This document shows, in pieces, positions 1 through 64,000 of a stretch of 64,000 nucleotides of DNA. The notes under the pieces are model-generated. The model saw nothing but the letters and a program-made list of their open reading frames with translations. It was not told where the DNA came from and ran no database searches. Position 1 is the stretch's first letter, and the number at the start of each line of letters is the position of its first letter. The stretch lies in assembly GCA_039915165.1 (NCBI GenBank), contig JBDSNU010000007.1:113812-177811 (forward strand). Direction: 5' to 3'. Source of the DNA: Minisyncoccota bacterium (GTDB lineage Bacteria; Patescibacteriota; Minisyncoccia; Phycocordibacterales; UBA9973). The position numbers and the translations under genes are program-made.

Positions 1-591
1 TTTTGGATTGTCGGCTCGCAGCCATGTTAGACCTTTTTTATCTTTCCATGGTTTTCCTGTAGTTGTATCTTGCAATGCATCCTCAGGGTGAATTGTTGGC
101 CAATACGGATCTTGAAAAACAGCAATACGCCCAATGACATAGATATCTTTATCGTGTAAAGATTTGATCAATGTATCAAGGTGCGCGATACGCTTCGTAC
201 CAACACCACTAGCTGCCAATGTTGGATCTTGTGGTATGTATGACAGTCGTCCTGTAGCATCTTTAATATCAACTACTACTGCATTTACTTTTCCTCCATC
301 TAACAAAGTATTGAGATGGGCCATACTTGAAGGCGTACCAGCACTCCAACTTGAAATATAAATTGCATTAACTTGTGAGGGAGTTTCAATATGACTCACA
401 GGAGGAGTTACGGTCATAGGAACAATGTCCGCTGTTTGTGTAGTGGCAATACTTTCACTTTGTATTTGATTTGCGGGAACAATTGCCGCCGTATTGGTTC
501 GACTATAAAGATGCCATCCATACCCAGTGGCGATAAAAACAACAATGACGATTGCGATGATTCCGGATTTTCCAATGCCCTGTTGTTCCAT
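1..591 (-). CDS. Partial (C-terminus beyond window start) DUF4015-like putative glycoside hydrolase with an N-terminal TM anchor.
   Basis: Hand translation of the minus strand shows an open frame from the ATG at 591-589 to position 1 with no stop. The N-terminal TM helix is MEQQGIGKSGIIAIVIVVFIATGYGW. Motifs AIYISSWSAG and VNAVVVDIKDATGRLSY resemble the DUF4015 TIM-barrel family. It is absent from the ORF track because it has no in-window stop. Confidence 0.5.
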   Translation of the reverse strand, partial: MEQQGIGKSGIIAIVIVVFIATGYGWHLYSRTNTAAIVPANQIQSESIATTQTADIVPMTVTPPVSHIETPSQVNAIYISSWSAGTPSSMAHLNTLLDGGKVNAVVVDIKDATGRLSYIPQDPTLAASGVGTKRIAHLDTLIKSLHDKDIYVIGRIAVFQDPYWPTIHPEDALQDTTTGKPWKDKKGLTWLRADNPK

Positions 592-631
592 AATGTATAC
601 AGCAAGTATACAATCATTATCCAATAAACAA

Positions 632-1117
632 CTAGTCTTGCTCTGCTTCTGCTGCAGCTCGGGCAGCGGCAACTTCTCCTGCGATGCGTTCTAAGTTATC
701 TGCGGGATCAGAATAGTCAGTACCGTCAGGAATATAATCGATAGCTTCTTGCAACTTCTGTTCAGCATTTGGATAATCCTTCAATTGTGCAAAAAGTACT
801 CCCATCGCATTTAAAATATATGAGGCGGTACTATTTTTTTTGAGATATGTCGCTGAGTGAGCAAAGAGTGTTGGTGCTATTTTGCGAAGCTCTTCAAGAT
901 CGGTAACGTGTGACTCTTGTTCTCTAGCATATTTGCCAGCATCCTCGATCAGTACATCAAAAGCTTTACTGTATTGTTCCAGCGCCTCTTCAATATGACC
1001 CTTATCCTGCAAGGTTTGTGCTCGTTCCAAGATTTCTTCTACCGTATTCATAGCCACTATAGTATATGGATATTTGTCCATGCGCAATATCCATCCTGAG
1101 CATTTGTTGAAGGACAT
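632..1117 (-). CDS. Hypothetical helical (TPR-like) protein. The probable start is the internal Met at about 1051.
   Basis: 161-aa ORF with alpha-helical, acidic composition. No recognisable catalytic motif. Confidence 0.35.
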   Translation of the reverse strand: MSFNKCSGWILRMDKYPYTIVAMNTVEEILERAQTLQDKGHIEEALEQYSKAFDVLIEDAGKYAREQESHVTDLEELRKIAPTLFAHSATYLKKNSTASYILNAMGVLFAQLKDYPNAEQKLQEAIDYIPDGTDYSDPADNLERIAGEVAAARAAAEAEQD

Positions 1118-1134
1118 GCTATACTCGCCAAATC

Positions 1135-1944
1135 ATGAAAAACCAGCGCAAAACGCTTCCGATGAATAAATCTTTTGAACACCCTACTCCTCGTAAGGTG
1201 GTTAAACTGGCAAGTACACTTGCACCTGGTCTAGAACGTCTTGAACGAGCAATTGCTCACCAAGGGCTAGCATCACGTCGCGAAGCTAAGGCATTGATCA
1301 CTGAAGGGTCAGTTAAGGTTAATGGCAAAATTATCAAAGAACCAGGATATGGAATAAAGGTGGGTATAGATGTTATTGATATCAAAGGCGGTGTACTACA
1401 AGAAGGCAAAGAATCAGTCTTGGTATACAAACCAAGAAATATTGAAACAAGTCGAACAGATTTTGGTTCTACTGCTGACAAATCTACAAAGAGTAAGGTG
1501 AAAGATTTACATGACTTCTTTCCTAAGTTTAAACACCTAGCTCCAATTGGCCGTCTCGACAAAGAATCAGAAGGGTTGATCATTATGTCGAACGATGGAA
1601 CATTGGCTCGAGCACTCACACAAGAAGACTCTCACGTTGGTAAAAAATATTTAGTAACCGTTCGTGAAAATATTACCGATACTACAATTTCAAAAATGAC
1701 AAAAGGTATCACGCTTGATGGCGTTAAAACAAAACCCGCAGTTATAGAGCGTGCATCACGTAGATCATTTACTATTATTCTTCACGAGGGACGCAAGCAT
1801 CAAATCCGCCGTATGGCCGATGCCTGCCATCTTACCGTTGAAGAACTTATCCGTACCGATATCGGTTCACTAAATATTGGAACAATGAAAGCTGGTTCTG
1901 TAAGAATCCTCGGTGCAGCTGATATTAAGAAATTGAAGAAATAA
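1135..1944 (+). CDS. Pseudouridine synthase, RsuA/RluB family (S4 domain plus catalytic domain).
   Basis: S4-like N-terminus (GLASRREAKALITEGSVKVNGK). The catalytic region LAPIGRLDKESEGLIIMSNDG carries the conserved Asp of the RsuA/RluB family. GRKHQIRRM is present near the C-terminus. Confidence 0.8.
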   Translation: MKNQRKTLPMNKSFEHPTPRKVVKLASTLAPGLERLERAIAHQGLASRREAKALITEGSVKVNGKIIKEPGYGIKVGIDVIDIKGGVLQEGKESVLVYKPRNIETSRTDFGSTADKSTKSKVKDLHDFFPKFKHLAPIGRLDKESEGLIIMSNDGTLARALTQEDSHVGKKYLVTVRENITDTTISKMTKGITLDGVKTKPAVIERASRRSFTIILHEGRKHQIRRMADACHLTVEELIRTDIGSLNIGTMKAGSVRILGAADIKKLKK

Positions 1945-1975
1945 AAATGTGCATTGCCTAGCAATGCACATTTTT
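1943..1975. terminator. Bidirectional intrinsic terminator between the convergent rsuA-like and engB genes.
   Basis: Perfect hairpin tgtgcattgc-cta-gcaatgcaca, flanked by an A5 run and a T5 run. Confidence 0.6.
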
Positions 1976-1976
1976 A

Positions 1977-2543
1977 TTATCCTAATAGCGCCAACACTTC
2001 AGCAATACCAGTTTTTTCTTCCGCAGAAAATGGAATGACTAATTGTCCGTGCAATGTTTCTTTAATTTTTGCCAATACTGCTTGGCGAGTAGACTTCTTA
2101 ACCTTATCAATTTTGTTAGCGAGGATGATGACATCTTTATTGTCTTCAAGTAATGCATCAAGCATTTCTAGATCGGGCTCTGTTGGTCCAACAAATGCAT
2201 CAATGATCAGTACTACTTTCTTTGGCATGATCAACGGATTAAATAAGTAACTTTTGATCACGTCTTCAATTTTGGCACGCTCAACTTTTGAAACTTTGGC
2301 ATACCCATAACCAGGAAGGTCAATCAAATAAAACTTGTTGTTGATCAAGAAGACATTGATCTGACGAGTTCGTCCAGGAAAAGAACTAGTCTTGGCCAAC
2401 CCTTTGACCTTTGTCAGCACATTGATAGTACTCGACTTCCCTACATTAGAACGCCCAATAAAGGCTACCTGCGGAAATTGCAGATCTGTAACCTCGTTAC
2501 CATCTGTAACGCCTTTGATAAATTGTGCTGAAGTAATATTCAT
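1977..2543 (-). CDS. engB: Ribosome biogenesis GTPase YihA/EngB (YsxC).
   Basis: G1 motif GRSNVGKSS, G3 motif DLPGYG and NKIDK are present. The length of 188 aa is typical. Confidence 0.85.
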   Translation of the reverse strand: MNITSAQFIKGVTDGNEVTDLQFPQVAFIGRSNVGKSSTINVLTKVKGLAKTSSFPGRTRQINVFLINNKFYLIDLPGYGYAKVSKVERAKIEDVIKSYLFNPLIMPKKVVLIIDAFVGPTEPDLEMLDALLEDNKDVIILANKIDKVKKSTRQAVLAKIKETLHGQLVIPFSAEEKTGIAEVLALLG

Positions 2544-2601
2544 AGGGTCATACTAGCAGAATACGGAGATTTAGGCGATATAAAGCAATCTCGTAATATA
2601 A

Positions 2602-3684
2602 TTACTGTTTAAATCTTATTTGGAAATTTAAATTCATGAAATTTTCACCATTACTTTCATAAATTTTACCGAATTCATGTCTGCCTGAACTGGGAGTATC
2701 AAAGTATGTATTCTTGTAGAGATAATCTTTAAACTCTTCTCGATTATACACATTATAACAAACCACATCACCATCATTTTTAACAATAATATAACCACCA
2801 TAAGCTTGCATATTTCCTTCCCATATTTTACTTGGCACCATACCCAGAGCAACCGCAACTAAAAACTCTTTCATTTTATGAACAAAAAAGGTTTTAGTTA
2901 TATTTAGTTTGTTATTTAAAGTTTCTTCTTTTTCAATAACATCAACCAGATCTTCAACTGATTTTCCTTTTCCTTGATAATAAGCAAGCAGAACCTCACT
3001 TAACATTTGTGGAAAAATGGAATCTGTCATTTTAAGATTTGATTCAAATTTCTTACTAGATGTTTCAATAAAATTTAATTTTACGCCATTATTAATTATC
3101 GTATTTATTCTATCTTTTATCTTAGATTTTGTTTTAATTGCATTTATTTCTTCAATATTAGGTATTCCTCCTTTTATTAAATAAATAAAATTAGTATGGC
3201 CTGAGGCATTTAATAATGTCGAACCACCTCCAAGCATAGATTTAACGCTAAATCCTAACTTTGTATCTTCAGGGGATATTCTATCTTTTACTGTCATAAT
3301 TAGATCTTCTTTTTTATAACTTGAAGCCTTAACTCTTGTACAATACATTTCGTTCATTAATTCTTCGGCAGTATTCGAAACAAAAGAAGATGAGGATGCA
3401 TTTTTTATCTCGTCAAAAATTTTAAGTGCGCATATCTTCAACTTTTCAGCTTTTATAACTGACAATTGTTCTCCATTTTTGATAATAGAAACTGAGTTTG
3501 AATCATTTGCTATTTCATATATGTATTTTTCTCCAGGGAATTCTTCTCTTATAATATTTAAAACTTCTAAGTATTTTTCTGGAATTCTATTTCGAGCAGA
3601 ATCAGCTGCAAATAATTTACCTTCTGAAAGAATTTTTACTAGTGCATAAAATTCACTCCATTCTCCCTTATTTGCTTTTATCAT
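2602..3684 (-). CDS. Type II restriction endonuclease, probably HpaII family.
   Basis: 360-aa ORF immediately downstream of the m5C MTase, overlapping it by 17 nt. The N-terminal KGEWSEFYALVKILSEGKL is recalled as the HpaII-family signature. Codon usage is AT-rich. Confidence 0.5.
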   Translation of the reverse strand: MIKANKGEWSEFYALVKILSEGKLFAADSARNRIPEKYLEVLNIIREEFPGEKYIYEIANDSNSVSIIKNGEQLSVIKAEKLKICALKIFDEIKNASSSSFVSNTAEELMNEMYCTRVKASSYKKEDLIMTVKDRISPEDTKLGFSVKSMLGGGSTLLNASGHTNFIYLIKGGIPNIEEINAIKTKSKIKDRINTIINNGVKLNFIETSSKKFESNLKMTDSIFPQMLSEVLLAYYQGKGKSVEDLVDVIEKEETLNNKLNITKTFFVHKMKEFLVAVALGMVPSKIWEGNMQAYGGYIIVKNDGDVVCYNVYNREEFKDYLYKNTYFDTPSSGRHEFGKIYESNGENFMNLNFQIRFKQ

Positions 3685-4552
3685 ATTCTTTCATTGACTT
3701 AATTATTTGTTTTGCAACAGCTTGAATTGCTGGAACTGCAACAGAATTTCCGAGCTGTTTCATCGCCTGAGCTTCTGAAACTGGAAATTGGTAGGTTTCA
3801 GGAAAACCCATCATTCTTTTACCTTCCTCAACTGTAATTCTTTTTGCCTTTCCATCTACTAAATAAGTATCCCAGTTTCTACGATCATGTAACCCAGATC
3901 CTCTTCCTCCAACACGTAATGTGTAACCAATATCTTTTTCACAATATGCGCCAAAAATATTAGACATGGTCATTGTTCTTTCTATTGGTTTTGGAAACTC
4001 AAATTTTATTTCTTTATTTTTAAAACCAATCATAAAAAGTCGCGCCCTATGTTGAGGAAGATTAAAGTCAGAAGCTCTAACTATTTTATAATAAAAAGAA
4101 TATCCCAGCTCTTCTTCAATAACTCTTTTTACTTCAGCGAAAGTATTACCGTTATCATGCTTTAAGAAGTGACTTACATTTTCAAGAAAAAATGCTTCTG
4201 GTCTTTTTTCTTTTAAGATTTTTACGATATCATAAAACAAAGTTCCTCGAACATCATCAAATCCTTTTTTCTTTCCCGCATGACTAAATGGCTGGCAAGG
4301 AAACCCTCCAGTGAGGATATTAAAATCGGGTATATTTTTAGGATCAACTTCTTTTATATCTCCAACAAAATTATTACCTTCAAAAATCCACGGTTCTTTC
4401 TTTTTGAAGTTTAGCTGATATGTTTCTCTTGCCTTTTGGTCCAGCTCAGATACAAAGACACATTCAGCTCCAGCATTTGAAAATGCAATATTAAAACCTC
4501 CAATACCCGCAAATAGATCTATAAATTTTATTTTAGAGTTATCTTGTTTCAT
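3668..4552 (-). CDS. DNA (cytosine-5)-methyltransferase.
   Basis: Motif I FAGIGGF, motif IV GGFPCQPFS and motif VI ENV (FFLENVSHF) are present. The C-terminal LGNSVAVP is also present. Confidence 0.85.
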   Translation of the reverse strand: MKQDNSKIKFIDLFAGIGGFNIAFSNAGAECVFVSELDQKARETYQLNFKKKEPWIFEGNNFVGDIKEVDPKNIPDFNILTGGFPCQPFSHAGKKKGFDDVRGTLFYDIVKILKEKRPEAFFLENVSHFLKHDNGNTFAEVKRVIEEELGYSFYYKIVRASDFNLPQHRARLFMIGFKNKEIKFEFPKPIERTMTMSNIFGAYCEKDIGYTLRVGGRGSGLHDRRNWDTYLVDGKAKRITVEEGKRMMGFPETYQFPVSEAQAMKQLGNSVAVPAIQAVAKQIIKSMKEYDKSK

Positions 4553-4707
4553 TAAAGGTAAATAGTATTAAAATATCTCTATAAGTCGATATTCTATTAT
4601 CAGCTGATTATCTCATAAATTCAAGATTTTCTCAATTCATTCGGTGACACTATTAATGAGTATAGTTAGCCAATATATCCTTAAAAGTTTATACTGGATA
4701 TATTATT

Positions 4708-5250
4708 ATGGATGAAAAATATATAATTTTTGAAGGTTTAATTGATCAACAGGCTTCCACCAAACTTGTTGATGCAATTAAGAGCCTGACTAACTCTGGG
4801 GCTACAAAGATAACGATTCTTTTTTCTTCTCTAGGGGGAAGTATTTACGAAGGATTTTTAATCGCTACACTGATTCAAAACTCCCGTATACCAATTAAAA
4901 TTCATGCAACAAACCATATTGACTCAATTGCAAATGTCATCTTTCTTTCAGCAAAAGAAAAAACTGCGGAGTCTCATGCAAAGTTTTATCTTCACGGGGC
5001 AGCTATCCAAGGAAATTTTGATGAGAAAGCACTATTAGAAAAACTATCAGAAATCAGAGCACAAAATACTAGAATTGCTAACTTCGTTTCGGAAAATTCA
5101 TCAATTATATTTAAAAAAGTTCAGGAGATGATGAAAGCTGGAACTACACTATCGACACAAGAAGCCCATAAAAAACAAATGGTTGATAGAATTGAACATT
5201 TAGAAATTCCTGCTTTTGCAGAAAGAATTGAAATAATTTACGTTAACTAA
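4708..5250 (+). CDS. ClpP-like (S14 family) serine peptidase-like protein, standalone.
   Basis: It aligns to ClpP around INSPGG (FSSLGGSIYEG). A candidate triad is Ser in NHIDSIANV, His in KFYLHGA and Asp in QMVD. Confidence 0.55.
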   Translation: MDEKYIIFEGLIDQQASTKLVDAIKSLTNSGATKITILFSSLGGSIYEGFLIATLIQNSRIPIKIHATNHIDSIANVIFLSAKEKTAESHAKFYLHGAAIQGNFDEKALLEKLSEIRAQNTRIANFVSENSSIIFKKVQEMMKAGTTLSTQEAHKKQMVDRIEHLEIPAFAERIEIIYVN

Positions 5251-5617
5251 AATTTTTCTTCCATAAAGCTATTAACACCCTCAAATTGCTCTTATACCTC
5301 AATTCCACATGCCATTTCTTATAGTTCGGTGATTGCTCACCTACTAGATCCCAAAATGCCTGAGAGTGATTGAATTGCTTTAAATGGCAAAGCTCATGAA
5401 TGATCAGATAGTCCTGGGCTTCTGGTTCTAGAAAGAGAATGCGGTAGCTGAAGTTTAGATTACCCTTACTAGAACAACTTCCCCATCGGGTTTTTTGGTT
5501 GCGAATAGAAACGCGGTGATAGGTGAAATTATAATACGCATTGAAGTGTTCCAAGCGCTCATGAACAAGGATGCGGGCCTGCTCTTTGTATTTATTGTAG
5601 AAGGTATTTCGAAGCAT
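5243..5617 (-). CDS. YgjP/DUF45 (WLM-like) zinc metallohydrolase.
   Basis: HExxH is present in IIHELCHLKQFNHSQAFW, the typical YgjP family motif. Confidence 0.7.
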   Translation of the reverse strand: MLRNTFYNKYKEQARILVHERLEHFNAYYNFTYHRVSIRNQKTRWGSCSSKGNLNFSYRILFLEPEAQDYLIIHELCHLKQFNHSQAFWDLVGEQSPNYKKWHVELRYKSNLRVLIALWKKNFS

Positions 5618-5659
5618 TGAGACCTAATAGTCCCATACTTTGAGGATTTTCAAAAGCAA

Positions 5660-6862
5660 ATGCAAATATGCTATGGTTGTGGGTATATGAAGGAATTCAC
5701 ATTTTCTCAGCCGGTGAACATTGATACATTGCCGGCCACACTTTCCCAGCTAACCGGGTCACCGATAATTACTGGGGGCACTATCGATATATTAAACAAT
5801 GGTGATGAATTTTTTCCGTCACTATATACAGATCTCGAGGGCGCCAAAACTTCCATTGAGTTCAGTGTATACATTTGGAAGAAAGGTGTAGTAAGCACCA
5901 AAGTATGTAACCTTCTGATACAAAAAGCAAAACAAGGTGTACAAGTAAGACTATTACTTGATAGTTTTGGCGCACAACATACACCTGCAAATAAAATTGC
6001 TGAACTTAAAAAAGCAGGCGGAATGGTAGCGTGGTATCACCCGTTAAAATTTGGACTATTAATGAAGTTTTTCAAGCGTAACCATAGTCGATCTATCACG
6101 ATAGACAATACAATCTCATATACAGGGGGCATGGCAATTGCAGACTATTGGCTTGGTCATGCACAAGATAAGAATCATTGGAGAGATATCATGTTTCGCT
6201 TGAAAGGCCCCATCATCCATTCTGTTCAAGAGGCATTTACAAATATCTGGACTAGTGTTACCGGAGAAATACTTGTCGCTTCCCCCATCACTACACCGCC
6301 TGGAAATGAAATGCTTTCAATTGGTTATGTGAACGCATCTCCTGACCAAGATATGGAGCAACTATCTGCATTTTTCGCTACCACTATTGCTGCTGCCCGA
6401 GTATCAATAGATATTGTTACTCCTTATCTTATTCTTCAACCTCGGTTGAAAAAACAACTTATCAACGCAGTTCAACGAGGTGTGACAGTTCGCCTCTTAC
6501 TCCCCGGAAGATATATTGATTCAAAGATTGTGCAAGCAGCAAGTCAATATTCGTACAATGCATTACTCAGAGGCGGAATAAAAATTTTTGAATACAAGCC
6601 AACTATGATCCATGCAAAACTCTTGGTAGTTGATGGAGTATGGTCAATAATCGGTTCTGCCAATATCGACACGCGATCAACTTTTTATAATGTTGAAAAC
6701 AATATTGGTATAGCTGATGAGAAGTTTGCGGCCAAATTACAATCTATCATTCATGTTGAGATTACTAATGCTAGAGAAATTAAGGTCCGTAGATGGCAGC
6801 GTCGCTTTATATTTAGGAAAATCGCAGAATTTTTTGCTACCATTCCTGACGAGCAGTTTTAA
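5660..6862 (+). CDS. Phospholipase D / cardiolipin synthase family protein (ClsB-like, no TM segment).
   Basis: Second HKD motif is HAKLLVVDGVWSIIGSANID. The first motif is degenerate (NHSRSITIDNTISYTGGMAIAD). The alternative start is MKEF at 5687. Confidence 0.7.
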   Translation: MQICYGCGYMKEFTFSQPVNIDTLPATLSQLTGSPIITGGTIDILNNGDEFFPSLYTDLEGAKTSIEFSVYIWKKGVVSTKVCNLLIQKAKQGVQVRLLLDSFGAQHTPANKIAELKKAGGMVAWYHPLKFGLLMKFFKRNHSRSITIDNTISYTGGMAIADYWLGHAQDKNHWRDIMFRLKGPIIHSVQEAFTNIWTSVTGEILVASPITTPPGNEMLSIGYVNASPDQDMEQLSAFFATTIAAARVSIDIVTPYLILQPRLKKQLINAVQRGVTVRLLLPGRYIDSKIVQAASQYSYNALLRGGIKIFEYKPTMIHAKLLVVDGVWSIIGSANIDTRSTFYNVENNIGIADEKFAAKLQSIIHVEITNAREIKVRRWQRRFIFRKIAEFFATIPDEQF

Positions 6863-8548
6863 TTATTTATTATTCTTTGCAGCAATCACTGCTCTCGCGA
6901 GACGAAGTGTGTCGAAGGTATATTTGCCATCTAAGTGATTGTAAACAGGAGAAAGTAATGTCGTATCGCAGGCTGAAAAAGCGACAGTTATAGTTGGTAA
7001 TGCTTTTTGTAATTTTGCATCAACAAAATGAGCGATATTTTCGTAATTGAGTTTTTTAAGAATAATCAACTTTTCAATATGATCAAGAATTGTCGTCGCT
7101 ACCATTTTGCGCGCTTTGGCGATTTCAGATAATGACTTCCCTTCTAAGACTAAATCTTTTGTTAGGTCTAATGTGTCCTTCTTTTCTATTTTTTCAGACT
7201 TACCTTTTTTGGCCTCTAACGTACCTCCTGCAGCCAAAATGAAATTCTTGTGCATTGTTTCAATATCTTCTGGTTCAATATTGGCAAAAATACCCTGTGC
7301 TGAATCCGATTGCTCATGAAAGATTTGATCTTCTTGGAGAATTCGAGGGTGCACTTGAAATGTTTGCGCATTCCAACCTGCAAGATATAAACCGCTCAAT
7401 GTACGGACACGAGAAAGCGCCACATACCCTTGGCCGAATTCAAATACCTGACGCAGGTCCATCATGGCATTGTCGAGTGATAACCCTTGGCTTTTGTGAA
7501 TGGTAATTGCCCATGCTAAGCGTAACGGTATTTGCCCAATAGTTGCTTTGACCTTGCCATCTTCTTCAATCGTCCAATCCATAGGCTCAATAGTAATTTC
7601 TTCACGATTTTTAGTTTGGATGATGGGATATTTAGTGCCAGTTTCAAAACGCATTACAGTACCAGTGGTACCGTTTACATACCCTTTTTGCATATTATTT
7701 TTTGTACACATAACTGCAACTCCGATTTTCAAATCTAACCGTTCAGGAGAAAGACAGCCTTTTTTCAAACTAGCTACAAGTGACTCCGAGCCTTTACTAA
7801 ACATTGTGTATGTATTTGTTGGACCATCGATCGCATTTAGCGCAGCGGTATTGATAGCATCAACATCAGCATTGTGTGCATACAATCGAGTCATGTTTTC
7901 TGTGTCATCAAAAGAATCACTATCACTAATGAGTCTTTGTTCTAAATGAATCATGTGGTCATCCATGCGTTCATTGCGACGGATGGCTGAGAGCAAATGT
8001 AAAAATGTTTCATCACTTTGACGGTGTTGTTCTGTAAGATAACACACTAGTGGCTTCATTTCTTTCCATACACGCGCTTCAAATGCAAATGGTACAACAT
8101 CACCATATCGTGAAATCGGTGGCAGTTGAAAAAAGTCGCCAACCAAAACAACTTGTATACCACCAAATGGTTCTGGAGATTGCTTGATTGTTTTACATAC
8201 TGCATCCACTAGATCTAATGTAAATCCATCAATCATAGACACTTCGTCAATAATCAACACTTTTGTTTTATTGATACGTCGTACTAGATATTCTGTAGTC
8301 GATAATTTATCTAAATCGTATGGTGACAATGTTTTGCGAATACCAATACCACTCCATGAGTGTATGGTTTGCCCTTGAATATGAGTTGCTGCAATACCAG
8401 TTGAAGCAGTAATTGCCGGTTCAATGCCATGCTCTTTTAAATAAGAAACAAAGGCATTAATTGTGAAGGTTTTACCTGCACCTGGCTCCCCTGTCAAAAA
8501 GACGCTTGCCCCAGTCTTTAATATCGTTAATGCTTGATTTTGGGTCAT
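6863..8548 (-). CDS. RecD/Pif1-like ATP-dependent DNA helicase with a C-terminal helix-rich domain.
   Basis: Walker A GEPGAGKT and Walker B LIIDEVSMI are present, and the AAA_30/UvrD_C_2-like arrangement is seen. Confidence 0.7.
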   Translation of the reverse strand: MTQNQALTILKTGASVFLTGEPGAGKTFTINAFVSYLKEHGIEPAITASTGIAATHIQGQTIHSWSGIGIRKTLSPYDLDKLSTTEYLVRRINKTKVLIIDEVSMIDGFTLDLVDAVCKTIKQSPEPFGGIQVVLVGDFFQLPPISRYGDVVPFAFEARVWKEMKPLVCYLTEQHRQSDETFLHLLSAIRRNERMDDHMIHLEQRLISDSDSFDDTENMTRLYAHNADVDAINTAALNAIDGPTNTYTMFSKGSESLVASLKKGCLSPERLDLKIGVAVMCTKNNMQKGYVNGTTGTVMRFETGTKYPIIQTKNREEITIEPMDWTIEEDGKVKATIGQIPLRLAWAITIHKSQGLSLDNAMMDLRQVFEFGQGYVALSRVRTLSGLYLAGWNAQTFQVHPRILQEDQIFHEQSDSAQGIFANIEPEDIETMHKNFILAAGGTLEAKKGKSEKIEKKDTLDLTKDLVLEGKSLSEIAKARKMVATTILDHIEKLIILKKLNYENIAHFVDAKLQKALPTITVAFSACDTTLLSPVYNHLDGKYTFDTLRLARAVIAAKNNK

Positions 8549-8566
8549 TAGGTCTTGATTGTAACA

Positions 8567-11500
8567 TTAGCTGCGTTTTTTGCTGAATACTGCCATTATA
8601 ACTAGTGCGCCAATAGCTAATAGTCCGAGAACTATTACCTTACCGGGACCAAGTGCTGTAACACCAGCAGCGCTGGCACTGAGCCCTTTCAAGGTTACTT
8701 CCGGATCTGACATTATGGTTCCTTCATCTGGAGCAGGAGCAGTAAGTATTGTGGTTGATGTAGTTTTTTTCTTGAGCGGAGTTTTTATGTCTTCCGCATC
8801 AGGCAAAATATCATCACTGGACTCATTATTTACATTTTCTTCTGATCCATCTGTATCAGTAGGAGTAACTGTACTACTTTGCATCGATACTGAAACATTA
8901 TTTCCCGACGAAGTTGCAATGGGAGCAGTTGTTGTGGTTGGAATAATCGTTGAAGTACTACCACCACTCTCAACTTTTAATTGTTTTATTTCTTCCGTAT
9001 TTCCGGCCCTATCGATTGATACAAAATAAACTGTACTACCTACACTTGTTGCAAAAGGCTTATCATATATTTGCCATACAATATTGTCAGTAGAATATTT
9101 TGTATTAAGGATGCCCGCATTATCATCTGTAGCTTTCAATGTAACTAAGCCATCAGCATATGTCGCTGTTGTAATGGGTACGACACTATCTTTTGCTTGC
9201 TTCTCTTCTAGAGATGATGATGCTTCAACAGTACGATCAATGGTGCCGTCATTATTATCATCAATAGTAATACTTGGTGAGCTATTTTCTTTACTTAAGG
9301 TAATCGTACCAAGTGTTTTGTCTGATAATAATGGCACTGCATGATAGTATGTTTGATGCGTTACAATATCAGATTCATCACTGTGCGAAATATACATGTC
9401 ATACAATCCAGCGGATTGTGCCTGCTGGGTTATTTTATATTTTGGACCAGTAGGTAAAAATACAAATTTTTCATCATCAATAACATCATACTGCACATTA
9501 GGAATTCCATACTCTATTCCTCCATCAATAGTTGGTCCAGTATGTCTACCTAATTCATCGTACACATTAAGCATAACTGGACTGTGCACATCAATAGTAT
9601 CCCCAGCCAAATTACATTGAGTCGACATAGTTGATATATCATTATTGGTAGTAGGCGCCTTGCCATCAAGTATTTGTACTATTGTGTCTTGAATTACAGG
9701 CAGTGATGCCACTGTGCCGTGCGAACCTGCGTGGACATAATAATTGTGAGCACCATTTTCAGCGACCGCGCTACTAACAGGAACTACGCCATCACCTGAA
9801 CCGTATAATAATCTATGCTCAGGGATTAACTTAAATCCAGTTAATGTTAAAGATTGTTCTTTTGTTAACGTAAAACCAGTAATTGTTTTTGTATTACCAC
9901 ATCCAGCAAAATCATACTTATCAAATGTCGAAGTCATTGTATCAATTTTGTCATGAAGTTGGTGGGCAAATGAAAACATGTTGTCATTTCTCCCATCCGC
10001 GATCATATACTTTTCGATATTGTCCTGACTCATATCATGTATTACTTGCGTTCTATCTTGAATGTAATGACTAACACCATCGATATATTTTTTGCTCGGT
10101 AAAAGTTCATACACTGAGGGCATATTTTGTGTAATAGTTTTCACTCGCTGCTCATTTAGTACGGGGACTTGTAATAACGAACCGAGAGAAAATCTAAAGC
10201 CCATATCATCACCATACATCAATGTTTTGAATGTTTTCGGAGCGCCGAGATGTGGCACTGCGATATAAAATAGATGATCAAGCGGTGCGGTTGGGTTTTC
10301 AGAAATATACTCTTTCACTAATAATCCGCCCATACTATGCGCAATGATGGTTACCTTTTTCTTCCCGCTCTTCAGTAATGCTTTTGCGATCATGTCTTTC
10401 AACAAGGATTGATTAACTGTATTACTTAGTCGCCAGTCATAGGGAAAGACAAATAAGTTAGCACCTTCGATATATCCTTTTGTATGTAAGGCATTTATCA
10501 TACTATTAAATATATCTACCGATGATGCTGAGCGAACAATGTCGCCTACTACCATTGGGCGCACTGTACTTGGAATACCGGTTTGTAATAACTCTAGATC
10601 ATTTAAATAACTATCTGTCGGACTTAGTGCAAGCTTAGCAATATTGGGCCATAACTCACTCTTATCTCCATAGTCTTTTGTTAAGATCGAACCGGTTATT
10701 CCTGGAACTATAATTATAGGATTTTGATCAGCTGTCGGAGGAGTAACAACGGGAGCCTCTGTTGTTGTCGGCTCATCTTTCATCCCTAACCATGGTTTAT
10801 AGATAACCTCAGTAGTGTTTTTTGTAATAATTGAATCACCTTTTCCCCCACTATTACTTTTAATGGTTGGCCCTGAATCACTGCCCCAGCCGTTATTTTT
10901 TATAACTGCTTTTACCATATCGATAACTGATACCCCTATAGTATTTCCATGAAAATAATTGTTGGTAATATTTTTAATTACAGGATTATTTAGTACGAGT
11001 GCAATTTTACTCGTAGTGAAATCAGAATTCGTAATAGTCAGATCACCTTGCTGCTCTGCAATAATAGCTGTTCCCGAAATATCTTTAAAATTACTGTGAG
11101 TAACACTTACCCCGGAAGCGGTTGCCTTAATAGCACTGCATAGATTGTGGAAATTGGTATATTTAATTTTACTATCAGCATTTGCTGCAAGAATGATAGA
11201 TGACATGTTGAGTGGACAAGTGCCATCTCCATAAACATTTACTGGTGATGCCTCCGTACCATTCACCACCAATGTGCCTCCTTGAGCTACATTAATACTA
11301 AACCCATCTTGAATAAAAACAGTAATACCATAATCTATAGTCAGCGTACCGCCATTCAATACCGTAATACCAAACACATAATATTCTCCATCGCGGGAAT
11401 TAAAATGGTAATTTTGACCTTGTAAAATATCACCACCATAATTCCACCCTTTAAACCCTTTCCCTAAAAACGTTGTGCCTGAATGTGTAAATGTGCCGTA

Positions 11501-12148
11501 AACATCAATCTGTGCTGGAAATGCCGTATCAAGAAAAGTACTGTCAGTTAATGTCACCTTTCCGCGAGTATTGGTCATACCAGTATTACAATTTGTAAAC
11601 ATCATATGGGAGGCATCAAGCACCACATCGCGGTCAACAGTTATTCCTGTCGCTGCATCTTTTATTTCTACGTATGACAAAGATCCAGAAGAGTTAGCCA
11701 TAAAGGTTATACCTCCATGTTTATTGTTTGTTACTGTTTTTTCAACAGACATTGAAACGCTCATGGGAACAACTTCGGGAGTTTGTATATTTTCCTCTTT
11801 TATTGGTTCGCTGTTATTAATCTCTTGCGTTAAAGTTTTTGCGGCTGATTCTTCATCTTTAGAAATAACTATATGGTTTTTTGTTGTACCTTTTGCGATT
11901 AATTTTCCATAGACCACTAGTCGTCCATTTTGTGCAAAAAATAATTGTGTTCCGGCAGGTATGATTAGCGTGGCTCCTACACTGACAAAAACATCACCCT
12001 TCACGGTATACGTAACATCGGCATCTAAAGTAGTTTCTGTTCGCCCTGGTTTTAATTCCTCGGCATAGACTTTTATAGTACTAAAAATAAAACTGGCAAT
12101 GAGAACGGTTATGGTAATAAAAAATGTTTTTTGGAATGGTAATTTCAT
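8567..12148 (-). CDS. Giant secreted surface protein with parallel beta-helix repeats, an alpha/beta-hydrolase (lipase/esterase) domain, a Ser/Thr-rich linker and a C-terminal TM anchor.
   Basis: A signal peptide is present (MKLPFQKTFFITITVLIASFIFS...YA). PbH1-like repeats are seen (NITNNYFHGNTIGVSV). The lipase nucleophile elbow is IIAHSMGGLLV. The C-terminus is GPGKVIVLGLLAIGALVIMAVFSKKRS. Confidence 0.6.
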   Translation of the reverse strand: MKLPFQKTFFITITVLIASFIFSTIKVYAEELKPGRTETTLDADVTYTVKGDVFVSVGATLIIPAGTQLFFAQNGRLVVYGKLIAKGTTKNHIVISKDEESAAKTLTQEINNSEPIKEENIQTPEVVPMSVSMSVEKTVTNNKHGGITFMANSSGSLSYVEIKDAATGITVDRDVVLDASHMMFTNCNTGMTNTRGKVTLTDSTFLDTAFPAQIDVYGTFTHSGTTFLGKGFKGWNYGGDILQGQNYHFNSRDGEYYVFGITVLNGGTLTIDYGITVFIQDGFSINVAQGGTLVVNGTEASPVNVYGDGTCPLNMSSIILAANADSKIKYTNFHNLCSAIKATASGVSVTHSNFKDISGTAIIAEQQGDLTITNSDFTTSKIALVLNNPVIKNITNNYFHGNTIGVSVIDMVKAVIKNNGWGSDSGPTIKSNSGGKGDSIITKNTTEVIYKPWLGMKDEPTTTEAPVVTPPTADQNPIIIVPGITGSILTKDYGDKSELWPNIAKLALSPTDSYLNDLELLQTGIPSTVRPMVVGDIVRSASSVDIFNSMINALHTKGYIEGANLFVFPYDWRLSNTVNQSLLKDMIAKALLKSGKKKVTIIAHSMGGLLVKEYISENPTAPLDHLFYIAVPHLGAPKTFKTLMYGDDMGFRFSLGSLLQVPVLNEQRVKTITQNMPSVYELLPSKKYIDGVSHYIQDRTQVIHDMSQDNIEKYMIADGRNDNMFSFAHQLHDKIDTMTSTFDKYDFAGCGNTKTITGFTLTKEQSLTLTGFKLIPEHRLLYGSGDGVVPVSSAVAENGAHNYYVHAGSHGTVASLPVIQDTIVQILDGKAPTTNNDISTMSTQCNLAGDTIDVHSPVMLNVYDELGRHTGPTIDGGIEYGIPNVQYDVIDDEKFVFLPTGPKYKITQQAQSAGLYDMYISHSDESDIVTHQTYYHAVPLLSDKTLGTITLSKENSSPSITIDDNNDGTIDRTVEASSSLEEKQAKDSVVPITTATYADGLVTLKATDDNAGILNTKYSTDNIVWQIYDKPFATSVGSTVYFVSIDRAGNTEEIKQLKVESGGSTSTIIPTTTTAPIATSSGNNVSVSMQSSTVTPTDTDGSEENVNNESSDDILPDAEDIKTPLKKKTTSTTILTAPAPDEGTIMSDPEVTLKGLSASAAGVTALGPGKVIVLGLLAIGALVIMAVFSKKRS

Positions 12149-12214
12149 TCCAAAAATATACCAATTACCCCTTCAATAAAAATTGAAGGGGTAATAAATT
12201 ATTTCTCAGTTATT

Positions 12215-13069
12215 CTACTGTGGGAAATATCTCAATATCCAAGAACTTCCTGGTATCAATGGGAAGATATCATGTCCTGTTCGGCGCAAAAGATATGGTG
12301 GGATTTGGCTGAATGGGATGGTTTGTATTGTAGAAGCTGCCGGTACTGCCGTTGCAACAGCAGACGTACGGAAGACACTGAAGCTTGTGCCGTCTGCATT
12401 GATGGCAGAAGGTACTGCTAATGCAACGGTGGTATTTCCTGTATCAAGTAAATTAATCATTTGAGGATTCATTTGTGATATTGCTAGACGTTGACCATTT
12501 TGTACCGCAGTCGCTCCAGTAAACGGTACTGGTGTGAACCCTGACAAAGGAGCAAGTACTCCATTTACCTGTGCTCTCTCTTGAATCCATTCAGCGGAAG
12601 AATGTAAAGAATGATATTGAACAGTTTTTGCAAATTGTTGTTTGGTAGTGTTATTGGTAATGACAATATTCCAGATGTCGGCTGAAGTTTCAATGATAGC
12701 AACACTGATGGAGTCTTTGGGGTGAACAGCGAGATTCACTGGCGTTGAGTCTTCTGGTAGAAGTTCATACCACGCTTGATACGTAGCGCCATCACTGTTA
12801 GCAATTTCATAAACGCCGGCTTGAATCAAGTCTGCACTACCCCTACCACCAATACCCACCCATGTCGCATTTGAAGCCAAGGTAGTTGAGTATGAAAGTT
12901 CTGGCATGACAAATGTCCCACTCACCCCTGTATATGTTCCCTGCTCAACTGCATATCCACTCCAGTTAGTTGATGCATTTAAAGAAACGTCGGCATAGGC
13001 TTTTGGTATTACCAGAAAAGATAGTGAAAATATAACGGCTATCAATGCTGCTTTTATAGATTTATTCAT
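12215..13069 (-). CDS. Secreted peptidase G1 (eqolisin, glutamic peptidase) family protein.
   Basis: A signal peptide is present. The protein aligns to scytalidoglutamic peptidase: TNWSGYAV against SNWAGAV, WVGIGG...LIQAGV against WVGIDG...ILQTGV (catalytic Gln), YQAWYELLPE against YDAWYEWYPD, and SAEWIQE against NAEWIVE (catalytic Glu). Confidence 0.75.
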   Translation of the reverse strand: MNKSIKAALIAVIFSLSFLVIPKAYADVSLNASTNWSGYAVEQGTYTGVSGTFVMPELSYSTTLASNATWVGIGGRGSADLIQAGVYEIANSDGATYQAWYELLPEDSTPVNLAVHPKDSISVAIIETSADIWNIVITNNTTKQQFAKTVQYHSLHSSAEWIQERAQVNGVLAPLSGFTPVPFTGATAVQNGQRLAISQMNPQMINLLDTGNTTVALAVPSAINADGTSFSVFRTSAVATAVPAASTIQTIPFSQIPPYLLRRTGHDIFPLIPGSSWILRYFPQ

Positions 13070-13105
13070 ACTAATATATACGTTTCAAAGTTAATAATTG
13101 TTGCA

Positions 13106-14482
13106 TTAGGCAAGTACACTAGCGATGCGTGCAAGGGTCATCTCTTTTCCTAAAATACTAGCAACTTCAAATGGATCCGGTGATTTTTCTTTTCCTGTAA
13201 GCGCAACACGAAGTGGCCATAATACATTTCCCTTTCCTTCTTCATCGGCATATTCAATCACCGCAGCTTTTATACTGTCGTAATTCCATTCTGCTTCAGA
13301 TACTGGCGCCAATAAGTTACCAACGCGAGCAAGGTACTGTTTTGTTTTGATCAACCCATCAGTGTCTTCTTTCAATGTTTTCCATACCAACATTTTTTCA
13401 TCAACGAGAGGTTGTTTGAAGAAGTAATCAAACTCCCCTTCGACAGAATCAGGGCCTTCGGCATTTCCTAATAACATTTTTATATCCGAGAATTTTTCGA
13501 TGCGATCGCGAAGCAATTGTTCAATCTTTTTTAGCATTTCATGACTAGGGACAGTATCTTCGATCCATGATGGTAACCATGCATGTGCATGATCCCAAAA
13601 TGTTTTTTGATCAAACTGTTTAATATATTCACGATTAAACCAGTCTAACTTTTCAGGATTAAACATTGCGGGAGATTTTTGTACCTTACTGAGATCAAAT
13701 ATTTCAATCAACTCATCCTTGGTAAATAATTCTTGTTCAGTGCCGGGATTCCAGCCAACCATGGCAACCATGTTAAACAGTGCTTCGGGTAGATATCCTA
13801 AGTCTCGGTATTCTGTAAGTGCTAGTGCCCCTTTACGCTTTGAGAGTTTTTGTTTGTCTGATCCTAATACCAAAGGAAGGTGTGCGTATACGGGAGTCGG
13901 CGCACCAATAGCCTTTTGAATGAGTATTTGACGAGGTGTATTTGAAACATGATCCTCACCGCGAACTACATGAGTAACACCAGCATCAAAGTCATCAACG
14001 ACAACAGCAAGATGAAAAAGCGGTTCACGAATATTTTTTGCAATAACAAAATCGCCAAGGTCTTCAGTGTTCATAGTTATATTACCCTTTATTTCATCAA
14101 AGAATGTTACATTTCCATTTGGGTTTTTGAAACGTACAATTTCTTTAATTACACCCGAACCATCCTTTGCTTCTTCTTTTGAAATGTATGCAGATCCATC
14201 TTCAATCATTTTTTCGAGCACCGCTTGATGACGTTCAACATTTTCTGACTGACGAATAAATACATCATGCTCAAGACCCATCCATTCCAGACTTTCCATA
14301 ATATTTTCTTCGTACTCTTTTTTTGAACGCTCCTTGTCCGTATCTTCGATGCGTAATACAAATGTACCCTTATGTTTACGTGCATAAAGGTATGAGAATA
14401 TTGCTGTTCGGTATGCACCTGAGTGTAATTTCCCTGTCGGACTTGGTGCAAATCTTGTTACTACCTTTTTAGTATTTTCCAT
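13106..14482 (-). CDS. gltX: Glutamyl-tRNA synthetase.
   Basis: RFAPSPTGKLHSGA (HIGH-type) and KLSKRKGA (KMSKS) are present, at a length of 458 aa. Confidence 0.9.
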   Translation of the reverse strand: MENTKKVVTRFAPSPTGKLHSGAYRTAIFSYLYARKHKGTFVLRIEDTDKERSKKEYEENIMESLEWMGLEHDVFIRQSENVERHQAVLEKMIEDGSAYISKEEAKDGSGVIKEIVRFKNPNGNVTFFDEIKGNITMNTEDLGDFVIAKNIREPLFHLAVVVDDFDAGVTHVVRGEDHVSNTPRQILIQKAIGAPTPVYAHLPLVLGSDKQKLSKRKGALALTEYRDLGYLPEALFNMVAMVGWNPGTEQELFTKDELIEIFDLSKVQKSPAMFNPEKLDWFNREYIKQFDQKTFWDHAHAWLPSWIEDTVPSHEMLKKIEQLLRDRIEKFSDIKMLLGNAEGPDSVEGEFDYFFKQPLVDEKMLVWKTLKEDTDGLIKTKQYLARVGNLLAPVSEAEWNYDSIKAAVIEYADEEGKGNVLWPLRVALTGKEKSPDPFEVASILGKEMTLARIASVLA

Positions 14483-14564
14483 ATCCTCATCATAGCAAAA
14501 TATCGCTTTATTGACAAAAATACTTAAAGTTATATAGTTATAAAAACCCTTAAATCAAAAATGT

Positions 14565-14879
14565 ATGATAGTTGAATTACTTGTACTTAGCATGTTCGGA
14601 GTAGCAATGTTAGGATCTTCATTATTTTATTTTTTCAAAGTATCACGCACGAGTACTGCATACGGTGCATACTTGCAAAAGAATACCGCTGAACTGTGGA
14701 TCTTCGCAATTGTCACAATACTCGGTGCAGCCAGTTTCCTTTTTTTGTTCTATGCAATAAAAATTTTCGATACAAAGAGCGATCCTACTCAGGTATTGCA
14801 GCCTATGATTATCATCTATGCTCTGGTTTACATGATTGATTATTTGATTGCAGCAACTCGGTATACGAAAATTACATAA
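14565..14879 (+). CDS. Hypothetical integral membrane protein (3 TM).
   Basis: Hydrophobic segments, followed by a terminator. Confidence 0.4.
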   Translation: MIVELLVLSMFGVAMLGSSLFYFFKVSRTSTAYGAYLQKNTAELWIFAIVTILGAASFLFLFYAIKIFDTKSDPTQVLQPMIIIYALVYMIDYLIAATRYTKIT

Positions 14880-14881
14880 AT

Positions 14882-14926
14882 AAAATGCCCACACAATTTA
14901 TAATTGTATGGGCATTTTTTATTTTT
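14882..14926. terminator. Bidirectional intrinsic terminator.
   Basis: Stem aaaatgccca / tgggcatttt with an inner acaat/attgt stem. It lies between the convergent genes. Confidence 0.55.
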
Positions 14927-15746
14927 ATATACTGAGATCTCTTCCTCTACTCCATTCATACATCACCACTGATGTTGCAACCGAAGCGTTCAAGGATTCA
15001 CAGTTTGGATTCATAGGGATAGTTAATCCTATATCACATAACTCTAATGTTTTTTCACGAATACCTGTTGACTCATTGCCAACAATAAACAATGTAGCAG
15101 TATCAAACACTGCCTTACTGAGTTGAGTATCACCATTCATTACCAATCCATAACTCCACATATGCTTTTCTTTGAGCATGCGTACTGTTTGATTTACATT
15201 GCCAATTTTCACAATTGGAATACGGAATACCATACCAGCAGAAGTTTTGATCACCGTACCAGTGATTAGTGATTGGTTGTGTTCGGGCATCAACACAGCA
15301 TGTGCACCGAAAGCTGCAGCTGAACGAATGATCGCACCAACATTATGTGGATCATGTAGCTCATCAAGCAAAACGAAGCATAGATTTTCAGGATGTTCAC
15401 CGTCAAACAGTTTCACTACATCATCAAGAGGTGTGTACAATTTCTCTGGATTGATAACAGCGATCACACCTTGGTGCACAGCATCACTTGCAACAGGACC
15501 AGTGCTACCCTGCTTCATTGGCGTAAATACAATATTGTTAGCATTCAATAGTGAGATGAGTTCTTTATCTTGTTCGGCATTCACATCCAAAAAAACCTTT
15601 TGTACTGAAGCCGGTTTTGCTAATAACGCTTCTCGCAACGCATGCTTGCCGTATAAATAAATTTTGTCATCTGTCGGTCTTGATTTCATTACCTGCATAC
15701 TACAACACAAAATGGATTTCGTAAATACAATACTTTGACATTTCAA
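14925..15746 (-). CDS. rlmB: TrmH/SpoU family RNA 2'-O-methyltransferase (RlmB-like). The probable start is the internal Met at about 15698.
   Basis: Motifs LDELHDPHNVGAIIRSA, LFIVGNESTGI and NPNCESLNASVATSVVMYEW are present. Confidence 0.8.
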   Translation of the reverse strand: MKCQSIVFTKSILCCSMQVMKSRPTDDKIYLYGKHALREALLAKPASVQKVFLDVNAEQDKELISLLNANNIVFTPMKQGSTGPVASDAVHQGVIAVINPEKLYTPLDDVVKLFDGEHPENLCFVLLDELHDPHNVGAIIRSAAAFGAHAVLMPEHNQSLITGTVIKTSAGMVFRIPIVKIGNVNQTVRMLKEKHMWSYGLVMNGDTQLSKAVFDTATLFIVGNESTGIREKTLELCDIGLTIPMNPNCESLNASVATSVVMYEWSRGRDLSI

Positions 15747-15792
15747 ATAAAAAGACTATCATTGTTGAAATTAACAAAATAAATATATTTCT

Positions 15793-16137
15793 ATGAACAA
15801 GCACATTTGCAAGAACTTTGTAGTAACCTGTATGGATTTCCGAATCCAAGCAACCGTTGAAGCATTACTGGAAAATCTCGGTATTGAAAAAGGCACATAC
15901 GACCGAACAAGTTTCGCCGGAGGTGCAGCTGATACAGAAAATTTGAAAAAACACTTAGAACTTTCAAAGCGTTTACACGAATCATCACATGCAATCCTTA
16001 CTATCCACGAAGACTGTGGTGCCGGAGCAAAAGAAGCAGACCTACTTACCGCAAAAACTATCGCGGATGAACTTGGGTTCACCTCACAACTATTTACTAT
16101 CAAGCTTGATGGTACATGGGAAGAAGTTCAGGGATAA
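15793..16137 (+). CDS. Small protein (114 aa) with beta-carbonic-anhydrase-like Zn-ligand motifs.
   Basis: CMDFR (CxDxR) and IHEDCG (HxxC) are separated by about 50 aa, as in beta-CA. The protein is far shorter than canonical beta-CA. Confidence 0.35.
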   Translation: MNKHICKNFVVTCMDFRIQATVEALLENLGIEKGTYDRTSFAGGAADTENLKKHLELSKRLHESSHAILTIHEDCGAGAKEADLLTAKTIADELGFTSQLFTIKLDGTWEEVQG

Positions 16138-16247
16138 ATCTTTGAACGATAAAAGGCCATTGAGATATCAGTGGCTTTTTTTATTTCTTAATTCCATTAT
16201 TTGTTGCAATATCAAAACTGAGTGGTATAGTACACAAAATCATATAG

Positions 16248-16391
16248 CAATGGGAAACTCAAAAAAGAACATTCCAAAAAATGAGAATAGCAAAACTATT
16301 ACTCAAAACACTCACTTCAAACAACAAAGTAAATACCCACGCCAGAATATTGGCCCCGCCGCTCGCCCTAGCAGAGCCACGCATGGGTAAT
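16248..16391 (+). CDS. Possible 47-aa basic small protein (MGNSKKNIPKN...RATHG), followed by its own terminator.
   Basis: ATG-initiated ORF ending just before the hairpin terminator at 16403-16432. Composition is low-complexity and no homology was recognised. Confidence 0.2.
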
Positions 16392-16402
16392 GAGTAAAGA
16401 AT

Positions 16403-16432
16403 AAAACCGACAGCATCAAGCTGTCGGTTTTT
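16403..16432 (+). terminator. Intrinsic terminator.
   Basis: Stem aaaaccgacagc-atcaa-gctgtcggtttt. Confidence 0.55.
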
Positions 16433-16597
16433 ATGTATAAGGTGCAACGGAAAGGAATTTTTCCCTCGACTAAACATTCTGCAAAATGTTTGTCTGGGCA
16501 CCCTCTCACCTATTTTTCTGCTGAAAAATTATGGCTCCGACGTTCAAGTCCTTAGTAAAGACATATGCAGGTTTAGTTACAGTGCGACTGTTGAATA

Positions 16598-16663
16598 CCC
16601 GACGCACAAAAGACAAAATCCCCATACACATGTGTATGGGGATTTTGTCTTTTGTGCGTCGGG
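16598..16663. repeat. 66-nt perfect palindrome (33-bp arms, no loop) overlapping the 3' acceptor end of tRNA-Tyr.
   Basis: cccgacgcacaaaagacaaaatccccatacaca followed by its exact reverse complement. Confidence 0.9.
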
Positions 16664-16737
16664 AAGGATTTGAACCTTCGTAGCCCGAAGGCGACAGATT
16701 TACAGTCTGTTGTAATTGACCGCTCTACCACCGACGC
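16655..16737 (-). tRNA. tRNA-Tyr (GTA anticodon), long variable arm, CCA not encoded.
   Basis: Acceptor stem GCGTCGG/CCGACGC. Anticodon arm ACAGA-CTGTAAA-TCTGT. T arm GAAGG-TTCAAAT-CCTTC. Variable stem GCC-TTCG-GGC. Confidence 0.8.
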
Positions 16738-16769
16738 ATGTCTCAGTCCAGTGAAGGACTGCGGATATT

Positions 16770-16800
16770 CTACACTAAAAATTGAAAATTCAAAGTGTAG
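16770..16800 (-). terminator. Hairpin downstream of clpB.
   Basis: tctacact...agtgtaga 8-bp stem with an A/T-rich loop. Confidence 0.35.
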
Positions 16801-16805
16801 AGGAT

Positions 16806-19493
16806 TTAAGAAGTAGTTACTTCTTTATTTCGACTGAAAGAACTGATGCGCTTTTTCTTAGCTTGAACGGTGACAATAACTTCGTCACCCTTCATTGAAA
16901 CATCCACTGTATCACCTTCGTTAATTGTACGGGAGATGATACGTTCTGCGATTGGATTCAAAATCTTAGTCTGAATTAATCGGTTTAATGGACGTGCGCC
17001 GTACTGAGGATTATACCCGACACGTGCCAGGTATGAAAGTGTTTCTTCCTGTACAGTGACAGTAATCCCCTTTTCCAACAGTCGATCAAGTACAACTTTG
17101 GTGCGGATACCAACAATATCTTTGATTGACTCAGGACTGAGAATATCGAAGACAATAATTTCATCAATACGATTCAAGAATTCAGGGCGGAAGTAATCTT
17201 TGAGCGCTCCCTCTACCTTATCTTTTGTTTGAACGTATTCTTTTGCTTCATTATTGTTATGGAAGCCAATGCTTTCCATTTTCTGAATGAATTCAGAGCC
17301 AATGTTTGAAGTCATGACAATGATAGTATTCTTGAAGTTCACGGTTCTGCCCTTTGAGTCAGTCAGGCGTCCATCATCTAGTACCTGTAGCAATACATTG
17401 AAGACTTCAGGGTGTGCCTTTTCAATTTCATCAAACAAAATCACAGAGTACGGTCGATGACGAACTGCTTCAGTAAGCTGGCCGCTTTCATCATGACCAA
17501 CATATCCTGGAGGTGAACCAATAAGCTTAGACACACTGTGACGCTCCATATATTCACTCATATCAACGCGAATTAACGCTTTGTCATCATTGAACATGAA
17601 GTCTGCCAATGTCTTTGTCAGCTCAGTTTTACCAACACCTGTTGGGCCCAAGAATAAGAATGAGCCGATTGGGCGATTAGGGTCACCAATACCAGCACGG
17701 TTACTACGAACCACATGTGCGATCTTTTCAATGGCTTCTTGTTGACCAATCACGCGCTTGTGAAGCTCAGATTCCATATTCATCAGCTTCTCACGTTCTT
17801 CTTCAAGCATTTTCATCAAAGGCACTCCAGTCCAGCGAGCAACCACTTCAGCAATATCTTCTGCTGTGATATCTTCACGAAGTACACGACGGGATTTTTG
17901 AAGTTTTTTCAAACGAGTCATTTTTACTTCGAGATCTTTCTGAAGTAAGGGCAAATGACCGTAACGGATTTCTGCTGCGCGACCGAGGTCTGCACGGAGC
18001 TCGGCTGCCTCAGCTTCAAGACGAAGTGTTTCCAAATCTTTTTTGATCTTACTGATATCTTGTAAAAGAGTTTTTTCAGTCTTCCACTTCATTTCTAATT
18101 CTTTTGTACGCTCTCTGGAGTCAGCAATTTCTGCTTCAATAACTTTGATACGAGATTTTGCAATTTTGGTATCAATGTCTTTTTCCACATCTTTCTTCAA
18201 TGCTTCTTTTTCAATTTCAAGACGCATGATTTTACGATGCGCTTCTTCAAGCACTGGTGGCTTATTTTCTAATGCCATACGCAATGCCGACGAAGCTTCA
18301 TCGAGTAGGTCAATCGCCTTATCGGGTAAATATCTATTGGTAATATAACGAACAGATAATTGTGCAGCAGCAATCAATGCGTCATCGGTAATGTGTACAC
18401 CATGGAAAATTTCATACTTTTCTTTCAGTCCACGAAGGATAGCAATAGTATCTTCTTGAGTGGGTTCTTCGATATATACAGGCTGGAATCGACGAGCAAG
18501 TGCTGGGTCTTTTTCAATATGCTTCTGATATTCTTTCAGTGTTGTTGCACCGATTGCGCGAACTTCTCCCCGAGCAAGTGCGGGTTTCAATAACTGAGAC
18601 ATATCGCCTCCCCCATCACCAGTACCACCAGCGCCGACAATATTATGAATTTCATCAATAAAAAGAATCACACGACCTTCCATGCGTTCTACTTCTTTCA
18701 GAATGTTTTTTAACCGTTCTTCAAACTCGCCACGATATTTTGTACCAGCAAGTAGTGATCCAATATCAAGTAGCACGATTTCTTTGTCCTTCAATGATTC
18801 AGGTACATCACCTTTGGCAATACGGTTAGCGAGCCCTTCAACAACAGCAGTCTTACCTGTACCTGCTTCACCGATAAGGATTGGGTTGTTTTTTGTGCGA
18901 CGAGAGAGGATCTGCATGATACGCATGATTTCTTTGTCACGACCAATAACCGGGTCAAGTTTATCTTCCCGGGCCATAGTGGTAAGGTTGCGCGTAAACT
19001 TAGCGAGCATACGCATTTTTTTATTTCCGCCAGCATCTGCAGTTTTGTTGGTACGGAATTCTTCAACAGCTTGCACCAAAGATACTCGATCAATTTTGAA
19101 CTGATCTAGTAATTCAGATGCTTCGTTTTTTATATCTAACAGCGAGATAAACAGGTGCTCAGTTGAGACAAAATTGTCTTTCAACTCGCTGGCAACTTTT
19201 AATGAATGTTCGATTGCTTGTGCAAGGTCTCCAGTCAAAAACATTTGGTATGACGGAGCAACAGTAGTGTGAGTATCAACAGATTCAATTCCTTCGAGAA
19301 CAGAGTCGGTGAGTAACATAGTGTCCACTTCCAGTCGGTCGAGCAGTGTGACAACATTTGATTCTTCTTGAACAAGTAATGACGCCAATAAGTGCATGGT
19401 GTTTACATTATTTTGTCCTCGTTCAATTGCCAGTTCGTGCGCCCGCTTAATCGCTTCCTTTGCTTTCGTAGTGAATTGATGTAGTGGTGGCAT
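16806..19493 (-). CDS. clpB: Chaperone ClpB (Hsp100 disaggregase).
   Basis: Two AAA+ modules are present (GEAGTGKT and GPTGVGKT), with a long M-domain coiled-coil. The length is 895 aa. Confidence 0.95.
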
Positions 19494-19624
19494 AGTATTT
19501 TATATAATTAAAAATTTTGTACAGTGTTTACAAGGGTTTCAGAGAAATCAGTCAAAACAGAAAAGTCATTCGGGCTATAGCTACTATAGCACTGATGGCA
19601 AGTTTTTTCCAGAAACAGATAAAA

Positions 19625-19665
19625 AATAAATAAACGGGGTCAGACCCCATTTATTTATTTTTTAT
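19625..19665. terminator. Long perfect hairpin terminator.
   Basis: aaataaataaacggggtc-a-gaccccatttatttattt (18-bp stem) followed by a T run. Confidence 0.6.
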
Positions 19666-20862
19666 ATTTTATTAGTATTTCTTTTAAAGCATGTATAAAG
19701 TTTTTTACTTCATTTTTGGTTGTACTGCGTCCATAAGAAATTCGCACCGCTCCCCAGCCTTGTCCATAGATACGCTCAACAATTCCTGATTCATCATTGT
19801 CTTCGTTTTTGCAGGCGCTTTTTGCGCTAACAGCAAAACCCCGGGCATCGAGTTCAAGTACCATTAACTCACTATCAAAATCTTTCAATGCAATGTGTGT
19901 GATATGCGGCGTGCGCTCATGTTGTACTGCTGTTATTGTTGCCTGTGGGATTTCTTTTGAAATAAGATCTTCTGTATATCGCTGGATATCTGCAATTGAT
20001 TGCGAATAGCTCTCAACATCTTTCTGTGCAAATGTCAGTGAGTGAGCAAAATCATGAATTAATTGAATGGGTTCTGTGCCTGGACGCAAACCATGCTGCT
20101 GGCCTCCGCCATACATAATAGGCGTGATCGGTGTGCCGCGTTTAACATAGAGCATTCCTACTCCTTTTGGACAATATAACTTTGTGGCGCCAAGCGTCAT
20201 CATATCTACGCCAAGCTTTTGCACATTCAATGAGAAATGCAGCGGCGCTTGTGTGGCATCTATATGCAAATATATTTCTACACTCGGGTTGTGCTTACGC
20301 AAAAATCGCACTCGCTTTGCAATTTCATAAATCGGCTGCACTACACCAATTTCATTATTGACATGCATCACAGAAACAATGGCTGCTAGTATTTCTTCCG
20401 GCAGAATAATTTGTTTTGGATCAATAATCCCCTGTTCTGTTGGCAAAATAGTTACAGTAATTTCTTTTGCTAAGACTGCCACAGTTTCTAATACTGCTGT
20501 ATGTTCAGTATCGGTAGTAATAATTGCAATTTGGTTTGGTTGAATGTTTTTGGCTAACAATCCACGAACTGTACCTTGTAATGCCAAGTTATCTGACTCT
20601 GTAGCATTCGAAGTGAAAATAATTTCATCAACATGTGCTGACAATGTTGTAGCGACTAATTCATGAGCATCTCTGAGTACCTTTTTTGCTACTAGTCCCT
20701 CCTTATGTAGAGCACTTGGATTGGCTTGTAGTGCCATTGTTGAAATTATAGGGAAATCGGCCAACATACGCTGATCAAGCGGTGTACTTGAGGCAAAATC
20801 GAGATATGTACGATCGCTTTGTGCTGACAGCGTCGTTTTTGAAAAAGACTTGAAAAAACCCA
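19655..20862 (-). CDS. Cysteine desulfurase (class V aminotransferase, IscS/NifS-like). The true start is the ATG at 20862, not the ORF-track start at 21157.
   Basis: YLDFASSTP matches YLDNAATTP. The PLP-Lys region is TLGATKLYCPKGVGMLYV. The upstream 98 aa of the ORF are Cys-rich junk antisense to the DUF4446 gene. Confidence 0.8.
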
Positions 20863-20885
20863 TAAAAATAGTATAATAGCTGCTT

Positions 20886-21362
20886 ATGGGACAAAGTATA
20901 CCATTAATACCTGTTGTGCTGATTATCATCCTTGCAATAGCCGTTGGTGTACTGACTTTTTTAGTTGTGCAGTTGCAAAGAAAGCTTCGCATATTCATGA
21001 ACGGCAAAGACGGATCTGATCTCGAAACTACCCTCATGGATCTGACACAAAAGGTCTTCAATATCGAAGATACCCTCCAGGCACACAAAGAAGGACTTGA
21101 ATATATTGATGGACGTGTGAAGCGTAGTATCCGCGGATACTCACTTGTTCGATACAATGCCTATGACAATGCCGGCGGCGAACAAAGTTTTGCTTCAGGC
21201 TTGCTCGATGAACATGGCGATGGCTATATCCTTTCTGTCATCACTAACCGCAGTCATGTTGGCGTATATTCAAAAAAAATTATCGCTGGTCAGCCAGAGA
21301 CTTCTCTCACCAATGAAGAAGCAGAAGCACTTACCCAAGCTAAACAACCACTCAACTTATGA
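20886..21362 (+). CDS. DUF4446 family membrane-anchored protein.
   Basis: N-terminal TM segment. The core VRYNAYDNAGGEQSFASGLLDEHGDGYILSVITNRSHVGVYSK resembles DUF4446. An ATGA overlap with infB suggests translational coupling. Confidence 0.55.
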   Translation: MGQSIPLIPVVLIIILAIAVGVLTFLVVQLQRKLRIFMNGKDGSDLETTLMDLTQKVFNIEDTLQAHKEGLEYIDGRVKRSIRGYSLVRYNAYDNAGGEQSFASGLLDEHGDGYILSVITNRSHVGVYSKKIIAGQPETSLTNEEAEALTQAKQPLNL

Positions 21363-22840
21363 ACAACATCAAAACAACTCGTCCACCAGTAGTCGCAGTC
21401 ATGGGTCACATCGACCACGGCAAGTCGACACTGCTCGACTACATTCGCAAAGCAAACGTTACAGCCGGTGAAGCCGGTGGTATTACTCAGCACCTCAGTG
21501 CATATGAGATTAGTATTCCCTATCAAGGCGCCGATCGTCGTATTACATTCCTTGATACTCCTGGACACGCTGCATTCGCTGGTATGCGTGAACGTGGTGC
21601 TATTGCTGCTGATATTGCTATCTTGGTGGTGTCTGCTGAAGACGGTGTAAAAGCTCAAACTATTGAGGCGCTTCATACTATCCGCAATGCAAAGATTCCT
21701 TTCATTGTTGCTATCAACAAAATCGACCGTCCTACTGCAAATATTGAAAAGGCAAAGCAGATGTTGGCTGAACAAGAAGTACTGGTTGAAGGATACGGTG
21801 GCGATATCGCATGGAATGCTATCTCTGCAAAAGTTGGTACAGGTATTGATGAACTGCTCGAAACAATCTTGCTCGTTGCTGATGTTGAAGATTTGCAAAC
21901 AACACCTGCGAATAATGCTGAGGGTATCATCATTGAATCTCGCCTCGATACTAAGCGTGGTATCACTGCTACCTTGATGGTGAAAGACGGTACTCTGAAA
22001 AAGAGTCAGTTCGTTGTTGCTGGTACTGCTATCACGACTACCCGTATTATGGAAAACTTCTTGGGCAAGACTATTGCAGATGCAGATGCTGGAACACCTG
22101 TACAACTCGTAGGATTCGACCACATGCCTGACATTGGCGTACCTGTTGTTGTATTCGACAAGAAGCGTGATGCTGAAAACTATATTGAAGAACTTGCTAC
22201 TGCTGATAAGAAAGTAGAAACTCGTACTAAGGATAGCGAAAAGGCTGTGCCTATTATCATTAAAGCTGACGTCTACGGTACTGCTGAAGCGGTAGAACAT
22301 GAAATCAAAAAAATGAAGGTTGAGGGACTTCATATTCGTATCATTAGCAAAGGTGTAGGTAATATTGGTGAAGCTGATATTAAACATGCACAAGGCGACA
22401 AAGATACTATTATCCTTGGTTTCAAAGTACAACTCGACAATAGTGCTCGTGATATTCAAGACAAGGTGGGTGCTACTATCCAAACATTTGATATTATTTA
22501 CAAGCTTACTGAATGGCTTGAAGTTGAACTTGAAAAGCGCCGTCCCCGAATTGAAACTCGTGAAGTCATCGGTACTGCAAAAGTATTGAAGACCTTCTCA
22601 AAAACAAAAGAGCGCCAAGTGCTTGGCTGTCGTGTTGAATCAGGCAGTATCACTGATGGCGCAAAGGTTTCAGTTATCCGTCGTGAATTTGCATTGACTA
22701 CCGGTACTGTTGTCGAACTACAACAAGCAAAGCAAAAAATGCGTGAGGTAACAGATGGTGAATGCGGTATCTTGGTTGAATGTAAAAACGACATTGCTCC
22801 CGGTGATATTCTTGAAGCATTTATCTACGTAACAAAATAA
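21359..22840 (+). CDS. infB: Translation initiation factor IF-2, short form lacking N-terminal domains.
   Basis: G-domain motifs VMGHIDHGKST, DTPGH and NKID are present, followed by the beta-barrel and C2 domains. The length is 493 aa. Confidence 0.9.
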   Translation: MNNIKTTRPPVVAVMGHIDHGKSTLLDYIRKANVTAGEAGGITQHLSAYEISIPYQGADRRITFLDTPGHAAFAGMRERGAIAADIAILVVSAEDGVKAQTIEALHTIRNAKIPFIVAINKIDRPTANIEKAKQMLAEQEVLVEGYGGDIAWNAISAKVGTGIDELLETILLVADVEDLQTTPANNAEGIIIESRLDTKRGITATLMVKDGTLKKSQFVVAGTAITTTRIMENFLGKTIADADAGTPVQLVGFDHMPDIGVPVVVFDKKRDAENYIEELATADKKVETRTKDSEKAVPIIIKADVYGTAEAVEHEIKKMKVEGLHIRIISKGVGNIGEADIKHAQGDKDTIILGFKVQLDNSARDIQDKVGATIQTFDIIYKLTEWLEVELEKRRPRIETREVIGTAKVLKTFSKTKERQVLGCRVESGSITDGAKVSVIRREFALTTGTVVELQQAKQKMREVTDGECGILVECKNDIAPGDILEAFIYVTK

Positions 22841-22841
22841 T

Positions 22842-23183
22842 ATGCCTACAGGAAATAAAAATCAAAGTGGTCGCGATACAAAGATTGAGGAACAAGTAAA
22901 AGAAATTGCCGCTCGCGTTATTGAACGTGAAAGCAACAAAACTGCACTGATCACTGTGAACTATGTTGAACTATATGAGAAAGGCCGCAAGGCAATGATC
23001 TATATCAGCGTACTTCCAGAAACTGGTGAAGAGTCAGCATTGAACTTCTTGAAGCGTAAGCGTATTGATATGCGTGATGAAGTAAAGAAGTACTTAAGAA
23101 TTCGTACTATTCCCTTTCTCGATGTTGCAATTGATATGGGAGAAAAAGCTCGTCGACACATCGACGAATTGTTGAAAGAATAG
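22842..23183 (+). CDS. rbfA: Ribosome-binding factor A.
   Basis: 113-aa KH-like protein immediately downstream of infB, in the conserved gene order. Confidence 0.8.
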   Translation: MPTGNKNQSGRDTKIEEQVKEIAARVIERESNKTALITVNYVELYEKGRKAMIYISVLPETGEESALNFLKRKRIDMRDEVKKYLRIRTIPFLDVAIDMGEKARRHIDELLKE

Positions 23184-23244
23184 TAAGATAGTGAAGCCGA
23201 CGGAAGCCCTTCGACAGATTTCTCCTTACGGAAAATCTTCTCAG

Positions 23245-23275
23245 GGCCGAAAATCGGCTATGCCGATTTTCGGCC
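23245..23275 (+). terminator. Hairpin terminator after rbfA. Its 3' arm overlaps the 5' end of tRNA-Cys by 4 nt.
   Basis: ggccgaaaatcggc-tat-gccgattttcggcc (14-bp perfect stem). Confidence 0.6.
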
Positions 23276-23343
23276 TGGTGGCCAAGTGGTAAGGCGGTTC
23301 TCTGCAAAAGAACTATACGCGAGTTCGATTCTCGCCCAGGCCT
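23272..23343 (+). tRNA. tRNA-Cys (GCA).
   Basis: Acceptor stem GGCCTGG/CCAGGCC. 3-bp D stem. Anticodon arm GTTCT-CTGCAAA-AGAAC. T arm GCGAG-TTCGATT-CTCGC. Confidence 0.8.
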
Positions 23344-23396
23344 CCTTCGCCGCGCTGAAGCTCGTAAGAGCGAAAGCGGGACGAGTAAGTAATATT

Positions 23397-23479
23397 GCCC
23401 GAGTGGTGGAATGGTAGACACGGGGGACTTAAAATCCCCTGCCCTCACCGGCGTGTGGGTTCGAGTCCCACCTCGGGCA
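23397..23479 (+). tRNA. tRNA-Leu (TAA).
   Basis: GCCCGAG...CTCGGGC acceptor stem. Anticodon loop CTTAAAA. Long variable arm. T arm GTGGG-TTCGAGT-CCCAC. Confidence 0.8.
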
Positions 23480-23523
23480 CAGAAAAGTAAATAAAGACAA
23501 ACATCAATGTGACTATTGAATTT

Positions 23524-23588
23524 GGGTGCACAGACAAAACAAAAAGCATTACCGTTTCGGTAATGCTTTTTGTTTTGTCTGTGCACCC
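23524..23588. terminator. 65-nt perfect hairpin (31-bp stem, 3-nt loop) between the convergent tRNA pairs. It overlaps the 3' end of tRNA-Lys.
   Basis: gggtgcacagacaaaacaaaaagcattaccg-ttt-cggtaatgctttttgttttgtctgtgcaccc. Confidence 0.85.
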
Positions 23589-23654
23589 AGCAGGACTCGA
23601 ACCTGCGACAGTCTCCTTAAGAGGGAGCTACTCTACCAACTGAGTTATGGGTGC
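23582..23654 (-). tRNA. tRNA-Lys (CTT).
   Basis: Acceptor stem GCACCCA/TGGGTGC. D arm ACTC-AGTTGGTA-GAGT. Anticodon loop CTCTTAA. T arm GCAGG-TTCGAGT-CCTGC. Confidence 0.8.
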
Positions 23655-23668
23655 ATAACCGTACAGAG

Positions 23669-23750
23669 TGCTGGGAGGGAGACTTGAACTCCCAAGCCTT
23701 GCGGCATTAGTTCCTAAGACTAACGTGTATACCAATTCCACCATCCCAGC
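23669..23750 (-). tRNA. tRNA-Leu (TAG).
   Basis: Acceptor stem GCTGGGA/TCCCAGC. Anticodon arm TTAGT-CTTAGGA-ACTAA. Long variable arm. T arm GGGAG-TTCAAGT-CTCCC. Confidence 0.8.
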
Positions 23751-23898
23751 ACACTATACAGTGCGTCTATCATAGCGTATTTATGCTTCCCTTTCAAGCT
23801 TATTTCACCATATTTTTACAATATAAGGGTATATTGACAATTTGACATTTTTATGCTATGATAAAGAAAAATAAATTTGTAACTTAACAATAGAAAAA

Positions 23899-25173
23899 AT
23901 GATAGAAACTATGCCCGAGTGGGAATATTGGACTCTAGTGAGTTTAATTTCCCTTCTCATTTTATGGTACATTTCCAACTGTTTCAATACGGTTCGTGAA
24001 GGATGGCACTACAATATCGTACTCTTTGGCCGTTGGTCAAGAACAATCAGTGGTGTGAGAGATCGCATACCTGACAAAGAAGGCAATCTTATCGTCTGTG
24101 ATGGATGCAATACTGCAACGTGGTTTTTCATCTTTTATGGGGTGGAAAGAATTGCCAGCTACAGATTTCATTGGGTTGAAGGAATGGAGACAACTAAAAT
24201 TGATCCGAACGGAAATCCAGAGAATATTATTTGGGGCAAAACAAAAGATGATGCTTTGGTTACAGTACAACGCGATGAAATGACTACTCATCATAAAGAT
24301 CGTCACGACTACCGATTTCGTCTGAACGGCCTGGAAACAGGCAAAAAAGAAAATGAACCGGTAGATACTGATGTGGTAGAAAACGTTAAGATTAACACCT
24401 TATTGAATTCCACTATCCGAATGATGAACCCGTTCAAGGCACAATTTCGTTCGGGTGGTGATGCAGACTGGTATAACAGCCTTTATGCAACTATTACCGG
24501 TACCATGGGTGAAGTATTAGCTGACACAATTTATGCTGATCTCGGCGATTTACGCGGAGAGAAGCTGCAAAATGTGTTGGTAAAAAACACTGAACCTCAA
24601 GAAATTGCGGCTACTGATGCCAATACTCAGTCACATGAAATACTTTTTAAGGATAACAATGGTAAGCGCTCGGAGAAAATTACTTTCATTCAGCGTATTA
24701 ATTACGAAATGATGATAGTAAAAGATCTTGGCATTGAACTTGTTAACATTACAATGATGGATTTCGAGCCTGATGATGCATATAAAGGGTTTGTGGAAGC
24801 AATGCAGCGCCAAGCGATTTCGAGCGTAAATGTCAAAACCGCTGAAAACGATGCGCAAGCCCGGAAGAAAAAATTAGATGTGGAGAAGAATTATGCAATT
24901 GATATTCTCACCGCGTCTAAAAATGCAAAAATCGAGTTGAAAAAGACCGAGGATGTAACAGTAACGAAGAAAGCTCAACACCTAGCCAATTTGCGCGTAC
25001 TAGTAGAAAGTCAAAGTGGTATAAGTAATGACATTGGCACTGTCGATGTTAATAAACTTATCAATAACACGGTTTCATTAGACGTTGCAGAAGAAATTAG
25101 ATCCGAAAGCGATGACCAAGCTTCGCCACCACAAAATTCAAACAGACCAAATCAAAACAGAAGGAGAAATTAA
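23899..25173 (+). CDS. SPFH/band-7 (HflK/C-like) domain membrane protein.
   Basis: N-terminal TM segment. The region GIELVNITMMDFEPDDAYKGFVEAMQRQAIS...AENDAQARKKKLDVEKN is typical of the SPFH C-terminal and coiled-coil part. Confidence 0.45.
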   Translation: MIETMPEWEYWTLVSLISLLILWYISNCFNTVREGWHYNIVLFGRWSRTISGVRDRIPDKEGNLIVCDGCNTATWFFIFYGVERIASYRFHWVEGMETTKIDPNGNPENIIWGKTKDDALVTVQRDEMTTHHKDRHDYRFRLNGLETGKKENEPVDTDVVENVKINTLLNSTIRMMNPFKAQFRSGGDADWYNSLYATITGTMGEVLADTIYADLGDLRGEKLQNVLVKNTEPQEIAATDANTQSHEILFKDNNGKRSEKITFIQRINYEMMIVKDLGIELVNITMMDFEPDDAYKGFVEAMQRQAISSVNVKTAENDAQARKKKLDVEKNYAIDILTASKNAKIELKKTEDVTVTKKAQHLANLRVLVESQSGISNDIGTVDVNKLINNTVSLDVAEEIRSESDDQASPPQNSNRPNQNRRRN

Positions 25174-25175
25174 CA

Positions 25176-25898
25176 ATGAAACAATCGAGGATTCTCGCGT
25201 TTAAAAACCAGTTATTTGCAAAAGGAAATGTCTGGCTTCACAACAGTGATCTAAAAAGATTAGTAGTAGTAATTAGTATAGGAGTTATTCTTATACTAAT
25301 ACTGCGAGCTATTCTTATGAAAATCCCCAGCAGTGGCATAGGAATAAATGTTGGAGGTATACTATTAATTGCCATTTGTTTATTGGCACTCGGAATTATC
25401 TTTGGAAAATATCTGAAAAAAATTACACTGGCAAAATTACTTTGGTGGAAGAAAAATTCTTCCACTCCCTCTTCTGTTGCAACAGGTGCTGCAATACCCA
25501 CAAAGAAAACTTGTGGTAGTAATTGGGCTAGTAATTTACTTAAGTTTGCATTTGCAGTACTAGTATTAGTTATAGCTGCTTATTGGGGCATAACTAGTTA
25601 CCGCACTGTAATTGTTGAAGGTGAGGGCTCAATACCTAGAACGCCGGCAATGCTTGGAATAAGAGATTCAACAAATCCTTACACTGAGTACACGCAAATT
25701 TATGTTAGTGGTACACCATATCACTTTCAGAAAAATGTCTATTACTTATATCACCACACTGGGACAGATTTCTTTTTTAAAGGTACTACTGGCATGAAAG
25801 AGCAATTTAAATTTGTTAATAAAGGCCGTGGTTATTATTTAATTAAATCTGTCATCGCTGATGATGTTATGGTAACAAGTTACGACACTAGTGACTAA
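25176..25898 (+). CDS. Hypothetical membrane protein (3 TM plus a C-terminal soluble domain).
   Basis: Good RBS (aggagaaattaacaATG). Hydrophobic N-terminal half. Confidence 0.45.
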   Translation: MKQSRILAFKNQLFAKGNVWLHNSDLKRLVVVISIGVILILILRAILMKIPSSGIGINVGGILLIAICLLALGIIFGKYLKKITLAKLLWWKKNSSTPSSVATGAAIPTKKTCGSNWASNLLKFAFAVLVLVIAAYWGITSYRTVIVEGEGSIPRTPAMLGIRDSTNPYTEYTQIYVSGTPYHFQKNVYYLYHHTGTDFFFKGTTGMKEQFKFVNKGRGYYLIKSVIADDVMVTSYDTSD

Positions 25899-25918
25899 TG
25901 TTCTTTGTACTAAAAGCC

Positions 25919-25949
25919 AAAGCCGCTCATATTTATGAGCGGCTTTTTT
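25919..25949. terminator. Intrinsic terminator.
   Basis: aaagccgctcat-attt-atgagcggcttt followed by a T run. Confidence 0.6.
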
Positions 25950-25989
25950 CTTCGCCCGCCATAGCTCTAGCGGAGGAGGGTATTCTTTT

Positions 25990-26334
25990 TTATTTAGGAT
26001 ACTGCAATTCCGTAATAGTTGGCGGAACAAATGTTTGTTGCTTGCTATTGAGCGTTAAGCCCGTAACACCAACTGTGTTGCCGAGAATGGTAATAATACC
26101 AAACACTCCAAACATGATTACAAACCCTACGATGCCCCACAACATATGATCCTTCCCTTCCTGACGCTTATCTTTGTCAGCAGCATTGCTGATGAATTGA
26201 AAGACGCCCCAAATGAAGACAACGAATGCAATAATGAATGCTCCTTCGATGGCGGGATTGATAATGTTGATATTTATCTTATACAACACTGTATCCAGCG
26301 CATCAGGACCTTGTGTAGCGGCGTAGGCAAACAT
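25990..26334 (-). CDS. VirB2/TrbC-like two-TM module protein, a putative T4SS-type pilin family member (paralog 1, module only).
   Basis: TM1 FIIAFVVFIWGVFQFI, a basic loop KDKRQEGK and TM2 WGIVGFVIMFGVFGII. The module is shared with four adjacent paralogs. Confidence 0.5.
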   Translation of the reverse strand: MFAYAATQGPDALDTVLYKININIINPAIEGAFIIAFVVFIWGVFQFISNAADKDKRQEGKDHMLWGIVGFVIMFGVFGIITILGNTVGVTGLTLNSKQQTFVPPTITELQYPK

Positions 26335-26340
26335 TGAATG

Positions 26341-26748
26341 CTATTGAAGGAATCCAGTAGTAGTACCACAAGTACCTGCAGTAGGATTGTATGTCAAACC
26401 TGGAGGACAAGTAACAGCTGGAGATCCAGACATTGTATCAACACCAGTAATTGTTCCTGCTAGGTGAATGATGCCCCATACAGCAACTGACACGAATAGA
26501 CCGATCAATCCATTGATCATAGCCTTGCGAAGATCAGCAACCTTAGATGCATCTGTGTTCATAATGAAACGAAGCACATTGTACAAGAAGAATACTGTCA
26601 TCAAGATAGTAAGAACTGTAACTGCTAAACGCAAGTATACAAGCCCTTGGCCTACGAATGAGTTGATATAGTTAAAGTTTTGCGCGAAGGCAACTGCGGG
26701 CAAAAGAACTGCTGATAGTGCACTAACATTAAAAACTGCTTTTTTCAT
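26341..26748 (-). CDS. Secreted VirB2/TrbC-like module protein with a Cys-containing C-terminal tail (paralog 2).
   Basis: Signal peptide MKKAVFNVSALSAVLLPAVAFA. Module LRLAVTVLTILMTVFFLYNVLRFI...GLIGLFVSVAVWGIIHL. Tail CPPGLTYNPTAGTC. Confidence 0.5.
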   Translation of the reverse strand: MKKAVFNVSALSAVLLPAVAFAQNFNYINSFVGQGLVYLRLAVTVLTILMTVFFLYNVLRFIMNTDASKVADLRKAMINGLIGLFVSVAVWGIIHLAGTITGVDTMSGSPAVTCPPGLTYNPTAGTCGTTTGFLQ

Positions 26749-26831
26749 AATAAATTAATTATTTACTTTATCCTGGTTAAGTACAGGTATAATAAAAAGT
26801 ATACCACGAAAAGCTATTGTCTAGCAGTGGA

Positions 26832-27728
26832 TTACTTTGATGCCTTACTATTACTGAGATAGTCGGTCTGTAGGACAGGGACAGTATTATCAAGACCTAA
26901 TGTAGTGGTAGCAATTTTTATAATTCCCCACACTGATACCATAACGAATAAGCCAATCAGACCCATATATATGAACTGTTTACTTTCTTGCTTGTCTTTT
27001 TGTTCAGAGGATCGGATGAATTTAAATACACCCCACAAGAAAACAACGAATGCCAACGTGAAGATACCAGGGATTATTACTGCTCCAATAATACATTTCG
27101 CCCAGATTGCAATATCTAACAATGTTTTAAATTTGGCACTACATGATTGTGCTGCTTGCATGTCTGTAGCGGTTGCCGCCAATCCTGCACCTGATCCAGT
27201 ATTGTATGCAGTACTACTGCCACCATTGAGAGGATTGGTTGTTTGTGAGCCGCCTACTTGCTGGGAAGTAGCTGAGGGATTGTAGTAATAATATTGCTGA
27301 CAGGCAGCTACCATCGTATCAGTTGTTGCATTGGTACAACAAGTACTAGCATTACCATCTGTTATGGTAGCGCAACTACTTTGGGTTTGAGCAGTAGTGG
27401 TTGATGGGGCACGGTTTGCACATGCATCTGCATAGGTATATGAGTTGGCGCCATAACAACAGGTAGAGTAATTATCATTAGTAACATTACTACAACTGAT
27501 TGCAGTGTTGGTTGTAGCTGGTGTGGTGGTAGTAGTTGTAGGATTCGCTTTTTCATATTCAGAACATTGCATGCTATTTGCAGCAACTCCCTCACCGCCA
27601 ACGGACTGAACACAACAAGATTGATAATTAGCACTAGTGACCGGCTGACATGAATCCGCAGCCTGAGCTGTAGGGAGGATAGAAACCAATGAAAGTACTA
27701 ATATAATTGCAGCAAGTATTTTTTTCAT
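26832..27728 (-). CDS. Secreted Cys-rich repeat ectodomain protein with a C-terminal VirB2/TrbC-like module (paralog 3).
   Basis: A signal peptide is present. Three degenerate repeats of NY-x-[ST]-CC type occur (SANYQSCCV, NDNYSTCCY, DGNASTCCT). The C-terminal module is FVVFLWGVFKFIRSSEQKDKQESKQFIYMGLIGLFVMVSVWGIIK. Confidence 0.55.
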   Translation of the reverse strand: MKKILAAIILVLSLVSILPTAQAADSCQPVTSANYQSCCVQSVGGEGVAANSMQCSEYEKANPTTTTTTPATTNTAISCSNVTNDNYSTCCYGANSYTYADACANRAPSTTTAQTQSSCATITDGNASTCCTNATTDTMVAACQQYYYYNPSATSQQVGGSQTTNPLNGGSSTAYNTGSGAGLAATATDMQAAQSCSAKFKTLLDIAIWAKCIIGAVIIPGIFTLAFVVFLWGVFKFIRSSEQKDKQESKQFIYMGLIGLFVMVSVWGIIKIATTTLGLDNTVPVLQTDYLSNSKASK

Positions 27729-27732
27729 ATTA

Positions 27733-28173
27733 TTAATTTACTATATTGTTAACTGTTCCAACAATAGCATTGGTAAGCGTCCAAGCACCCAGGATAAGCA
27801 GAGTTCCGATGACTGTGTAGAAGAACATATTCTTTGCTACCTTCATCTTCTCTGGATTGCCGCGAGCAAAAATAAACTGTAGGCCTGTCCAAATAAACAT
27901 AAGGATGATCAATGGTAATGCAATGCGAATGACAATGCTTAAAATTTTATTAATGGCTTCGGGTATGGTACTTATTCCACTTAAGGGATTGTTGAGATGG
28001 ATATTTAATGCAGAACCTGATGATACAGGAGCCCCATTTCCAGGGGAAGGAGTTGCGCTATTTCCTCCATTCCCAGGAGAAGGTGTGGTTGCGGCCTGCA
28101 CAGAAAGAGTCATTACAAAAAACAATACTATTGCTGAAAGTGAACCGAGATATTTTTTCATATTTTTAATCAT
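27733..28173 (-). CDS. Secreted Pro/Gly-repeat protein with a C-terminal VirB2/TrbC-like module (paralog 4).
   Basis: A signal peptide is present. The tandem repeat is TPSPGNG-x5. The module is LPLIILMFIWTGLQFIFARGNPEK...TVIGTLLILGAWTL. Confidence 0.5.
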   Translation of the reverse strand: MIKNMKKYLGSLSAIVLFFVMTLSVQAATTPSPGNGGNSATPSPGNGAPVSSGSALNIHLNNPLSGISTIPEAINKILSIVIRIALPLIILMFIWTGLQFIFARGNPEKMKVAKNMFFYTVIGTLLILGAWTLTNAIVGTVNNIVN

Positions 28174-28176
28174 ATA

Positions 28177-29052
28177 TTATTTTTGGAAGAAGTATAAATC
28201 GTCATGATATCCTAGTACTGAAATAATAGTGCGCACTATCACCCATGCACAAAGCATGAGCAACAGTCCAAGTACGAGATGCTTCGCCATACTGCCGAGT
28301 TTGGCATGCTGACCAGGCTTACCCATGGCCGCAATATAACTATAGCCGAGATACATTATCATGATGATTACCAATGGTAACAAGATAGTATTAAAAAAGA
28401 ATGACATGATATTATTCGCCAACTGCAATAGAGAGTTAAGATCACATTCGTCCCCTGCTCCACCATCACAAGGAATAAGCCCCATGCCTTTACTACTAGA
28501 AGATGATACAGGAACTAATGGTGGAATAGTACCATTTGTTATTGTGGTTGAAGATTGATTTGGTGTTGATGTTGAAGCTGGAATAACAGCCGGCGTTTGA
28601 GTTTGCTGAGTCGCAAGCCCAGCACCAGAAGTTGTCGCAACAGCTGCTTTTGTAGTGAAATCACAGTCAGTTATTGCTTCGGTAGTGTTAGATGATTGAG
28701 AAGTAGGGATAACAAAAACGCTATAACTAGTTAATGGCTTCAGATTATGAAAACCGTAGTTCTGCTGAGTATTGTACGATGCAGGACTTATCACATCCAC
28801 TGGTTTCAAATTTTTTTTATCATCTACATCTGCTATAACGAAACCTGCATTACTAAAAGTATATGTGGTGGTATTTTGCTTAATAGTTAGTACAGCTAAA
28901 TCAGGCCTTATGTCCTTTGCAATACATGAAAAACTGGCTGCGTGTATCTTCTGAGTAGGTATAGCTACAAGTGCCGCAAAAATAAACAGGTGAAAAATCT
29001 TAATGCCAAAAACATTTTTATTGAGCAGTTGTTTGAAGGTCGCGTGTTGCAT
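28177..29052 (-). CDS. Secreted protein with a roughly 200-aa ectodomain and a C-terminal VirB2/TrbC-like module (paralog 5).
   Basis: Signal/anchor segment. Ser/Thr-rich linker. A CDGGAGDEC motif precedes the module LLPLVIIMIMYLGYSYIAAMGKPGQHAK...LGLLLMLCAWVIV. Confidence 0.5.
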   Translation of the reverse strand: MQHATFKQLLNKNVFGIKIFHLFIFAALVAIPTQKIHAASFSCIAKDIRPDLAVLTIKQNTTTYTFSNAGFVIADVDDKKNLKPVDVISPASYNTQQNYGFHNLKPLTSYSVFVIPTSQSSNTTEAITDCDFTTKAAVATTSGAGLATQQTQTPAVIPASTSTPNQSSTTITNGTIPPLVPVSSSSSKGMGLIPCDGGAGDECDLNSLLQLANNIMSFFFNTILLPLVIIMIMYLGYSYIAAMGKPGQHAKLGSMAKHLVLGLLLMLCAWVIVRTIISVLGYHDDLYFFQK

Positions 29053-30307
29053 TGTCGATTGCTGTTTGCGTATCAGTAGTATTACTGTTTACGTTATTAA
29101 TCATATCACGGAAGATCGTATTGGTACTAGCAGGATTGGGGTCTGGCCATGAGAATGCAGAGAGTGCTGATTGGAAAAAAACTGAAACATATGGATTGCT
29201 TTGCGCTAGCTGTAATAGGTCACGGCGCACTGGTGGTAATGAAAATTGTTTTGACAATGCATCAATACTTGCACTAGTTGCCAGCTGACTTGCAGCAGCA
29301 TACGCAGCAATAGCATTCGGTGCTTTGGCCATTATACCTACTGCCAATATTGATCCGTATGTTGTACCGCGACCTGTTGCAGAACTTTGAAACATTTGTG
29401 ACACATCGAAATTAAGATTGGGGTTTTGGGATTGGATTTGAAACAACTCACTAGCGCGACCGATATAAAATGCAGACTTCCCAGCCAAGAAATTTTGGAG
29501 GCTTTCAGGCAAAGAACTATTCCATGTGTAGTTGTCTTTGGTAGGGTTGGCAAAACTAGTGTAATAATCCAACGCTTGCACTGCTGCAGGTGTTTCCGTA
29601 GCACTACTGCCATTATTTAATACCACTTTTTGATTGACGATAATTGGATTGCCTGTTTGCAAAAATAATGTTGAGAGAATATCTCGCGCATGCAAAATAT
29701 TATTTGCTTCGCCCAGCGCAACAGTGCTCTGAGTAATCTGTCGTTTAGCATCACGACGAGTAAGTACTGGAATAGCCGCCTGCAAATCACTCCATGTTTT
29801 CGGTGGTACTAAAAAGTTTCGAGAAGCCAATATATCTTTGTTGTAATACACAACAAGTGGATCTACGAGTAGCGGCAATGCGCCGATACCAGTACTGGAC
29901 AAGAAAAACTGTGCACCATCAATGTTGGTATCGCGATACTGTCGCTCAGTATATGCACTAAAAGGTATGGTGTAGAGCTTACTACTGAGTTGAGCGTATT
30001 GCTCAGAATTAATCATGACCAAATCTGGTGATTGACCATTTGCTAGTGCAGTAATAATCTCCTGATAAAACGTTACGGCTTTGTGCTGACTATAATCAAG
30101 TGTGTAGCCATAATTTTCACTATTAAAGTTGTCGACAAACTTTTGCATATCAGCATACGGGATCACACCCCATACAACAACGGTACCTGTGGGAGTGGTG
30201 GATGCTGTTTTACTAGAGGATGAAAAAAGCCCTGAGAAAACTGCAATTGCAATGACAAAGCCAACAATAAATACAACAATGAGAATGGTTTGAAATGATG
30301 ACTTCAT
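29018..30307 (-). CDS. Extracellular solute-binding protein (ABC-type, family 1-like), TM-anchored, with no adjacent permease or ATPase.
   Basis: N-terminal TM anchor, and SBP-like periplasmic-binding fold signatures across 429 aa. Confidence 0.5.
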   Translation of the reverse strand: MKSSFQTILIVVFIVGFVIAIAVFSGLFSSSSKTASTTPTGTVVVWGVIPYADMQKFVDNFNSENYGYTLDYSQHKAVTFYQEIITALANGQSPDLVMINSEQYAQLSSKLYTIPFSAYTERQYRDTNIDGAQFFLSSTGIGALPLLVDPLVVYYNKDILASRNFLVPPKTWSDLQAAIPVLTRRDAKRQITQSTVALGEANNILHARDILSTLFLQTGNPIIVNQKVVLNNGSSATETPAAVQALDYYTSFANPTKDNYTWNSSLPESLQNFLAGKSAFYIGRASELFQIQSQNPNLNFDVSQMFQSSATGRGTTYGSILAVGIMAKAPNAIAAYAAASQLATSASIDALSKQFSLPPVRRDLLQLAQSNPYVSVFFQSALSAFSWPDPNPASTNTIFRDMINNVNSNTTDTQTAIDNATRDLQTTAQ

Positions 30308-30327
30308 GCAATTAAATATAATGAGTA

Positions 30328-30852
30328 TTACTTACCAAAAAGTATAGCATAGTGATGCGCTCCACTTGGTAGGCTATCAGCTAATTTTTTAAATCCTATC
30401 GTTCCAAGTAATGCTTCTGACATTGCCTCTGTAAAAATATGATGAGGTTTCGGACCGAGCCCACCAAAGGATTCTGTCCAATCAACTAGTACGATCTTGC
30501 CACCTTGTTTCAATACTCGATATGCTTCCTTCAACATCGCAGCCTTGTCATCAAGCGTGAACAATACATTGAAACACAGGACAACATCAACACTTTCATT
30601 GGCAAGTTTTGTGCCCTCAGGTATTTCAATATCTCCCCACAATACGTGAAGGTTGGGTAGTTTTTTATCAAGTGCATCACGGGTGATACGAGTAACTTGA
30701 TCTTTATTTATTTCAATAGCAAAGACTTGTCCTTGTGGTACTAATGTAGCAGCGAGCGCTGCTACCATACCACTACCAGCACCAAAGTCAGCGATAGTAT
30801 TTGTTGACTGAATATGCGCAGCCGCGAGAGTTTGTATAGGATCCATGAACAT
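30328..30852 (-). CDS. Class I SAM-dependent methyltransferase (small).
   Basis: Motif I DFGAGSGM and motif post-II DVVLCFNVL are present. The length is 174 aa. Confidence 0.65.
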   Translation of the reverse strand: MFMDPIQTLAAAHIQSTNTIADFGAGSGMVAALAATLVPQGQVFAIEINKDQVTRITRDALDKKLPNLHVLWGDIEIPEGTKLANESVDVVLCFNVLFTLDDKAAMLKEAYRVLKQGGKIVLVDWTESFGGLGPKPHHIFTEAMSEALLGTIGFKKLADSLPSGAHHYAILFGK

Positions 30853-30867
30853 GCACCTAGTATAGCA

Positions 30868-33327
30868 CTAGAGACATGTAACTGAAGCGAGACTATCCCC
30901 AGCGCGCAACTTCATGATCGTTACTCCTTGAGTTTGTCTACCACTTGAAGGCACTGTATTCAGATCAACACGGATCACTTGTCCTTTCTTTGACATAGCA
31001 ACAAGTTCCATATCATTGAGCACTACCTTTCCTACCATCAATGCACCAGAACGCGCAGTAACTTTTGTCGTTTTGATACCTGAACCGCCACGCTTCTGAA
31101 TTTTGTATTCACTCATTGCAGTTTTTTTACCAATACCGTTAGCACTCATGGCAAGCATGAAGGTGTTTTCTTCCGTAGAAACAACATCAGCACCAATGAT
31201 GACATCTCCTTTGCCGAGCTTCATTGCGCGAACACCACCTGCAGTACGTCCCATCTCACGAATATCTGTTTCTTCAAAACGAATGGATTGACCGAGTGCT
31301 GTAGCCAAGATCACACTGTTGTCTTTTTGCACGCGAAGTACGGCTTCAAGTTCATCTCCAGCATCCAAACGAATAGCAATAATGCCACTGCGTCGAACGT
31401 CTTTGAAACTCTCGTATGAAATTTTCTTGGCAGTTCCCTGTTTTGTAATCAACATCAATGATGCTTTTTCGGCCTTGGCTTTCTTTGGTACAGCAAGAAT
31501 TGAAGTAACTCTTTCATCGGCAGACAGAGACAGGAAGTTCATAATAGACTTACCTTTTGTTGCACGCTTACCTTCTAGCAGTTCATACATTTTGATCTGG
31601 TATGCCTTACCGCGATTGGTGAAGAACAACAAGTCACTATGCGTGTCTGTCATTAATAGAATGGTAACGAAATCTTCTTCCTTTGTTTCAAGGTCGATCA
31701 CTCCTACCCCTCCACGTTTCTGGATTTTGTATTCTGTTGGATCTGTACGCTTAACGTATCCGCCTGCAGTAAATACCAATACTGAATCTTTTTCAGGAAC
31801 AAGGTCTTCATCAGAAATTGCTTTATTTCCCGCATCGATAATCTTAGTTCGGCGTTCATCGCCATACTTGTCACGAATTTCTATCAATTCATCTGAGATG
31901 ACTTTATAAATTTTCTTGGCACTTGCAAGCAATGCTTCAAGTTCAGCAATTAACAGCTGCTTCTCTTTGAGTTCAAGCTCAACAGCTTTTCGCTCCAAAC
32001 CAGCAAGCTTTTGCAAACGCATTTCCAAAATAGCAGTAGCTTGTAAGTCAGAGAATTTAAATTCTTTGATCAAGTTTACTTTTGCGAGTGCAGCGTCTTT
32101 TGACTCACGAATAATAGTAATAACACGATCGATGTGATCAAGTGCTTTCTTTAGACCGAGCAAAATATGTTCACGGTCTTTTGCCTTCGCCAAATCATAC
32201 GCAGTACGACGACGTACAACTACCTCTCGATGAGCAATGAAGTATGTCAAAATAGACTTCATTGAAAGCGTCTGCGGGATGCCGTCAACAAGTGCCACCA
32301 TGTTGTAGTGGAAACTTTGTTCTAGTTGTGTGTGTTTGTATAAAAAGTTCAATACTTTCTGAGGGTTGATACCACTCTTCAAGGTGATCACTACGCGCAT
32401 ATCCTTGGTTGAAAGTTCATCAAGCGCTTTAATACCTTCAAGTTTCTTTTCTTGAACAAGTGTTGCAATAGATTCAACAAATGTTGATTTGTTTACACGA
32501 TATGGCAAAGACGTAATGATGATTTGATATGAACCATTTTTTAGCTCAGTGATTTCTGCTTCACCACGACACACAACACCTCCACGACCTGTTGCACTGG
32601 CATGTAAAATATCAGCTTTATTAAATGCTAGACCGCCAGTTGGAAAGTCGGGTCCTTTTACGATTTCTGCCAAGTCTTCGTTGGTAGCATTATCGTTTTC
32701 GATCAAATGCAAACATGCATCAATAATTTCTGTGAGGTTGTGAGGAGCGATGTTAGTCGCCATACCAACAGCGATACCAAGGGTACCGTTCAACAAAAGG
32801 TTTGGCACAGCAGAGGGTAATACAGAAGGTTCTTTACGAGTGGAGTCATAGTTAGGACGAAAATCCACTGTGTCTTTTTCGATGTCACGCAAAAGTTCAG
32901 ATGCAATCTTTGACATACGAGCTTCGGTATAACGCATCGCAGCAGCGTTATCGCCATCAACAGAACCGAAGTTACCTTGACCTTGGATCAAAGGATATCG
33001 CATTGAGAAATCCTGTGCGAGGTTAACCATCGCATCATATACAGATGAGTCACCGTGTGGGTGATATTTACCAAGTACATCACCAACTACGGTCGCACTC
33101 TTACGGTATTTTGCTGTTGCAACCAATCCGTTTTCATACATAGAATACAAAATACGTCGGTGAACCGGCTTCAAACCATCGCGCACATCAGGCAATGCAC
33201 GGTCAGTAATAACACTCATGGCATAGTCAATAAAAGACTCGCGCATTTCTGTAACAATGTTTACAGGAACAACATTGAGGCGAGGTTCAGCTGGTGCCGC
33301 TGGGACAGTAAGTTCTTTTTTAGCCAT
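30868..33327 (-). CDS. gyrA: DNA gyrase subunit A.
   Basis: [23 protein letters not shown] and YHPHGD are present, together with C-terminal beta-pinwheel repeats. The length is 819 aa. Confidence 0.95.
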
Positions 33328-33346
33328 ATAGTAGAGGTATTATAGC

Positions 33347-33553
33347 TTATTTTGAGTGAAAAAGCGATTGTGTATCTGTTAAAAGTGTGGCGTAAGCACT
33401 GGTAATTGCCTCTTCTGGGCCACGTTCTACTTGTTGAGGACGGGTATATACGTAGATCATTATAAGTACGAGAATAATAGCAATAATACCTGTTGCAATA
33501 ACGGCATAACGCTTGCGAACATGGAGTGGCTTACCTTGTAAATATTTGATCAT
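33347..33553 (-). CDS. Small single-TM membrane protein.
   Basis: 68 aa with a central hydrophobic helix. Confidence 0.35.
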   Translation of the reverse strand: MIKYLQGKPLHVRKRYAVIATGIIAIILVLIMIYVYTRPQQVERGPEEAITSAYATLLTDTQSLFHSK

Positions 33554-33570
33554 ATTACTGAATTAAATAA

Positions 33571-34215
33571 TTATCCTTGTGGTTCAAGTAATAAAATATA
33601 TCCTTCTTTGCCATCAAGGTCTCGGCGTTTCAGTGTTGCCTTGTCTTGAGATTCATTTTTTTCTTGCCCGCCTTCTTTTAGAAATTGGTTAAGTGTAGCA
33701 GCATTGTATTCATATGGAATAACTACGTTCGGATCAAATGATAGTGCGGTCTTGTATGCTTTGGCTGCAGTAAGATCCAATGAATCACTTCCTACAGGAA
33801 CAAAAATCATATCTGCATTTGAAGCAATTTCTTTTGCATCAGGTGTCATAGTCTTATCATCCGTTAATAATCCGAGAAATGCGATCTTAATACCATCTAG
33901 TTCAAAACCGTATACAGTATTGTTGTACGTCTTCCCTTCCATTATTACAGTACTAGGTGCACCGTTAATCATTAACTCTCGCACTTCATAGTTGCCAGGA
34001 CCATCGATAACGAATGGTTCTTTGTCACCAAGAGTAACAGTATCTCCCCCATTTGTATCAATAGTGTTAGTAGTAATAAGTGCGATATCAGCCCCAAAAC
34101 GTGGCACTTTTGCAAATGCCTTCGAATCCTTGGCAGGAGGATTGATAGCGATAGTAAGATCTCCTAATGTCAGTTTAAAATAAGACTTTCCGAAATATGT
34201 GATAACCATGTCCAC
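33571..34215 (-). CDS. UPF0173-like metal-dependent hydrolase (MBL fold).
   Basis: 214 aa. The N-terminal MDMVITYFGKSYFKL and overall pattern resemble UPF0173/YtkL-like proteins. Confidence 0.45.
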   Translation of the reverse strand: MDMVITYFGKSYFKLTLGDLTIAINPPAKDSKAFAKVPRFGADIALITTNTIDTNGGDTVTLGDKEPFVIDGPGNYEVRELMINGAPSTVIMEGKTYNNTVYGFELDGIKIAFLGLLTDDKTMTPDAKEIASNADMIFVPVGSDSLDLTAAKAYKTALSFDPNVVIPYEYNAATLNQFLKEGGQEKNESQDKATLKRRDLDGKEGYILLLEPQG

Positions 34216-34420
34216 ACTATACCAAAAAGAGCGGAAATAAAAAAATCACAGCGAAATGACCTTCAGAAAACCTTGCTATTTCACTCTATATACTGTATAT
34301 TTTCCTCACTCTATTGAGTATTAGTCATTCCCTTTTGGAATAACCCCCTCTGGTGCACTCAGACCTTTGGGAATCTAAAAGGTGGTTATAGCCACCTTTC
34401 GAGGTGGCAATTTTTTATTT

Positions 34421-35542
34421 ATGGATATAGAAGAAACAAAAGTAATCAACAACGATGTATCTGAAGAAGTTTCAGTACCGTCAGAACCTCACCGTGCAAT
34501 GATGGATGAGATCGTTGAAGGTCCTGTTATTGCTGTTGATAAATCAGCAATTTACATCGATCTTAAACCTTTCGGTACAGGTATCATTTATGGCCGCGAA
34601 TTCATCGCTGCTCGTGACCTGATCCGCAAGACAAACATTGGCGACATCATCAAGGCAAAAGTTGTTGATATCGAAAATGAGGACGGCTATGTTGAGCTTT
34701 CATTGAAAGAAGCAAAGCAGGCATTGATCTGGAATGAAGCAGAAATTGCTATCAAATCTAAGACAATGTTTGACCTTACTATCAAGGATGCCAACAAAGG
34801 TGGTCTTATTATTGACTGGCAGGGTGTTTCTGGATTTCTTCCAGCTTCACAGCTTAAGCCTGAACACTACCCTCGCGTAGAAGATTCTGATAAGGACAAA
34901 ATCCTTGTAGAACTTAAAAAGCTTATCGGTACTAAGTTTGCAGTGACAATGATCTCTGCTAACCCAAAGGATGGCAAGCTTATCTTCTCTGAAAAGGATG
35001 GTTCACCTGAAGAACGTCAGGAAGTAGTAAGTAAGTACAACGTAGGCGATGAACTCGACTGCGAAGTAACTGGTATCGTAGACTTCGGTGTATTCTTGAA
35101 AATCGAGGATGGCCTAGAAGGATTGGTACACATCTCTGAGCTTGACTGGGGACTTGTTGAAGACCCTCGTCAAATGTTCAAATTGAAAGACAAGGTAAAA
35201 GCTAAGATCATCGACATCAAGGATGGCAAGATCTCACTTTCAATCAAAGCATTGAAAGAAAACCCTTGGAAATCATTTGAAAGTACTTTGAAGAAAGGAG
35301 ATATCGTTAAAGGTGCTGTAATCAAATACAACAAACACGGTGCTCTCGTTTCTATCAAGGAAGGCGTAGCAGGACTTGTTCATCACTCAACATTCGGTAG
35401 TGAAGAAAAACTCCGCGAAGCACTTCAACTTGGCAAGACCTATCCTTTCACTGTGACTCTCTTTGAACCAAAAGAACAGCGTATGACTCTTGTCTGCGGT
35501 GAACAGAAAGTTGAAGAAGAAAAAACAGAAGAGGCTAAATAG
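34421..35542 (+). CDS. rpsA: 30S ribosomal protein S1 (short, 4 S1 domains). The ORF track starts it at 34382.
   Basis: Repeated S1 domains are present (GDIIKAKVVDIE..., GDELDCEVTGIVDFGVFLKIEDGLEGLVHISEL). Confidence 0.85.
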   Translation: MDIEETKVINNDVSEEVSVPSEPHRAMMDEIVEGPVIAVDKSAIYIDLKPFGTGIIYGREFIAARDLIRKTNIGDIIKAKVVDIENEDGYVELSLKEAKQALIWNEAEIAIKSKTMFDLTIKDANKGGLIIDWQGVSGFLPASQLKPEHYPRVEDSDKDKILVELKKLIGTKFAVTMISANPKDGKLIFSEKDGSPEERQEVVSKYNVGDELDCEVTGIVDFGVFLKIEDGLEGLVHISELDWGLVEDPRQMFKLKDKVKAKIIDIKDGKISLSIKALKENPWKSFESTLKKGDIVKGAVIKYNKHGALVSIKEGVAGLVHHSTFGSEEKLREALQLGKTYPFTVTLFEPKEQRMTLVCGEQKVEEEKTEEAK

Positions 35543-35554
35543 TTTCTTACTCGT

Positions 35555-35590
35555 AACACAAAAGCCGCCTCGTAAAGGGCGGCTTTTGTG
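35555..35590 (+). terminator. Intrinsic terminator after rpsA.
   Basis: acacaaaagccgcc-tcgtaaag-ggcggcttttgtgt. Confidence 0.65.
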
Positions 35591-35629
35591 TTTGTATGTA
35601 AGATATTTATTAAAGGAAAATAAAAGAAT

Positions 35630-35735
35630 TAATAGGGACAGTCCCCTATGTTTTTTCATAAGAAAAGACCCTTACATTAGAGGGTCATTTCTTTACGTAT
35701 TAAAGGTTTTAATAGGGACAGTCCCCTGTATTTTC
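35630..35735. repeat. Two copies of an 18-nt near-palindromic motif (aatagggacagtcccct) 78 nt apart, with a gaccct/agggtc hairpin between them.
   Basis: Direct repeats at 35633-35652 and 35711-35730 lie in the convergent rpsA/pth intergenic region. Confidence 0.7.
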
Positions 35736-35770
35736 TATTGCAGAAATCTTTATATTTAGATTGTTATCAC

Positions 35771-36337
35771 CTAGTTGTATTCGTTCATAATGTCCTGTGT
35801 GCTTTTGAACGGCAGTGCCTCGATGACCTTAATCGCTTTGCCTATTCCCTGATCGCGGAGCTCGTCTTCGAAGGGGGCGAAGTTTGAAAGCAAGAATGTT
35901 TCGAAACCATTTGGTGGCAAAATTTTTGATTGTAATTCTTCATGAACAGGACGAACACCAATACGGATACGTAAGAAATCTTTTGTACCAAGGTGATCGA
36001 TAACAGACTGCACACCATTGTGCCCACCAGCACCGCGCCCGAATGAACATTTAATTTCGCCAAGCGGAATATCGATGTCATCATAGACAACAACAACGGG
36101 TCCATTATGTTGCTTCACCAACATTGCTGCTGCCAAACCAGAATTATTCATAAAGGTAGTAGGTTTTGCGAGCAACAACTCTGTGCCAAAAGATGCAATC
36201 TCCGAATGAAAAAGTTTTCTCTCATTAAAATGCAGTCCTTCTAATGCTGCCATTACACTAAGTGTCATGAAGCCAACATTGTGGCGGTTGCGGACGTACG
36301 TAGTTCCAGGGTTGCCGAGCCCAATAACGATATTCAT
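35771..36337 (-). CDS. pth: Peptidyl-tRNA hydrolase.
   Basis: The N-terminus MNIVIGLGNPGTTYVRNRHNVGF matches the Pth signature. Confidence 0.9.
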   Translation of the reverse strand: MNIVIGLGNPGTTYVRNRHNVGFMTLSVMAALEGLHFNERKLFHSEIASFGTELLLAKPTTFMNNSGLAAAMLVKQHNGPVVVVYDDIDIPLGEIKCSFGRGAGGHNGVQSVIDHLGTKDFLRIRIGVRPVHEELQSKILPPNGFETFLLSNFAPFEDELRDQGIGKAIKVIEALPFKSTQDIMNEYN

Positions 36338-36384
36338 ACCGCTACTGTACCATATATTGCCATTCTGCTATACTTGCCCTAATT

Positions 36385-36996
36385 ATGGAACAAACAACAG
36401 AACACCAGACTCCCTCTCCAGAAATAGCCCCGCGGAAGACTTTTTTCCAAACTGGCCTTGGAAAGTTTATTGAAAATGTTCTTTATATCATTGGCGCAGT
36501 TATTTTTGCTGCAATTATCCAAGCGTTCCTTATTCGTCCTTTTATTGTAAGCGGTACATCAATGGACCCTGTGATCAAAAACGGTCAGTACCTTATTATT
36601 GATGAAGTAACCTACCATATCCATACACCTGAGCGTGGCGATGTGATCGTTTTCAAGGCACCACCAGAACCAAGCAAGTACTACATCAAACGTGTAATCG
36701 GCCTACCAGGAGATACCGTGAAGATCAAAGACGGTAAGGTTACTATTGTTAATACTGCACATCCAGATGGATTTACATTGAATGAACCTTATCTGACTCA
36801 CCTTTCAAACGATAATGGAACATTCGTTGTTACTCAAAATAATTACTTTGTGATGGGAGACAATCGTACTGGAAGTTACGACTCTCGATCATGGGGTATG
36901 CTGCCTATTGAAAATATCCGTGGGCGTGCAGTGCTACGACTATTACCAGTAAATACCGTAAGTGTATTACCAGGAAAAGAAACATATGAGTACTAA
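36385..36996 (+). CDS. lepB: Signal peptidase I.
   Basis: SGTSMDP (Ser), KRVIGLPGD (Lys) and GDNRTGSYDSR boxes are present. Confidence 0.85.
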   Translation: MEQTTEHQTPSPEIAPRKTFFQTGLGKFIENVLYIIGAVIFAAIIQAFLIRPFIVSGTSMDPVIKNGQYLIIDEVTYHIHTPERGDVIVFKAPPEPSKYYIKRVIGLPGDTVKIKDGKVTIVNTAHPDGFTLNEPYLTHLSNDNGTFVVTQNNYFVMGDNRTGSYDSRSWGMLPIENIRGRAVLRLLPVNTVSVLPGKETYEY

Positions 36997-38284
36997 ACCA
37001 GAACCAAAAAAATCAACTCAAGAAATCGCTAGTCCAAAAGGCATGCGTGACATTATTGGCGACGACTACTACAAATTCCAGGGCTTCTTCGAAAAAGCTC
37101 AGGAAGTAGCGGTGTACTACGGCTTCACTCCTATTGAAACTCCTATTTTAGAATATGAGAATACTTTCACACGTGCTGTTGGTGAAGGCACTGATATCGT
37201 CGATAAGGAAATGTATACTCTCAAAACTAAAGGCGGTGATCACCTGGCAATGCGCCCAGAGCACACAGCAAGCTTAGTTCGCGCATACATCGAACATGGT
37301 ATGCAGAGTTTGCCACAACCACAACTCTTTTATCACAGCGGTCCAGTATTCCGTCACGACAAACCTCAGCGAGGACGATACCGACAGTTCTATCAATTTG
37401 ACGTTGATGTTCTTGGTAATGAAAAAAGTATCATCGATGCGTTGGTTATTCGTACTATCTACACTATTTTGGAAGAAGCTGGTGCAAAAAATTTGGTAGT
37501 AAATATTAACTCAATTGGTGACAAAGAATCACGTCCTGCGTATTTGAAAGAACTGGTTGCTTATTACAGAAAACATTTGAATGACCTCCCAGCTATTGAC
37601 CAAGAACGATTGAAAACAAATCCAATGCGTATCCTAGACTCAAAGGAAGAAAAAACAAAAGAAATTAACCAAAATGCTCCTGACTCAATCAGCTTCCTTT
37701 CAACTAGTGGCAAGCGTCACTTCAAAGAAGTACTTGAATGTCTTGATCAAATGGGCATCCCTTATCAAATCGACAAGTTGCTTGTACGAGGTCTTTCATA
37801 TTACACACATACCGTATTTGAAATCATGGAAACAGATGAAGATGGTCGCACACAAACTATCGCTGCTGGTGGACGCTATGATTACCTTGGCAAAGAACTT
37901 GGTGCTAAAAAAGATCTTCCGGCTATGGGTGGGTCAATTGGTATGGACCGCATCATCGAACGTCCTTGGTTCAAAGATCTTGCTCCACGTATCATGAAGA
38001 AACCAAAAGTGTATTTCATCCAAGTTGGACTTGAAGCTAAGCTTAAAAGTTTGAATGTTATCGAAGTGCTTCGTAAGGCACATATTCCTGTAATGCAGGC
38101 ATTGTCAAAAGATTCTCTTTCAGCGCAACTTGCTGTAGCAGAAAAAGCTGGCGTTCCTTACACTATTATCTTTGGTCAGAAAGAAGCAATGGAAAACTCT
38201 GTTATGGTTCGCAACATGGATACTCGCAGTCAGGATGCTGTTCCAATCGCAGAATTGCACACCTACCTTAAGTCATTGAAGTAA
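36986..38284 (+). CDS. hisS: Histidyl-tRNA synthetase. The ORF track starts it at 36962; the start at 36986 overlaps lepB by 11 nt.
   Basis: Class II motifs are present and the N-terminus is KGMRDIIGDDYY. The length is about 432 aa. Confidence 0.9.
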   Translation: MSTKPEPKKSTQEIASPKGMRDIIGDDYYKFQGFFEKAQEVAVYYGFTPIETPILEYENTFTRAVGEGTDIVDKEMYTLKTKGGDHLAMRPEHTASLVRAYIEHGMQSLPQPQLFYHSGPVFRHDKPQRGRYRQFYQFDVDVLGNEKSIIDALVIRTIYTILEEAGAKNLVVNINSIGDKESRPAYLKELVAYYRKHLNDLPAIDQERLKTNPMRILDSKEEKTKEINQNAPDSISFLSTSGKRHFKEVLECLDQMGIPYQIDKLLVRGLSYYTHTVFEIMETDEDGRTQTIAAGGRYDYLGKELGAKKDLPAMGGSIGMDRIIERPWFKDLAPRIMKKPKVYFIQVGLEAKLKSLNVIEVLRKAHIPVMQALSKDSLSAQLAVAEKAGVPYTIIFGQKEAMENSVMVRNMDTRSQDAVPIAELHTYLKSLK

Positions 38285-38285
38285 T

Positions 38286-38774
38286 ATGAAAGCTATCGTA
38301 CAAACACCTGAACCTGTGCTGCGCAAAATCGCTGCAGCAGTGCAACCTTCTGCTATTAAGAGTACATTCGTTCAAGGACTGCTCGCAGACATGAGTGATG
38401 CTATTGCTCGTGAAGAAGACGCGGTTGCTATTGCTGCACCACAGCTCGGTGAATCATTGCGCATCTTCGTTGTATCACAACGGGTAAATAAAAAGTTTGA
38501 ATCTGATTTGGTTTTTATCAACCCAGAAATTATTCGTCTTGGTAAAAACAAAACTATCATGCAAGAAGGCTGTTTGTCTGTGCGATGGAAATATGGCGAT
38601 GTGAAGCGTGCAACTACAGCCACAGTTCGCGCACTCAATGCTGAAGGTAATGAATTTGTCGTGAATGGCCGCGGACTATTAGCACAAATTTTTCAACACG
38701 AAACTGATCACCTGAATGGTATTCTATTTATCGATACTGCAAAGAATGTAGAAGATATCCCTCCTGCAAAATAA
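38286..38774 (+). CDS. def: Peptide deformylase.
   Basis: Motifs EGCLS and QHETDHLNG are present. Confidence 0.9.
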   Translation: MKAIVQTPEPVLRKIAAAVQPSAIKSTFVQGLLADMSDAIAREEDAVAIAAPQLGESLRIFVVSQRVNKKFESDLVFINPEIIRLGKNKTIMQEGCLSVRWKYGDVKRATTATVRALNAEGNEFVVNGRGLLAQIFQHETDHLNGILFIDTAKNVEDIPPAK

Positions 38775-38808
38775 ATAACGGGAGCTAAGCTCCCGTTATT
38801 TATTTTGC
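38770..38808 (+). terminator. Intrinsic terminator after def.
   Basis: aataaataacgggagc-taa-gctcccgttatttatt. Confidence 0.6.
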
Positions 38809-38849
38809 TAAGCAACACACATTCATACGATTGTGTTATCATTTATCAT

Positions 38850-39701
38850 ATGAATTACCGCTACGTATTTTTCGGAACGCCCCATATTGCAGCGCTGACA
38901 CTACAAGGTCTGAAAGATAAGGGATTGTTGCCTAGTTTGATCGTTACGGCTCCTGCACGCCCTCAGGGACGCGGTATGCACATGATTGAGACACCAGTGG
39001 CTACATTTGCAGCTATACACAATATCCCGGTTATTAGTCCTGAAAAGATTACCTCAGAAGTTATTGAGGATTTAAAAAACCGAGGTCCTTGGGATTTCTT
39101 TTTCGTCGTAGCCTATGGCAAAATCCTGCCAACTTCCCTCTTAGAAATTGTTGATAACAAAGTATTGAATCTTCACCCGTCACTTCTCCCTCTTTACCGC
39201 GGACCATCACCACTAGAGTCAGTACTGCTCAGTGATGACAAAGAAACTGGTGTAAGTATCATGGAGCTTGATGCTCTAGTGGATCATGGACCGGTAGTTG
39301 TTCAGTCATCTTTTACACTCGAACCTTCTACCACTGTAGATGCACTAACAGAAGAAAGTGCACGCATCGGTAGTGAACTTTTTGTAAATAACATTGAAGC
39401 GTATTTAAATAAAACTATTACTCCTACGGAGCAAGATCATGATACTCACACTCATACTCGCAAGTACATCAAAGCTGATGGATTGATCACTGACGATATG
39501 TCGCACTGGACTAAATGGAAAACATTTCGTGCATTGGGCAATCGCGGCTGGGTACATTTCATCACCGAGAAGCATGGTGAATCGTTGCAGATAAAAATAA
39601 CAAAAGCCTCATACCAGGATGAGACTTTTGTTATCGATGAAGTTATTCCGGAAAATGGTAAGCGTCAGTCGTATACTGATTTCTTACATTCCCTTAACTA
39701 A
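38850..39701 (+). CDS. fmt: Methionyl-tRNA formyltransferase.
   Basis: The N-terminus is MNYRYVFFGTP and the SLLP motif is HPSLLPLYRGPSP. The track ORF starts at 38805. Confidence 0.85.
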   Translation: MNYRYVFFGTPHIAALTLQGLKDKGLLPSLIVTAPARPQGRGMHMIETPVATFAAIHNIPVISPEKITSEVIEDLKNRGPWDFFFVVAYGKILPTSLLEIVDNKVLNLHPSLLPLYRGPSPLESVLLSDDKETGVSIMELDALVDHGPVVVQSSFTLEPSTTVDALTEESARIGSELFVNNIEAYLNKTITPTEQDHDTHTHTRKYIKADGLITDDMSHWTKWKTFRALGNRGWVHFITEKHGESLQIKITKASYQDETFVIDEVIPENGKRQSYTDFLHSLN

Positions 39702-40037
39702 TCGTTTCAATGTTGCTGCTCCTCGACGGAACAATGTTTGTGAGCGCGCTTTACCCCCTTTGATTTCTCGAATTATTTCAGTGCGAACATCATCGATTGC
39801 TTCATAGAGATCAGTCTTTTCAGATGAAGCATTGTATTGCTTTCCTAAAGGCGTTGTAACATTTACTTCAGCTTTGTACACGTCACCATTTTTGTGATGC
39901 ATGGTAGTTTTGCCAATTTCAACGGCGATAATACAGTCGCCTTCAGTGTATTTGGTAATACTACTAAGACGCTTCTCTGTATAATCTGTTAATGCGGGAG
40001 TAAGTTCTATTAGGGTACTTTTTATACTTATGCTCAT
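39684..40037 (-). CDS. hpf: Ribosome hibernation promoting factor (short HPF/RaiA).
   Basis: 117 aa with the sigma-54 modulation protein fold pattern (ISIKSTLIELTPALTDYTEKRL). Confidence 0.8.
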   Translation of the reverse strand: MSISIKSTLIELTPALTDYTEKRLSSITKYTEGDCIIAVEIGKTTMHHKNGDVYKAEVNVTTPLGKQYNASSEKTDLYEAIDDVRTEIIREIKGGKARSQTLFRRGAATLKRLVKGM

Positions 40038-40063
40038 ATACCCTATTATACTCCATTAATGGA

Positions 40064-41131
40064 TTATTTCTTCCACGCAGTAGGAGCTGCGAGAGTTTTG
40101 CCACTCTTCACCATATCAGCTTCTGTTTCAACGATCACTTCTGCCATGATTGAAACTGCTTCAACAGCGAATTCACCGAGTGAACTTTCTTCTGAAAGCA
40201 TTGTTGCATCTGCACCTGAGTATACAGCGTTTGCAATGTCAGAAACTTCAGCACGTGTTGGCACTGGAGCCTTGATCATTGATTCAAGCATTTGAGTTGC
40301 AACGATAACTGGCTTACCTACTGCATTACACTTTTCGATAAGCATCTTTGTTACTGCTGGAACTTTTGCATGTCCGATCTCAACAGCAAGGTCACCGCGA
40401 GCTACCATAACGATATCTGTAGCAGCAATGATTTCATCAATTTTTTCTACTGACTCGGGAGTTTCGATCTTTGCAACGATTGGCTGACTGCCACCGTGCT
40501 GTGTGATCAATGCGCGAAGTTCTTCAATATCTTTTGCTGTACGAACGAATGAAAGAGCGATAAAGTCCACACCCATTTTCACTGCGAATTCTAGATCGCC
40601 TTTATCCTTTTCTGTTAGAGCAGAAATAGTAAGGAATGCATTTGGAAGATTCACTCCACGACGTCCTTTGATAACACCCCCAACTTCAACTGTTGTGTAC
40701 ATGTCACCGTTTTCAACCTTGTCTACCACAAGCTTGCGACGACCATCATCGAGCATGATCACCTGCCCTGGCTTCATTTCTGAAACGATTTCTGGGAAGT
40801 TGAAAAATACTTTGTTTACATCACCTTCACATGGAGTTGTTGAAAGGATGAACTGAGCACCAGGAACGAGTTCAACTGGGCCATTAGCAAAGTCACCGAT
40901 ACGGATCTTTGGACCAGAGAGGTCAAGCAAGATTTCGATAGGCATACCAGCTTCAGCAGCACCTGCACGAATGTTTTCGATGCGAGCCTGGTGAATAGTT
41001 TGGTCATCATGACTCATATTTGTACGAGCAATGTTTACACCAGCCTTTAACAGCTTAGTGAAGTTTTCTTTTGATTCTGATCCTGGACCAATAGTGGCCA
41101 CGATTTTTGTTTTTCTAGCAATTTGTGACAT
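40064..41131 (-). CDS. pyk: Pyruvate kinase, core only (no C-terminal allosteric domain).
   Basis: TKIVATIGPGS...NIARTNMSHD N-terminus and K/Mg site region. The length is 355 aa. Confidence 0.8.
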   Translation of the reverse strand: MSQIARKTKIVATIGPGSESKENFTKLLKAGVNIARTNMSHDDQTIHQARIENIRAGAAEAGMPIEILLDLSGPKIRIGDFANGPVELVPGAQFILSTTPCEGDVNKVFFNFPEIVSEMKPGQVIMLDDGRRKLVVDKVENGDMYTTVEVGGVIKGRRGVNLPNAFLTISALTEKDKGDLEFAVKMGVDFIALSFVRTAKDIEELRALITQHGGSQPIVAKIETPESVEKIDEIIAATDIVMVARGDLAVEIGHAKVPAVTKMLIEKCNAVGKPVIVATQMLESMIKAPVPTRAEVSDIANAVYSGADATMLSEESSLGEFAVEAVSIMAEVIVETEADMVKSGKTLAAPTAWKK

Positions 41132-41179
41132 AATTTTTTGGGTTATTTGAAATAATTAAAAGCAGTGTAGTATAGCCTT

Positions 41180-41470
41180 ATGGGCAAGATTTTGGCAATA
41201 GTCTTTTTAATACTGTTTATATGGGTAGCGATACCTCATATTGCAAAGGGCGAATGGATCGCCCCGACTGCTATTGCGCCTAACTCTTGGCTAGCAGGCA
41301 ATTCTTATAATAACCAGCTAGCAAATGCGTCCTTTGGCGCGCCGGAGGTATCGAAGGCGGCTGCTTCACCTGTTCAAGGATATGGCTGGTTCCATTTCGA
41401 CTTCTGGAAACATGACCCCTCTGCTCCAGGCCGCGTGGTAACCAAAAGCGACTTTTCCCTACGACTATAG
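41180..41470 (+). CDS. Hypothetical small secreted protein.
   Basis: An N-terminal hydrophobic signal is present. No homology was recognised. Confidence 0.3.
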   Translation: MGKILAIVFLILFIWVAIPHIAKGEWIAPTAIAPNSWLAGNSYNNQLANASFGAPEVSKAAASPVQGYGWFHFDFWKHDPSAPGRVVTKSDFSLRL

Positions 41471-41563
41471 CCAGCACCAAAAATCGTTGAAATCGTAAAT
41501 AAATAATGCTATAGTGCAGTGCACTTTATTCCCTTCCTGAGGGACAAAGCCTGTCACACAATA

Positions 41564-41635
41564 TTCCCCTGTAGCTCAGCGGTAGAGCGGTCGCCTGTTA
41601 AGCGATTGGCCGTAAGTTCGAATCTTACCGGGGGA
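41564..41635 (+). tRNA. tRNA-Asn (GTT).
   Basis: Acceptor stem TCCCCTG/CGGGGGA. D arm GCTC-AGCGGTA-GAGC. Anticodon arm GTCGC-CTGTTAA-GCGAT. T arm GTAAG-TTCGAAT-CTTAC. Confidence 0.75.
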
Positions 41636-41698
41636 GCTAAGTGTTTATCGTGAAAGTGACCTATCCGCGTCCGGATAAGCCATTTTCTAGCGAGTTAA

Positions 41699-41759
41699 GT
41701 AACACACCAAAAAAGCCACAATGACTTAACCCACAATTGTGGCTTTTTTGGTGTGTTAC
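41699..41759. terminator. 24-bp perfect-stem hairpin between tRNA-Asn and the ABC/IS chimeric gene.
   Basis: gtaacacaccaaaaaagccacaat-(13 nt)-attgtggcttttttggtgtgttac. Confidence 0.7.
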
Positions 41760-41762
41760 TTT

Positions 41763-42602
41763 TTAATCAGGCAAGAATCCACCTGACTGCATTTTCCATA
41801 AATGAGCATACTTTCCATTCTGTTGAAGCAATTCTTCATGCGTACCATCCTCAACAATTTTTCCACCTTCCACAAATACAATACGGTCCATTGATTGAAG
41901 TGTCGAGAGTCGGTGAGCAATAGCAATGACTGTCTTCCCTTTCATTAGAATGGTTAATGCTTCTTGTACCTTTCCCTCACTTTCGCTATCAAGGGCACTC
42001 GTTGCTTCATCGAGAATAAATAGCGGGCTGTTCTTAAGTATGGCTCGAGCAATTGCAATACGCTGTCGTTGTCCACCCGAAAGCTTCACGCCCCGTTCAC
42101 CGACAACAGTGTTGTAGCCTTTTGGCAATGTTGAAATAAAGTCATCGGCATAGGCCATCTTTCCTGCTTGTTCGACTACTTCTCTTGAAGCCTCGGATGA
42201 GCCGTAGCGAATGTTTTCAGCAATCGTCGTATGGAAGAGCGATGTATCCTGAGAAATAAAAGAAATATGAGAACGGAGAGAATCTTGGGTCATTGTTGTT
42301 ATATCCACATCATTAATTTTTATTGTTCCACTTTGTGGGTCAAAGAACCTCAATAAAAGATTTATCGCCGTAGTCTTTCCCGCGCCGCTCAAGCTTGGCT
42401 TGAAGCCGCATAGCAGATGAACGTGGTCACCGTCGGTGCCGATGGCTTCGAACTCGATGTCGTAGCGTTCCTGGATGGAGCGGGAAATCTCCAGAATCGC
42501 TCTGTCTATCCGTGGCGTCAGCAGCGCCTTGCGGTACTTTAACGGAAAGACTATGTGATAGTGGGTGTCGTACGTGCTGTGGTTTGCGCTCTTGTTCGCC
42601 AT
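41763..42602 (-). pseudogene. Chimeric ORF. An IS200/IS605 TnpA N-terminal fragment (about 64 aa) is fused in frame to the C-terminal nucleotide-binding domain of an ABC exporter whose TMD is missing.
   Basis: The N-terminus HYHIVFPLKYRKALL...GDHVHLL matches the TnpA HuH motif. Walker A is LSGAGKTT, the signature is LSGGQRQRIAIARA, Walker B is ILDEATSALD and the H-loop is IAHRLST. GC content changes sharply at about 42405. Confidence 0.7.
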
Positions 42603-42700
42603 GGTTCGAGTCTATATGAAAACCTTAGGTTTTCATACTTTCCGAAAAGGAAACCCCGCAGCAAGCTGCGGGGAATTTGGGGGTTTAAAGACTAATATAA
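42410..42700 (-). mobile_element. IS200/IS605-family remnant: left-end hairpin plus the 5' part of tnpA.
   Basis: The subterminal hairpin ccccgcagc-aa-gctgcgggg lies upstream of the tnpA start. The segment is high-GC relative to its flanks. Confidence 0.55.
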
Positions 42701-42815
42701 CATCTAAATCTTTTACTTCCTGATATCTATTTTTTACCTCATCAAATAGTTCTTTGTATCTTTCAAAACCAACATTCATAGATTAATTATTATATAAATT
42801 GTACGTCTTAATGTA

Positions 42816-43103
42816 TTAGGACAGGTGAACCAATCGCTTATCCGTGATGGTTTTATGAAGCTTGTCGCGCTCGATTGTTCGCGCTATTTCAGGTATTCCT
42901 AGAGCTGAGGATGGAATATCACAAATCATATTACCGTGAAGATCAATGATCGCTCCTTTTTGAACAAGCGTGGTCTCGTTCCAAAAAGAATCGCCAAGAT
43001 TAAATTTTTGCATGATTCGCAGACCGTTACCATTCTTGTCCTGAAACACTGAAGACGTTTCTGTGCCATGCAGCGTCCGTTCCACTGCGCCTCCAACAGG
43101 CAC
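42816..43103 (-). pseudogene. Orphan C-terminal fragment of a paralog of the 43367-43996 gene (low GC).
   Basis: It shares the SSVFQ[DG]K[ND]G segment and a 28-bp near-identical nucleotide patch with the upstream gene. Confidence 0.45.
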
Positions 43104-43366
43104 GCGCTGTATTTTATGCGGGAGCGTCGTACTCCACTACTGCATGACACCAGATATATTTTTTTAATATGTATCCTTCACGCACCACCCTGACGCAGAC
43201 CTCGACCTGCGCCAATCCCGATGTGATCGGATAGAAACCTTCGCCCGAAGCCGTGACCGCAGGCATGTCAAAAATCTCGGCTTTAGTATATCAAAATAAA
43301 ATTAAACGCAAAAAGAGCCCAAGGTACAAAGTATCCAAGGGCTCAATAGTTTTAGAGGCAAAATCC

Positions 43367-43996
43367 TCAAGGTTTTTCTGCGAGAAACATCCAGTCAACG
43401 TCAGCAAACCAGTGGCCATCAACAACCACCAGGCTAAGCCTGCGCCTGCCATCGTCACGACTGACGCACAGGAAGCAACGGCGACCATCCTTGCCCTGAA
43501 ACACTGAACTTTCAGCGTTTTCTGCGGCGACAAAGTCTTTGCCGGCAAGTTCTGCGGGAAGCTTGTTTTCGGGAACGGCAGCCATGGCACCGGTTAAGTA
43601 GTTTGGTGCACTTTTGCATAAGGTCAGGCCGAACTTGTTCACGTACGCTTCCTCGTCGCCACTGTCCACGTTTTCGGTGACAGGGACGAAGTAGATGCGC
43701 TTTGCGCCAGCTGCTTCCAGTAACGGAATGCGGTCGTGATCATCGCTGATCCAATCGTACACGCTGTCGTAGTTTCCTTTCTCGATCGCCAGAGCGATGT
43801 TATTAATCGGATCTACAACAACAGAATACAAATCCTGAATCTTCGCTTCGCGGTCGGCCAATAGCTTGCCGAGGTTTTTCAGATCGTCTTCGGTGAGGAA
43901 TTCGATCGCTTTGTCGGAACCTTTGGCGTCCGTGATTCCTTGCCTCACCAAGACTGCGTAGTCTGAGTCGGCAATGATAAGAATTGTTTCGGGCAT
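43367..43996 (-). CDS. Hypothetical protein in the high-GC island. The probable start is MPETILIIADSDYAV at 43996; the ORF track extends it to 44134.
   Basis: 210-aa ORF at about 52% GC. No confident family assignment. Confidence 0.4.
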   Translation of the reverse strand: MPETILIIADSDYAVLVRQGITDAKGSDKAIEFLTEDDLKNLGKLLADREAKIQDLYSVVVDPINNIALAIEKGNYDSVYDWISDDHDRIPLLEAAGAKRIYFVPVTENVDSGDEEAYVNKFGLTLCKSAPNYLTGAMAAVPENKLPAELAGKDFVAAENAESSVFQGKDGRRCFLCVSRDDGRRRLSLVVVDGHWFADVDWMFLAEKP

Positions 43997-44155
43997 TAGT
44001 ATGTTTTTACAGTGTTTTGAAAAGAAATACGTTTTTAGTATCATAGCATGAATTGAGTATAAAGTCAATGATTTAAAGGCTATGCCCAAAAAGCCTCGTT
44101 TTTTCGCCACGACTACACATTTTCCCCGATCCAAGCTAAGGTACCCAAACCTTCC

Positions 44156-44623
44156 TTAACAAAGCCCCATGCCTCCATTCTCCCTCACCCAGTCCACCCA
44201 CACGTCAAAGTCCCTGTTATTCTCCATGATCGCAAGCGACCTGATGACCGCCATCGCAAACGCATCGGCCAGGTCGTCATGTCCCTCGATGCCAAATCCG
44301 GTCAGTTGGCTGACGAGCTCCTCCGCGCCATGCCTCGGGAACTGGATAATTCCTGTCTGTATGTAGTGCGAGGTCATGGCAAGGCGCGAGCGCTTGTCGG
44401 TCGTGTTCTTCACGCCTTCCACCTGTACTCCTGATCCAGAGAGCTGGTCCGCATAGATTTCCTGAAAGCCGTTCGACTCGATCACCACCAACGGTTCCAT
44501 GTCATACGGCAGGTTCTTTGCGAGCATCCGTATCGTCCTCGTTGTTTCGGGATACGGCATTCGCTTGTTGATTGGATTTGGCAGGATGTACATTTTGATG
44601 TCCCTGTCCTTCTGATGCAGCAC
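44156..44623 (-). pseudogene. Phage terminase large subunit C-terminal nuclease domain fragment (ATPase domain missing).
   Basis: The C-terminal HDDLADAFAMAV motif and RNaseH-like nuclease domain pattern are present. Only 155 aa remain. Confidence 0.55.
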
Positions 44624-44680
44624 GCCCGTGACGACTGCCGAACAGTGCGGTCTTTGCCGATACTCAACAGCAAATCAGCG

Positions 44681-45085
44681 CTAGGATTCTTCATGATGTT
44701 CTTCGGACACAATGCCCGCCAATTTCAATGCCTGCTCGACCAATACCTTTTGTTCCGGAGACATCTCGTGAATGGTTTCCAATCTTCCATCAATCTGTAC
44801 CTTTGTTTTGTAGTCGCCATGGTGGTGCTTGAGCCAGTACATGATCGCAGCCAGATTACGATCCTTGACCGCGCCGATGAGCTGGGACTCTGCCACGTCA
44901 TTGATGAGCAAGCGTCCTTCGCTGACTGCCTGGTCGGCTGATGTGGCGAATGCCTCGTCCTCCGCTTTCCATCGGTAAAAAGTTGCTCGTGAGATATCGA
45001 GCTTTTCGCAGGCGATCTGAACAATCGGTGTTTTCCGCAGTTGCTCCAGAAGCAGAGCTTTGTTTTCTTCGGTGGTTTTATTCAT
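44681..45085 (-). CDS. Phage terminase small subunit-like HTH protein.
   Basis: IACEKLDISRATFYRWKAEDEAF is the HTH typical of terminase small subunits. The gene sits directly upstream of the terminase large fragment. Confidence 0.55.
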   Translation of the reverse strand: MNKTTEENKALLLEQLRKTPIVQIACEKLDISRATFYRWKAEDEAFATSADQAVSEGRLLINDVAESQLIGAVKDRNLAAIMYWLKHHHGDYKTKVQIDGRLETIHEMSPEQKVLVEQALKLAGIVSEEHHEES

Positions 45086-45638
45086 AGAGCAATGTGGGCT
45101 GTATCTTCGTCAGTTTCTCAAATCGATCCATGACGGTCTGGCAGTATTCAATATCAAGCTCGACTCCAAGACACACTCGGTGGGTTTGTTCGCACGCAAT
45201 GAGTGTTGAACCGCTCCCAAGAAAGCAGTCGTAGACAACTTCATTAATATTTGTGCTGTTGAGAATGAGATTCCGCAGAAGCGGTATCGGCTTCATGGTC
45301 GGGTGCAGACTGCTTTTCGTCGGGCGAGGATAGAAGAGATCGCACCAGACGAAGACATGCGTATCCATCTTTGAAATCTCCAAGCCGTTGCCGATTATGT
45401 TCTTCAGAAATGTTTTGTACTCATCGTCGGGCTTGCTGTCATCGACTGACCCGCCATAGTGCTGCCTGCGTCCGACGCCCTTGTTGTAGTCGAGAGAGAT
45501 GTTGTACGGCGGGTCGAAGTACAGCATGGAGACGTTCACGCAGGTGCTTTCTTTTTGTTCGAGGCGAACCCCGGCAATGCTGTTACCGGGGTTGGGAGCA
45601 AATAAAAAAGCTCCATCCTTTACCCAACCTCGTTGCAA
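45078..45638 (-). pseudogene. Phage-type N6-adenine/N4-cytosine DNA methyltransferase (beta-class order: DPPY before FxGxG), probably N-terminally truncated.
   Basis: Motif IV is LYFDPPY and motif I is CFLGSGSTLIA. High GC. Confidence 0.6.
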
Positions 45639-45639
45639 G

Positions 45640-45877
45640 AGAGCTGGAAAAATCAGGAATGGTTATAGAACGACTGGAGCCATGGAAAGGCAAAGTTACA
45701 TTCAAAGATGTGGGGGCCCTTGTATTTATGCTCAAGGCTGTGCCATGGACTGTAGGTGATTTCAGTGTCATTAAACACCGAGAGGTATTAGAAAAGCTAA
45801 AAAAAGATATTGATAAGAACGGAAAATTAACTTTTGCTGAGAGTAAGTATTTAATAATTGCAAAGAAAAAAGTCTAG
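45640..45877 (+). pseudogene. C-terminal remnant of a native class I SAM-dependent methyltransferase, cut by the high-GC insertion.
   Basis: The low-GC tail ...ERLEPWKGKVTFKDVGALVFMLKAVPWTVGDFSV resembles the C-termini of type-11 methyltransferases. The upstream part of the ORF is out of context and high-GC. Confidence 0.45.
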
Positions 45878-45895
45878 TTTCCTGCTAGTAAAGTC

Positions 45896-45923
45896 TTTCG
45901 AACATCGTCCAGGGTTCGGAGCA
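45896..45923. repeat. Copy 1 of a 27-28 nt imperfect-palindromic direct repeat.
   Basis: tttcgaacatcgtccagggttcggagca. Confidence 0.85.
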
Positions 45924-46240
45924 CTTGACAATGTATTTAAAATACATATTGTTTATATGGGACTCAAAAACAGTTAGTATATTTAAAGAACTTAATGGCA
46001 TGTTAATCTCGACATGGTCATTAATTAGTAAGGCGGTTCTTACCCTTTTGCCAAAAGTATGCTCAATCAATGAGCGAAATTGAAAATAAAGGATTCTTTA
46101 GGCGCCTCTTAGAGAATTTCTTTGAGATTAAAGAAATTAAAATAGATAAGGAGAATAATCTGTCCTGTCTATTCCCTCGGTTACCACAAAGCCCACCTCT
46201 CACAATGTGATGTTAAGGGCTTTTTTATTTGACCAAGCAG

Positions 46241-46268
46241 TTTCGAACATCGTCCAGCGTTCGGAGCA
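46241..46268. repeat. Copy 2 of the same repeat.
   Basis: tttcgaacatcgtccagcgttcggagca. Confidence 0.85.
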
Positions 46269-46593
46269 TTTGAGCGAAAACAAAAGTACCCTTCACTGGG
46301 TATTTTTGCTTTTCCGAAAATGCGAACCCCGGGAAGTGGTTACCGTGGGAGTAATAAAAAAACCACCCGTCGTATATCATCGAATCGGGTGGTTTAGAAA
46401 AGAATTATCCCCTACTACTTACGGGAAATTGTACTGGTTTTCCAGGTACTACACTGGCTGAAGTTTTTTTATCTTTTGCAGCTTTTTGTAGCTCGTAAAA
46501 ATTTACCGCATCTTTTCCAGTTAGGATCGGTGTCTCTTTAAGTGGTTTTGCCATAACTTTTAACTATTTTCATTACTTTAACACAAAAGTTGT

Positions 46594-46620
46594 TTTCGAA
46601 CATCGTCCAGCGTTCGGAGT
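46594..46620. repeat. Copy 3 of the same repeat.
   Basis: tttcgaacatcgtccagcgttcggagt. Confidence 0.85.
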
Positions 46621-46669
46621 AAATAAATCACTCATAAGAAATAAGTGGGCCTTTGCTATACTAGTAATA

Positions 46670-47242
46670 ATGATGTCACAATATGAGGTCTTAGCATTTA
46701 AAAATTCTAAAAGTTGGCGACAGTGGCTCTTGAAGTCCCATAGCAATACTGAGGGGGTCTGGCTGCGAATATATAAAAAGGCTTCCGACATCTCTTCGGT
46801 TTCCTATGCAGAAGCCCTTGATGATGCTTTATGTTTTGGCTGGATTGATGGTCAAAAGAAAAAATATGACGACGTATCCTATATTCAGAAATTTACACCA
46901 CGACGAGCACGCAGTATGTGGTCAAAGCGCAATATAGAACATATTGAAAGACTAACTAATGATAAGCTGATGACCTCAGCAGGAATTACTGAGGTGGAAA
47001 AAGCTAAAGCCGATGGTCGCTGGGAAGAAGCGTATGACTCGCCTAGTAATATGATGGTACCTGACGATTTCATTACTGCAGTAAAGGCAGACAAAAAAGC
47101 TTTTGCGAATTACCAATTACTTAAAAAATCAGACTTATACAGTATTGGTTTTAAGCTACAGACTGCGAAAAAAGCAGAGGCCCGAGAAAGAAGATTCCTC
47201 TCTTTACTTGAAAAGTTACATAAAGGCGAATCATTACATTAG
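46670..47242 (+). CDS. YdeI/OmpD-associated (OmdA) family protein.
   Basis: The pattern W..WL..H......W........SYAEALDDALCFGWIDG is characteristic of this family. Confidence 0.6.
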   Translation: MMSQYEVLAFKNSKSWRQWLLKSHSNTEGVWLRIYKKASDISSVSYAEALDDALCFGWIDGQKKKYDDVSYIQKFTPRRARSMWSKRNIEHIERLTNDKLMTSAGITEVEKAKADGRWEEAYDSPSNMMVPDDFITAVKADKKAFANYQLLKKSDLYSIGFKLQTAKKAEARERRFLSLLEKLHKGESLH

Positions 47243-47317
47243 AACGTTATTGTTTTTTCAATACTGTCCTACCAAAAATAGCATTGTCTTTTACCCCAAA
47301 GCTACTATAATTTAATC

Positions 47318-47689
47318 ATGACAAAAGGAACATATGTAGACGGGTTTGTAATACCAATAAAGACGAAAGATGTTGCGGCTTATAAAAAGATGGCGGTATG
47401 GGGTGCAAAGATGTGGAAAAAACATGGGGCACTTGAATACTTCGAATGCATAGCTGATGATTTAAGTGTGGTAAACGGTATGGGTCAGGGCTTTGAAAAG
47501 ATGGCTAAACTCAAGGAAGATGAGACTGTTATATTCTCTTTTATTGTTTATAAGTCAAAAGCACAGCGTGATCAAATAAATAAAAAAGTGATGACAGATC
47601 CTACTATGAAAGATTTTGACGAAAAATCTATGCCAGTTGATATGAAGCGTTTCGTAATGGGAGGTTTTAAGATTTTAGTTAAAAACTAA
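47318..47689 (+). CDS. DUF1428 family protein.
   Basis: GTYVDGFVIPIKTKDVAAYKKMA...HGALEY...DQINKKVMTDP matches DUF1428. Confidence 0.55.
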   Translation: MTKGTYVDGFVIPIKTKDVAAYKKMAVWGAKMWKKHGALEYFECIADDLSVVNGMGQGFEKMAKLKEDETVIFSFIVYKSKAQRDQINKKVMTDPTMKDFDEKSMPVDMKRFVMGGFKILVKN

Positions 47690-47720
47690 AGTTAGCTATT
47701 CAAACAAACATATTTTTAAA

Positions 47721-48176
47721 ATGAAAACTTTACTTGATACCTCGACCAGAGATGAACTAATTGCCAGAATAAGAAATGTTAACGAGCGCAGTGCTGCGCA
47801 ATGGGGCAAAATGAATGTGTCTCAAATGTTGAAGCACTGCACAATTGCCGATGAGTTGTACTTAGGTAAAACAACATACAAGCAAAACTTTTTTGGGAAA
47901 TTGTTTGGTCAAATGGCAATGAAGAATTTATTAAAAGATGAAAAGCCGTTGGGTCGCAATACCCCTACTATCCCCCAGCTTAAAAACTTGGAGAGTGACA
48001 GCAACATCGAAGTCGACCAAAATAGACTGATTGATTCTGTACAAGAATACGAGCATTTCTCAAGGCAACTCATAGTGCACCCTTTTTTCGGCAACATGAC
48101 TCGAGAACAAATAGGAATGATGGCGTATAAACATATTGATCACCATCTCAGACAGTTCAACGCGTGGTGTTTTTAG
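47721..48176 (+). CDS. DUF1569 (DinB_2-like) family protein.
   Basis: WGKMNVSQMLKHC...HPFFGNMT...KHIDHHLRQF is present. Confidence 0.55.
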   Translation: MKTLLDTSTRDELIARIRNVNERSAAQWGKMNVSQMLKHCTIADELYLGKTTYKQNFFGKLFGQMAMKNLLKDEKPLGRNTPTIPQLKNLESDSNIEVDQNRLIDSVQEYEHFSRQLIVHPFFGNMTREQIGMMAYKHIDHHLRQFNAWCF

Positions 48177-48240
48177 ACTTTGGACAAAATAAAAAACCTC
48201 TCACTATATGAGGGGTTTTAAATTATGATACTATTATCCT

Positions 48241-48681
48241 ATGGCTACAATAAATCCTTGGATCAACTTTAACGGCAATGCTGAAGAAGCATTCACATTT
48301 TATAAATCAATATTTGGTGGTGAATGTACAAAAATTATTCGCTTCAAAGATCTCGCAAGTACTGAATTTCCAGTACCAGAAACAGAGGCGGAAAAAATAA
48401 TGCAGATCTCATTACCCATCGGTACGGGCAGCGTACTGATAGCAAATGATGTGCCTGCATTTATGGGAACAGTAAGTGAACAAGAAAATCGCAGTAAAAT
48501 TTTAGTTACTGCCGATAGTAAAGAAGAAGCAGATGCTATATTCAACGGTCTTTCAGAGGGAGCAGAAGTAGAAGGCCCAATCGGTGAAAGTCCTTGGGGT
48601 AGCTATGCTGGAACACTAAGAGATAAGTACGGTATCGAATGGGTAGTAGAATTTTCAGCTATTGATCAACGTCCTGAGTAA
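48241..48681 (+). CDS. VOC/glyoxalase-fold PhnB-like protein.
   Basis: The N-terminus INPWINFNGNAEEAFTFYKSIFGG and the C-terminus GPIGESPWGSYAGTLRDKYGIEWVV match the PhnB-like family. Confidence 0.6.
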   Translation: MATINPWINFNGNAEEAFTFYKSIFGGECTKIIRFKDLASTEFPVPETEAEKIMQISLPIGTGSVLIANDVPAFMGTVSEQENRSKILVTADSKEEADAIFNGLSEGAEVEGPIGESPWGSYAGTLRDKYGIEWVVEFSAIDQRPE

Positions 48682-48730
48682 AATAAAAAGCCAGAATAAA
48701 TTCTGACTTAATAAAAACTCGAGATCAATA

Positions 48731-49027
48731 CTAGCTGGCTTTCATAAAAATTGGCGACATATCCAACGCCCTGTTTATAAAATCGAAGGGCGAGATACCA
48801 AGAGAGGTAGCGAGTAAAATCATCTGCTCGGACTTGGGTCTTTTTTTGCCGTGTAGCATATCCTGAACTTCACCTAACTCAACACTGAGTATTCTGGCAA
48901 AATCATCTGGCGTTTTTTCATTTTCTTTCATAATTTTGCTAAATGACAAGCCAGAACGATTCTGTTGCAGAGGGCATTCTCCAAACAATTTTCCACATAC
49001 CGGGCATTTTTTACTATTCTTTTCCAT
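48731..49027 (-). CDS. Zn-ribbon plus XRE-type HTH small regulator.
   Basis: The N-terminal zinc ribbon is KKCPVCGKLFGECP. The HTH-like segment is ...QMILLATSLGISPFDFI. Confidence 0.45.
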   Translation of the reverse strand: MEKNSKKCPVCGKLFGECPLQQNRSGLSFSKIMKENEKTPDDFARILSVELGEVQDMLHGKKRPKSEQMILLATSLGISPFDFINRALDMSPIFMKAS

Positions 49028-49246
49028 TACTATAGGGGTTTAGTGTAAGATGGTTTTTATATACTGTAAACTGATTAATTCATATTGTCAATATTTGTCG
49101 TTACTTTTTTATCTCCCCTCCTTCATATATACTACCCTCAGCGATAAATCCATCTTTATCACTCCGGCACTCCTGCTTGGTCTGCGACTGGAGCGATGGT
49201 GCGCCCTATAAAGCTGAACGCTTTATCAATAGTTAAAAATACTACT

Positions 49247-49441
49247 ATGTCTGATCTTACTAATTTTAAACACAAGGACTTGAACACTGTTTCCGACGAA
49301 GAGAAAGAGTGGTACAAAGACAGCATGCGCAATTGGCGTAGCTGGGGATCTTGGTTTTCATGGGGCTCACCTGTGGGTCTTGGCATTTGGTTCTTATGCG
49401 TAGCAGGTACCATTTGGATCATCATGCAAGCCTTCCATTAA
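49247..49441 (+). CDS. Small membrane protein. The start is uncertain; the ORF track gives 49196.
   Basis: The C-terminal TM helix is VGLGIWFLCVAGTIWIIM, followed by a hairpin terminator. Confidence 0.3.
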   Translation: MSDLTNFKHKDLNTVSDEEKEWYKDSMRNWRSWGSWFSWGSPVGLGIWFLCVAGTIWIIMQAFH

Positions 49442-49442
49442 T

Positions 49443-49478
49443 AACAAAAAGCGCGGACAGCGTCCGCGCTTTTTGTTA
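49443..49478 (+). terminator. Intrinsic terminator.
   Basis: aacaaaaagcgcggac-agc-gtccgcgctttttgtt. Confidence 0.6.
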
Positions 49479-49494
49479 TAGAATTTTAATTATA

Positions 49495-49857
49495 TTATTT
49501 TTCTTCTTCGTTCAGTTTAACCGCTGCTTCAGGAGTAGAAACGGTTTTGCCCATAAGGAATAACTTGATGATTCCATACGCAACAATCCAATACACTGCC
49601 ATTGCTAAAAGAGTAGTCCATTCAAAAGTACTGCCAGCAACTATGTGAGTATTATGAAATACTGCTAAAAAGGGTGTGGCAAAAATATACGTTATGCCGT
49701 ACACGAATGAGCTAAATCCTGCTGAAGGATTGGCGGCCAAGAGTTTTAATATAAAACGAAAAGCCAACAGTACTTCTACGATTCCTAGAACATACCAGAC
49801 AATCTGAGTACTACGATAAAGGGGTTTTGTGCTTGAAGCACTATAAGATGAATCCAT
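49495..49857 (-). CDS. Hypothetical multi-TM membrane protein. The start is taken at the internal Met; the ORF runs to 49950.
   Basis: Three or four hydrophobic helices. The upstream part of the ORF overlaps the DUF1059 gene. Confidence 0.35.
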   Translation of the reverse strand: MDSSYSASSTKPLYRSTQIVWYVLGIVEVLLAFRFILKLLAANPSAGFSSFVYGITYIFATPFLAVFHNTHIVAGSTFEWTTLLAMAVYWIVAYGIIKLFLMGKTVSTPEAAVKLNEEEK

Positions 49858-49894
49858 ATATTTTTTAAGATTATTAATACTATTAAAGTATATA

Positions 49895-50113
49895 CTATTT
49901 ATCTTCCGGAGTTGCATCCCAATCTTTGTGGAACTTTTCAGACCATGCAACCATCATAGGATGGTCTGCTGGCATTGCTTTGATATCTGCTGCCATTTCA
50001 GGATGAACCGCTTCGATATGCTGCATCCCTACTGCAATCATTTCTTCACTGGTTTCAGCTGACATTGAGTGGTCACACATTCCGCCCATTTGAGCACAAG
50101 TCATTGTTTTCAT
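49895..50113 (-). CDS. DUF1059 family small protein.
   Basis: MKTMTCAQMGGMCDHSMSAETSEEMIAVGMQHIEAVHP is the characteristic DUF1059 N-terminus. Confidence 0.6.
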   Translation of the reverse strand: MKTMTCAQMGGMCDHSMSAETSEEMIAVGMQHIEAVHPEMAADIKAMPADHPMMVAWSEKFHKDWDATPEDK

Positions 50114-50267
50114 AGAAAATTTTTATTTAAGAATAATATAACCATGATAGCATAGCGTTGAATATTTTATACACAGTCAGCATTTGACTCCTCTTCTCAA
50201 AGGCGTAGGATTAATAGAGACTCGTTCTTAAATAAAAAAGTATTATCAATAGTAAACAATCACAATC

Positions 50268-50417
50268 ATGCTTAATACAATTGCAATCATCTTAATTATT
50301 TTATGGCTTGTAGGATTTCTCGCATTTCCTGCAATTGGTGGAATTATTCATATCTTACTCGTTATCGCAGTAATCATGATAATTGTCCGCATCATCCAAG
50401 GACAAAGACCTCTGTAA
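50268..50417 (+). CDS. lmo0937-family small membrane protein (49 aa). It is not in the ORF track because it is shorter than 60 aa.
   Basis: Hand translation gives MLNTIAIILIILWLVGFLAFPAIGGIIHILLVIAVIMIIVRIIQGQRPL, which matches the lmo0937 family consensus. Confidence 0.6.
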   Translation: MLNTIAIILIILWLVGFLAFPAIGGIIHILLVIAVIMIIVRIIQGQRPL

Positions 50418-50444
50418 TAATTATCAGTAATTTATTTTCCATTT

Positions 50445-50633
50445 ATGACAACTATTATAAATACCCCCAATGGCAATAATGACAGCGGTAGCGGTCTTGG
50501 CATCATAATTGGTATCATTCTTATTGTTGTTATTGGTATCCTGGTATATCGTTACGGATTTCGATCACACTCAACAAATATAAATGTTAACGTCCCAACT
50601 CCCACAGTTAACACGGGCGGAGCGGCACAATAA
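50445..50633 (+). CDS. Small single-TM protein.
   Basis: 62 aa with a central hydrophobic helix GLGIIIGIILIVVIGILVY. Confidence 0.35.
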   Translation: MTTIINTPNGNNDSGSGLGIIIGIILIVVIGILVYRYGFRSHSTNINVNVPTPTVNTGGAAQ

Positions 50634-50665
50634 CATTTCTTATATGTATTAAAAAAGTCACATTT

Positions 50666-51769
50666 GTGGCTTTTTTAGTTTCTAAATCCACTACGTATGC
50701 GTGGTATAATTTACTTATGAAAAATTCAACAAAAACTCTTTTAGTTATTATTGCAGTAATCGCAATAGTAGTAATAACACTTTTTATTACACGAACTACT
50801 ACATCACCAAAAGCTGAAATTCTAACAGCTGAACAACCAACTTCAATTATTACAGGCTTTGCATGGCGATATGAAAAAGGCAGTAACGATGCTGATGGAT
50901 TGCCGCAAACGCAAATATTTTTAGACACAACACATACAGACGGAAAAGTAACTTCAATAAAAATTGATGAGGTTCAAGGCAGCTGTAATACTATTGACGC
51001 AGCAAAAGATGATAAGGATATTGTTTCTGGTACTACTAAAATCCAATGCTATGCAGCTGGCATGGGAGAATGGTACAAAATCGTCAAAGCAGAAAAAGCT
51101 TATGAAGTCCGCCGTAAGTATTTCGAGGAAACAAGTCCAGATATGACTCCTACCAACTATCAATACGAAACAATTGTCACTATTCCAAATAATGAGTCTG
51201 TAATTGCGGCACCTACAATATCGTCTGATAAAAAAGATATATTGAAAGATGGAAAAGTTTTATTGAGCGTTGATGATTCTGATATTTTTGAATATGTTAA
51301 AAAAGCAGAAAATGGGTTATGCGATAGTTCAAATATAAATACGACACCTACTCGAAAATCTTTTTGTACAAGTAAAACGACATTTAGAGCAGAAGCTTTT
51401 TTTACTAAAATAGTTGTATCTCCTACTAACAATGCAATTGGTTTTACTATACAAACTACCGAGCTATCACCCGACTCAGTTGCAGGTATTTTCCTCCGAT
51501 TAAATACAACGTATAAGGTACATCTATTAACTAACTATTATTTAGGAAACGATTTTTCTGCCTTTGCTCCATCAGGAAGTCGCTTTGCCTTTACAGAAAA
51601 ATGCTTCGAAGGAAATTGTGGTTTTACCATCATGACAACAAATACACTTACCTCTGTAAAACATTTCGGCAACTCAGAAACTGGGCCCAATTATGTATTT
51701 GTGAGATGGATTAATGATTCAACTATTGAATATAAGCTCGACGGTACGACAAAGCAAACTTCGATCTAG
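50666..51769 (+). CDS. Hypothetical TM-anchored extracellular protein. The probable start is MKNSTK at 50718.
   Basis: An N-terminal TM anchor is present. No family was recognised. Confidence 0.35.
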   Translation: MAFLVSKSTTYAWYNLLMKNSTKTLLVIIAVIAIVVITLFITRTTTSPKAEILTAEQPTSIITGFAWRYEKGSNDADGLPQTQIFLDTTHTDGKVTSIKIDEVQGSCNTIDAAKDDKDIVSGTTKIQCYAAGMGEWYKIVKAEKAYEVRRKYFEETSPDMTPTNYQYETIVTIPNNESVIAAPTISSDKKDILKDGKVLLSVDDSDIFEYVKKAENGLCDSSNINTTPTRKSFCTSKTTFRAEAFFTKIVVSPTNNAIGFTIQTTELSPDSVAGIFLRLNTTYKVHLLTNYYLGNDFSAFAPSGSRFAFTEKCFEGNCGFTIMTTNTLTSVKHFGNSETGPNYVFVRWINDSTIEYKLDGTTKQTSI

Positions 51770-51790
51770 AGCATTAGATTAATTGCTTTA

Positions 51791-52306
51791 TTGCGGTACA
51801 ATGATGATATTACTTATAGCAATTACCATATGACCAACAAAGAATTTTTTATCGAAACACTAAAAGAAGAAGCGCCAAAATTTAAAAAGGTTATTGAAGC
51901 TTTGAATGAAGATGATCATTCATACAAAGTTCATGAGAAGTCTCGCGAAGCTGGCAATCTTGCTGGACAGCTAGCAATTCAATGGAAAGGTATTTCGGGC
52001 ATCGCAACAACTGGTCGCCCTAATTTTGATGTTCATGCGATGTCAGGCCAAACTAAAAGCGATATGCTTGAAAATTTTGATAGTGGTATAGAGCAGCTGT
52101 ATAAAGATCTCGAAAATATAACAGACGAAGAATGGGAAAACGGTGCCGCTGGCTTTAGTGAAGTAATGAACGAAAAGAAATATCACCTGGCATGGATATT
52201 CTTGTTTGATGCTATCCACCACCGCGGCCAACTTTCTACTTACCTTCGCGGCATGGGGGCAATCGTTCCTTCAATCTATGGACCTTCTGCTGACATGCAA
52301 AACTAG
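51791..52306 (+). CDS. DinB/YfiT-like (DinB_2 superfamily) metal-dependent protein. The probable start is at 51833.
   Basis: A C-terminal HHRGQ motif is present on a four-helix bundle pattern. Confidence 0.55.
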   Translation: MRYNDDITYSNYHMTNKEFFIETLKEEAPKFKKVIEALNEDDHSYKVHEKSREAGNLAGQLAIQWKGISGIATTGRPNFDVHAMSGQTKSDMLENFDSGIEQLYKDLENITDEEWENGAAGFSEVMNEKKYHLAWIFLFDAIHHRGQLSTYLRGMGAIVPSIYGPSADMQN

Positions 52307-52377
52307 TCAAATATTGACTTTCCCCTTCTAATGCTTATGATTACGGAAAATCACATCCGTTAACTAAACAACTACAT

Positions 52378-52920
<543 letters not shown>

Positions 52921-52956
52921 GGCCTTTACATATTATTGTAAAGGCCTTTTTACTTG

Positions 52957-53505
52957 CTAGGTGTGGTAAAAACTGATAGGAAATAAACTCATTATCTCAA
53001 ACATTTCTCCGTTTATTGTTTTAAGTCGTATGACATCAGTAATAAGATACTGCTCACTCGTCCTCTGGTTTTCTTTGTAGAAATAAATTATATCGCCGAC
53101 AAAGCCCCGATTAGCATTCACAAAAAATAAAAATGATAACGCATTGAGCATACTTAATGCATATTTTTGCACATGTGATAAATAATCTGCAGAATGTGAA
53201 ATAGTATTGCCAGTATCTCTTGCCAAGAGTCGGGCTTTTTGTTTTCTGTTAAAAAACAATGGCGCTTCTTTATCCCAGCAAAAAGCTAAGATAAAAAATC
53301 GGTCACACTCCTTAACGTCGAATACAAACCAGAACAATTGCATAAATTCTTCCTTTGTATCTTTATTTACCAATAGTACTTCTTGGCGAAATGTTAAGCG
53401 TGACTTAAGGTCCGCATTACTCTCATCTCTTAAGATATGAATAAAAGTTCTTGTTCCTTCTTTGTACAACGTAAACGTTTTATCAGGTATTACTATCTGT
53501 TCCAT
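52957..53505 (-). CDS. Hypothetical protein.
   Basis: 182-aa ORF with no recognisable motifs. Confidence 0.3.
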   Translation of the reverse strand: MEQIVIPDKTFTLYKEGTRTFIHILRDESNADLKSRLTFRQEVLLVNKDTKEEFMQLFWFVFDVKECDRFFILAFCWDKEAPLFFNRKQKARLLARDTGNTISHSADYLSHVQKYALSMLNALSFLFFVNANRGFVGDIIYFYKENQRTSEQYLITDVIRLKTINGEMFEIMSLFPISFYHT

Positions 53506-53586
53506 ATGTATTGATTTAAATGATTTTCTTCATATTGCCTTATTTAAGCAATAAGTCAAATATAGAGAGGACAAAAAAAGCTGAGT

Positions 53587-54579
53587 TCAAAATCGAAACT
53601 CAGCTCCAGGTTTTTTTTGAAAGGTATCCCATCCTTTACCATACATTACTCGTGTGTCGTACTTTTTCTCAATCTCAAATGCTTTTTTAATCAACGTAGG
53701 ATCATTCTTGCCAGACCTAACTACAGTATCAACCCAGATCGAGAGACTGGTTCGAGCATTTTTTTCCACATGTGCAAAAGGGTGTTTAATTCCCTCTTCA
53801 AGTATTTCTACTGCTTCGGTAGAGGGAATGTGCCCACATGCTAACATAATAGCTTGTGGTACGGTCTTGTAATATTTTATCGATAAATAATTATCAGTAA
53901 AATCATGATAGTACTGCTCAAATTTCTTGCGAAGATTTTTACAATAAATCTCACCACTAGAAAATGCTTGTAAGCTGAACGCGATATCAATAATACGATA
54001 ACGATCATGCTCACAACCCAGGATTTCATTTACTACAGGATCGGCAATATTTTTTCTCATTGCCTGTAATGCAGAAGTTGCATGTCTACGAAGATTATGT
54101 GATTCGTCATACAAAGCAACCTCGCGCAGCTCAGGAACAGCATCACTATACCGACAGTCTTTAATAAAAGATATTAGTGAGTGTCGGTCACCCTCTAAGT
54201 AAAAAGTATTCATCCCCATAGAATCTTCTTCTTGGTCTTCCTCATCCAACCAAAACTCTTTGAATGCGGGAAGCCTATCATCAACAATTAACTTCTTAGC
54301 TACTGCCAAATCAAAAATATTGGTTTTTCTTAGTACGATTCTTTGTTCACGCAAATATGTTTCCACTGCATCATATTGATAAATGGGAAATGGTATTTCG
54401 CCATACATAGGATCATTTATGAAATATAGGTCTCCTTGCTTTTCAACAAAGGTATCGTCAAGCACTGATTTGTATCCATATAGATTGGGTGCTATTGAGA
54501 AAACCTTGTTCTCATATAGCATGGCGAATGGTTTTCTCATTTTTCTTTTTTTCTGAATACTACTGTTTTTACGCAGCAA
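53587..54579 (-). CDS. Hypothetical protein (helical repeat-like).
   Basis: 330-aa ORF. It has a weak resemblance to HEAT-like DNA alkylation repair proteins, which is not secure. Confidence 0.3.
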   Translation of the reverse strand: MLRKNSSIQKKRKMRKPFAMLYENKVFSIAPNLYGYKSVLDDTFVEKQGDLYFINDPMYGEIPFPIYQYDAVETYLREQRIVLRKTNIFDLAVAKKLIVDDRLPAFKEFWLDEEDQEEDSMGMNTFYLEGDRHSLISFIKDCRYSDAVPELREVALYDESHNLRRHATSALQAMRKNIADPVVNEILGCEHDRYRIIDIAFSLQAFSSGEIYCKNLRKKFEQYYHDFTDNYLSIKYYKTVPQAIMLACGHIPSTEAVEILEEGIKHPFAHVEKNARTSLSIWVDTVVRSGKNDPTLIKKAFEIEKKYDTRVMYGKGWDTFQKKPGAEFRF

Positions 54580-54641
54580 GTCAAACTAGTGCAATTTTGA
54601 CAAAGTTATAAAAAACACTAGTATGAAGAAAACGTAAAAAT

Positions 54642-55274
54642 ATGAAAACAATAAAAGTTATTATTGATGAAGATAATAGGGATTTTTTTAGACAGATCAA
54701 AGAAGCATGCGATGAATTGTCCCTACCTTCGTTCCCAACTTCTAGGGAGGAATACTCTGCGCTTGAATCTGGTTTGAAAGAATTTATTGGTGATGAGCAA
54801 GCACATACTATTCTGTACATTATTAACGTACGTGTAGTAAATGATAAAATCGACGATAGATTTTATACCTCGTATGCAAAAGGAAGAAAAACACTTTTTC
54901 TTTTTGGTCTAAGAAAAAATAAAAAGCGTTACATGGAACAAATTGTACAGTGGTGTGATGATCACCCCGAATGTTCTTTTACTGAAAAAGGCGCCTATAC
55001 CTTTCACTCTAATATCACTTCTAAAATCCGAAATATATTAAAGGCAAAGGTGGGATTTTTTATTTTAAATAGCAAACGATGCAGTGTTCCAACAAACGAT
55101 ACAATGTATGACTGTAATGATTGCTTGCAGAACAAAGTAGAGCACAAAATCATAACAATACCTGGACCTCCTTCTGAAGGTGGGCAAACTTCATATCGAG
55201 GCGAAGCTACTACACTCAGAGAATGTACAGGATGCGGCGCACAAGATGGTCCGTGGGTTATGGCGCAATGCTAA
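54642..55274 (+). CDS. Hypothetical protein with a Cys-rich C-terminus.
   Basis: 210-aa ORF with multiple CxxC-like pairs near the C-terminus. Confidence 0.3.
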   Translation: MKTIKVIIDEDNRDFFRQIKEACDELSLPSFPTSREEYSALESGLKEFIGDEQAHTILYIINVRVVNDKIDDRFYTSYAKGRKTLFLFGLRKNKKRYMEQIVQWCDDHPECSFTEKGAYTFHSNITSKIRNILKAKVGFFILNSKRCSVPTNDTMYDCNDCLQNKVEHKIITIPGPPSEGGQTSYRGEATTLRECTGCGAQDGPWVMAQC

Positions 55275-55323
55275 TCTTAGCCGGTTACTGATAAAACAGT
55301 GGCCGGTTTTTAATTTTGAAACA

Positions 55324-56184
55324 TTAATTAAATCCCTGGAAATGAAGCACTTGTTGCAGCCAGTCCAATATAATTCTGCCGTCGTCATAGCGACTCTTAG
55401 AATGCAGGAAGACAACAGTTATATAATCAAACTTCCCTTCCCCGCTGGCAATGAAAACAAGATCTTGCCCGGCCAAATCAGTTACCCCCGTCTTACTAAG
55501 AATGATTGCAGAACTATATAAAGGATCACGATTGATTTTATTGGTAGTTTTCACATCGAGTTTCGTGCCGCTTTTTTGATCAGTAATCACTGCACTTTTT
55601 TCTTTGAGAATCTCAGTTAGCAAAGGATCTGTTCGATATATATCACTGAGTAAGTATGAAAGATTTTTTGGTGTTAAGCGATTAGGTAATTGTATTTTTG
55701 ATGTGGGATCAAGACCAGAAGGGTTAATAAAATTCTTTGTTGTATATCCCCCTGCATGAAGAAAGATATTCATAGTTGCCAAGAATTGCCCTGGAGCTGC
55801 TGATAATGCAAACTGATTGGCAACACCATTGTTGGAACTGATCAGCATCGAGCGAAGCAAATCATCCCTTGAGAACACCATCCCAGGCAAAATTCCACCA
55901 TTATCTTCTTGCGTATGGAGCAGTGCTGCTTCGGAAATAGTGAGCGTGCTGTTTTGTGGATATAAAAGTTCTACCGCTCGTGCACTAGCCAGCTTAGTAA
56001 TACTAGCAATAGGAAAAAGTGTGTTTTCTTTTTCACCATACAGCACGGTGGGTACACCGTTGTGCCAACCATAAATTGCGATTCCTTTTGCAGTCAGCGA
56101 AGCAAGGTTTACATTTACCGACTGTGCGATAGTGTATGAAGGCATTAGTAGAAAAAGTACAATGAGAATGAGTCTGTATTTCAT
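55324..56184 (-). CDS. Secreted serine-type D-Ala-D-Ala carboxypeptidase / beta-lactamase-fold protein (S11-like).
   Basis: A signal peptide ending in TIAQS is present. SxxK is SITKL, the SxN region is ISSNNG, and a KTG-like region is present. Confidence 0.6.
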   Translation of the reverse strand: MKYRLILIVLFLLMPSYTIAQSVNVNLASLTAKGIAIYGWHNGVPTVLYGEKENTLFPIASITKLASARAVELLYPQNSTLTISEAALLHTQEDNGGILPGMVFSRDDLLRSMLISSNNGVANQFALSAAPGQFLATMNIFLHAGGYTTKNFINPSGLDPTSKIQLPNRLTPKNLSYLLSDIYRTDPLLTEILKEKSAVITDQKSGTKLDVKTTNKINRDPLYSSAIILSKTGVTDLAGQDLVFIASGEGKFDYITVVFLHSKSRYDDGRIILDWLQQVLHFQGFN

Positions 56185-56202
56185 ATTTCAATCATACCAG
56201 TT

Positions 56203-57249
56203 TTATTCAAAGTTCCACCACTCTTTATTCTTTATTTCTTTGCCCAGCGTATATACCTCTCCCAACATCGGAGTAACAACCTGATAATTTTTATCCGGTG
56301 CCACAGCCATAAGTCGTTTGATCGGATCGTTCCATGCATGAACTGACAATACAAACTTCCCCCAATGAACTGGGAGCAATACTGTTGTTTTTAGATCAGT
56401 CGCAGCCTGTGCAGTTTGTTCTGGAAACATATGAATCTCGGGCCAGTTTTTGTTGTACTGTCCACACTCAATAAATGCCATATCAAATGGGCCGTGTGTA
56501 TTGCCAATTATTTTAAACTGTTTGTCATATCCAGAATCGCCACCGATAAAAATTTTGACACCATTCAATTCTAAAACAAATGAAGACCACAGTGTCTTGC
56601 CTCGTGTTAAAAATCTGCCAGAAAAATGCCGAGCAGGAAATGCGGTTACTGTTACCGTACTATTCAGCGCAGAAGATTGATGCCAATCAAGCGCAGTAAT
56701 GATCGAACTATCGAATCCCCAATAGTTCAAGTGGGACTGTACCCCTGCAGAAGTAATAATATTTTTAATCTTCCCTTTCAATGCCAGCACTGTCTCATAA
56801 CTTAAATGGTCATAGTGATCGTGTGTGATGATAAGCAAATCAATTTCAGGAAAATCCTCAGGAGTATAAATAGTAGTGCCAGTAAAACCATGCCCAATAA
56901 ATGATACAGGTGAAGCGGGTCCGAACAATACAGGATCAACCAATACCTTGAAGCCTTTATGAGAGATCAAATAACTCGAGTGACCAAACCATACTACTAC
57001 AGGCTCGTCATCAACAAGGTGATGCAAGTCTGCCTTATCAGTTACAAACTGTCTTGAGGGTTTTGTTAATTTAGAAGCATTTACATATGCCTTAATCAGA
57101 TCAAAAAATGAAACATCTTTTGGCATTACTGCTGTCGGTTCAATATTTTCATATCTCTTCCCTCCTCTTGGTGCCTTACCCAACTTTGTAATAATCATCC
57201 TTATAGAATAGCAGAATATAAGGTGACGAGCGACAATAGAAAAGAGCAT
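56203..57249 (-). CDS. MBL-fold metallohydrolase.
   Basis: The motif LIITHDHYDHL (HxHxDH) is present. Confidence 0.65.
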   Translation of the reverse strand: MLFSIVARHLIFCYSIRMIITKLGKAPRGGKRYENIEPTAVMPKDVSFFDLIKAYVNASKLTKPSRQFVTDKADLHHLVDDEPVVVWFGHSSYLISHKGFKVLVDPVLFGPASPVSFIGHGFTGTTIYTPEDFPEIDLLIITHDHYDHLSYETVLALKGKIKNIITSAGVQSHLNYWGFDSSIITALDWHQSSALNSTVTVTAFPARHFSGRFLTRGKTLWSSFVLELNGVKIFIGGDSGYDKQFKIIGNTHGPFDMAFIECGQYNKNWPEIHMFPEQTAQAATDLKTTVLLPVHWGKFVLSVHAWNDPIKRLMAVAPDKNYQVVTPMLGEVYTLGKEIKNKEWWNFE

Positions 57250-57277
57250 AGTTAATTATTAACTACGCTCTTTGTTT

Positions 57278-58456
57278 TTAATGAAACACTTTTTTACTAC
57301 TAAATACGACACCGAAGTTGGCATAATGGGACTGCCCGCCATGCCAGTACACTTTTGTATTAAGCGCAAGCCATGGCAACACATGGTACTTTATGCCTCC
57401 AGTCCAATAGCCGTGTTCGGCTAATAAGGAATTGAAATGCACATAGCGTCCATACGTACCTGTAACAGCAAATCGTCCCAACCATATATCAACACCTGCA
57501 CTGAGCCCCACACTGAAGTGGTCGTAAGATGAAAATGATGATTGGTATGTATTAAGGAAGTTATCATACGTGAAAGGATGGGTGTAATACACCACATCAC
57601 TTCCCGCCTTTAATCCTATAACAGGATTAAGTCGATAATTATATCCAGCATACATACCGATCTGATATAAATTGGATCGGGTCTTGCGTACAATACCGGT
57701 AGTATCGTAATAAAACCATTGGCCGGGTATAGCAGGGTTTTTGAATATCCCCGTTTTTACCACGTCACGACGTCCTGCACCAATACCAAATTCAAAAGAG
57801 TGTCTTGTAACACTATCTTGTGAATGATGGATATGTGTTGGACCTTTACTGGAAAATTGTTGCACAACACCGAGTGTTGCTAACAAAGTGTTAATGCCAT
57901 TATTGGGCATCTGAGTGCACGCATTAGAGTAATGTTGAACATTTACGCCGAATTGCAGCGATGTTGAGGGTCCAATTGATGTTTCCATTTTTGCCCCCAA
58001 CTGCAATACGGCATTCACATGACTGCCAAAAACAAAGTTCTTGTTTGTATAAAATGTTTGCGTAACATATGCCAATCCCAATCCTGGAGATATTAATAAT
58101 CGAGTACTTCCGCTATTCCATAATGAAATGTTCAAGCGACTACTCAGACTATACATATTGCCAATGATCCCTTTCGTTGACTGAACGCCATTACGAGTAA
58201 GATTTTGCACATCGATATACGTTGCGGCAATACTTACACTTTTTACATGCAACATACGAACCCAATCAGCATCATAGTGTGCCATACTGATTTGATAGCT
58301 ACCCTCTATCCCATAAAAATTTCCTTTCAACTTCTCTTGAGATGCCGTAGAAATGTTTATGCCAGCTATAGGCGTTATCGCAATACTATTATTATCTTGA
58401 GCGGCACAATTCTGAACAACAAATAAACTACTGAGAAGTACAATTATTAGTTTCAT
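57278..58456 (-). CDS. Predicted outer-membrane beta-barrel protein, possibly a tandem acyloxyacyl-hydrolase/PagL-like fold.
   Basis: A Bacteroidetes-type signal peptide is present (MKLIIVLLSSLFVVQNCAAQ). Alternating amphipathic beta-strands are rich in G and Y, and the C-terminus is aromatic. Confidence 0.45.
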   Translation of the reverse strand: MKLIIVLLSSLFVVQNCAAQDNNSIAITPIAGINISTASQEKLKGNFYGIEGSYQISMAHYDADWVRMLHVKSVSIAATYIDVQNLTRNGVQSTKGIIGNMYSLSSRLNISLWNSGSTRLLISPGLGLAYVTQTFYTNKNFVFGSHVNAVLQLGAKMETSIGPSTSLQFGVNVQHYSNACTQMPNNGINTLLATLGVVQQFSSKGPTHIHHSQDSVTRHSFEFGIGAGRRDVVKTGIFKNPAIPGQWFYYDTTGIVRKTRSNLYQIGMYAGYNYRLNPVIGLKAGSDVVYYTHPFTYDNFLNTYQSSFSSYDHFSVGLSAGVDIWLGRFAVTGTYGRYVHFNSLLAEHGYWTGGIKYHVLPWLALNTKVYWHGGQSHYANFGVVFSSKKVFH

Positions 58457-58582
58457 ATTTAGTGATTTAATTTTGTGAAAGATCTATTTATTACTTTGTT
58501 ATTACCATATATTTGACATAAAGTCAATATTCTCGTCTTAATACTCTGTACATTTTATAAAAAATATGTATAATTATAAATT

Positions 58583-59818
58583 ATGTCGAAAACACCTACA
58601 ATACGAGTGCTATTTAATGACGCGCATGTCAACATGCCCGGCAGTAAGCAAATTCCTCAAGGTGGGCCTGCACGTTTTGCACAAAACTTTTCTCATTATT
58701 TTGCTGCACATTCAAAAAACATTAGTCTTATCTCAATACTCTTCACTCATGACGAACTAGCAAAAAGTGTGTCTTTTCGAAAAACCACAGCCGCATCACA
58801 TGACTATTATGAAGTGACATACCATAGTGCATCTCTCAGTAATACATTTAAAAATGATTATTCAAAAGCTTCATATATTGATATTCTTTCCCCGTGGATA
58901 AAACAGATCGATGCTATTTTTGACATTGCTCAACCAACAATTGTTTTCCTAAATGGCTTTAGTCTTACAAACTGGATGATTATGGAAGTTGCACATCGCC
59001 GTGGGGTTACAGTATGTACACAACATGCCGGCATTTGGAAAAAAGAACTAGAGGTTGGTAAAGATCGTTTTTCATCATCAGTGCGCACTATTTTTGTTGG
59101 TTTCGAAAAAGAAATTATATCTAAATCTAACCATCTCATATTTCTAAATGATCATAGTCGAAGTACTTTTTTTGCAGTTCATACTATCAAAAAAACTCCG
59201 CTATTATTTGCAAAAACTTCTATCATCCCCCTCCCTCTAGATACTCGTGGTAGCAGGGAAATTTCTCTATCAAAAAAGCCTTTCTATACAATTGGCATGG
59301 TGGCACGGTGGGATAGTATAAAAAATCATGCTGCAATTGCCCGTGTTGCAACATATGTACATAAAAAACAATTGCCATATTCTTTCCATATAGTAACTAA
59401 ATGGGCCAATGGTGTAGTTTCAAACTTTAAAGAAAAATACCAACAACTAGTGACCATTGTTACGCCAATGCAGCCGGATGAATTAAAAAATTTTTATATT
59501 TCCAAAGATATCTTCATCCTACCTTCAAAATTTGAAACATGTGGATCTGTTGTTATGGAAGCAATCCTGTATGGCAAACCGGTAATAATTTCAGACCAAG
59601 TAGGGTGGGTGACGGAGTACAGAAAATTTAAACTGAGTAAGTTGATCATCCCCCCTTCTGCTAGTGGAGAAAAAATTGCAAACACTATTAGTGAATTAAT
59701 AAAAAATAAGGAATTATATATTTCACGTCTTACGCAACTACAAAAACATATCGCGAAAGAGCATTCTCTTCCAGTTGTATTTAAACAGTATTATCAAGTA
59801 TTTAAAAAACTTTCATAA
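58583..59818 (+). CDS. Glycosyltransferase family 4.
   Basis: The GT-B C-terminal domain carries the E-x7-E region ETCGSVVMEAILYGKPVI. Confidence 0.7.
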   Translation: MSKTPTIRVLFNDAHVNMPGSKQIPQGGPARFAQNFSHYFAAHSKNISLISILFTHDELAKSVSFRKTTAASHDYYEVTYHSASLSNTFKNDYSKASYIDILSPWIKQIDAIFDIAQPTIVFLNGFSLTNWMIMEVAHRRGVTVCTQHAGIWKKELEVGKDRFSSSVRTIFVGFEKEIISKSNHLIFLNDHSRSTFFAVHTIKKTPLLFAKTSIIPLPLDTRGSREISLSKKPFYTIGMVARWDSIKNHAAIARVATYVHKKQLPYSFHIVTKWANGVVSNFKEKYQQLVTIVTPMQPDELKNFYISKDIFILPSKFETCGSVVMEAILYGKPVIISDQVGWVTEYRKFKLSKLIIPPSASGEKIANTISELIKNKELYISRLTQLQKHIAKEHSLPVVFKQYYQVFKKLS

Positions 59819-59821
59819 CAT

Positions 59822-60898
59822 ATGACACCACGACACAAAAAACTTCATATTGCGCAAATTGCTCCACTTGGTAGCCCTGTTTCTTCACATCAAAATAAGG
59901 CTATTTATTCTCACATTGGACATCTGGTTGATGGCTTCGCTGCAAAAAAACACATGGTTACTTTGTATGGGGATCCTGCTTCTACTATTAATGGTGACGT
60001 GCGGAGCTCTGTATTCCATTATGATGCAGAGAGTAAGGCGGCAGTAGCTCGCTATGAACAATGGGGTTTGCTTTCTGATTGTTATCTCGACGCTCAACAA
60101 GGCGCTTTTGACATTATCCATAGTCATATGAATGTAATGACTGGATTTTTCTCACGATTGGAAAAGGAAATTCCTACATTGATTTCTATTCACTCGCCAC
60201 TTGAAAACTGGATGAAGCCAATTTTATTAAAACATAAAGATGAAAAATATATTTCATTCTCATTAGCACAGCGCAAACAGTTACCTGAACTCAATTGGTA
60301 TGCCAATATCTACCATGGCGTTGATACTGACCTTTTTGCGTTTGAAAAAGAACCCGAGGATTACGTATTATTTATTGGCAGGCTAACCCACGATAAAGGT
60401 GCTCATGTTGCGATTGCTGCTTGCAAAGAAGCGGGTATACAGTTAAAAATTGCTGGTCGTAGTTATGGCACAGAAACATATTGGCATAATATGATTGAAC
60501 CATTTATTAACGACAGCAGTATTAAATATTTGGGCGAAGTTTCTCTCCAAGAAAAAATCCCGCTTATTCAAAAAGCAAAAGCAATTGTTTTTCCTACATT
60601 TTATCCTGAAGCATTTGGATATGTACTTATTGAAGCAATGGCATGTGGTACTCCTGTTATCGCTTTCCCGAATGGATCAGTACCTGAAATTGTAAAGCAT
60701 GGAGTCACTGGGTTTCTAGTAAAAGACCAGGAAGAAATGGTGGGTGCATTAAAATTGATTGATACCATTGATCGCAAACAGGTACGCAATCGTGCTGAGC
60801 AATTCTTCAGTTTGAAGCGAATGCTGTCTCACTATGACAGTGTATATAATCGTATTATTGCTGATACAAAATTTAAGAAACGAAAGAAAGAGAAATAA
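59822..60898 (+). CDS. Glycosyltransferase family 4.
   Basis: The motif PEAFGYVLIEAMACGTPVIAFPNGSVPEIV is present. Confidence 0.75.
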   Translation: MTPRHKKLHIAQIAPLGSPVSSHQNKAIYSHIGHLVDGFAAKKHMVTLYGDPASTINGDVRSSVFHYDAESKAAVARYEQWGLLSDCYLDAQQGAFDIIHSHMNVMTGFFSRLEKEIPTLISIHSPLENWMKPILLKHKDEKYISFSLAQRKQLPELNWYANIYHGVDTDLFAFEKEPEDYVLFIGRLTHDKGAHVAIAACKEAGIQLKIAGRSYGTETYWHNMIEPFINDSSIKYLGEVSLQEKIPLIQKAKAIVFPTFYPEAFGYVLIEAMACGTPVIAFPNGSVPEIVKHGVTGFLVKDQEEMVGALKLIDTIDRKQVRNRAEQFFSLKRMLSHYDSVYNRIIADTKFKKRKKEK

Positions 60899-60936
60899 TA
60901 TTGTTATAAGCCTTATAAACGTGCTATAAAAGAATT

Positions 60937-61299
60937 ATGAAAAAATATAAAATAGCATTTTGGATCACGACAACTATTATTTTCTTATTCGAGAGTGTTG
61001 CTTCAGCACTGACTTTTCAATCACCTTTAGCAAGAGAAGGCATTGCTCACCTGGGCTATCCTCTGTATTTTGGTGCCCTCCTTATGGTATTCAAAGTAAT
61101 TGGAGGACTGGCATTAATGCTACCTCAAGTTACTAAGCGCCACAAAGAATGGGCATATGTGGGGTTTGGCATTGATTTCATTTGTGCTTTTGTAAGTTAT
61201 GCAGTAGTTGATGGAGTAACAAGTTCATTAATCCTTCCTATAATATTCATGGTAATACTCGCAATCTCATACACTTCTTATCACAAACTGAACGCGTAA
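60937..61299 (+). CDS. DoxX family membrane protein.
   Basis: 120 aa with 4 TM segments and a DoxX-like pattern. Confidence 0.5.
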   Translation: MKKYKIAFWITTTIIFLFESVASALTFQSPLAREGIAHLGYPLYFGALLMVFKVIGGLALMLPQVTKRHKEWAYVGFGIDFICAFVSYAVVDGVTSSLILPIIFMVILAISYTSYHKLNA

Positions 61300-61355
61300 T
61301 AAAAAAGAGCTTCCAGCCGCCTTCGTAACTACGTCGCGCCAAGGAGGCTCTTTTT

Positions 61356-62618
61356 TTATTGCACTTCTCCCAAATAAGGTAACGGTAGACCGTAGACATA
61401 TTTATCAGTAGTGTGGCGAAGCATGCTTTTCTGTAAGCGGTCCTTATTGGATGGCATCGTAGAGAGTACACTCAGACTATTTTGTCCAAACTTTTTGCGT
61501 ATAGCATCAACAGTGTGCATTAACCTCCCTTCCTCGGTAGTGTTTTTTTGCTCACCAAAAAGATCTTCTTGAATATGGATGTCTTTGCGCAACCCCCAGA
61601 CAGTAATTCCAGTAGCTTTGTATCGAATACCTTTTCGTAATAACAATATAACTTGTTCTCGAACAATCGCTGTTATATCTAATACGTTGTTGGTATAACG
61701 TGGCAAAGGAATCGCTATACCCGAATATTTACGGTCAGTGGTTTTAACATAAATACTAAGACCGTTGGTAAATAATCCTTGCTTGCGCATACGAGTAAAT
61801 ACCACATCAGCATTGTGCAGTAATTCGGCGGCGATATATGAGGGGTCTATTGAGGCTGGCATAAATGACCGTGTTGCCTGCAGCGACTTGGACTGAGAAC
61901 GATCATTAGAAACATCAAAACGGTTATGGCCCTTCATTTCATGCCATAATTCTTGAACAGGTGCATTAAAGGTTTCCATAACGCGCTGCTCTGGCCACTG
62001 GGTAAATTCATATGCGGTAGCTACTCGTAATGTTTGGAAGCGTCGAGATAGTCGCCAACCAATACCCCAGACAGACTCTATGCTGGTTTTTTGCAGTACT
62101 TCTTTTTCATCATCAATAGTGACTACTGTGGCGCCATCGGGTTTTTGATATTTTGAAGCCAACTTTGCCAATACTTTTGTGCGAGCCATGCCGAAAGAAT
62201 ACGTTAATCCAATCTGTAATTGGATTTTTTTCTTCAATGCAATAACCCACCCATACACTTGATCTTTGGACCATGCTTCTGGCAAACGTACTAGTGCAAA
62301 ACATTCATCAATGCTGTATTTTTCTAACACTGCAACTTCTGCATCCAGCAATGTACAAAGTTTAAGTGCATAATGGTCATACAATTCGAAATGAGAAGTT
62401 AAGATCGCCACTTGGGGAAATTGTTCTTTAATTTTGAACATAGGCATGCCACGAGTAATACCTAGGCGCTTCGCTTCATATGTCATAGCCATTGCAATGC
62501 CACGCTCTTCACCAACTACTACAGGTTTGCCGTGCAAATGAGGAAAGCGCGCGATTTCACAATATGCAAAAAAGCCGTCGCCATCGATATGAAGTATCCA
62601 TTCTTTTTTCTTAAGCAT
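61356..62618 (-). CDS. umuC: Y-family DNA polymerase (UmuC / Pol V catalytic subunit-like).
   Basis: The N-terminus is ILHIDGDGFFAYCE. The DEC region is SIDECFALV. The gene overlaps upstream umuD by 8 nt. Confidence 0.8.
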   Translation of the reverse strand: MLKKKEWILHIDGDGFFAYCEIARFPHLHGKPVVVGEERGIAMAMTYEAKRLGITRGMPMFKIKEQFPQVAILTSHFELYDHYALKLCTLLDAEVAVLEKYSIDECFALVRLPEAWSKDQVYGWVIALKKKIQLQIGLTYSFGMARTKVLAKLASKYQKPDGATVVTIDDEKEVLQKTSIESVWGIGWRLSRRFQTLRVATAYEFTQWPEQRVMETFNAPVQELWHEMKGHNRFDVSNDRSQSKSLQATRSFMPASIDPSYIAAELLHNADVVFTRMRKQGLFTNGLSIYVKTTDRKYSGIAIPLPRYTNNVLDITAIVREQVILLLRKGIRYKATGITVWGLRKDIHIQEDLFGEQKNTTEEGRLMHTVDAIRKKFGQNSLSVLSTMPSNKDRLQKSMLRHTTDKYVYGLPLPYLGEVQ

Positions 62619-62916
62619 ACTTTCTCACCACTGCTTTCACTACAGCAGTAATACTATAAGAAGTTTTGGCTTGAATAGTATCAAAGTATTTCATTTTCCA
62701 GACACCATCGATTGCAGCAATAACAATGTCACCGCGCTTAGCTTCTACTGCTCTCTCAACAATAACAAAATCTCCTTCACAGATCCCTGCTTCTTGCATC
62801 GCATTGCCACTAACACGCAACATAAATGATGCTTCCCTGTTATCGATCAAATACGCATCCAGAGTGGTGCGGTCTAAAAGATTTTCTTCAGCTGGTGTGG
62901 GAAATGAGTTTTTCAC
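62611..62916 (-). CDS. umuD: UmuD-prime-like S24 peptidase-fold protein; the N-terminal segment containing the UmuD self-cleavage site is absent.
   Basis: The protein aligns to E. coli UmuD from FPSPA onward: SFPTPAEE...RVSGNAM (Ser) ...GDIVIAAIDGVWKMKYF (Lys). The region including the Cys-Gly cleavage site is absent. The start is a GTG. Confidence 0.7.
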   Translation of the reverse strand: MKNSFPTPAEENLLDRTTLDAYLIDNREASFMLRVSGNAMQEAGICEGDFVIVERAVEAKRGDIVIAAIDGVWKMKYFDTIQAKTSYSITAVVKAVVRKYA

Positions 62917-62918
62917 CT

Positions 62919-62943
62919 GTTCAGTATACTGAACGATCGTTCA
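62919..62943. promoter_or_regulatory. Overlapping perfect palindromes at the umuD start: GTTCAGTATACTGAAC and TGAACGATCGTTCA (GAAC-N4-GTTC, Cheo-box-like). Putative LexA operator.
   Basis: Read directly: ctGTTCAGTATACTGAACGATCGTTCAc, 2 nt upstream of the umuD GTG. Confidence 0.5.
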
Positions 62944-63192
62944 CTACTCAATACCCTATTTATTTACGACACACAATTACCAGAGCGATAGTATCTATTA
63001 TTTTTTGATAGTGGTATTTTATATATAGGAATATTTTTTCTTCTCAATTCTTTCTTGACCGGAAGGTTCGGGTAACACGTATTGTTTACAATATGGACTA
63101 AGCGAACCCTAAACCACTATGACAGTTTCTTAGAATTCTTATCTCCCAGTACGACGTCTCCGCAAGGAGGCTTTTTGCATTCTTTTTTTTAT

Positions 63193-63828
63193 TTAATATC
63201 CTTCTGGAAATGCGAATGTTGCAGGAATAGTTTTTGGTAATTGATCAGGAGTACCATAGAACAAAAATAGTTCTTGGTGAGCAGCAAGTACAAACTCACG
63301 AAGATCACCTTGATACAAAGTTCCGTTTACATATAGCTGCAGTACTTTACTATTACCAACAGCGTAGTTACCAATACTAGTAGTAGTAAATTTCAATCCC
63401 CAAATATCGAAAAATTGCCCGAGGGTAAATGTTTGTACTATTGGTGACTCAACGTGAACAATGCCACTAGTATCGTGAACATGGATGGTCGCAATAAACT
63501 GATCAGCTTGATCTATACCAATGTGAGTAGGTACTGGGACCACTTGGCCATCTATCAACATATCTAGATGTTGGTGAATGTGCAGCGCTGTTCCTTCTGC
63601 TGTTAATGCTGGTAGACCAATTGCTGACAAACGCTGCTTCAAGTGGTTGAATTCAGCGGGCCATGGCGCACTTCCTGTTTCAATACCAGGAAGTTGTGTA
63701 GCATCAGTAACTGGTGCTATTGCTTTATGAGCATTACTATATGCCCAAACAATAAGTCCGATAATAACGATTGCTATGCCAGTAAATATATACCATCCTG
63801 AGGTTTTATTGGTTGTTTTTTCATTCAT
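63193..63828 (-). CDS. Hypothetical TM-anchored protein with His-rich motifs.
   Basis: An N-terminal TM segment is present. HIHQH and IHVHD motifs are seen. Confidence 0.35.
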   Translation of the reverse strand: MNEKTTNKTSGWYIFTGIAIVIIGLIVWAYSNAHKAIAPVTDATQLPGIETGSAPWPAEFNHLKQRLSAIGLPALTAEGTALHIHQHLDMLIDGQVVPVPTHIGIDQADQFIATIHVHDTSGIVHVESPIVQTFTLGQFFDIWGLKFTTTSIGNYAVGNSKVLQLYVNGTLYQGDLREFVLAAHQELFLFYGTPDQLPKTIPATFAFPEGY

Positions 63829-63865
63829 ATTAAAATTATACCAAATGACGTATACTATCCCTATA

Positions 63866-64000
63866 TGAATATGATGATCATCGAGTACGTAATTGCGCTT
63901 ATTAGTTCAATAGCACTGGACGGCTTATGGCTGGGAGTGATCTCAAAATCTTGGTACAACAAATATATAGGCGACCTCATGCTTGAAAAACCTCACCTTA
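63866..64000 (+). CDS. Partial (3' truncated by window end) small membrane protein, DUF2177-like.
   Basis: MNMMIIEYVIALISSIALDGLWLGVISKSWYNKYIGDLML... runs open to the window end. Confidence 0.35.

Follow-up and report, generated by a model that had tools for sequence, protein, structure and literature searches.

The DNA between positions 43023 and 45640 of the window (the whole 64,000-nucleotide stretch that was analysed) is very probably what remains of a compact integrative element, possibly of satellite type; the copy is dead and has lost internal segments by deletion. The copy has visibly decayed: three deletions can be mapped at the locus, two of them to the base, and the only genes left intact in the remnant are terS, for the terminase small subunit, and the target gene of a retroelement. 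The locus is not an assembly artefact, because it was assembled independently from two samples and the assemblies agree, with 2 mismatches in 15.4 kb; its proteins are present in two NCBI MAG records as well. A sequence-only reading had described positions 44156-45638 as a prophage remnant with a phage-type DNA methyltransferase (MTase), terS, and a nuclease-domain fragment of the terminase large subunit gene, terL. The three gene identities hold, the ORFs lie exactly where they had been placed, and the raised GC content reported there was reproduced, at 51.7% in 44156-45638 versus 39.1% for the window outside 41640-45640.

An intact copy of the element is found in another Paceibacterota genome (locus L070), with ~80% nucleotide identity to the window over three colinear blocks. 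Its genes encode two methyltransferases, MT1 (447 aa) and MT2 (268 aa), TerS (134 aa), and a full-length TerL (490 aa) that matches the PHROG family phrog_38 with E=1.9e-80. With L070, and L150 for the retroelement, as references, the features of the window locus are as follows.

45641..45877, plus strand: the last ~78 codons (3' fragment) of a class-I SAM-methyltransferase-like host gene, adjoining the truncated element end at ~45640.
45078-45638, minus strand: MTase ORF, 186 aa, made up of the next two parts.
45340..45638, minus strand: 5' part of the MTase ORF, from codons ~185-276 of the ParB-MTase gene MT1, with motif IV (DPPY); blastn to L070 7204-7401, 80%.
45078..45338, minus strand: 3' part of the MTase ORF, from codons 180-268 of the second MTase gene, MT2, with HPTMKP and motif I (FLGSGST); blastn to L070 8397 onwards.
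44681..45085, minus strand: terminase small subunit gene, intact, 134 aa, N-terminal helix-turn-helix; matched by PHROG TerS families.
44636..44694, minus strand: retained first 20 codons of terL, with a start codon (ATG, 44694) that lies within the 3' end of terS; alignment to L070 9041-9100 and frame translations.
44156..44646, minus strand: nuclease-domain fragment of terL, parental codons 330-490 plus stop; blastn to L070 10026-10500, 80% identity.
44156-44623, minus strand: ORF of the TerL nuclease fragment, 155 aa.
43367..43996, minus strand: retroelement target gene, intact, 209 aa (NCBI ABIO57_03350), variable region 43378-43508; homologues 64-89% identical.
43023..43053, minus strand: template-repeat stub, 31 nt; blastn and alignment to L150, with homology ending at 43023.
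41565..41637, plus strand: tRNA-Asn(GTT), convergent, 2.5 kb beyond the end of terL; ARAGORN and Rfam.

Three aspects had been missed by the sequence-only reading, namely that the MTase ORF is chimeric, that terS is intact, and that a decayed diversity-generating retroelement (DGR) lies downstream.

The terL gene was broken by a 925-bp deletion that, in the alignment with L070, took out codons 21-329 of the 490 parental codons; its junction lies at ~44636-44646, at the 4-nt microhomology GCAG. Walker A (residue 68), Walker B (171), and the GVD motif (317-319) of L070 TerL all lie inside the deleted codons, and the ATPase domain is thus absent, as had been claimed. The GVD motif of strand β1 holds the first catalytic Asp, which is essential in TerL nucleases; it is gone from the window, where two other acidic metal-binding residues, E of VIESNG and D of HDDLADA, are retained. 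In addition, the nuclease part is out of frame relative to the retained first 20 codons of the gene. A string in a second frame, ADLLLS, could be read as GVDLAIS, the nuclease-domain start, moved there by a frameshift, but the L070 alignment puts it at the native TerL N-terminus (MKNPSxDxLxSIxKDRT), and the break is the deletion and not a frameshift. What remains is still recognizable as terminase: the fragment matches phrog_38 (E=1.5e-13) and NCBIfam TIGR01630 (50.0 bits, curated cut-off 41.65), identifying the C-terminal RNase H-like nuclease domain, although the Pfam family that had been expected, Terminase_6C, scores 16.7 bits, below its cut-off of 22.6. A tblastn search of the TerL fragment against 50,697 phage records gave no match at E below 1e-3. 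The dN of the window branch of terL is ~2 times that of the L070 branch, and there are 14 window-specific amino acid changes versus seven L070-specific ones; this excess is not significant (chi-square 2.3) and at most hints that constraint on the window gene may have been relaxed. The first list of homologues, all of 96-295 aa, prompted the idea of a stand-alone nuclease-only TerL family; this was rejected because the short forms are contig ends or independently broken genes and a full length of ~500 aa is the norm.

The MTase ORF has a similar history. Its match to Pfam N6_N4_Mtase (PF01555; 80 bits, cut-off 26.7) falls in two stretches, and both DPPY (motif IV) and FLGSGS (motif I) are found in it. 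A 995-bp deletion joins the MT1 and MT2 pieces in frame at ~45339, with the microhomology GCG.C. The 5' part matches the N-terminal part of MT1 in ~25 loci at 41-62% identity, with protein homology reaching ~residue 8 of the ORF, and the 3' part is 56-73% identical to MT2 C-termini across many loci. Relative to either parent, the ~95 residues between motif IV and motifs X/I are absent, leaving no contiguous catalytic core from a single gene. A compact MTase variant had been considered, as DPPY did not appear to be motif IV in a MAFFT alignment with three phage MTases; tblastn against many loci, L070 among them, instead reveals the two-gene chimera. The ParB N-terminal domain (MT1 codons 1 to ~184) is missing from the window: an outer deletion took it together with the 5' part of the neighbouring host gene. 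What is left of the latter aligns to the C-terminal ~75 residues of ~250-aa proteins that have Methyltransf_11 at residues 55-143, and GC drops to host level over this fragment.

The statement that only degraded pieces remain is correct for the locus as a whole but not for terS, which is of the same length as in L070, colinear with it, and ~89% identical at the protein level (15 differences by count). The PHROG families phrog_309 (E=2.4e-9) and phrog_4044 (E=2e-8) match TerS; Pfam helix-turn-helix matches fall just under their cut-offs, and the Pfam TerS families match weakly. The phage-genome comparison, negative for the TerL fragment, was positive for TerS, which shares 37% identity with the ORF that immediately precedes terL in Riemerella phage PJN03, and 33-66% with the corresponding ORF before terL in ~30 IMG/VR loci. 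The end of terS (stop at 44681-44683) overlaps the retained terL start (44694), as it does in L070 (8650-9054 and 9041-10513) and in PJN03. By profile and position TerS is a terminase small subunit, which would form an oligomeric ring that binds the pac site and stimulates TerL.

The dN/dS of TerS relative to L070, 0.026, is the lowest among the genes of the locus, although values here (0.03-0.12) mostly record the time before the deletions. Together with an intact terS, and with the fact that all three genes are still open reading frames, this might be taken to mean that a nuclease-only TerL, TerS, and a short MTase have been domesticated and kept as a working unit, for instance in nuclease defence or packaging interference; a truncated TerL of ~246 aa also recurs beside serine recombinases in Andersenbacteria. 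We consider domestication very improbable: the nuclease part does not share a frame with the terL start codon and has lost its β1 Asp, the MTase lacks the residues between its motifs, and PADLOC has no match to either TerS or TerL. Decay also recurs among relatives through differing lesions (a nonsense codon in L004, an IS3 insertion and a frameshift in L009, truncation in L006 and L086), the breakpoints differ in each truncated relative, and no truncated form with the breakpoints of the window was found beyond the contigs and MAG records of the organism itself.

The DGR remnant lies directly after terL (43023-44068) and is 92% identical to positions 7929-8968 of L150. In L150-L153, the homologues of its target gene adjoin a template repeat, bAvd, and reverse transcriptase; tblastn of the window with reverse transcriptase and Avd queries from L150 and L151 gave nothing significant (best E=0.06 and 0.51, respectively, both far from the locus). 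With reverse transcriptase and Avd gone and the template repeat mostly lost, the retroelement should no longer be able to diversify its target. DGR cargo, as a complete cassette, occurs in three related loci. In L143 and L050 it is flanked by TerL and the recombinase; in L032 it immediately follows TerL, and the fetched locus has no recombinase. The retroelement of the window may nevertheless be an independent insertion, because its closest relatives, L150-L153 (92% at the nucleotide level), lie in the relA-topA interval, away from any terminase.

In all, the window copy shows four losses. In terL, the microhomology deletion cost the ATPase and the first nuclease Asp and put the nuclease out of frame; the second deletion took MT1 3' sequence and MT2 5' sequence, an open chimeric ORF being left by chance; the left end with the ParB domain went along with the 5' part of the host gene; and at the other end everything past the template-repeat stub was lost, including Avd, reverse transcriptase, and recombinase. 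Such a remnant should be unable to package DNA, methylate DNA, diversify a target, or move. The tRNA-Asn(GTT) gene is a candidate for the original integration site, solely because of its orientation and proximity; tRNA-Asn is absent from the tRNA types seen in related loci, and no second copy of its 3' end occurs in the window. There is no recombinase remnant in the window, and neither recombinase nor LexA remnants lie near the locus; the window has a single S24-family match, which falls at 62.6 kb in a UmuD-like gene.

What the parent element was is best judged from its relatives. More than 100 related loci, mostly from CPR bacteria, have the gene order ParB-MTase, often a second MTase, TerS, TerL, variable cargo, and large serine recombinase, and the MTase-terS-terL order of the window, earlier called phage-like, is indeed that of these loci and of phage PJN03. 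ORF clustering over ~140 loci found TerL in 140, MTase in 109, TerS in 103, and the serine recombinase in 80; beyond this core, no family exceeds 27 loci. In 27 of the loci, a gene of the LexA family, which may be lexA of the host itself, is found upstream in divergent orientation. None of the genes was recognized as a replication gene, and those directly upstream of MT1 gave no profile matches. Among genome representatives, the five-gene core with a full terminase and no virion genes occurs in at least 361 places, again mostly in CPR bacteria.

The sequence-only reading's ordinary prophage, in which a complete tailed temperate phage decayed to an MTase, terS, and part of terL, is on this evidence unlikely. 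All three genes do come from phage families, real phages (PJN03; L018, L021, L042-L045) have MTase-TerS-TerL followed by a portal gene, and a tRNA gene is nearby. However, the closest relatives (36-80% identity, >100 loci) have cargo and a serine recombinase, not a portal, after TerL: the intact forms are compact modules ending in the recombinase, and no conserved portal, capsid, or tail genes were found within 10 kb of the modules in the ~140 loci. A portal-like family follows TerL in just seven IMG/VR contigs, which are more distant relatives. For 150 random flank ORFs, portal, capsid, and tail families were absent from the 25 most frequent PHROGs, and in the window itself the ORF list, Pfam, and PHROG gave none of these genes around the locus. 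In L070, a type III restriction-modification system lies directly 3' of terL, and homology among the window, L004, and L005 ends at the terL stop codon; a prophage reading is also countered by the lack in the window of a recombinase remnant and of an attachment-site repeat of the tRNA-Asn end.

There are signs of mobility among the relatives. L110 and L124 have 6.25 kb in common at 92% identity between differing flanks, and the right edge of this common block lies inside the 3' part of two different tRNA-Ser genes. Where tRNAs lie beyond the recombinase they are convergent in 22 of 22 cases (13 Ser, six Gln, and one each of Tyr, Glu, and Lys). Left ends could not be defined, as a search for repeats of the tRNA 3' end (attachment sites) at the left side of intact elements gave none that convinced, and short IMG/VR contigs have no terminal direct repeats of the kind expected from circular forms. 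The core often adjoins DGRs and defence genes, the latter comprising GmrSD and type I and type III restriction-modification systems; CBASS-like and TIR-like ORFs, judged from their sequence only, were also seen nearby. These surroundings, and the tight linkage of MTases to TerS-TerL (109/140 loci), could mean that the parent module is a restriction-modification-like defence system on recombinase-bearing islands, the MTases marking self and TerS/TerL cutting unmarked DNA. That we regard as improbable: true phages show this linkage as well, TerL matches phrog_38 as a full terminase, PADLOC has no TerS or TerL model, and the signs of mobility fit a mobile element.

The preferred reading is a compact integrative element; its satellite-like part is less certain. 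The intact relatives, like phage satellites, carry their own integrase (the serine recombinase, 80 loci) and TerS/TerL with no full virion gene set, and we infer a satellite mechanism as follows. The serine recombinase would insert the element, in a subset next to tRNA 3' ends; the element's own TerS and TerL would recognize and cut element DNA and load it into helper-phage capsids; the methyltransferases would shield the transferred DNA from restriction; and the cargo, retroelements and defence genes, would pay the host. Neither a helper phage, an excised circle, a pac site, nor a replication gene was identified for the related elements, which counts against this mechanism. Tentatively, the parent elements could be phage satellites, or integrative islands capable of packaging, of a class not yet described and specific mainly to CPR bacteria (Patescibacteria). 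With a complete terminase and no capsid, they would hijack helper procapsids or set off in-situ packaging of the defence islands next to them; retroelements and defence systems would, in consequence, spread between ultra-small bacteria.

The window locus itself is a fossil of no special importance, but it offers a base-level view of the death of an element and of how microhomology deletions can leave misleading ORFs, such as a "methyltransferase" derived from two genes. The intact relatives may be an undescribed kind of phage hitch-hiker. Should they prove to be satellites, they would be the first such elements reported in CPR bacteria, whose phage biology and horizontal gene transfer are, to our knowledge, almost unknown, and many IMG/VR "viral" calls that rest on terminase markers alone would be explained. 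A literature search of incomplete coverage, which by itself does not prove novelty, found no description of such an element.

Among known systems, the related elements resemble PICI, cfPICI, and PICMI in being small and integrative, in having no full virion set, and in carrying an integrase, their own TerS (cfPICI also TerL), and a varying cargo of accessory or defence genes; many PICI-type satellites, like the related elements, lie at tRNA or other conserved sites. They differ in combining TerS and a full TerL with no capsid or portal genes, in having a large serine recombinase in place of the usual tyrosine integrase, and in carrying one or two DNA methyltransferases (MTase in 109/140 loci). 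They also have no recognized replication module and mostly CPR hosts, and their dependence on a helper is putative. SCC elements (CcrA/B) are likewise small islands that insert at specific sites, vary in cargo, and have a large serine recombinase at one end, but SCC has no terminase genes, and the recombinase of the related elements is not a Ccr orthologue: of the NCBIfam models CcrB matches it best, and the 138 bits are far under the cut-off of 900. The retroelement resembles those of CPR bacteria, DGR clade 2 (Roux et al. 2021, PMC8144416), and in the window comprises a target gene, the variable region of which is C-terminal, and the stub of a template repeat. In intact relatives the target gene is accompanied by a VR/TR pair and reverse transcriptase, with bAvd where checked (L151, L143, and L050); unlike these, the window copy has neither reverse transcriptase nor Avd and lacks most of the template repeat. 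Finally, the DNA-modification and packaging module that opens the late operon of tailed phages such as Riemerella phage vB_RanS_PJN03 (ParB, ParB, PAPS reductase, TerS, TerL, portal) has the same order and orientation as the related elements, with terS overlapping the start of terL; in phages of this type, terL is followed by the portal gene and the remaining structural operon, whereas the related elements have cargo and a recombinase in that place.

Comparison with an intact relative shows that this region is an internally deleted, truncated, and immobile copy of a terminase-bearing element family. Three minus-strand ORFs were confirmed exactly where the sequence-only reading had placed a prophage remnant consisting of a terminase small subunit (TerS), a nuclease-only fragment of the large subunit (TerL), and a phage-type DNA methyltransferase (MTase):

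44156-44623, minus strand: terL nuclease fragment, 155 aa; terminase-large profiles, nuclease part only
44681-45085, minus strand: terS, 134 aa; several PHROG terminase-small families
45078-45638, minus strand: MTase ORF, 186 aa; PF01555 at 80 bits, in two separate stretches

Terminase profiles do match: the 155-aa ORF aligned with phrog_38 (E=1.5e-13, profile positions 573-708 of 760) and, at 50.0 bits, exceeded the curated cut-off of 41.65 for NCBIfam TIGR01630; its Pfam Terminase_6C match was below threshold. The small subunit was identified by its PHROG families and by 37% identity to the ORF that immediately precedes terL in Riemerella phage PJN03, and the PF01555 match identified the methyltransferase. 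The GC content is raised as claimed, at 51.7% versus 39.1% across the rest of the window. A Logan contig of SRR26386601 matches the window without any difference, sequence assembled independently from SRR26386600 departs from it at 2 of 15,411 bases, and the window's proteins are present in two NCBI MAG records of Candidatus Paceibacterota bacterium (locus tags ABIO57_0334x-0336x); the locus is therefore genuine, not an assembly artefact, and its host is a CPR/Patescibacteria bacterium.

The intact relative, L070, is from another Paceibacterota MAG and was found by scanning GTDB species genomes with the TerL-nuclease alignment. It carries an intact ParB-domain MTase (MT1, 447 aa), a second MTase (MT2, 268 aa), TerS (134 aa), and TerL (490 aa; phrog_38, E=1.9e-80, residues 17-467). 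By blastn, the two sequences share three colinear blocks at ~80% identity:

L070 7204-7401 = window 45537-45340
L070 8397-9100 = window 45338-44635
L070 10026-10500 = window 44646-44172

The gaps between these blocks show that the window has lost the equivalents of L070 7402-8396 (995 bp) and 9101-10025 (925 bp), and both deletion junctions lie at short microhomologies (GCG.C and GCAG). The second deletion removed terL codons 21-329 and with them both Walker motifs (A at residue 68, B at 171) and the first nuclease Asp, which belongs to the GVD motif at 317-319; together with profile coverage of the nuclease part only, this bears out the proposed loss of the ATPase domain. The first 20 terL codons are kept (start ATG at 44694) in a reading frame different from that of the nuclease part, and the 155-aa "ORF" is merely an internal GTG-initiated frame. 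The other deletion fused MT1 codons ~185-276 in frame to MT2 codons 180-268, giving a chimera that lacks ~95 core residues; the MT1-derived part contains motif IV (DPPY) and the MT2-derived part HPTMKP and FLGSGST. Independent tblastn against ~30 other loci matched chimera residues 36-103 to MT1 and 101-184 to MT2. At the outer left junction (~45640), ~184 codons are missing from the start of MT1, including the ParB domain, and what is left of it adjoins a host gene on the opposite strand (class-I SAM-methyltransferase-like, ~250 aa), of which the final 78 codons remain.

The terL nuclease fragment and chimeric MTase are thus pseudogene products. The earlier statement that only degraded pieces remain holds for these two genes but not for terS and the target gene of a neighbouring retroelement, the sole intact genes of the remnant. 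The undamaged 134-aa TerS is ~89% identical (manual count) to that of L070, with a dN/dS of 0.026 versus somewhat higher values of 0.06-0.12 for the broken pieces. In a three-taxon comparison, non-synonymous change on the window terL branch was roughly double that on the L070 branch; the amino acid changes (14 window-specific versus 7 L070-specific) did not differ significantly (chi-square 2.3). Decay of terL is common in the family: a single in-frame TAA replaces a Leu codon after GVD in L004 (846-848), an IS3 insertion and a frameshift interrupt terL in L009 (7414-9740), and in L006 and L086 (Andersenbacteria) a 246-aa TerL stump (802-1542) adjoins the serine recombinase. Because each broken relative has its own lesion, a selected "nuclease-only" form of TerL is disfavoured.

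The high-GC tract extends beyond terL into a decayed retroelement:

43367-43996, minus strand: retroelement target gene, 209 aa, intact; homologues at 64-89% identity
43378-43508: variable region, within the target gene
43023-43053: template-repeat stub, 31 nt

In four other loci (L150-L153), target-gene homologues lie beside a 32-aa ORF, a template repeat, bAvd, and a reverse transcriptase, an assemblage that is a diversity-generating retroelement. Window 43023-44068 is 92% identical to the complete retroelements of L150-L153; against L150, the differences are concentrated in the variable region, homology ends 31 nt into the template repeat, and neither Avd nor reverse transcriptase is present at the window retroelement. 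The closest relatives of the window copy have no terminase nearby, and it may have been an independent insertion. Complete retroelements, each with a target gene, a variable region/template repeat pair (segments 81-86% identical), and a reverse transcriptase, nevertheless occupy the interval from TerL to the recombinase in L143 and L050 (bAvd confirmed by Pfam in both) and immediately follow TerL in L032, whose fetched locus contains no recombinase; the window retroelement is therefore plausibly cargo of the same element as the terminase remnant.

Further left are an unassigned low-GC stretch and another apparent rearrangement scar:

41763-42602, minus strand: fusion ORF, 279 aa; Pfam Y1_Tnp at residues 10-72, ABC_tran at 72-202

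This ORF joins the first ~70 residues of an IS200-type (Y1) transposase to the C-terminal ATPase half of an ABC transporter, and an exact-sequence look-up found no NCBI record of it; just upstream is a GC-rich hairpin (~42640-42675) typical of IS200/IS605 ends. The 4 kb that separate tRNA-Asn from the truncated host gene are thus strewn with the remains of mobile DNA. Directly after the element's truncated end, a low-GC stretch holds three plus-strand copies, ~350 nt apart, of a 25-33 nt motif, TTTCGAACATCGTCCAGCGTTCGGAGCA (45897-45921, 46242-46266, and 46595-46619), with an imperfect 7-bp inverted repeat and unrelated flanking sequences. None would be expected by chance, and neither the rest of the window nor 153 other loci contain further copies.

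The TerL-nuclease alignment search yielded 56 IMG/VR loci and at least 361 genome loci, the best 80 of which were fetched. Record titles name CPR lineages in 46 of these 80; most of the remainder belong to one MAG series labelled, as deposited, Gammaproteobacteria, Bdellovibrionales, or Pseudomonadales. Clustering of ORFs from ~140 loci gave four recurrent families, TerL (140 loci), MTase (109), TerS (103), and a large serine recombinase (80); the next commonest was a LexA-type repressor (27). The usual order, on one strand throughout, is ParB-MTase (~440 aa), sometimes a second MTase (~255 aa), TerS (~145 aa), TerL (~500 aa), at most a few variable genes, and the recombinase (~440 aa). Five loci (L015, L020, L024, L031, L106) have two different full-length TerL genes (~520 aa each) in tandem between TerS and the recombinase, e.g., L015 4808-5224 and 6384-6854.

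A portal-like family follows TerL in only seven IMG/VR contigs, which are more distant (28-40% identity) and look like true phages. The flanks are variable, on both strands, with housekeeping or defence genes (GmrSD, DUF2779, SF1 helicase, type I and type III restriction-modification systems); Pfam confirmed GmrSD and the restriction-modification systems in L019, L025, and L070, and PADLOC recognised only the MTases. When 150 flank ORFs taken at random from 39 loci were scanned with PHROG, repressor, UmuD-like, and unknown families came up, with no portal, capsid, or tail families among the 25 most frequent. The locus is rightly described as degraded mobile DNA, but "prophage" should give way to the remnant of an integrative element that bears a terminase and lacks virion genes.

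Judged from sequence, a putative CBASS-like pair (nucleotidyltransferase, ~300 aa; two-transmembrane protein, ~210 aa) lies upstream of the module, beside a LexA-family gene, in L118, L134, L141, and L143, and L120 has a possible TIR-like 136-aa ORF (12837-13247). In the window itself, a minus-strand ORF at 3695-4555 has 41% identity across 325 aa with an ORF (63-1052) adjoining an intact MTase-TerS-TerL-recombinase module in an IMG/VR locus (L041); the low GC (30-31%) of its surroundings suggests a second foreign island at ~3000-5000. At 61356-62916 (minus), a UmuD-like S24 peptidase (101 aa), the window's only match to the LexA/S24 family common beside intact elements, precedes a Y-family DNA polymerase (420 aa).

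Signs of mobility are seen in L110 and L124, which share 6.25 kb at 92% identity (MT1, MT2, TerS, TerL, recombinase, and a small membrane protein) between unrelated flanks; on the right, the shared sequence runs into the 3' part of a tRNA-Ser gene and stops there, a different gene in each locus (anticodons CGA and TGA). A tRNA occurs further downstream in 22 of the 71 loci with a recombinase after TerL, convergent in all 22 (13 Ser, 6 Gln, 1 Tyr, 1 Glu, 1 Lys). The window tRNA-Asn (41565-41637), 2.5 kb past terL, is likewise convergent; because neither a recombinase remnant nor a duplicate of the tRNA end survives in the window, we only infer integration there. Two modules lie within ~8 kb in L078, and a second recombinase precedes the module in L094, L107, and L126, which suggests that one site has been used for integration more than once.

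In itself the locus is unremarkable, and it is the element family that merits dedicated study. A full-text literature search found no description of such an element; its coverage was incomplete, and novelty is unproven. We infer that the intact family is a compact integrative element, which, because it has a complete terminase and no virion genes, would be packaged into helper-phage capsids. In such packaging it would resemble the PICI, cfPICI, and PICMI satellites. Four features set it apart from those satellites: TerS and TerL without capsid genes, the lack of a recognisable replication module, a serine in place of a tyrosine recombinase, and the constant presence of methyltransferases.

Follow-up and report, generated by a model that had tools for sequence, protein, structure and literature searches.

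Three direct repeats downstream of tRNA-Asn(GTT) in a Minisyncoccota genome: probable attR relics of stacked serine-integrase elements

Features of the tRNA-Asn locus

The DNA analysed is a single stretch of 64 kb from a Paceibacteria (CPR) genome, referred to here as the window. It contains a tRNA-Asn(GTT) gene whose 3' flank is occupied by a decayed prophage-like island, three copies of a short repeat with cassette-like segments between them, two degenerate sites resembling the 3' part of the tRNA (termed type-2 sites), and a group of small accessory genes. In order along the window these are:

41565-41637, plus strand: tRNA-Asn(GTT), identified by ARAGORN and Rfam; 3' end ...AAGTTCGAATCTTACCGGGGGAGC
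41638-45563, no strand assigned: decayed prophage-like island directly 3' of tRNA-Asn, recognised by composition, Pfam and PHROGs
45564-45599, plus strand: type-2 site 1, GCGAACCCCGG..TTACCGGGG..GGGAGC, the tRNA-Asn 3' part in degenerate form
45604-45873, plus strand: cargo remnant, the C-terminal part of ORF 45371-45877, without a family match
45874-45922, minus strand: repeat copy 1 (core 45897-45922), probable attR relic; minus-strand reading LRTLDDVRKTLLAGN, then stop
45923-46224, no strand assigned: cassette-like segment A, with a promoter-like site (45925-45952) and a 46-aa ORF of doubtful status (46070-46210)
46225-46267, minus strand: repeat copy 2 (core 46242-46267), probable attR relic; minus-strand reading LRTLDDVRNCLVK, then stop
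46268-46321, plus strand: stretch following copy 2, ATTTGAGCGAAAAC.., with a hairpin-forming part; from a five-way alignment and blastn
46322-46352, plus strand: type-2 site 2, GCGAACCCCGGGAAGTGGTTACCGTGGGAGT, a pseudo 3' part of tRNA-Asn
46353-46577, minus strand: cassette-like segment B, with a plausible 49-aa ORF at 46405-46554, without a family match
46578-46620, minus strand: repeat copy 3 (core 46595-46620), probable attR relic; minus-strand reading LRTLDDVRKQLLC, then stop
46670-48681, plus strand: four small accessory genes (OmdA/YdeI, DUF1428, DUF1569/DinB-like and VOC/glyoxalase, by Pfam)

The repeat, TTTCGAACATCGTCCAG[G/C]GTTCGGAG, is found on the plus strand at 45896-45921, 46241-46266 and 46594-46619. 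The start-to-start distances are 345 and 353 bp, in agreement with the original prediction of three copies about 350 bp apart, and the copies lie co-oriented 4.3-5 kb downstream of tRNA-Asn(GTT). They are the sole copies in the 64 kb: a search of the whole window with up to 3 mismatches returned nothing beyond them, and an nhmmer profile built from 40 related copies recovered the same three only. With the same tolerance the motif had 0 occurrences in 100 shuffles.

The repeat had been described as an imperfect palindrome of 27-28 nt. An inverted pair, TTCGAAC and GTTCGGA around a 10-nt spacer, is indeed present, but it is weak, and the conserved unit is longer, at about 38 nt (consensus ..AAACAGG-TTCGAACATC[G/C]TCCA[NN]GTTCGGAGC-A). 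Within this unit a 26-nt core runs from TTCGAAC to GGAGC, or GGAGT in copy 3. The motif folds no better than its shuffles (z = -0.1 to -0.7), no covariation or compensatory change was detected across 40 aligned copies from many genomes, and the innermost palindrome pair is disrupted in 11 of these 40. The repeat region gave no Rfam match even at E<=1. The palindromic character of the motif is incidental and without structural support.

It had also been argued that the copies fall in different reading frames and are hence noncoding. The window has no long ORF across the copies, which fits that argument; on the minus strand, nevertheless, all three read L-R-T-L-D-D-V-R-x-x-L and reach a stop 5-7 residues after LRTLDDVR. 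Past the core the tails are unlike each other (KTLLAGN, NCLVK and KQLLC, each followed by a stop), which indicates that the copies are independent relics and not the outcome of a recent local duplication. The segments separating the copies likewise show no similarity among themselves. Little coding potential had been credited to these segments. This is borne out for 45923-46241, and no homologue of segment A (45923-46224) was found, but 46361-46594 holds the plausible 49-aa ORF of segment B. This ORF is followed by a hairpin and T-run at 46350-46395, read directly from the sequence; it is missing from the terminator scan because its loop is above the size limit of the scan.

The island between the tRNA and the repeats has a GC content of about 50%, against about 40% for the genome and the window. 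It carries a chimeric Y1_Tnp/ABC_tran (IS200-type) ORF and fragments of a terminase large subunit, a terminase small subunit and an N6/N4 DNA methylase, and no integrase was found in it (41638-45563). For the methylase and small-terminase fragments, homologues arranged in the same order occur in a tRNA-Asn element of L055 that bears a large serine recombinase (LSR).

The type-2 sites align to the 3' part of tRNA-Asn with scores that were reached by 0-2 of 1000 shuffles. Sites of the kind seen at 45564-45599 occur also in L004, L045, L049 and L051, and the site in the window appears to be an older junction scar of a different kind from the repeats. At the outer end of the locus, the four accessory genes (46670-48681) are of kinds that match the cassette cargo of arrays in L037, L041 and L005, and may be older cargo or flank.

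Cassette arrays in related genomes

In a scan of one genome per species the motif was found in only two Patescibacteria MAGs, L002 and L004. Both are syntenic with the window, with a gene for pyruvate kinase, one for a small membrane protein and then tRNA-Asn. A metagenome scan added about 15 further low-GC contigs. Some 20 related metagenomic contigs carry arrays of small variable cassettes downstream of tRNA-Asn, with the motif standing between them. Local fuzzy searches gave 1-6 co-oriented copies per contig, and where the tRNA is present on the contig the copies lie downstream of it in the same orientation (also in L004, L017, L020, L037, L041/42 and L045). The exception is one L026 copy, which is upstream of tRNA-Asn and divergent from it.

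The spacing of the motif in relatives ranges from 221 to 2732 bp, and the units between copies span 0.2-2.9 kb with 0-4 small unrelated genes in either orientation. Cargo includes a VOC protein, an acetyltransferase and an EcoRI restriction-modification pair. One cassette, with a 141-aa gene, is bounded on both sides by the motif in L002 and L004, where its neighbours differ. Several cassette genes are followed by terminator-like hairpins, as read from the sequence. No conserved P' half was found at the left ends of the cassettes, and no LSR gene or pseudogene fragment in any LSR-less array of the relatives. Viral contigs, scanned three times with strict as well as relaxed forms of the motif, gave 0 copies, and blastn of the repeat region against GenBank phages found nothing; thus, the element is not represented in those collections.

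Large serine recombinases at the tRNA

The tRNA-Asn locus of relatives was sampled through pyruvate kinase homologues. LSRs of 490-522 aa (Resolvase + Recombinase + Zn_ribbon_recom) are encoded directly at tRNA-Asn in L051/52, in L053/54 and on the contig of P0030, and in L055 an LSR lies within an island. The L051 enzyme has more than 1500 homologues at E<=1e-30, and such homologues abut tRNA-Asn in the unrelated backgrounds L058/59 and L061 as well. Every intact element found at the tRNA-Asn junction has an LSR. These ORFs extend 12-15 nt into the 3' end of tRNA-Asn and stop there, reading ..LL/PR or ..LL/RG. The LSR P0126, discussed below, has structural matches in the C-terminal part of A118 integrase and in the catalytic domain of TP901-1; its identity to known phage serine integrases, phiFC1 among them, is about 27%.

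A recombinase elsewhere on the contig had been proposed as a check on the original prediction. The result is mixed, with an LSR at the tRNA junction in relatives but no LSR gene or LSR pseudogene fragment in the 64-kb window. Pfam identified no recombinase among ten candidate ORFs of the window, and a rough regular-expression search for tyrosine-recombinase motifs over all loci found none.

The exact junction

Where strains are identical in both pyruvate kinase and tRNA, their sequences part exactly behind the GGAGC of the tRNA (...GGGGGAGC; ..CCGGGGGAGC; ..CTTACCGGGGGAGC). Many contigs of the same-pyruvate-kinase population end at the tRNA-Asn locus.

The 3' end of tRNA-Asn with its native flank reads GTTCGAATCTTACCGGGGGAGCATTTGAACGAAAAG. 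Directly 3' of the tRNA in L004, L045 and L049 stands ATTTGA[A/G]CGAAAA, with a hairpin and then a type-2 site after it, and it is this sequence that occupies 46268-46321 of the window. It is joined at GGAGC/A to window copy 2 and to a motif copy in L024, and the attR of the intact L051 LSR element is joined at GGAGC/A to the same tRNA-following sequence. These joins place the crossover within the core GGAGC(A), which is common to the tRNA end and the motif; the crossover dinucleotide can be placed no finer than within the shared GGAGCA. Copy 2 is a genuine right junction that abuts native flank, and 46268-46321, in this orientation, is the B' side of the integration site. The same stretch is probably the terminator of the tRNA; in the terminator scan, its hairpin at 46287-46302 was scored as terminator-like on the minus strand only. 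The 3' end of tRNA-Asn(GTT) itself would be the chromosomal attB-type (B) half-site of an integration hotspot.

The motif as a probable stranded integrase tail

LSR elements are integrated in L051, L058 and L061 and present in the attP form in L066 and L067. In the three intact integrated elements, of 8-9 kb, the distal junction reads ..CCAATCAATCG-TTCGAAAATCGTCC-N8-GCGAGC and keeps to the 26-nt register of the window motif. The distal junction of L058 is identical to the motif at 19 of 26 positions. When an LSR ORF is joined to the reverse complement of the distal end of its own element, the frame stays open for 27-30 residues more (..LLALADDFRTIDWATEYPYP..). These residues replace the two that are encoded by the tRNA, and they match the C-termini of the database proteins P0224 and P0175. 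Independently, tblastn maps the P0224 tail onto the attR sites of intact elements. Most database homologues end in tRNA-derived residues, corresponding to the integrated form, and a minority have the long tails of the free, attP form.

The attP form can be seen directly in intact genes. The 534-aa LSR P0126, encoded at 5204-6808 of L066, ends in ..LLQTWDDVRIEILLNK and a stop. The DNA there is TTCGAACATCATCCCAAGTCTGGAGC; it is in frame, and 20 of its 26 positions agree with the window motif. The motif in L066 is contiguous with the rest of the intact LSR ORF, i.e. P is joined to P'. L067 is similar: its gene contains TCGAACATCATCCCAAATAGAGAGC in frame, and the C-terminus of its product, P0160, is ..LSIWDDVRQAIIEENS followed by a stop. 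A protein search with chimeric C-termini bearing the window-type tail found no intact LSR that ends exactly in LLRTLDDVR, and the closest tails are LLQTWDDVR (P0126) and LSIWDDVR (P0160). The window copies were probably derived from LSRs with an LRTLDDVR tail.

Among the relic copies, 52 of 168 codon changes are synonymous (31%, against a random expectation of 32%). With a synonymous share at the random level, the coding origin of the motif rests on the intact genes and not on the relics, and purifying selection on the relic copies is not claimed. The most variable positions of the inner part are third or synonymous codon positions, above all the third positions of codons 3 and 5, and TTCGAACATC is conserved even at silent sites. 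An A-rich, -10-like stretch stands ahead of many motif copies and is the rest of the coding tail with its stop codon. The position of attP inside the integrase gene explains the strong conservation of a 26-nt repeat that seems to be noncoding.

Architecture of the half-sites

The original prediction had asked for similarity between the repeat core and tRNA 3' ends. The motif and the 3' end of tRNA-Asn do share GGTTCGAA and GGAGC(A), but the motif does not reproduce the tRNA end. Their alignment score was reached by 11 of 1000 shuffles, with only the two boxes shared and these not contiguous. The TTCGAA box GGTTCGAA stands 13 nt from the terminal GC in the tRNA, as against 18 nt in the motif. 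The MAFFT alignment has a 5-nt gap at this point. In LSR attachment sites, as described for the LI integrase, the motif for the zinc-ribbon domain (ZD) is shifted in attB by 5 bp toward the centre relative to attP (PMC3783163). The offset seen here fits this rule, by which the motif would be of the attP type (P) and the tRNA end of the attB type (B). By analogy, the TTCGAA box would be the part that is bound by the zinc-ribbon domain of the integrase. Inspection by eye of attL and attR in L051, L058, L061 and L066 revealed no evident P/P' inverted symmetry. Taken with the intact genes, the motif is best read as an element-side attP-type half-site that doubles as integrase coding tail.

Origin of the repeats

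We propose that the three repeats are stacked attR relics of serine-integrase elements that were inserted successively at the 3' end of tRNA-Asn(GTT), and assign this reading a probability of about 0.8. It agrees with the earlier suggestion of stacked att cores or cassette boundaries, which is supported by the orientation relative to tRNA-Asn, by the shared boxes, and by the cassettes and junction LSRs of the relatives. Weighing against it are the missing LSR remnants in the window and the LSR-less arrays, the canonical limits on LSR substrates, the failure to find an intact LSR with the exact tail, the random synonymous share among the relics, the lack of evident P/P' symmetry and the divergent L026 copy.

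In this scheme, attP would lie within the 3' end of the integrase gene in a family of elements from CPR organisms. Recombination with the tRNA end, inside the GGAGC(A) that forms the 'LL' codons of the integrase, would split the ORF in two. The gene body would remain beside the tRNA, now ending in 2-3 tRNA-encoded residues, and the last 12-33 codons would be moved to the far junction of the element (attR). The window motif would be such a stranded tail, including the TTCGAA box to which the integrase would bind. Three related but non-identical elements might have inserted in turn, each pushing the earlier junction outward, and then decayed to remnants of 0.3-4 kb. No LSR remnant is found in the window or in the LSR-less arrays, and the integrase-proximal parts must have disappeared entirely.

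A canonical LSR recombines only attP with attB, and not sites that are already occupied (attL). By this rule a second integration beside an occupied tRNA would call for an additional assumption, for instance that the P' half has decayed or that a poor B' half is tolerated. Two relatives show stacked arrangements: in L053 a new LSR element is inserted ahead of the short remains of an older one, and L061 has two stacked tails.

Several features link the locus to the LSR attachment sites of A118/LI, TP901-1, phiC31, Bxb1 and phiFC1. The enzyme in the relatives has the same Resolvase, Recombinase and zinc-ribbon domains, and, as in those systems, the motif stands at the junction of element and chromosome with its box 5 bp further out in the element half-site. 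The locus differs from them in its target, the very 3' end of a tRNA gene, and in an attP placed within the integrase ORF, through which integration trades the C-terminal 15-33 residues for 2-3 encoded by the tRNA. It also differs in that relic attR half-sites are stacked without an integrase remnant and without evident P/P' symmetry. To our knowledge, no described serine integrase has an attP inside its ORF that swaps the C-terminus, and a literature search also found none. LSR elements at tRNA-Asn leave a known kind of scar; the unusual feature is the attP inside the integrase gene. Integrases with attP in int and form-dependent C-termini are found in the 'integration-dependent immunity' of mycobacteriophage BPs and in Sulfolobus SSV1. 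The BPs-type and SSV1 integrases are, however, tyrosine integrases, unlike the LSRs described here.

Tandem island arrays at tRNA genes, such as the tRNA-Asn islands of Enterobacteria and ICE/CIME arrays, share the reuse of one tRNA 3' end and the outward pushing of older elements. They likewise keep direct-orientation junction repeats while the interiors decay, and are a recognised complication of island mapping (PMC9580842). The classic cases involve tyrosine integrases and a repeat that is a copy of the tRNA end, whereas the repeat here is an element-derived half-site and serine-integrase tail, and the remnants are very small (0.2-3 kb).

The reading as attR relics explains an odd repeat by ordinary biology, as the junction scars of an integration hotspot and not as a new repeat system. 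For a large CPR serine-integrase family, it defines attB, which is the tRNA-Asn 3' end, together with the P half of attP; genetic tools for CPR organisms are almost absent. That the free and integrated forms of the integrase encode different C-termini is a testable regulatory idea. In addition, tRNA-Asn emerges as the main variable locus of these small genomes, which accounts for the assembly breaks there.

A further-reaching version, in which tRNA-Asn is a gene-capture locus that combines the tail swap of an attP in the gene with stranded tails usable in trans by integrase-less cassettes, seems to us rather unlikely. If true, the swapped C-terminal tail could switch the stability or directionality of the integrase. 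Cassettes inserted, excised and shuffled in trans would then amount to an integron-like system that is built on a serine, not a tyrosine, recombinase.

Alternative explanations

The arrays of the relatives invite comparison with integrons. Integrons comprise the tyrosine recombinase IntI, an adjacent attI and a cassette promoter Pc, and their cassettes are mostly promoterless and co-oriented. Their attC sites, of 57-141 nt, are conserved in structure but variable in sequence, with paired boxes R''-L''..L'-R' and extrahelical bases. If the locus were a platform of this kind, the motif would be a live attC-like site and the tRNA-Asn end the attI, served in trans by a recombinase encoded at another locus, possibly an LSR. 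As in integron arrays and CALINs, co-oriented short sites separate small diverse genes at a fixed insertion point with no internal integrase: 2-6 motif copies delimit units of 0.2-2.9 kb with 0-4 genes and no recombinase remnants. The 141-aa cassette of L002 and L004, motif-bounded on both sides between differing neighbours, would fit such a platform, and the many contigs that break at the locus suggest turnover at the strain level. However, the shared cassette can be vertical inheritance. No IntI or other recombinase was found in or beside the LSR-less arrays (by rough regular expressions and Pfam lists), and the motif, unlike attC, is a short site of 27-38 nt that is conserved in sequence and lacks structural covariation. 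The genes stand in mixed orientation, some with apparent terminators of their own, and a conserved P' half, required for an LSR attP, is missing from the left ends of the cassettes. A direct comparison with attC was rejected; only AAC/GTT triplets match, and length and conservation pattern are unfit. Moreover, the motif is fully accounted for as the stranded tail of an LSR gene. Overall, an integron-like platform is improbable, and none of the observations calls for one.

Transfer RNA genes are the classic targets of tyrosine integrases, and direct repeats could be the work of a tyrosine (or Xer-type) integrase, with the tRNA 3' end duplicated whenever an element integrated. Both type-2 sites (45564-45599 and 46322-46352) indeed resemble decayed copies of the tRNA-Asn 3' part, and such events may also have occurred at this locus. 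The repeat itself, TTCGAACATCGTCC..GGAGC, shares only GGTTCGAA and GGAGC with the tRNA and is not a contiguous copy. In addition, neither the window nor the arrays showed a tyrosine recombinase (rough regular expressions and Pfam lists), and all intact elements found at the junction carry an LSR. As an origin of the three repeats, tRNA duplication is thus very unlikely.

Also very unlikely, and slightly less credible than tRNA duplication, is a cis-regulatory or RNA element, in which the motif would be an operator (CGAAC-N10-GTTCG), a terminator or processing hairpin, or a tRNA-like minihelix. The half-sites of the Gram-positive LexA box recall the CGAAC/GTTCG pair, and a LexA-like S24 gene, recognised by eye in its translation, lies at 62611-62916; in addition, the -10-like A-rich stretch stands before many copies. 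A LexA box was rejected as a candidate, since the spacing is 10 nt instead of the 4 nt of LexA and the motif is confined to one locus. The A-rich stretch, for its part, is what follows in the coding tail up to and including the stop. Within the 64 kb the motif is limited to the tRNA-Asn hotspot and does not stand upstream of genes elsewhere, and neighbouring genes lie in either orientation relative to it. Together with folding at the level of shuffles, the lack of compensatory change in 40 copies and the lack of an Rfam match, these observations largely refute a regulatory or RNA function.

Least likely of all is a dispersed repeat of the REP, MITE or PATE type, or a unit of about 350 bp duplicated locally in tandem. 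In favour of it are the shortness, partial palindromy and regular spacing of the copies, and an IS200-type Y1 transposase fragment in the adjacent island. Against it, the window has three copies only, at one locus, the relatives show the motif only downstream of tRNA-Asn (the single L026 copy excepted), the segments between the copies are dissimilar, and the spacing in relatives varies from 221 to 2732 bp.

Matches to the motif in Alphaproteobacteria, which came from the genome and metagenome scans, lie on high-GC contigs and include two in the one-per-species scan, were discarded as coincidences within coding sequence. The match in L003 lies inside an ORF that reads like asparagine synthetase, with ..EPWTMFE...

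Position of attP in the integrase gene

In this family of large serine recombinases (LSRs) of CPR bacteria, the integrase ORF contains the attP site within its 3' end, as seen in three integrated elements (L051, L058 and L061) and in one attP form (L066).

LSR loci with attP inside the integrase ORF
L051, 8011-9567 with 367-460, integrated element
L058, 10001-11551 with 3016-3112, integrated element
L061, 10001-11569 with 3330-3420, integrated element
L066, 5204-6808, attP form

On integration, the LSR loses a C-terminal tail of 15-33 aa and ends instead in 2-3 residues encoded by the tRNA gene (LLPR*, LLRG*). Both forms of the protein, long-tailed and tRNA-ended, are represented among database proteins. 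This exchange of tails may constitute a regulatory switch. To our knowledge, an attP inside the integrase ORF with exchange of the tail has not been described for serine integrases.

Use of tRNA genes as integration targets seems to reach beyond tRNA-Asn to other tRNAs in the CPR LSR group, since the more distant LSR of L062-L064 (13383-15014) adjoins and overlaps a tRNA-Ala gene (13372-13445).

The tRNA-Asn locus

The tRNA-Asn hotspot varies within one population, and assemblies break there. Nearly all of the 24 contigs that carry the pyruvate kinase P0020 (L045-L050 among them) stop 0.1-1.7 kb from tRNA-Asn, and in those running past it the DNA beyond the tRNA differs between contigs. In L002, a Patescibacteria MAG, the anticodon loop of tRNA-Asn is split by a group I intron (3654-3923, minus strand; Rfam RF00028, 79 bits), and ARAGORN missed this tRNA because the intron interrupts the gene.

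The placement of the motif copy in L026 is an exception among all loci. Here a perfect copy (9624-9650, plus strand) lies upstream of and divergent from tRNA-Asn (9054-9126, minus strand), an arrangement for which an inversion or a second target is a possible origin.

Matches to the 23-nt motif core were also present in alphaproteobacterial genes (L001, L003 and further high-GC loci, including L006). These were rejected as coincidences that contaminate pattern scans; in L003 the core is coding sequence, falling within what reads as an asparagine synthetase-like ORF (..EPWTMFE..).

Other recurrent elements

A second recurrent site ("type-2"), GCGAACCCCGG-N10-(T)ACCGGGGGAGC, looks like the 3' part of tRNA-Asn in decayed form and is positioned just past the hairpin that comes after the tRNA. 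It is probably a scar left by an older, different kind of integration.

Type-2 sites
Window, 45564-45599 and 46322-46352
L004, about 5365-5335
L045, 1476-1445
L051, 311-277 and 248-217

The cassette arrays of three metagenomic contigs have in common a short conserved element of about 55-90 nt (83-94% identity), which has no relation to the motif.

Short element of the cassette arrays
L024, 926-1011
L025, 642-728
L031, 596-647 and 234-291

Other genes of the window

At the tRNA-proximal end of the decayed island, a chimeric ORF of 279 aa (41763-42602, minus strand) consists of two joined gene fragments: an IS200-type Y1 transposase contributes its N-terminal half, and an ABC-transporter ATPase its C-terminal part. 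Elsewhere, an HpaII-type restriction endonuclease (Pfam) is found beside an ORF resembling a cytosine-5 methylase (2602-4552). By eye only, one ORF of a pair at 61356-62916 resembles a Y-family polymerase and the other a LexA/UmuD-like S24 peptidase.

Follow-up and report, generated by a model that had tools for sequence, protein, structure and literature searches.

In Escherichia coli, slow RecA-dependent cleavage of UmuD delays mutagenic DNA synthesis until late in the SOS response. The locus considered here raises the question of whether a Pol V-like polymerase can be put under SOS control with no such cleavage step. It lies within a 64-kb stretch of DNA (the window) from a Patescibacteria metagenome-assembled genome (MAG), labeled "Candidatus Paceibacterota bacterium" at NCBI, and consists of a short S24-domain gene and a Y-family DNA polymerase gene. 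An earlier description made from the DNA letters (the sequence-only reading) had proposed a umuDC-like operon in which UmuD is natively in the UmuD-prime form. The evidence discussed below favors, with a probability of roughly 70%, a LexA-repressed, SOS-inducible operon for a Pol V-like translesion polymerase that lacks a proteolytic activation step.

The two open reading frames overlap on the minus strand (Table 1), so that the proposed two-gene, umuDC-like arrangement is borne out. The S24 gene is located directly 5' of the polymerase gene, as it is in relatives, and its stop overlaps the polymerase start by 8 nt (ATGCTTAA, read from the sequence).

Table 1. Features of the S24-polymerase operon and its promoter region (window coordinates)
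Feature	Position	Strand	Description
Y-family DNA polymerase gene	61356-62618	minus	420 aa; Pfam IMS and IMS_C
S24-domain gene	62611-62916	minus	GTG start; 101 aa; Pfam Peptidase_S24 at 56 bits
Palindrome GTTCAGTATACTGAAC	62919-62934		half-site of the box, -10 hexamer, and a non-conserved GAAC
-10 hexamer TATACT	62923-62928	minus	promoter scan; ends 6 nt before GTG
Putative LexA operator TGAACGATCGTTCA	62930-62943		GAAC-N4-GTTC type; perfect palindrome inside the promoter spacer
In-frame TGA	62943-62941	minus	nine codons 5' of GTG; read from the sequence
-35 hexamer TTGAGT	62946-62951	minus	promoter scan; TTGCAT in relatives

The polymerase contains the core domains of the Y family (Pfam scores of 113.6 bits for IMS and 43.5 bits for IMS_C) and its acidic catalytic residues, with D12 and D104/E105 aligned to D6 and D101/E102 of E. 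coli UmuC. BLASTP gives 24% identity to UmuC over 411 aa, in an alignment that extends to residue 404/413, into the C-terminal LM..D...G / ML..TT region. DUF4113 scores 17.9 bits (cut-off, 24 bits), and the tail ...LPLPYLGEVQ is conserved among orthologues, the partners of short and of full-length S24 genes alike. The polymerase is under purifying selection, with a dN/dS of 0.04 relative to the related locus L002. The scores for both the UmuC model NF002955 (133 bits) and the best Pol IV model (190 bits; DinB, NF002882 and others) are below the respective cut-offs of 431 and 389 bits. That the polymerase scores better as a Pol IV than as a UmuC counts against the explanation preferred here.

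The S24 peptidase fold of the 101-aa protein is recognized at 56.3 bits (Pfam PF00717; cut-off, 23.3 bits). Its N terminus reads M-K-N-S, and its alignment with E. coli UmuD and UmuD' begins at UmuD Gly25, which lies opposite Ser4; Asn3 and Ser4 thus occupy the place of Cys24 and Gly25. The start of the protein lies three residues ahead of the place where UmuD has its Cys/Ala-Gly cleavage bond, and neither a preceding N-terminal arm nor the scissile bond itself is present. The claim of a native UmuD-prime form is therefore upheld, with the alignment starting at UmuD residue 25. An upstream in-frame extension that could restore the cleavage site was looked for and is absent: a longer N terminus is excluded because no start codon intervenes between the in-frame TGA and the GTG, and because the promoter covers that stretch and abuts the GTG. 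The same arrangement of the upstream in-frame stop is seen in two related loci, L002 and L003. In another relative (P0004), the 118 aa annotated as an N-terminal extension span the box and -10 hexamer of that gene; translation most likely begins at an ATG that would give MGFATPAEE.

The sequence-only reading also held that the region of the Ser/Lys dyad is retained. This is not the case for the serine: in the alignment, UmuD Ser60 corresponds to Ala39 (SGNAM versus SGDSM), and only Lys97 is kept, as Lys76. The same Ser-to-Ala replacement is found in two relatives (P0001 and P0002). In addition, some 18 residues after the catalytic Lys, opposite UmuD residues 101 to 118, are absent, and with them an internal hairpin. 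This hairpin may have a part in UmuD' dimerization or in partner binding; its loss weighs against the preferred explanation. Because the nucleophilic Ser is lost, the protein is predicted to be protease-dead and not a processed but otherwise intact peptidase. It does keep the N-terminal arm FPTPAEENLLD and the β-barrel core. Since the scissile bond, the nucleophile, and the hairpin are all missing, it would neither need nor perform RecA-stimulated self-cleavage.

The AlphaFold2 (AF2) model of the S24 protein has a pLDDT of 84.8, and Foldseek searches with this model retrieve UmuD' (1UMU/1AY9) at TM values of 0.65 to 0.70. Among the family models, the protein falls below the cut-offs for UmuD (NCBIfam NF007621; 74.4 versus 110 bits), HumD (NCBIfam NF051876; 38.6 versus 120 bits), and LexA (TIGR00498; 59.3 versus 110.95 bits, with only profile positions 92 to 164 matched).

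These comparisons also admit a reading in which the 101-aa protein does not belong to the polymerase and acts as a decoy of the LexA C-terminal domain, an uncleavable, SOS-induced, LexA-like dimerization domain that heterodimerizes with LexA or occupies RecA filaments for dominant-negative or feedback tuning, while the polymerase is merely co-transcribed. The winged-helix DNA-binding domain of LexA is absent from the protein, Foldseek ranks the Mycobacterium tuberculosis LexA C-domain level with UmuD', and sequence identity is 62 to 64% to the polymerase-linked full-length LexA paralogues of Patescibacteria (its closest relatives) and 44 to 47% to C-domains of stand-alone LexA proteins in related genomes, as opposed to 35% to E. 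coli UmuD. The decoy role is nevertheless unlikely. Each of the seven distinct short-form loci whose downstream sequence is readable has a polymerase gene next to the S24 gene, and this strict linkage is accompanied by translational coupling. The UmuD'-type arm FPTPAEE is conserved under purifying selection. The C-terminal tail of the polymerase is conserved too, as in UmuC, where it serves in UmuD' binding (PMC6511836).

The identity values indicate that the S24 protein is derived from a polymerase-linked LexA paralogue and not from an enterobacterial UmuD. Judged by these relatives, it arose from such a paralogue through loss of the DNA-binding domain, the linker, and the protease function. 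Full-length lexA-like genes with a polymerase gene directly behind them are common in Patescibacteria and Nitrospirota, and the relatives form a graded series, from full-length polymerase-linked LexA, through proteins with a short N-terminal arm and a cleavage site, to proteins that start at the cleavage site. Many of the latter are also devoid of the catalytic Ser or Lys, and several short-form relatives begin with MGF. A metagenome scan returned almost only full-length LexA-like genes; the best among the matches listed for a species-representative genome collection comes from a Saccharibacteria MAG (57% identity).

The frequency of the ancestral lexA-polymerase order, combined with the loss of the DNA-binding domain, cleavage site, nucleophile, and hairpin, could be taken to mean that the S24 frame is the relic, now in decay, of a lexA gene formerly at the head of the operon, leaving only the polymerase and the inherited operator functional. 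Several observations make this very improbable. Relative to L002, the S24 gene has a dN/dS of 0.05 at a dS of ~1.2, and none of the first four nucleotide differences in the N-terminal arm changes an amino acid. The frame is intact in lineages down to 59 to 66% identity, the short form is spread over at least 19 clusters at 50% identity, and the AF2 model is confident. With a dN/dS of 0.05, the S24 gene is, to judge from this comparison, not a pseudogene.

The two overlapping perfect palindromes that had been reported at the GTG, GTTCAGTATACTGAAC and TGAACGATCGTTCA, both exist, and they differ in how well they support the role of operator proposed for them. The TGAACGATCGTTCA box fills the 17-nt spacer of the promoter TTGAGT-N17-TATACT and is identical in L002 and L003, in a set of relatives where it is 100% conserved while dS exceeds 1, that is, with synonymous sites saturated. 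A third related genome (L004) carries TGAACGTTCGTTCA at two promoters, those of the S24-polymerase operon and of the lexA operon, and the box in front of this canonical lexA operon (LexA of 187 aa) is identical to the one in the window. The match of TGAACGATCGTTCA to the Gram-positive Cheo-box (LexA) consensus is thereby supported: a palindrome over the promoter recurs as the same motif at lexA promoters in other genomes of the lineage. In contrast, the last arm of GTTCAGTATACTGAAC reads TGAAT in L002, TGACC in L003, and TGTAG in L004 and differs in L171, L174, and L175 as well. This palindrome is probably not a separate operator but the -10 hexamer plus chance.

As to the occurrence of LexA boxes at other SOS genes, they are found in front of the lexA operon in L004 and, as TGAAC-N4-GTTCA type boxes, in front of the lexA1 operons of L086 and L088. 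Furthermore, an exact GAAC-N4-GTTC is present within 420 nt upstream in 60 of the 83 full-length LexA-like relatives with complete context. A position matrix was derived from 23 independent sites that lie in front of lexA-like genes elsewhere; on it, the TGAACGATCGTTCA box scores 24.6 bits, compared with 13.3 bits for the next best site in the window and with maxima of 9 to 18 bits in 20 shuffles. A rule by which the flanks of the box would distinguish lexA1 and short-form genes (TGAAC...GTTCA) from full-length lexA2 genes (CGAAC...GTTCG) fails across the wider set of loci. It holds in L006, L086, and L088.

The search for GAAC-N4-GTTC across the window is less telling. Two exact copies are observed versus 0.86 expected, an unremarkable number, and the other copy, TGAAC-N4-GTTCA at 16068, is located within a coding sequence. 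Relaxed searches of the window with both palindromes and two mismatches give chance-level counts. Neither lexA nor a second S24 gene is encoded in the window (phmmer, all six frames), and a Pfam scan of its 20 largest ORFs shows no recA or other SOS gene, only ClpB, GyrA, a PIF1 helicase, IF-2, tRNA synthetases, a restriction-modification pair, and proteins of that sort. These counts, the lack of another SOS gene in the window, and the restriction of GTTCAGTATACTGAAC to the window would suit palindromes that serve some other regulator or are chance or structural features of the promoter. Such an interpretation is hard to credit in view of the invariance of the box among relatives with saturated synonymous sites, its recurrence in front of lexA both in the same and in further genomes, and its matrix score far above the shuffles. 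An Rfam search with the conserved upstream noncoding element gives no match.

The order of -35 hexamer, box, -10 hexamer, 6 nt, and start codon is shared by L002, L003, L004, L006, L086, L088, L090, L171, L173, L174, and L175, and in all 12 related polymerase-linked S24 operons examined, 6 nt separate the end of the -10 hexamer from the start codon. This distance implies a leaderless mRNA in the window operon as well, as predicted from its promoter. For a leaderless mRNA, GTG is an unusual start codon, and this counts against the preferred explanation.

A LexA-repressed operon with a pre-cut UmuD' equivalent would work as follows. A LexA encoded elsewhere in the genome, whose existence we infer from the relatives and from the conservation of the box, would bind TGAACGATCGTTCA and block RNA polymerase, because the box fills the spacer between -35 and -10. 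Upon DNA damage, active RecA would promote self-cleavage of LexA, opening the promoter, and a leaderless bicistronic mRNA would begin at or next to the GTG. Both the 101-aa S24 protein and the polymerase would be made from it, the latter via the 8-nt start/stop overlap. The S24 protein would represent a hard-wired UmuD' equivalent; its processing is ruled out by the missing site and nucleophile. By analogy with Pol V, it might bind the polymerase tail (...LPLPYLGEV) through its own N-terminal arm, as an accessory subunit. Of these steps, repression (apart from the predicted binding itself) and the lack of processing rest largely on the sequences; induction, expression, and complex formation are inferred. 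On balance, the operon would be without the post-translational timing switch of E. coli Pol V and would be controlled through transcription.

This outcome qualifies two earlier proposals. Activation of Pol V without RecA-mediated processing is supported insofar as the protein has no cleavage site and no nucleophile; RecA may still be needed for polymerase activation, as in Pol V Mut. Purely transcriptional SOS control is supported with respect to the cleavage step, with a pre-cut protein encoded behind a LexA-type box.

If the cleavage step is indeed bypassed, an operon that encodes the active form directly and has shed the protease machinery would mean that an entire group of bacteria with small genomes can do without the cleavage checkpoint. 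The graded series among the relatives offers a concrete, testable route from LexA-like repressors to UmuD-like polymerase subunits, and the locus, with an operator, a leaderless promoter, and two genes, is a clean minimal system for SOS mutagenesis in uncultivated Patescibacteria. A more tentative scenario, to which we give somewhat less than an even chance, concerns the lexA2 proteins, the second, polymerase-linked LexA paralogues, of Patescibacteria and Nitrospirota. These might be both autorepressors and "pro-UmuD-prime" proteins, whose RecA-induced cleavage frees a C-terminal fragment, GFPTPAEE..., for the adjacent polymerase, and repeatedly, each time independently, they might have become fixed as a mini-subunit that is pre-cleaved and protease-dead. 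In that case, the mini-subunit would have lost the DNA-binding domain, the scissile bond, Ser and/or Lys, and the hairpin; the Met-Gly-Phe starts of many of the products would reproduce the authentic cleavage product once the initiator Met is removed; and the window would capture one stage of a series, still represented today, that leads from LexA to UmuD' and shows how SOS repressors give rise to UmuD-type subunits.

Several known systems resemble the operon. As in E. coli umuDC, the S24 gene overlaps a downstream Y-family polymerase gene and has a LexA box in front; UmuD likewise has the S24 fold and an arm motif (G)FP(S/T)PA, and the polymerase aligns with UmuC end to end, including a putative C-terminal extension. 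The E. coli operator is of the CTGT-N8-ACAG type, whereas the window operon has a GAAC-N4-GTTC operator and a predicted leaderless mRNA, and its S24 protein lacks the N-terminal 24 residues, the Cys-Gly bond, the Ser nucleophile, and the ~18 residues after the Lys. The lexA2-polY operons of Patescibacteria and Nitrospirota (for example, L006, L086, and L088) have the same promoter, box, leaderless layout, orthologous polymerase, and polymerase tail, but their S24 proteins keep the winged-helix domain, the VEAG|F site, the Ser of GDSM, the Lys, and the hairpin.

In Acinetobacter, the S24 protein UmuDAb is connected with both error-prone polymerases and SOS regulation (PMC8565304, PMC11332147). 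Like the window protein, it illustrates that the divide between LexA and UmuD is not absolute. UmuDAb, however, is a UmuD that has acquired a repressor function and retains self-cleavage, whereas the window protein took the opposite path: it is LexA-like and has lost both DNA binding and cleavage. The YolD/YqjX operons of Bacillus have a LexA box of the GAAC-N4-GTTC type. They encode small non-proteolytic accessory proteins upstream of SOS-regulated UmuC-like polymerases (PMC6511836); these proteins belong to an unrelated family (PF08863) and not to S24.

A further parallel is HumD of phage P1 (also gp26 of phage N15), a UmuD' homologue that is encoded in the "activated" form and lacks the 24 N-terminal residues. 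P1 HumD starts with MGFPSPAADY, at the Gly of the cleavage site, and a LexA site is annotated 20 nt upstream of it; the window protein likewise has its native start at the UmuD cleavage position and a LexA-type site upstream, a resemblance that is functional only. HumD is only 22% identical to the window protein and differs from it in keeping a Ser, in a D-S-H motif, along with the Lys and the internal hairpin, and in being encoded by a phage gene without a cognate polymerase gene. HumD is annotated as complementing E. coli UmuD' (PMC7092418; title of McLenigan et al. 1999, as listed in PMC8460599). The pre-cut design is thus already known from P1 HumD, and the operon described here is a neat variant of it, not a new principle.

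The umuDC-like operon noted in the sequence-only reading is present, with a truncated S24 gene followed by a Y-family polymerase gene, and the two ORFs share an 8-nt overlap, ATGCTTAA. Exact copies of the S24 protein (MEO5646103.1, named 'S24 family peptidase') and the polymerase (MEO5646102.1, named 'hypothetical protein') are found in the NCBI database, where both are encoded on a 192-kb contig and the MAG label is Candidatus Paceibacterota bacterium, within Patescibacteria. The most fitting description of the locus is a predicted leaderless operon under LexA repression, encoding a Pol V-like enzyme together with an accessory subunit that appears to be hard-wired in the cleaved state and protease-dead. 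A comparison of the S24 gene with that of the orthologous locus L002 (dS ~1.18, dN ~0.06, dN/dS 0.05), in which none of the first four nucleotide changes within the N-terminal arm alters an amino acid, indicates that it is not a pseudogene; dN/dS of the polymerase gene is 0.04.

Coordinates of features in the window and in related loci
Feature	Locus	Position	Strand	Description
S24 gene	window	62611-62916	-	101 aa, GTG start; Pfam Peptidase_S24, 56 bits
Polymerase gene	window	61356-62618	-	420 aa; Pfam IMS 114 bits, IMS_C 44 bits
-35 hexamer TTGAGT	window	62951-62946	-	sigma-70-type promoter
-10 hexamer TATACT	window	62928-62923	-	sigma-70-type promoter; 17-nt spacer from -35
Conserved non-coding element	window	63017-63187	+	~170 nt
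Conserved non-coding element	L002	5735-5900
Conserved non-coding element	L003	2476-2644
Long hairpin AAAAAAGAGCTTCC...GGAGGCTCTTTTTTT	window	61300-61355		GC-rich; A-run and T-run on flanks
HpaII-type restriction endonuclease and C-5 cytosine methyltransferase	window	2602-4552	-	PF09561, E = 4e-108 (endonuclease)
1193-aa ORF	window	8567-12148	-	only Pfam match LCAT (lecithin:cholesterol acyltransferase), residues 543-728
Four tRNA genes (Cys, Leu-taa, Lys, Leu-tag)	window	23272-23750	both	clustered
159-aa ORF	window	23107-23586	-	overlaps tRNA cluster
lexA2-polymerase box	L006	4733-4748		CGAAC-N4-GTTCG
lexA2-polymerase box	L086	5925-5940		CGAAC-N4-GTTCG
lexA2-polymerase box	L088	1919-1934		CGAAC-N4-GTTCG
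lexA1 box	L086	2006-2021		TGAAC-N4-GTTCA
lexA1 box	L088	3819-3834		TGAAC-N4-GTTCA
Small ORFs before lexA	L004	2299-2688		61-68 aa
Small ORFs before lexA	L086	2072-2453		61-68 aa
Small ORFs before lexA	L088	3879-4085		61-68 aa

The proposal that the UmuD-like product exists natively in the UmuD' form is borne out. In phmmer searches of PDB sequences, its alignment with E. coli UmuD'/UmuD begins at UmuD Gly25, which faces Ser4 of the query, and UmuD from NC_000913.3 aligns in the same register. An upstream in-frame extension containing the cleavage site is excluded by a TGA nine codons 5' of the GTG, with no start codons in between, and the promoter occupies that stretch. The truncation is therefore genuine: three residues of the protein precede the position that corresponds to the Cys24-Gly25 bond. 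The Ser/Lys dyad, which was thought to be kept, survives only in its Lys (UmuD Lys97, here Lys76); Ser60 of the UmuD SGDSM motif is replaced by Ala39 (SGNAM), a change that P0001 and P0002, the two closest relatives (92% and 64-66% identical, respectively), also carry. The ~18 residues that follow the Lys, corresponding to the β-hairpin of UmuD (residues 101-118), are missing. In the AlphaFold model (pLDDT 84.8), the S24 fold survives this deletion, matching UmuD' (1UMU, 1AY9) at TM 0.65-0.70 and also the C-domain of Mycobacterium tuberculosis LexA.

Over 411 residues the polymerase is 24% identical to E. coli UmuC, in an alignment that takes in the C-terminal region with LM..D...G and ML..TT, and it retains the catalytic Asp, Asp, and Glu; weak Pfam matches to HHH and DUF4113 are also present. 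Its scores fall below every NCBIfam cut-off for UmuC and Pol IV, and the Pol IV models outscore the UmuC model; it is therefore named a Y-family polymerase, of predicted UmuC-like architecture, and not a UmuC. Orthologs share its C-terminal tail, ...Y.YGLPLPYLGEV, whether their S24 partner is short or full length. Within Pol V, UmuD' binds UmuC mainly through the UmuC tail, and its own N-terminal arm inserts into UmuC (PMC6511836, PMC12926913); on this basis, the S24 protein probably forms a similar complex with this polymerase.

Both overlapping palindromes proposed as operators exist in the window, but only TGAACGATCGTTCA is conserved: it is invariant in the orthologous loci L002 and L003, with TGAACGTTCGTTCA as its equivalent in L004. 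In GTTCAGTATACTGAAC, by comparison, the far arm varies (TGAAT in L002, TGACC in L003, TGTAG in L004), and the center is the -10 hexamer, TATACT or TATAAT, in the window and the orthologous loci. There is therefore one operator, located inside the promoter spacer; with this and the lost Ser as exceptions, the sequence-only reading was largely right. Its assignment of the box to the Gram-positive Cheo type agrees with the operators of lexA itself in related genomes. L004 carries a canonical 187-aa lexA (116 bits against the NCBIfam cut-off of 110.95), and the promoter of its operon, TTGCAT-g-TGAACGTTCGTTCA-cc-TATACT, has the same box as the S24-polymerase promoter of that locus; this pattern recurs at the lexA operons of L086 and L088. 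Genome and metagenome scans gave 83 full-length LexA-like relatives whose flanks are complete, and for 60 of these the 420 nt upstream contain an exact GAAC-N4-GTTC. On a matrix trained on 23 LexA-like upstream sites, none from the window clade, the window box scores 24.6 bits, against 13.3 for the next best window site and maxima of 9 to 18 bits in 20 shuffles. No lexA, recA, or other SOS gene is found in the 64-kb window, so LexA control of the operon in this genome is predicted. In all 12 polymerase-linked S24 genes examined (the window and L002, L003, L004, L006, L086, L088, L090, L171, L173, L174, and L175), exactly 6 nt separate the end of the -10 hexamer from the start codon, a gap that predicts a leaderless mRNA.

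The nearest relatives of the S24 protein are not enterobacterial UmuD but polymerase-linked, full-length LexA-like proteins of ~187-193 aa, with a winged-helix domain, a VEAG|F cleavage site, a GDSM motif, the Lys, and the hairpin. Their genes lie directly upstream of the polymerase ortholog in Saccharibacteria, other Patescibacteria, and Nitrospirota. L086 and L088 each hold such a lexA2-polymerase operon and a separate lexA1 operon; identity of the S24 protein falls from 62-64% with lexA2 products to 44-47% with lexA1 products, 35% with E. coli UmuD, and 22% with HumD of phage P1. A rough neighbor-joining tree (~100 columns, no support values) places the window clade and the short form of L004 on different lexA2 branches, which tentatively suggests recurrent truncation. 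P0146, a full-length LexA-like protein of 182 aa among the search matches, combines the winged-helix domain and an RAG|F site with a hairpin deletion and Arg in place of Lys; it may be an intermediate, or else a repressor that cannot be cleaved.

The lexA2 and lexA1 boxes differ in their flanks, and all short-form promoters read like lexA1; this rule holds within single genomes and fails across the wider set of loci, so the difference may be lineage specific or due to chance. One or two small ORFs precede the stand-alone lexA behind the box in L004, L086, and L088, heading the lexA1 operon in the latter two. They have no Pfam match and are predicted SOS-regulated small proteins; as a guess, one candidate role is that of a cell-division inhibitor.

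A profile search over 1.84 billion cluster representatives, listed the best 150 matches; 23 of these sequences were retrieved, of which 18 are ~93-114 aa long and lack the hairpin. Counting P0001, the cluster of the window protein itself, the short form thus spans at least 19 clusters (50% identity). In most of them Ser (for example, to A, N, or E) and/or Lys (for example, to R, E, Q, T, A, or H) is replaced, and many begin Met-Gly-Phe, i.e., Met followed by the cleavage-site Gly. Seven distinct short-form loci have readable sequence downstream, and in every one the polymerase gene comes next.

Directly upstream of the S24-polymerase promoter, in divergent orientation, lies a conserved element that has no Rfam match and is a candidate small RNA. 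Across three sequences, its mean identity is 79% while synonymous sites of neighboring genes are saturated, and RNAalifold prefers the plus strand (-31.0 versus -21.2 kcal/mol), with double changes in seven pairs. It ends with a GUCUCC-GNAA-GGAGGC hairpin and a U-run, and L002 keeps it beside the operon although its upstream protein gene differs. The long hairpin between the polymerase gene and a convergent DoxX-like gene looks like a bidirectional terminator; a simple terminator scan did not call it. Elsewhere in the window are a CCGG-type restriction-modification pair, an LCAT domain, unusual in a small-genome bacterium, and a 159-aa ORF that is probably spurious.

Some operons of this type may be covered by the 2017 paper of Sanchez-Osuna and co-workers on the SOS response of Patescibacteria. 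P1 HumD (NC_005856.1) is a natively "activated" UmuD already on record, so the principle is not new. Its sequence opens with MGFPSPAADY, a LexA site is annotated 20 nt upstream of its gene, and complementation of UmuD' is given in its annotation. In contrast to HumD, the window S24 protein originates from a LexA paralog, lacks the nucleophile and one hairpin, and belongs to a sizeable patescibacterial family; its operon is chromosomal, contains the gene of its own polymerase, and stands behind a predicted leaderless promoter with an embedded operator.
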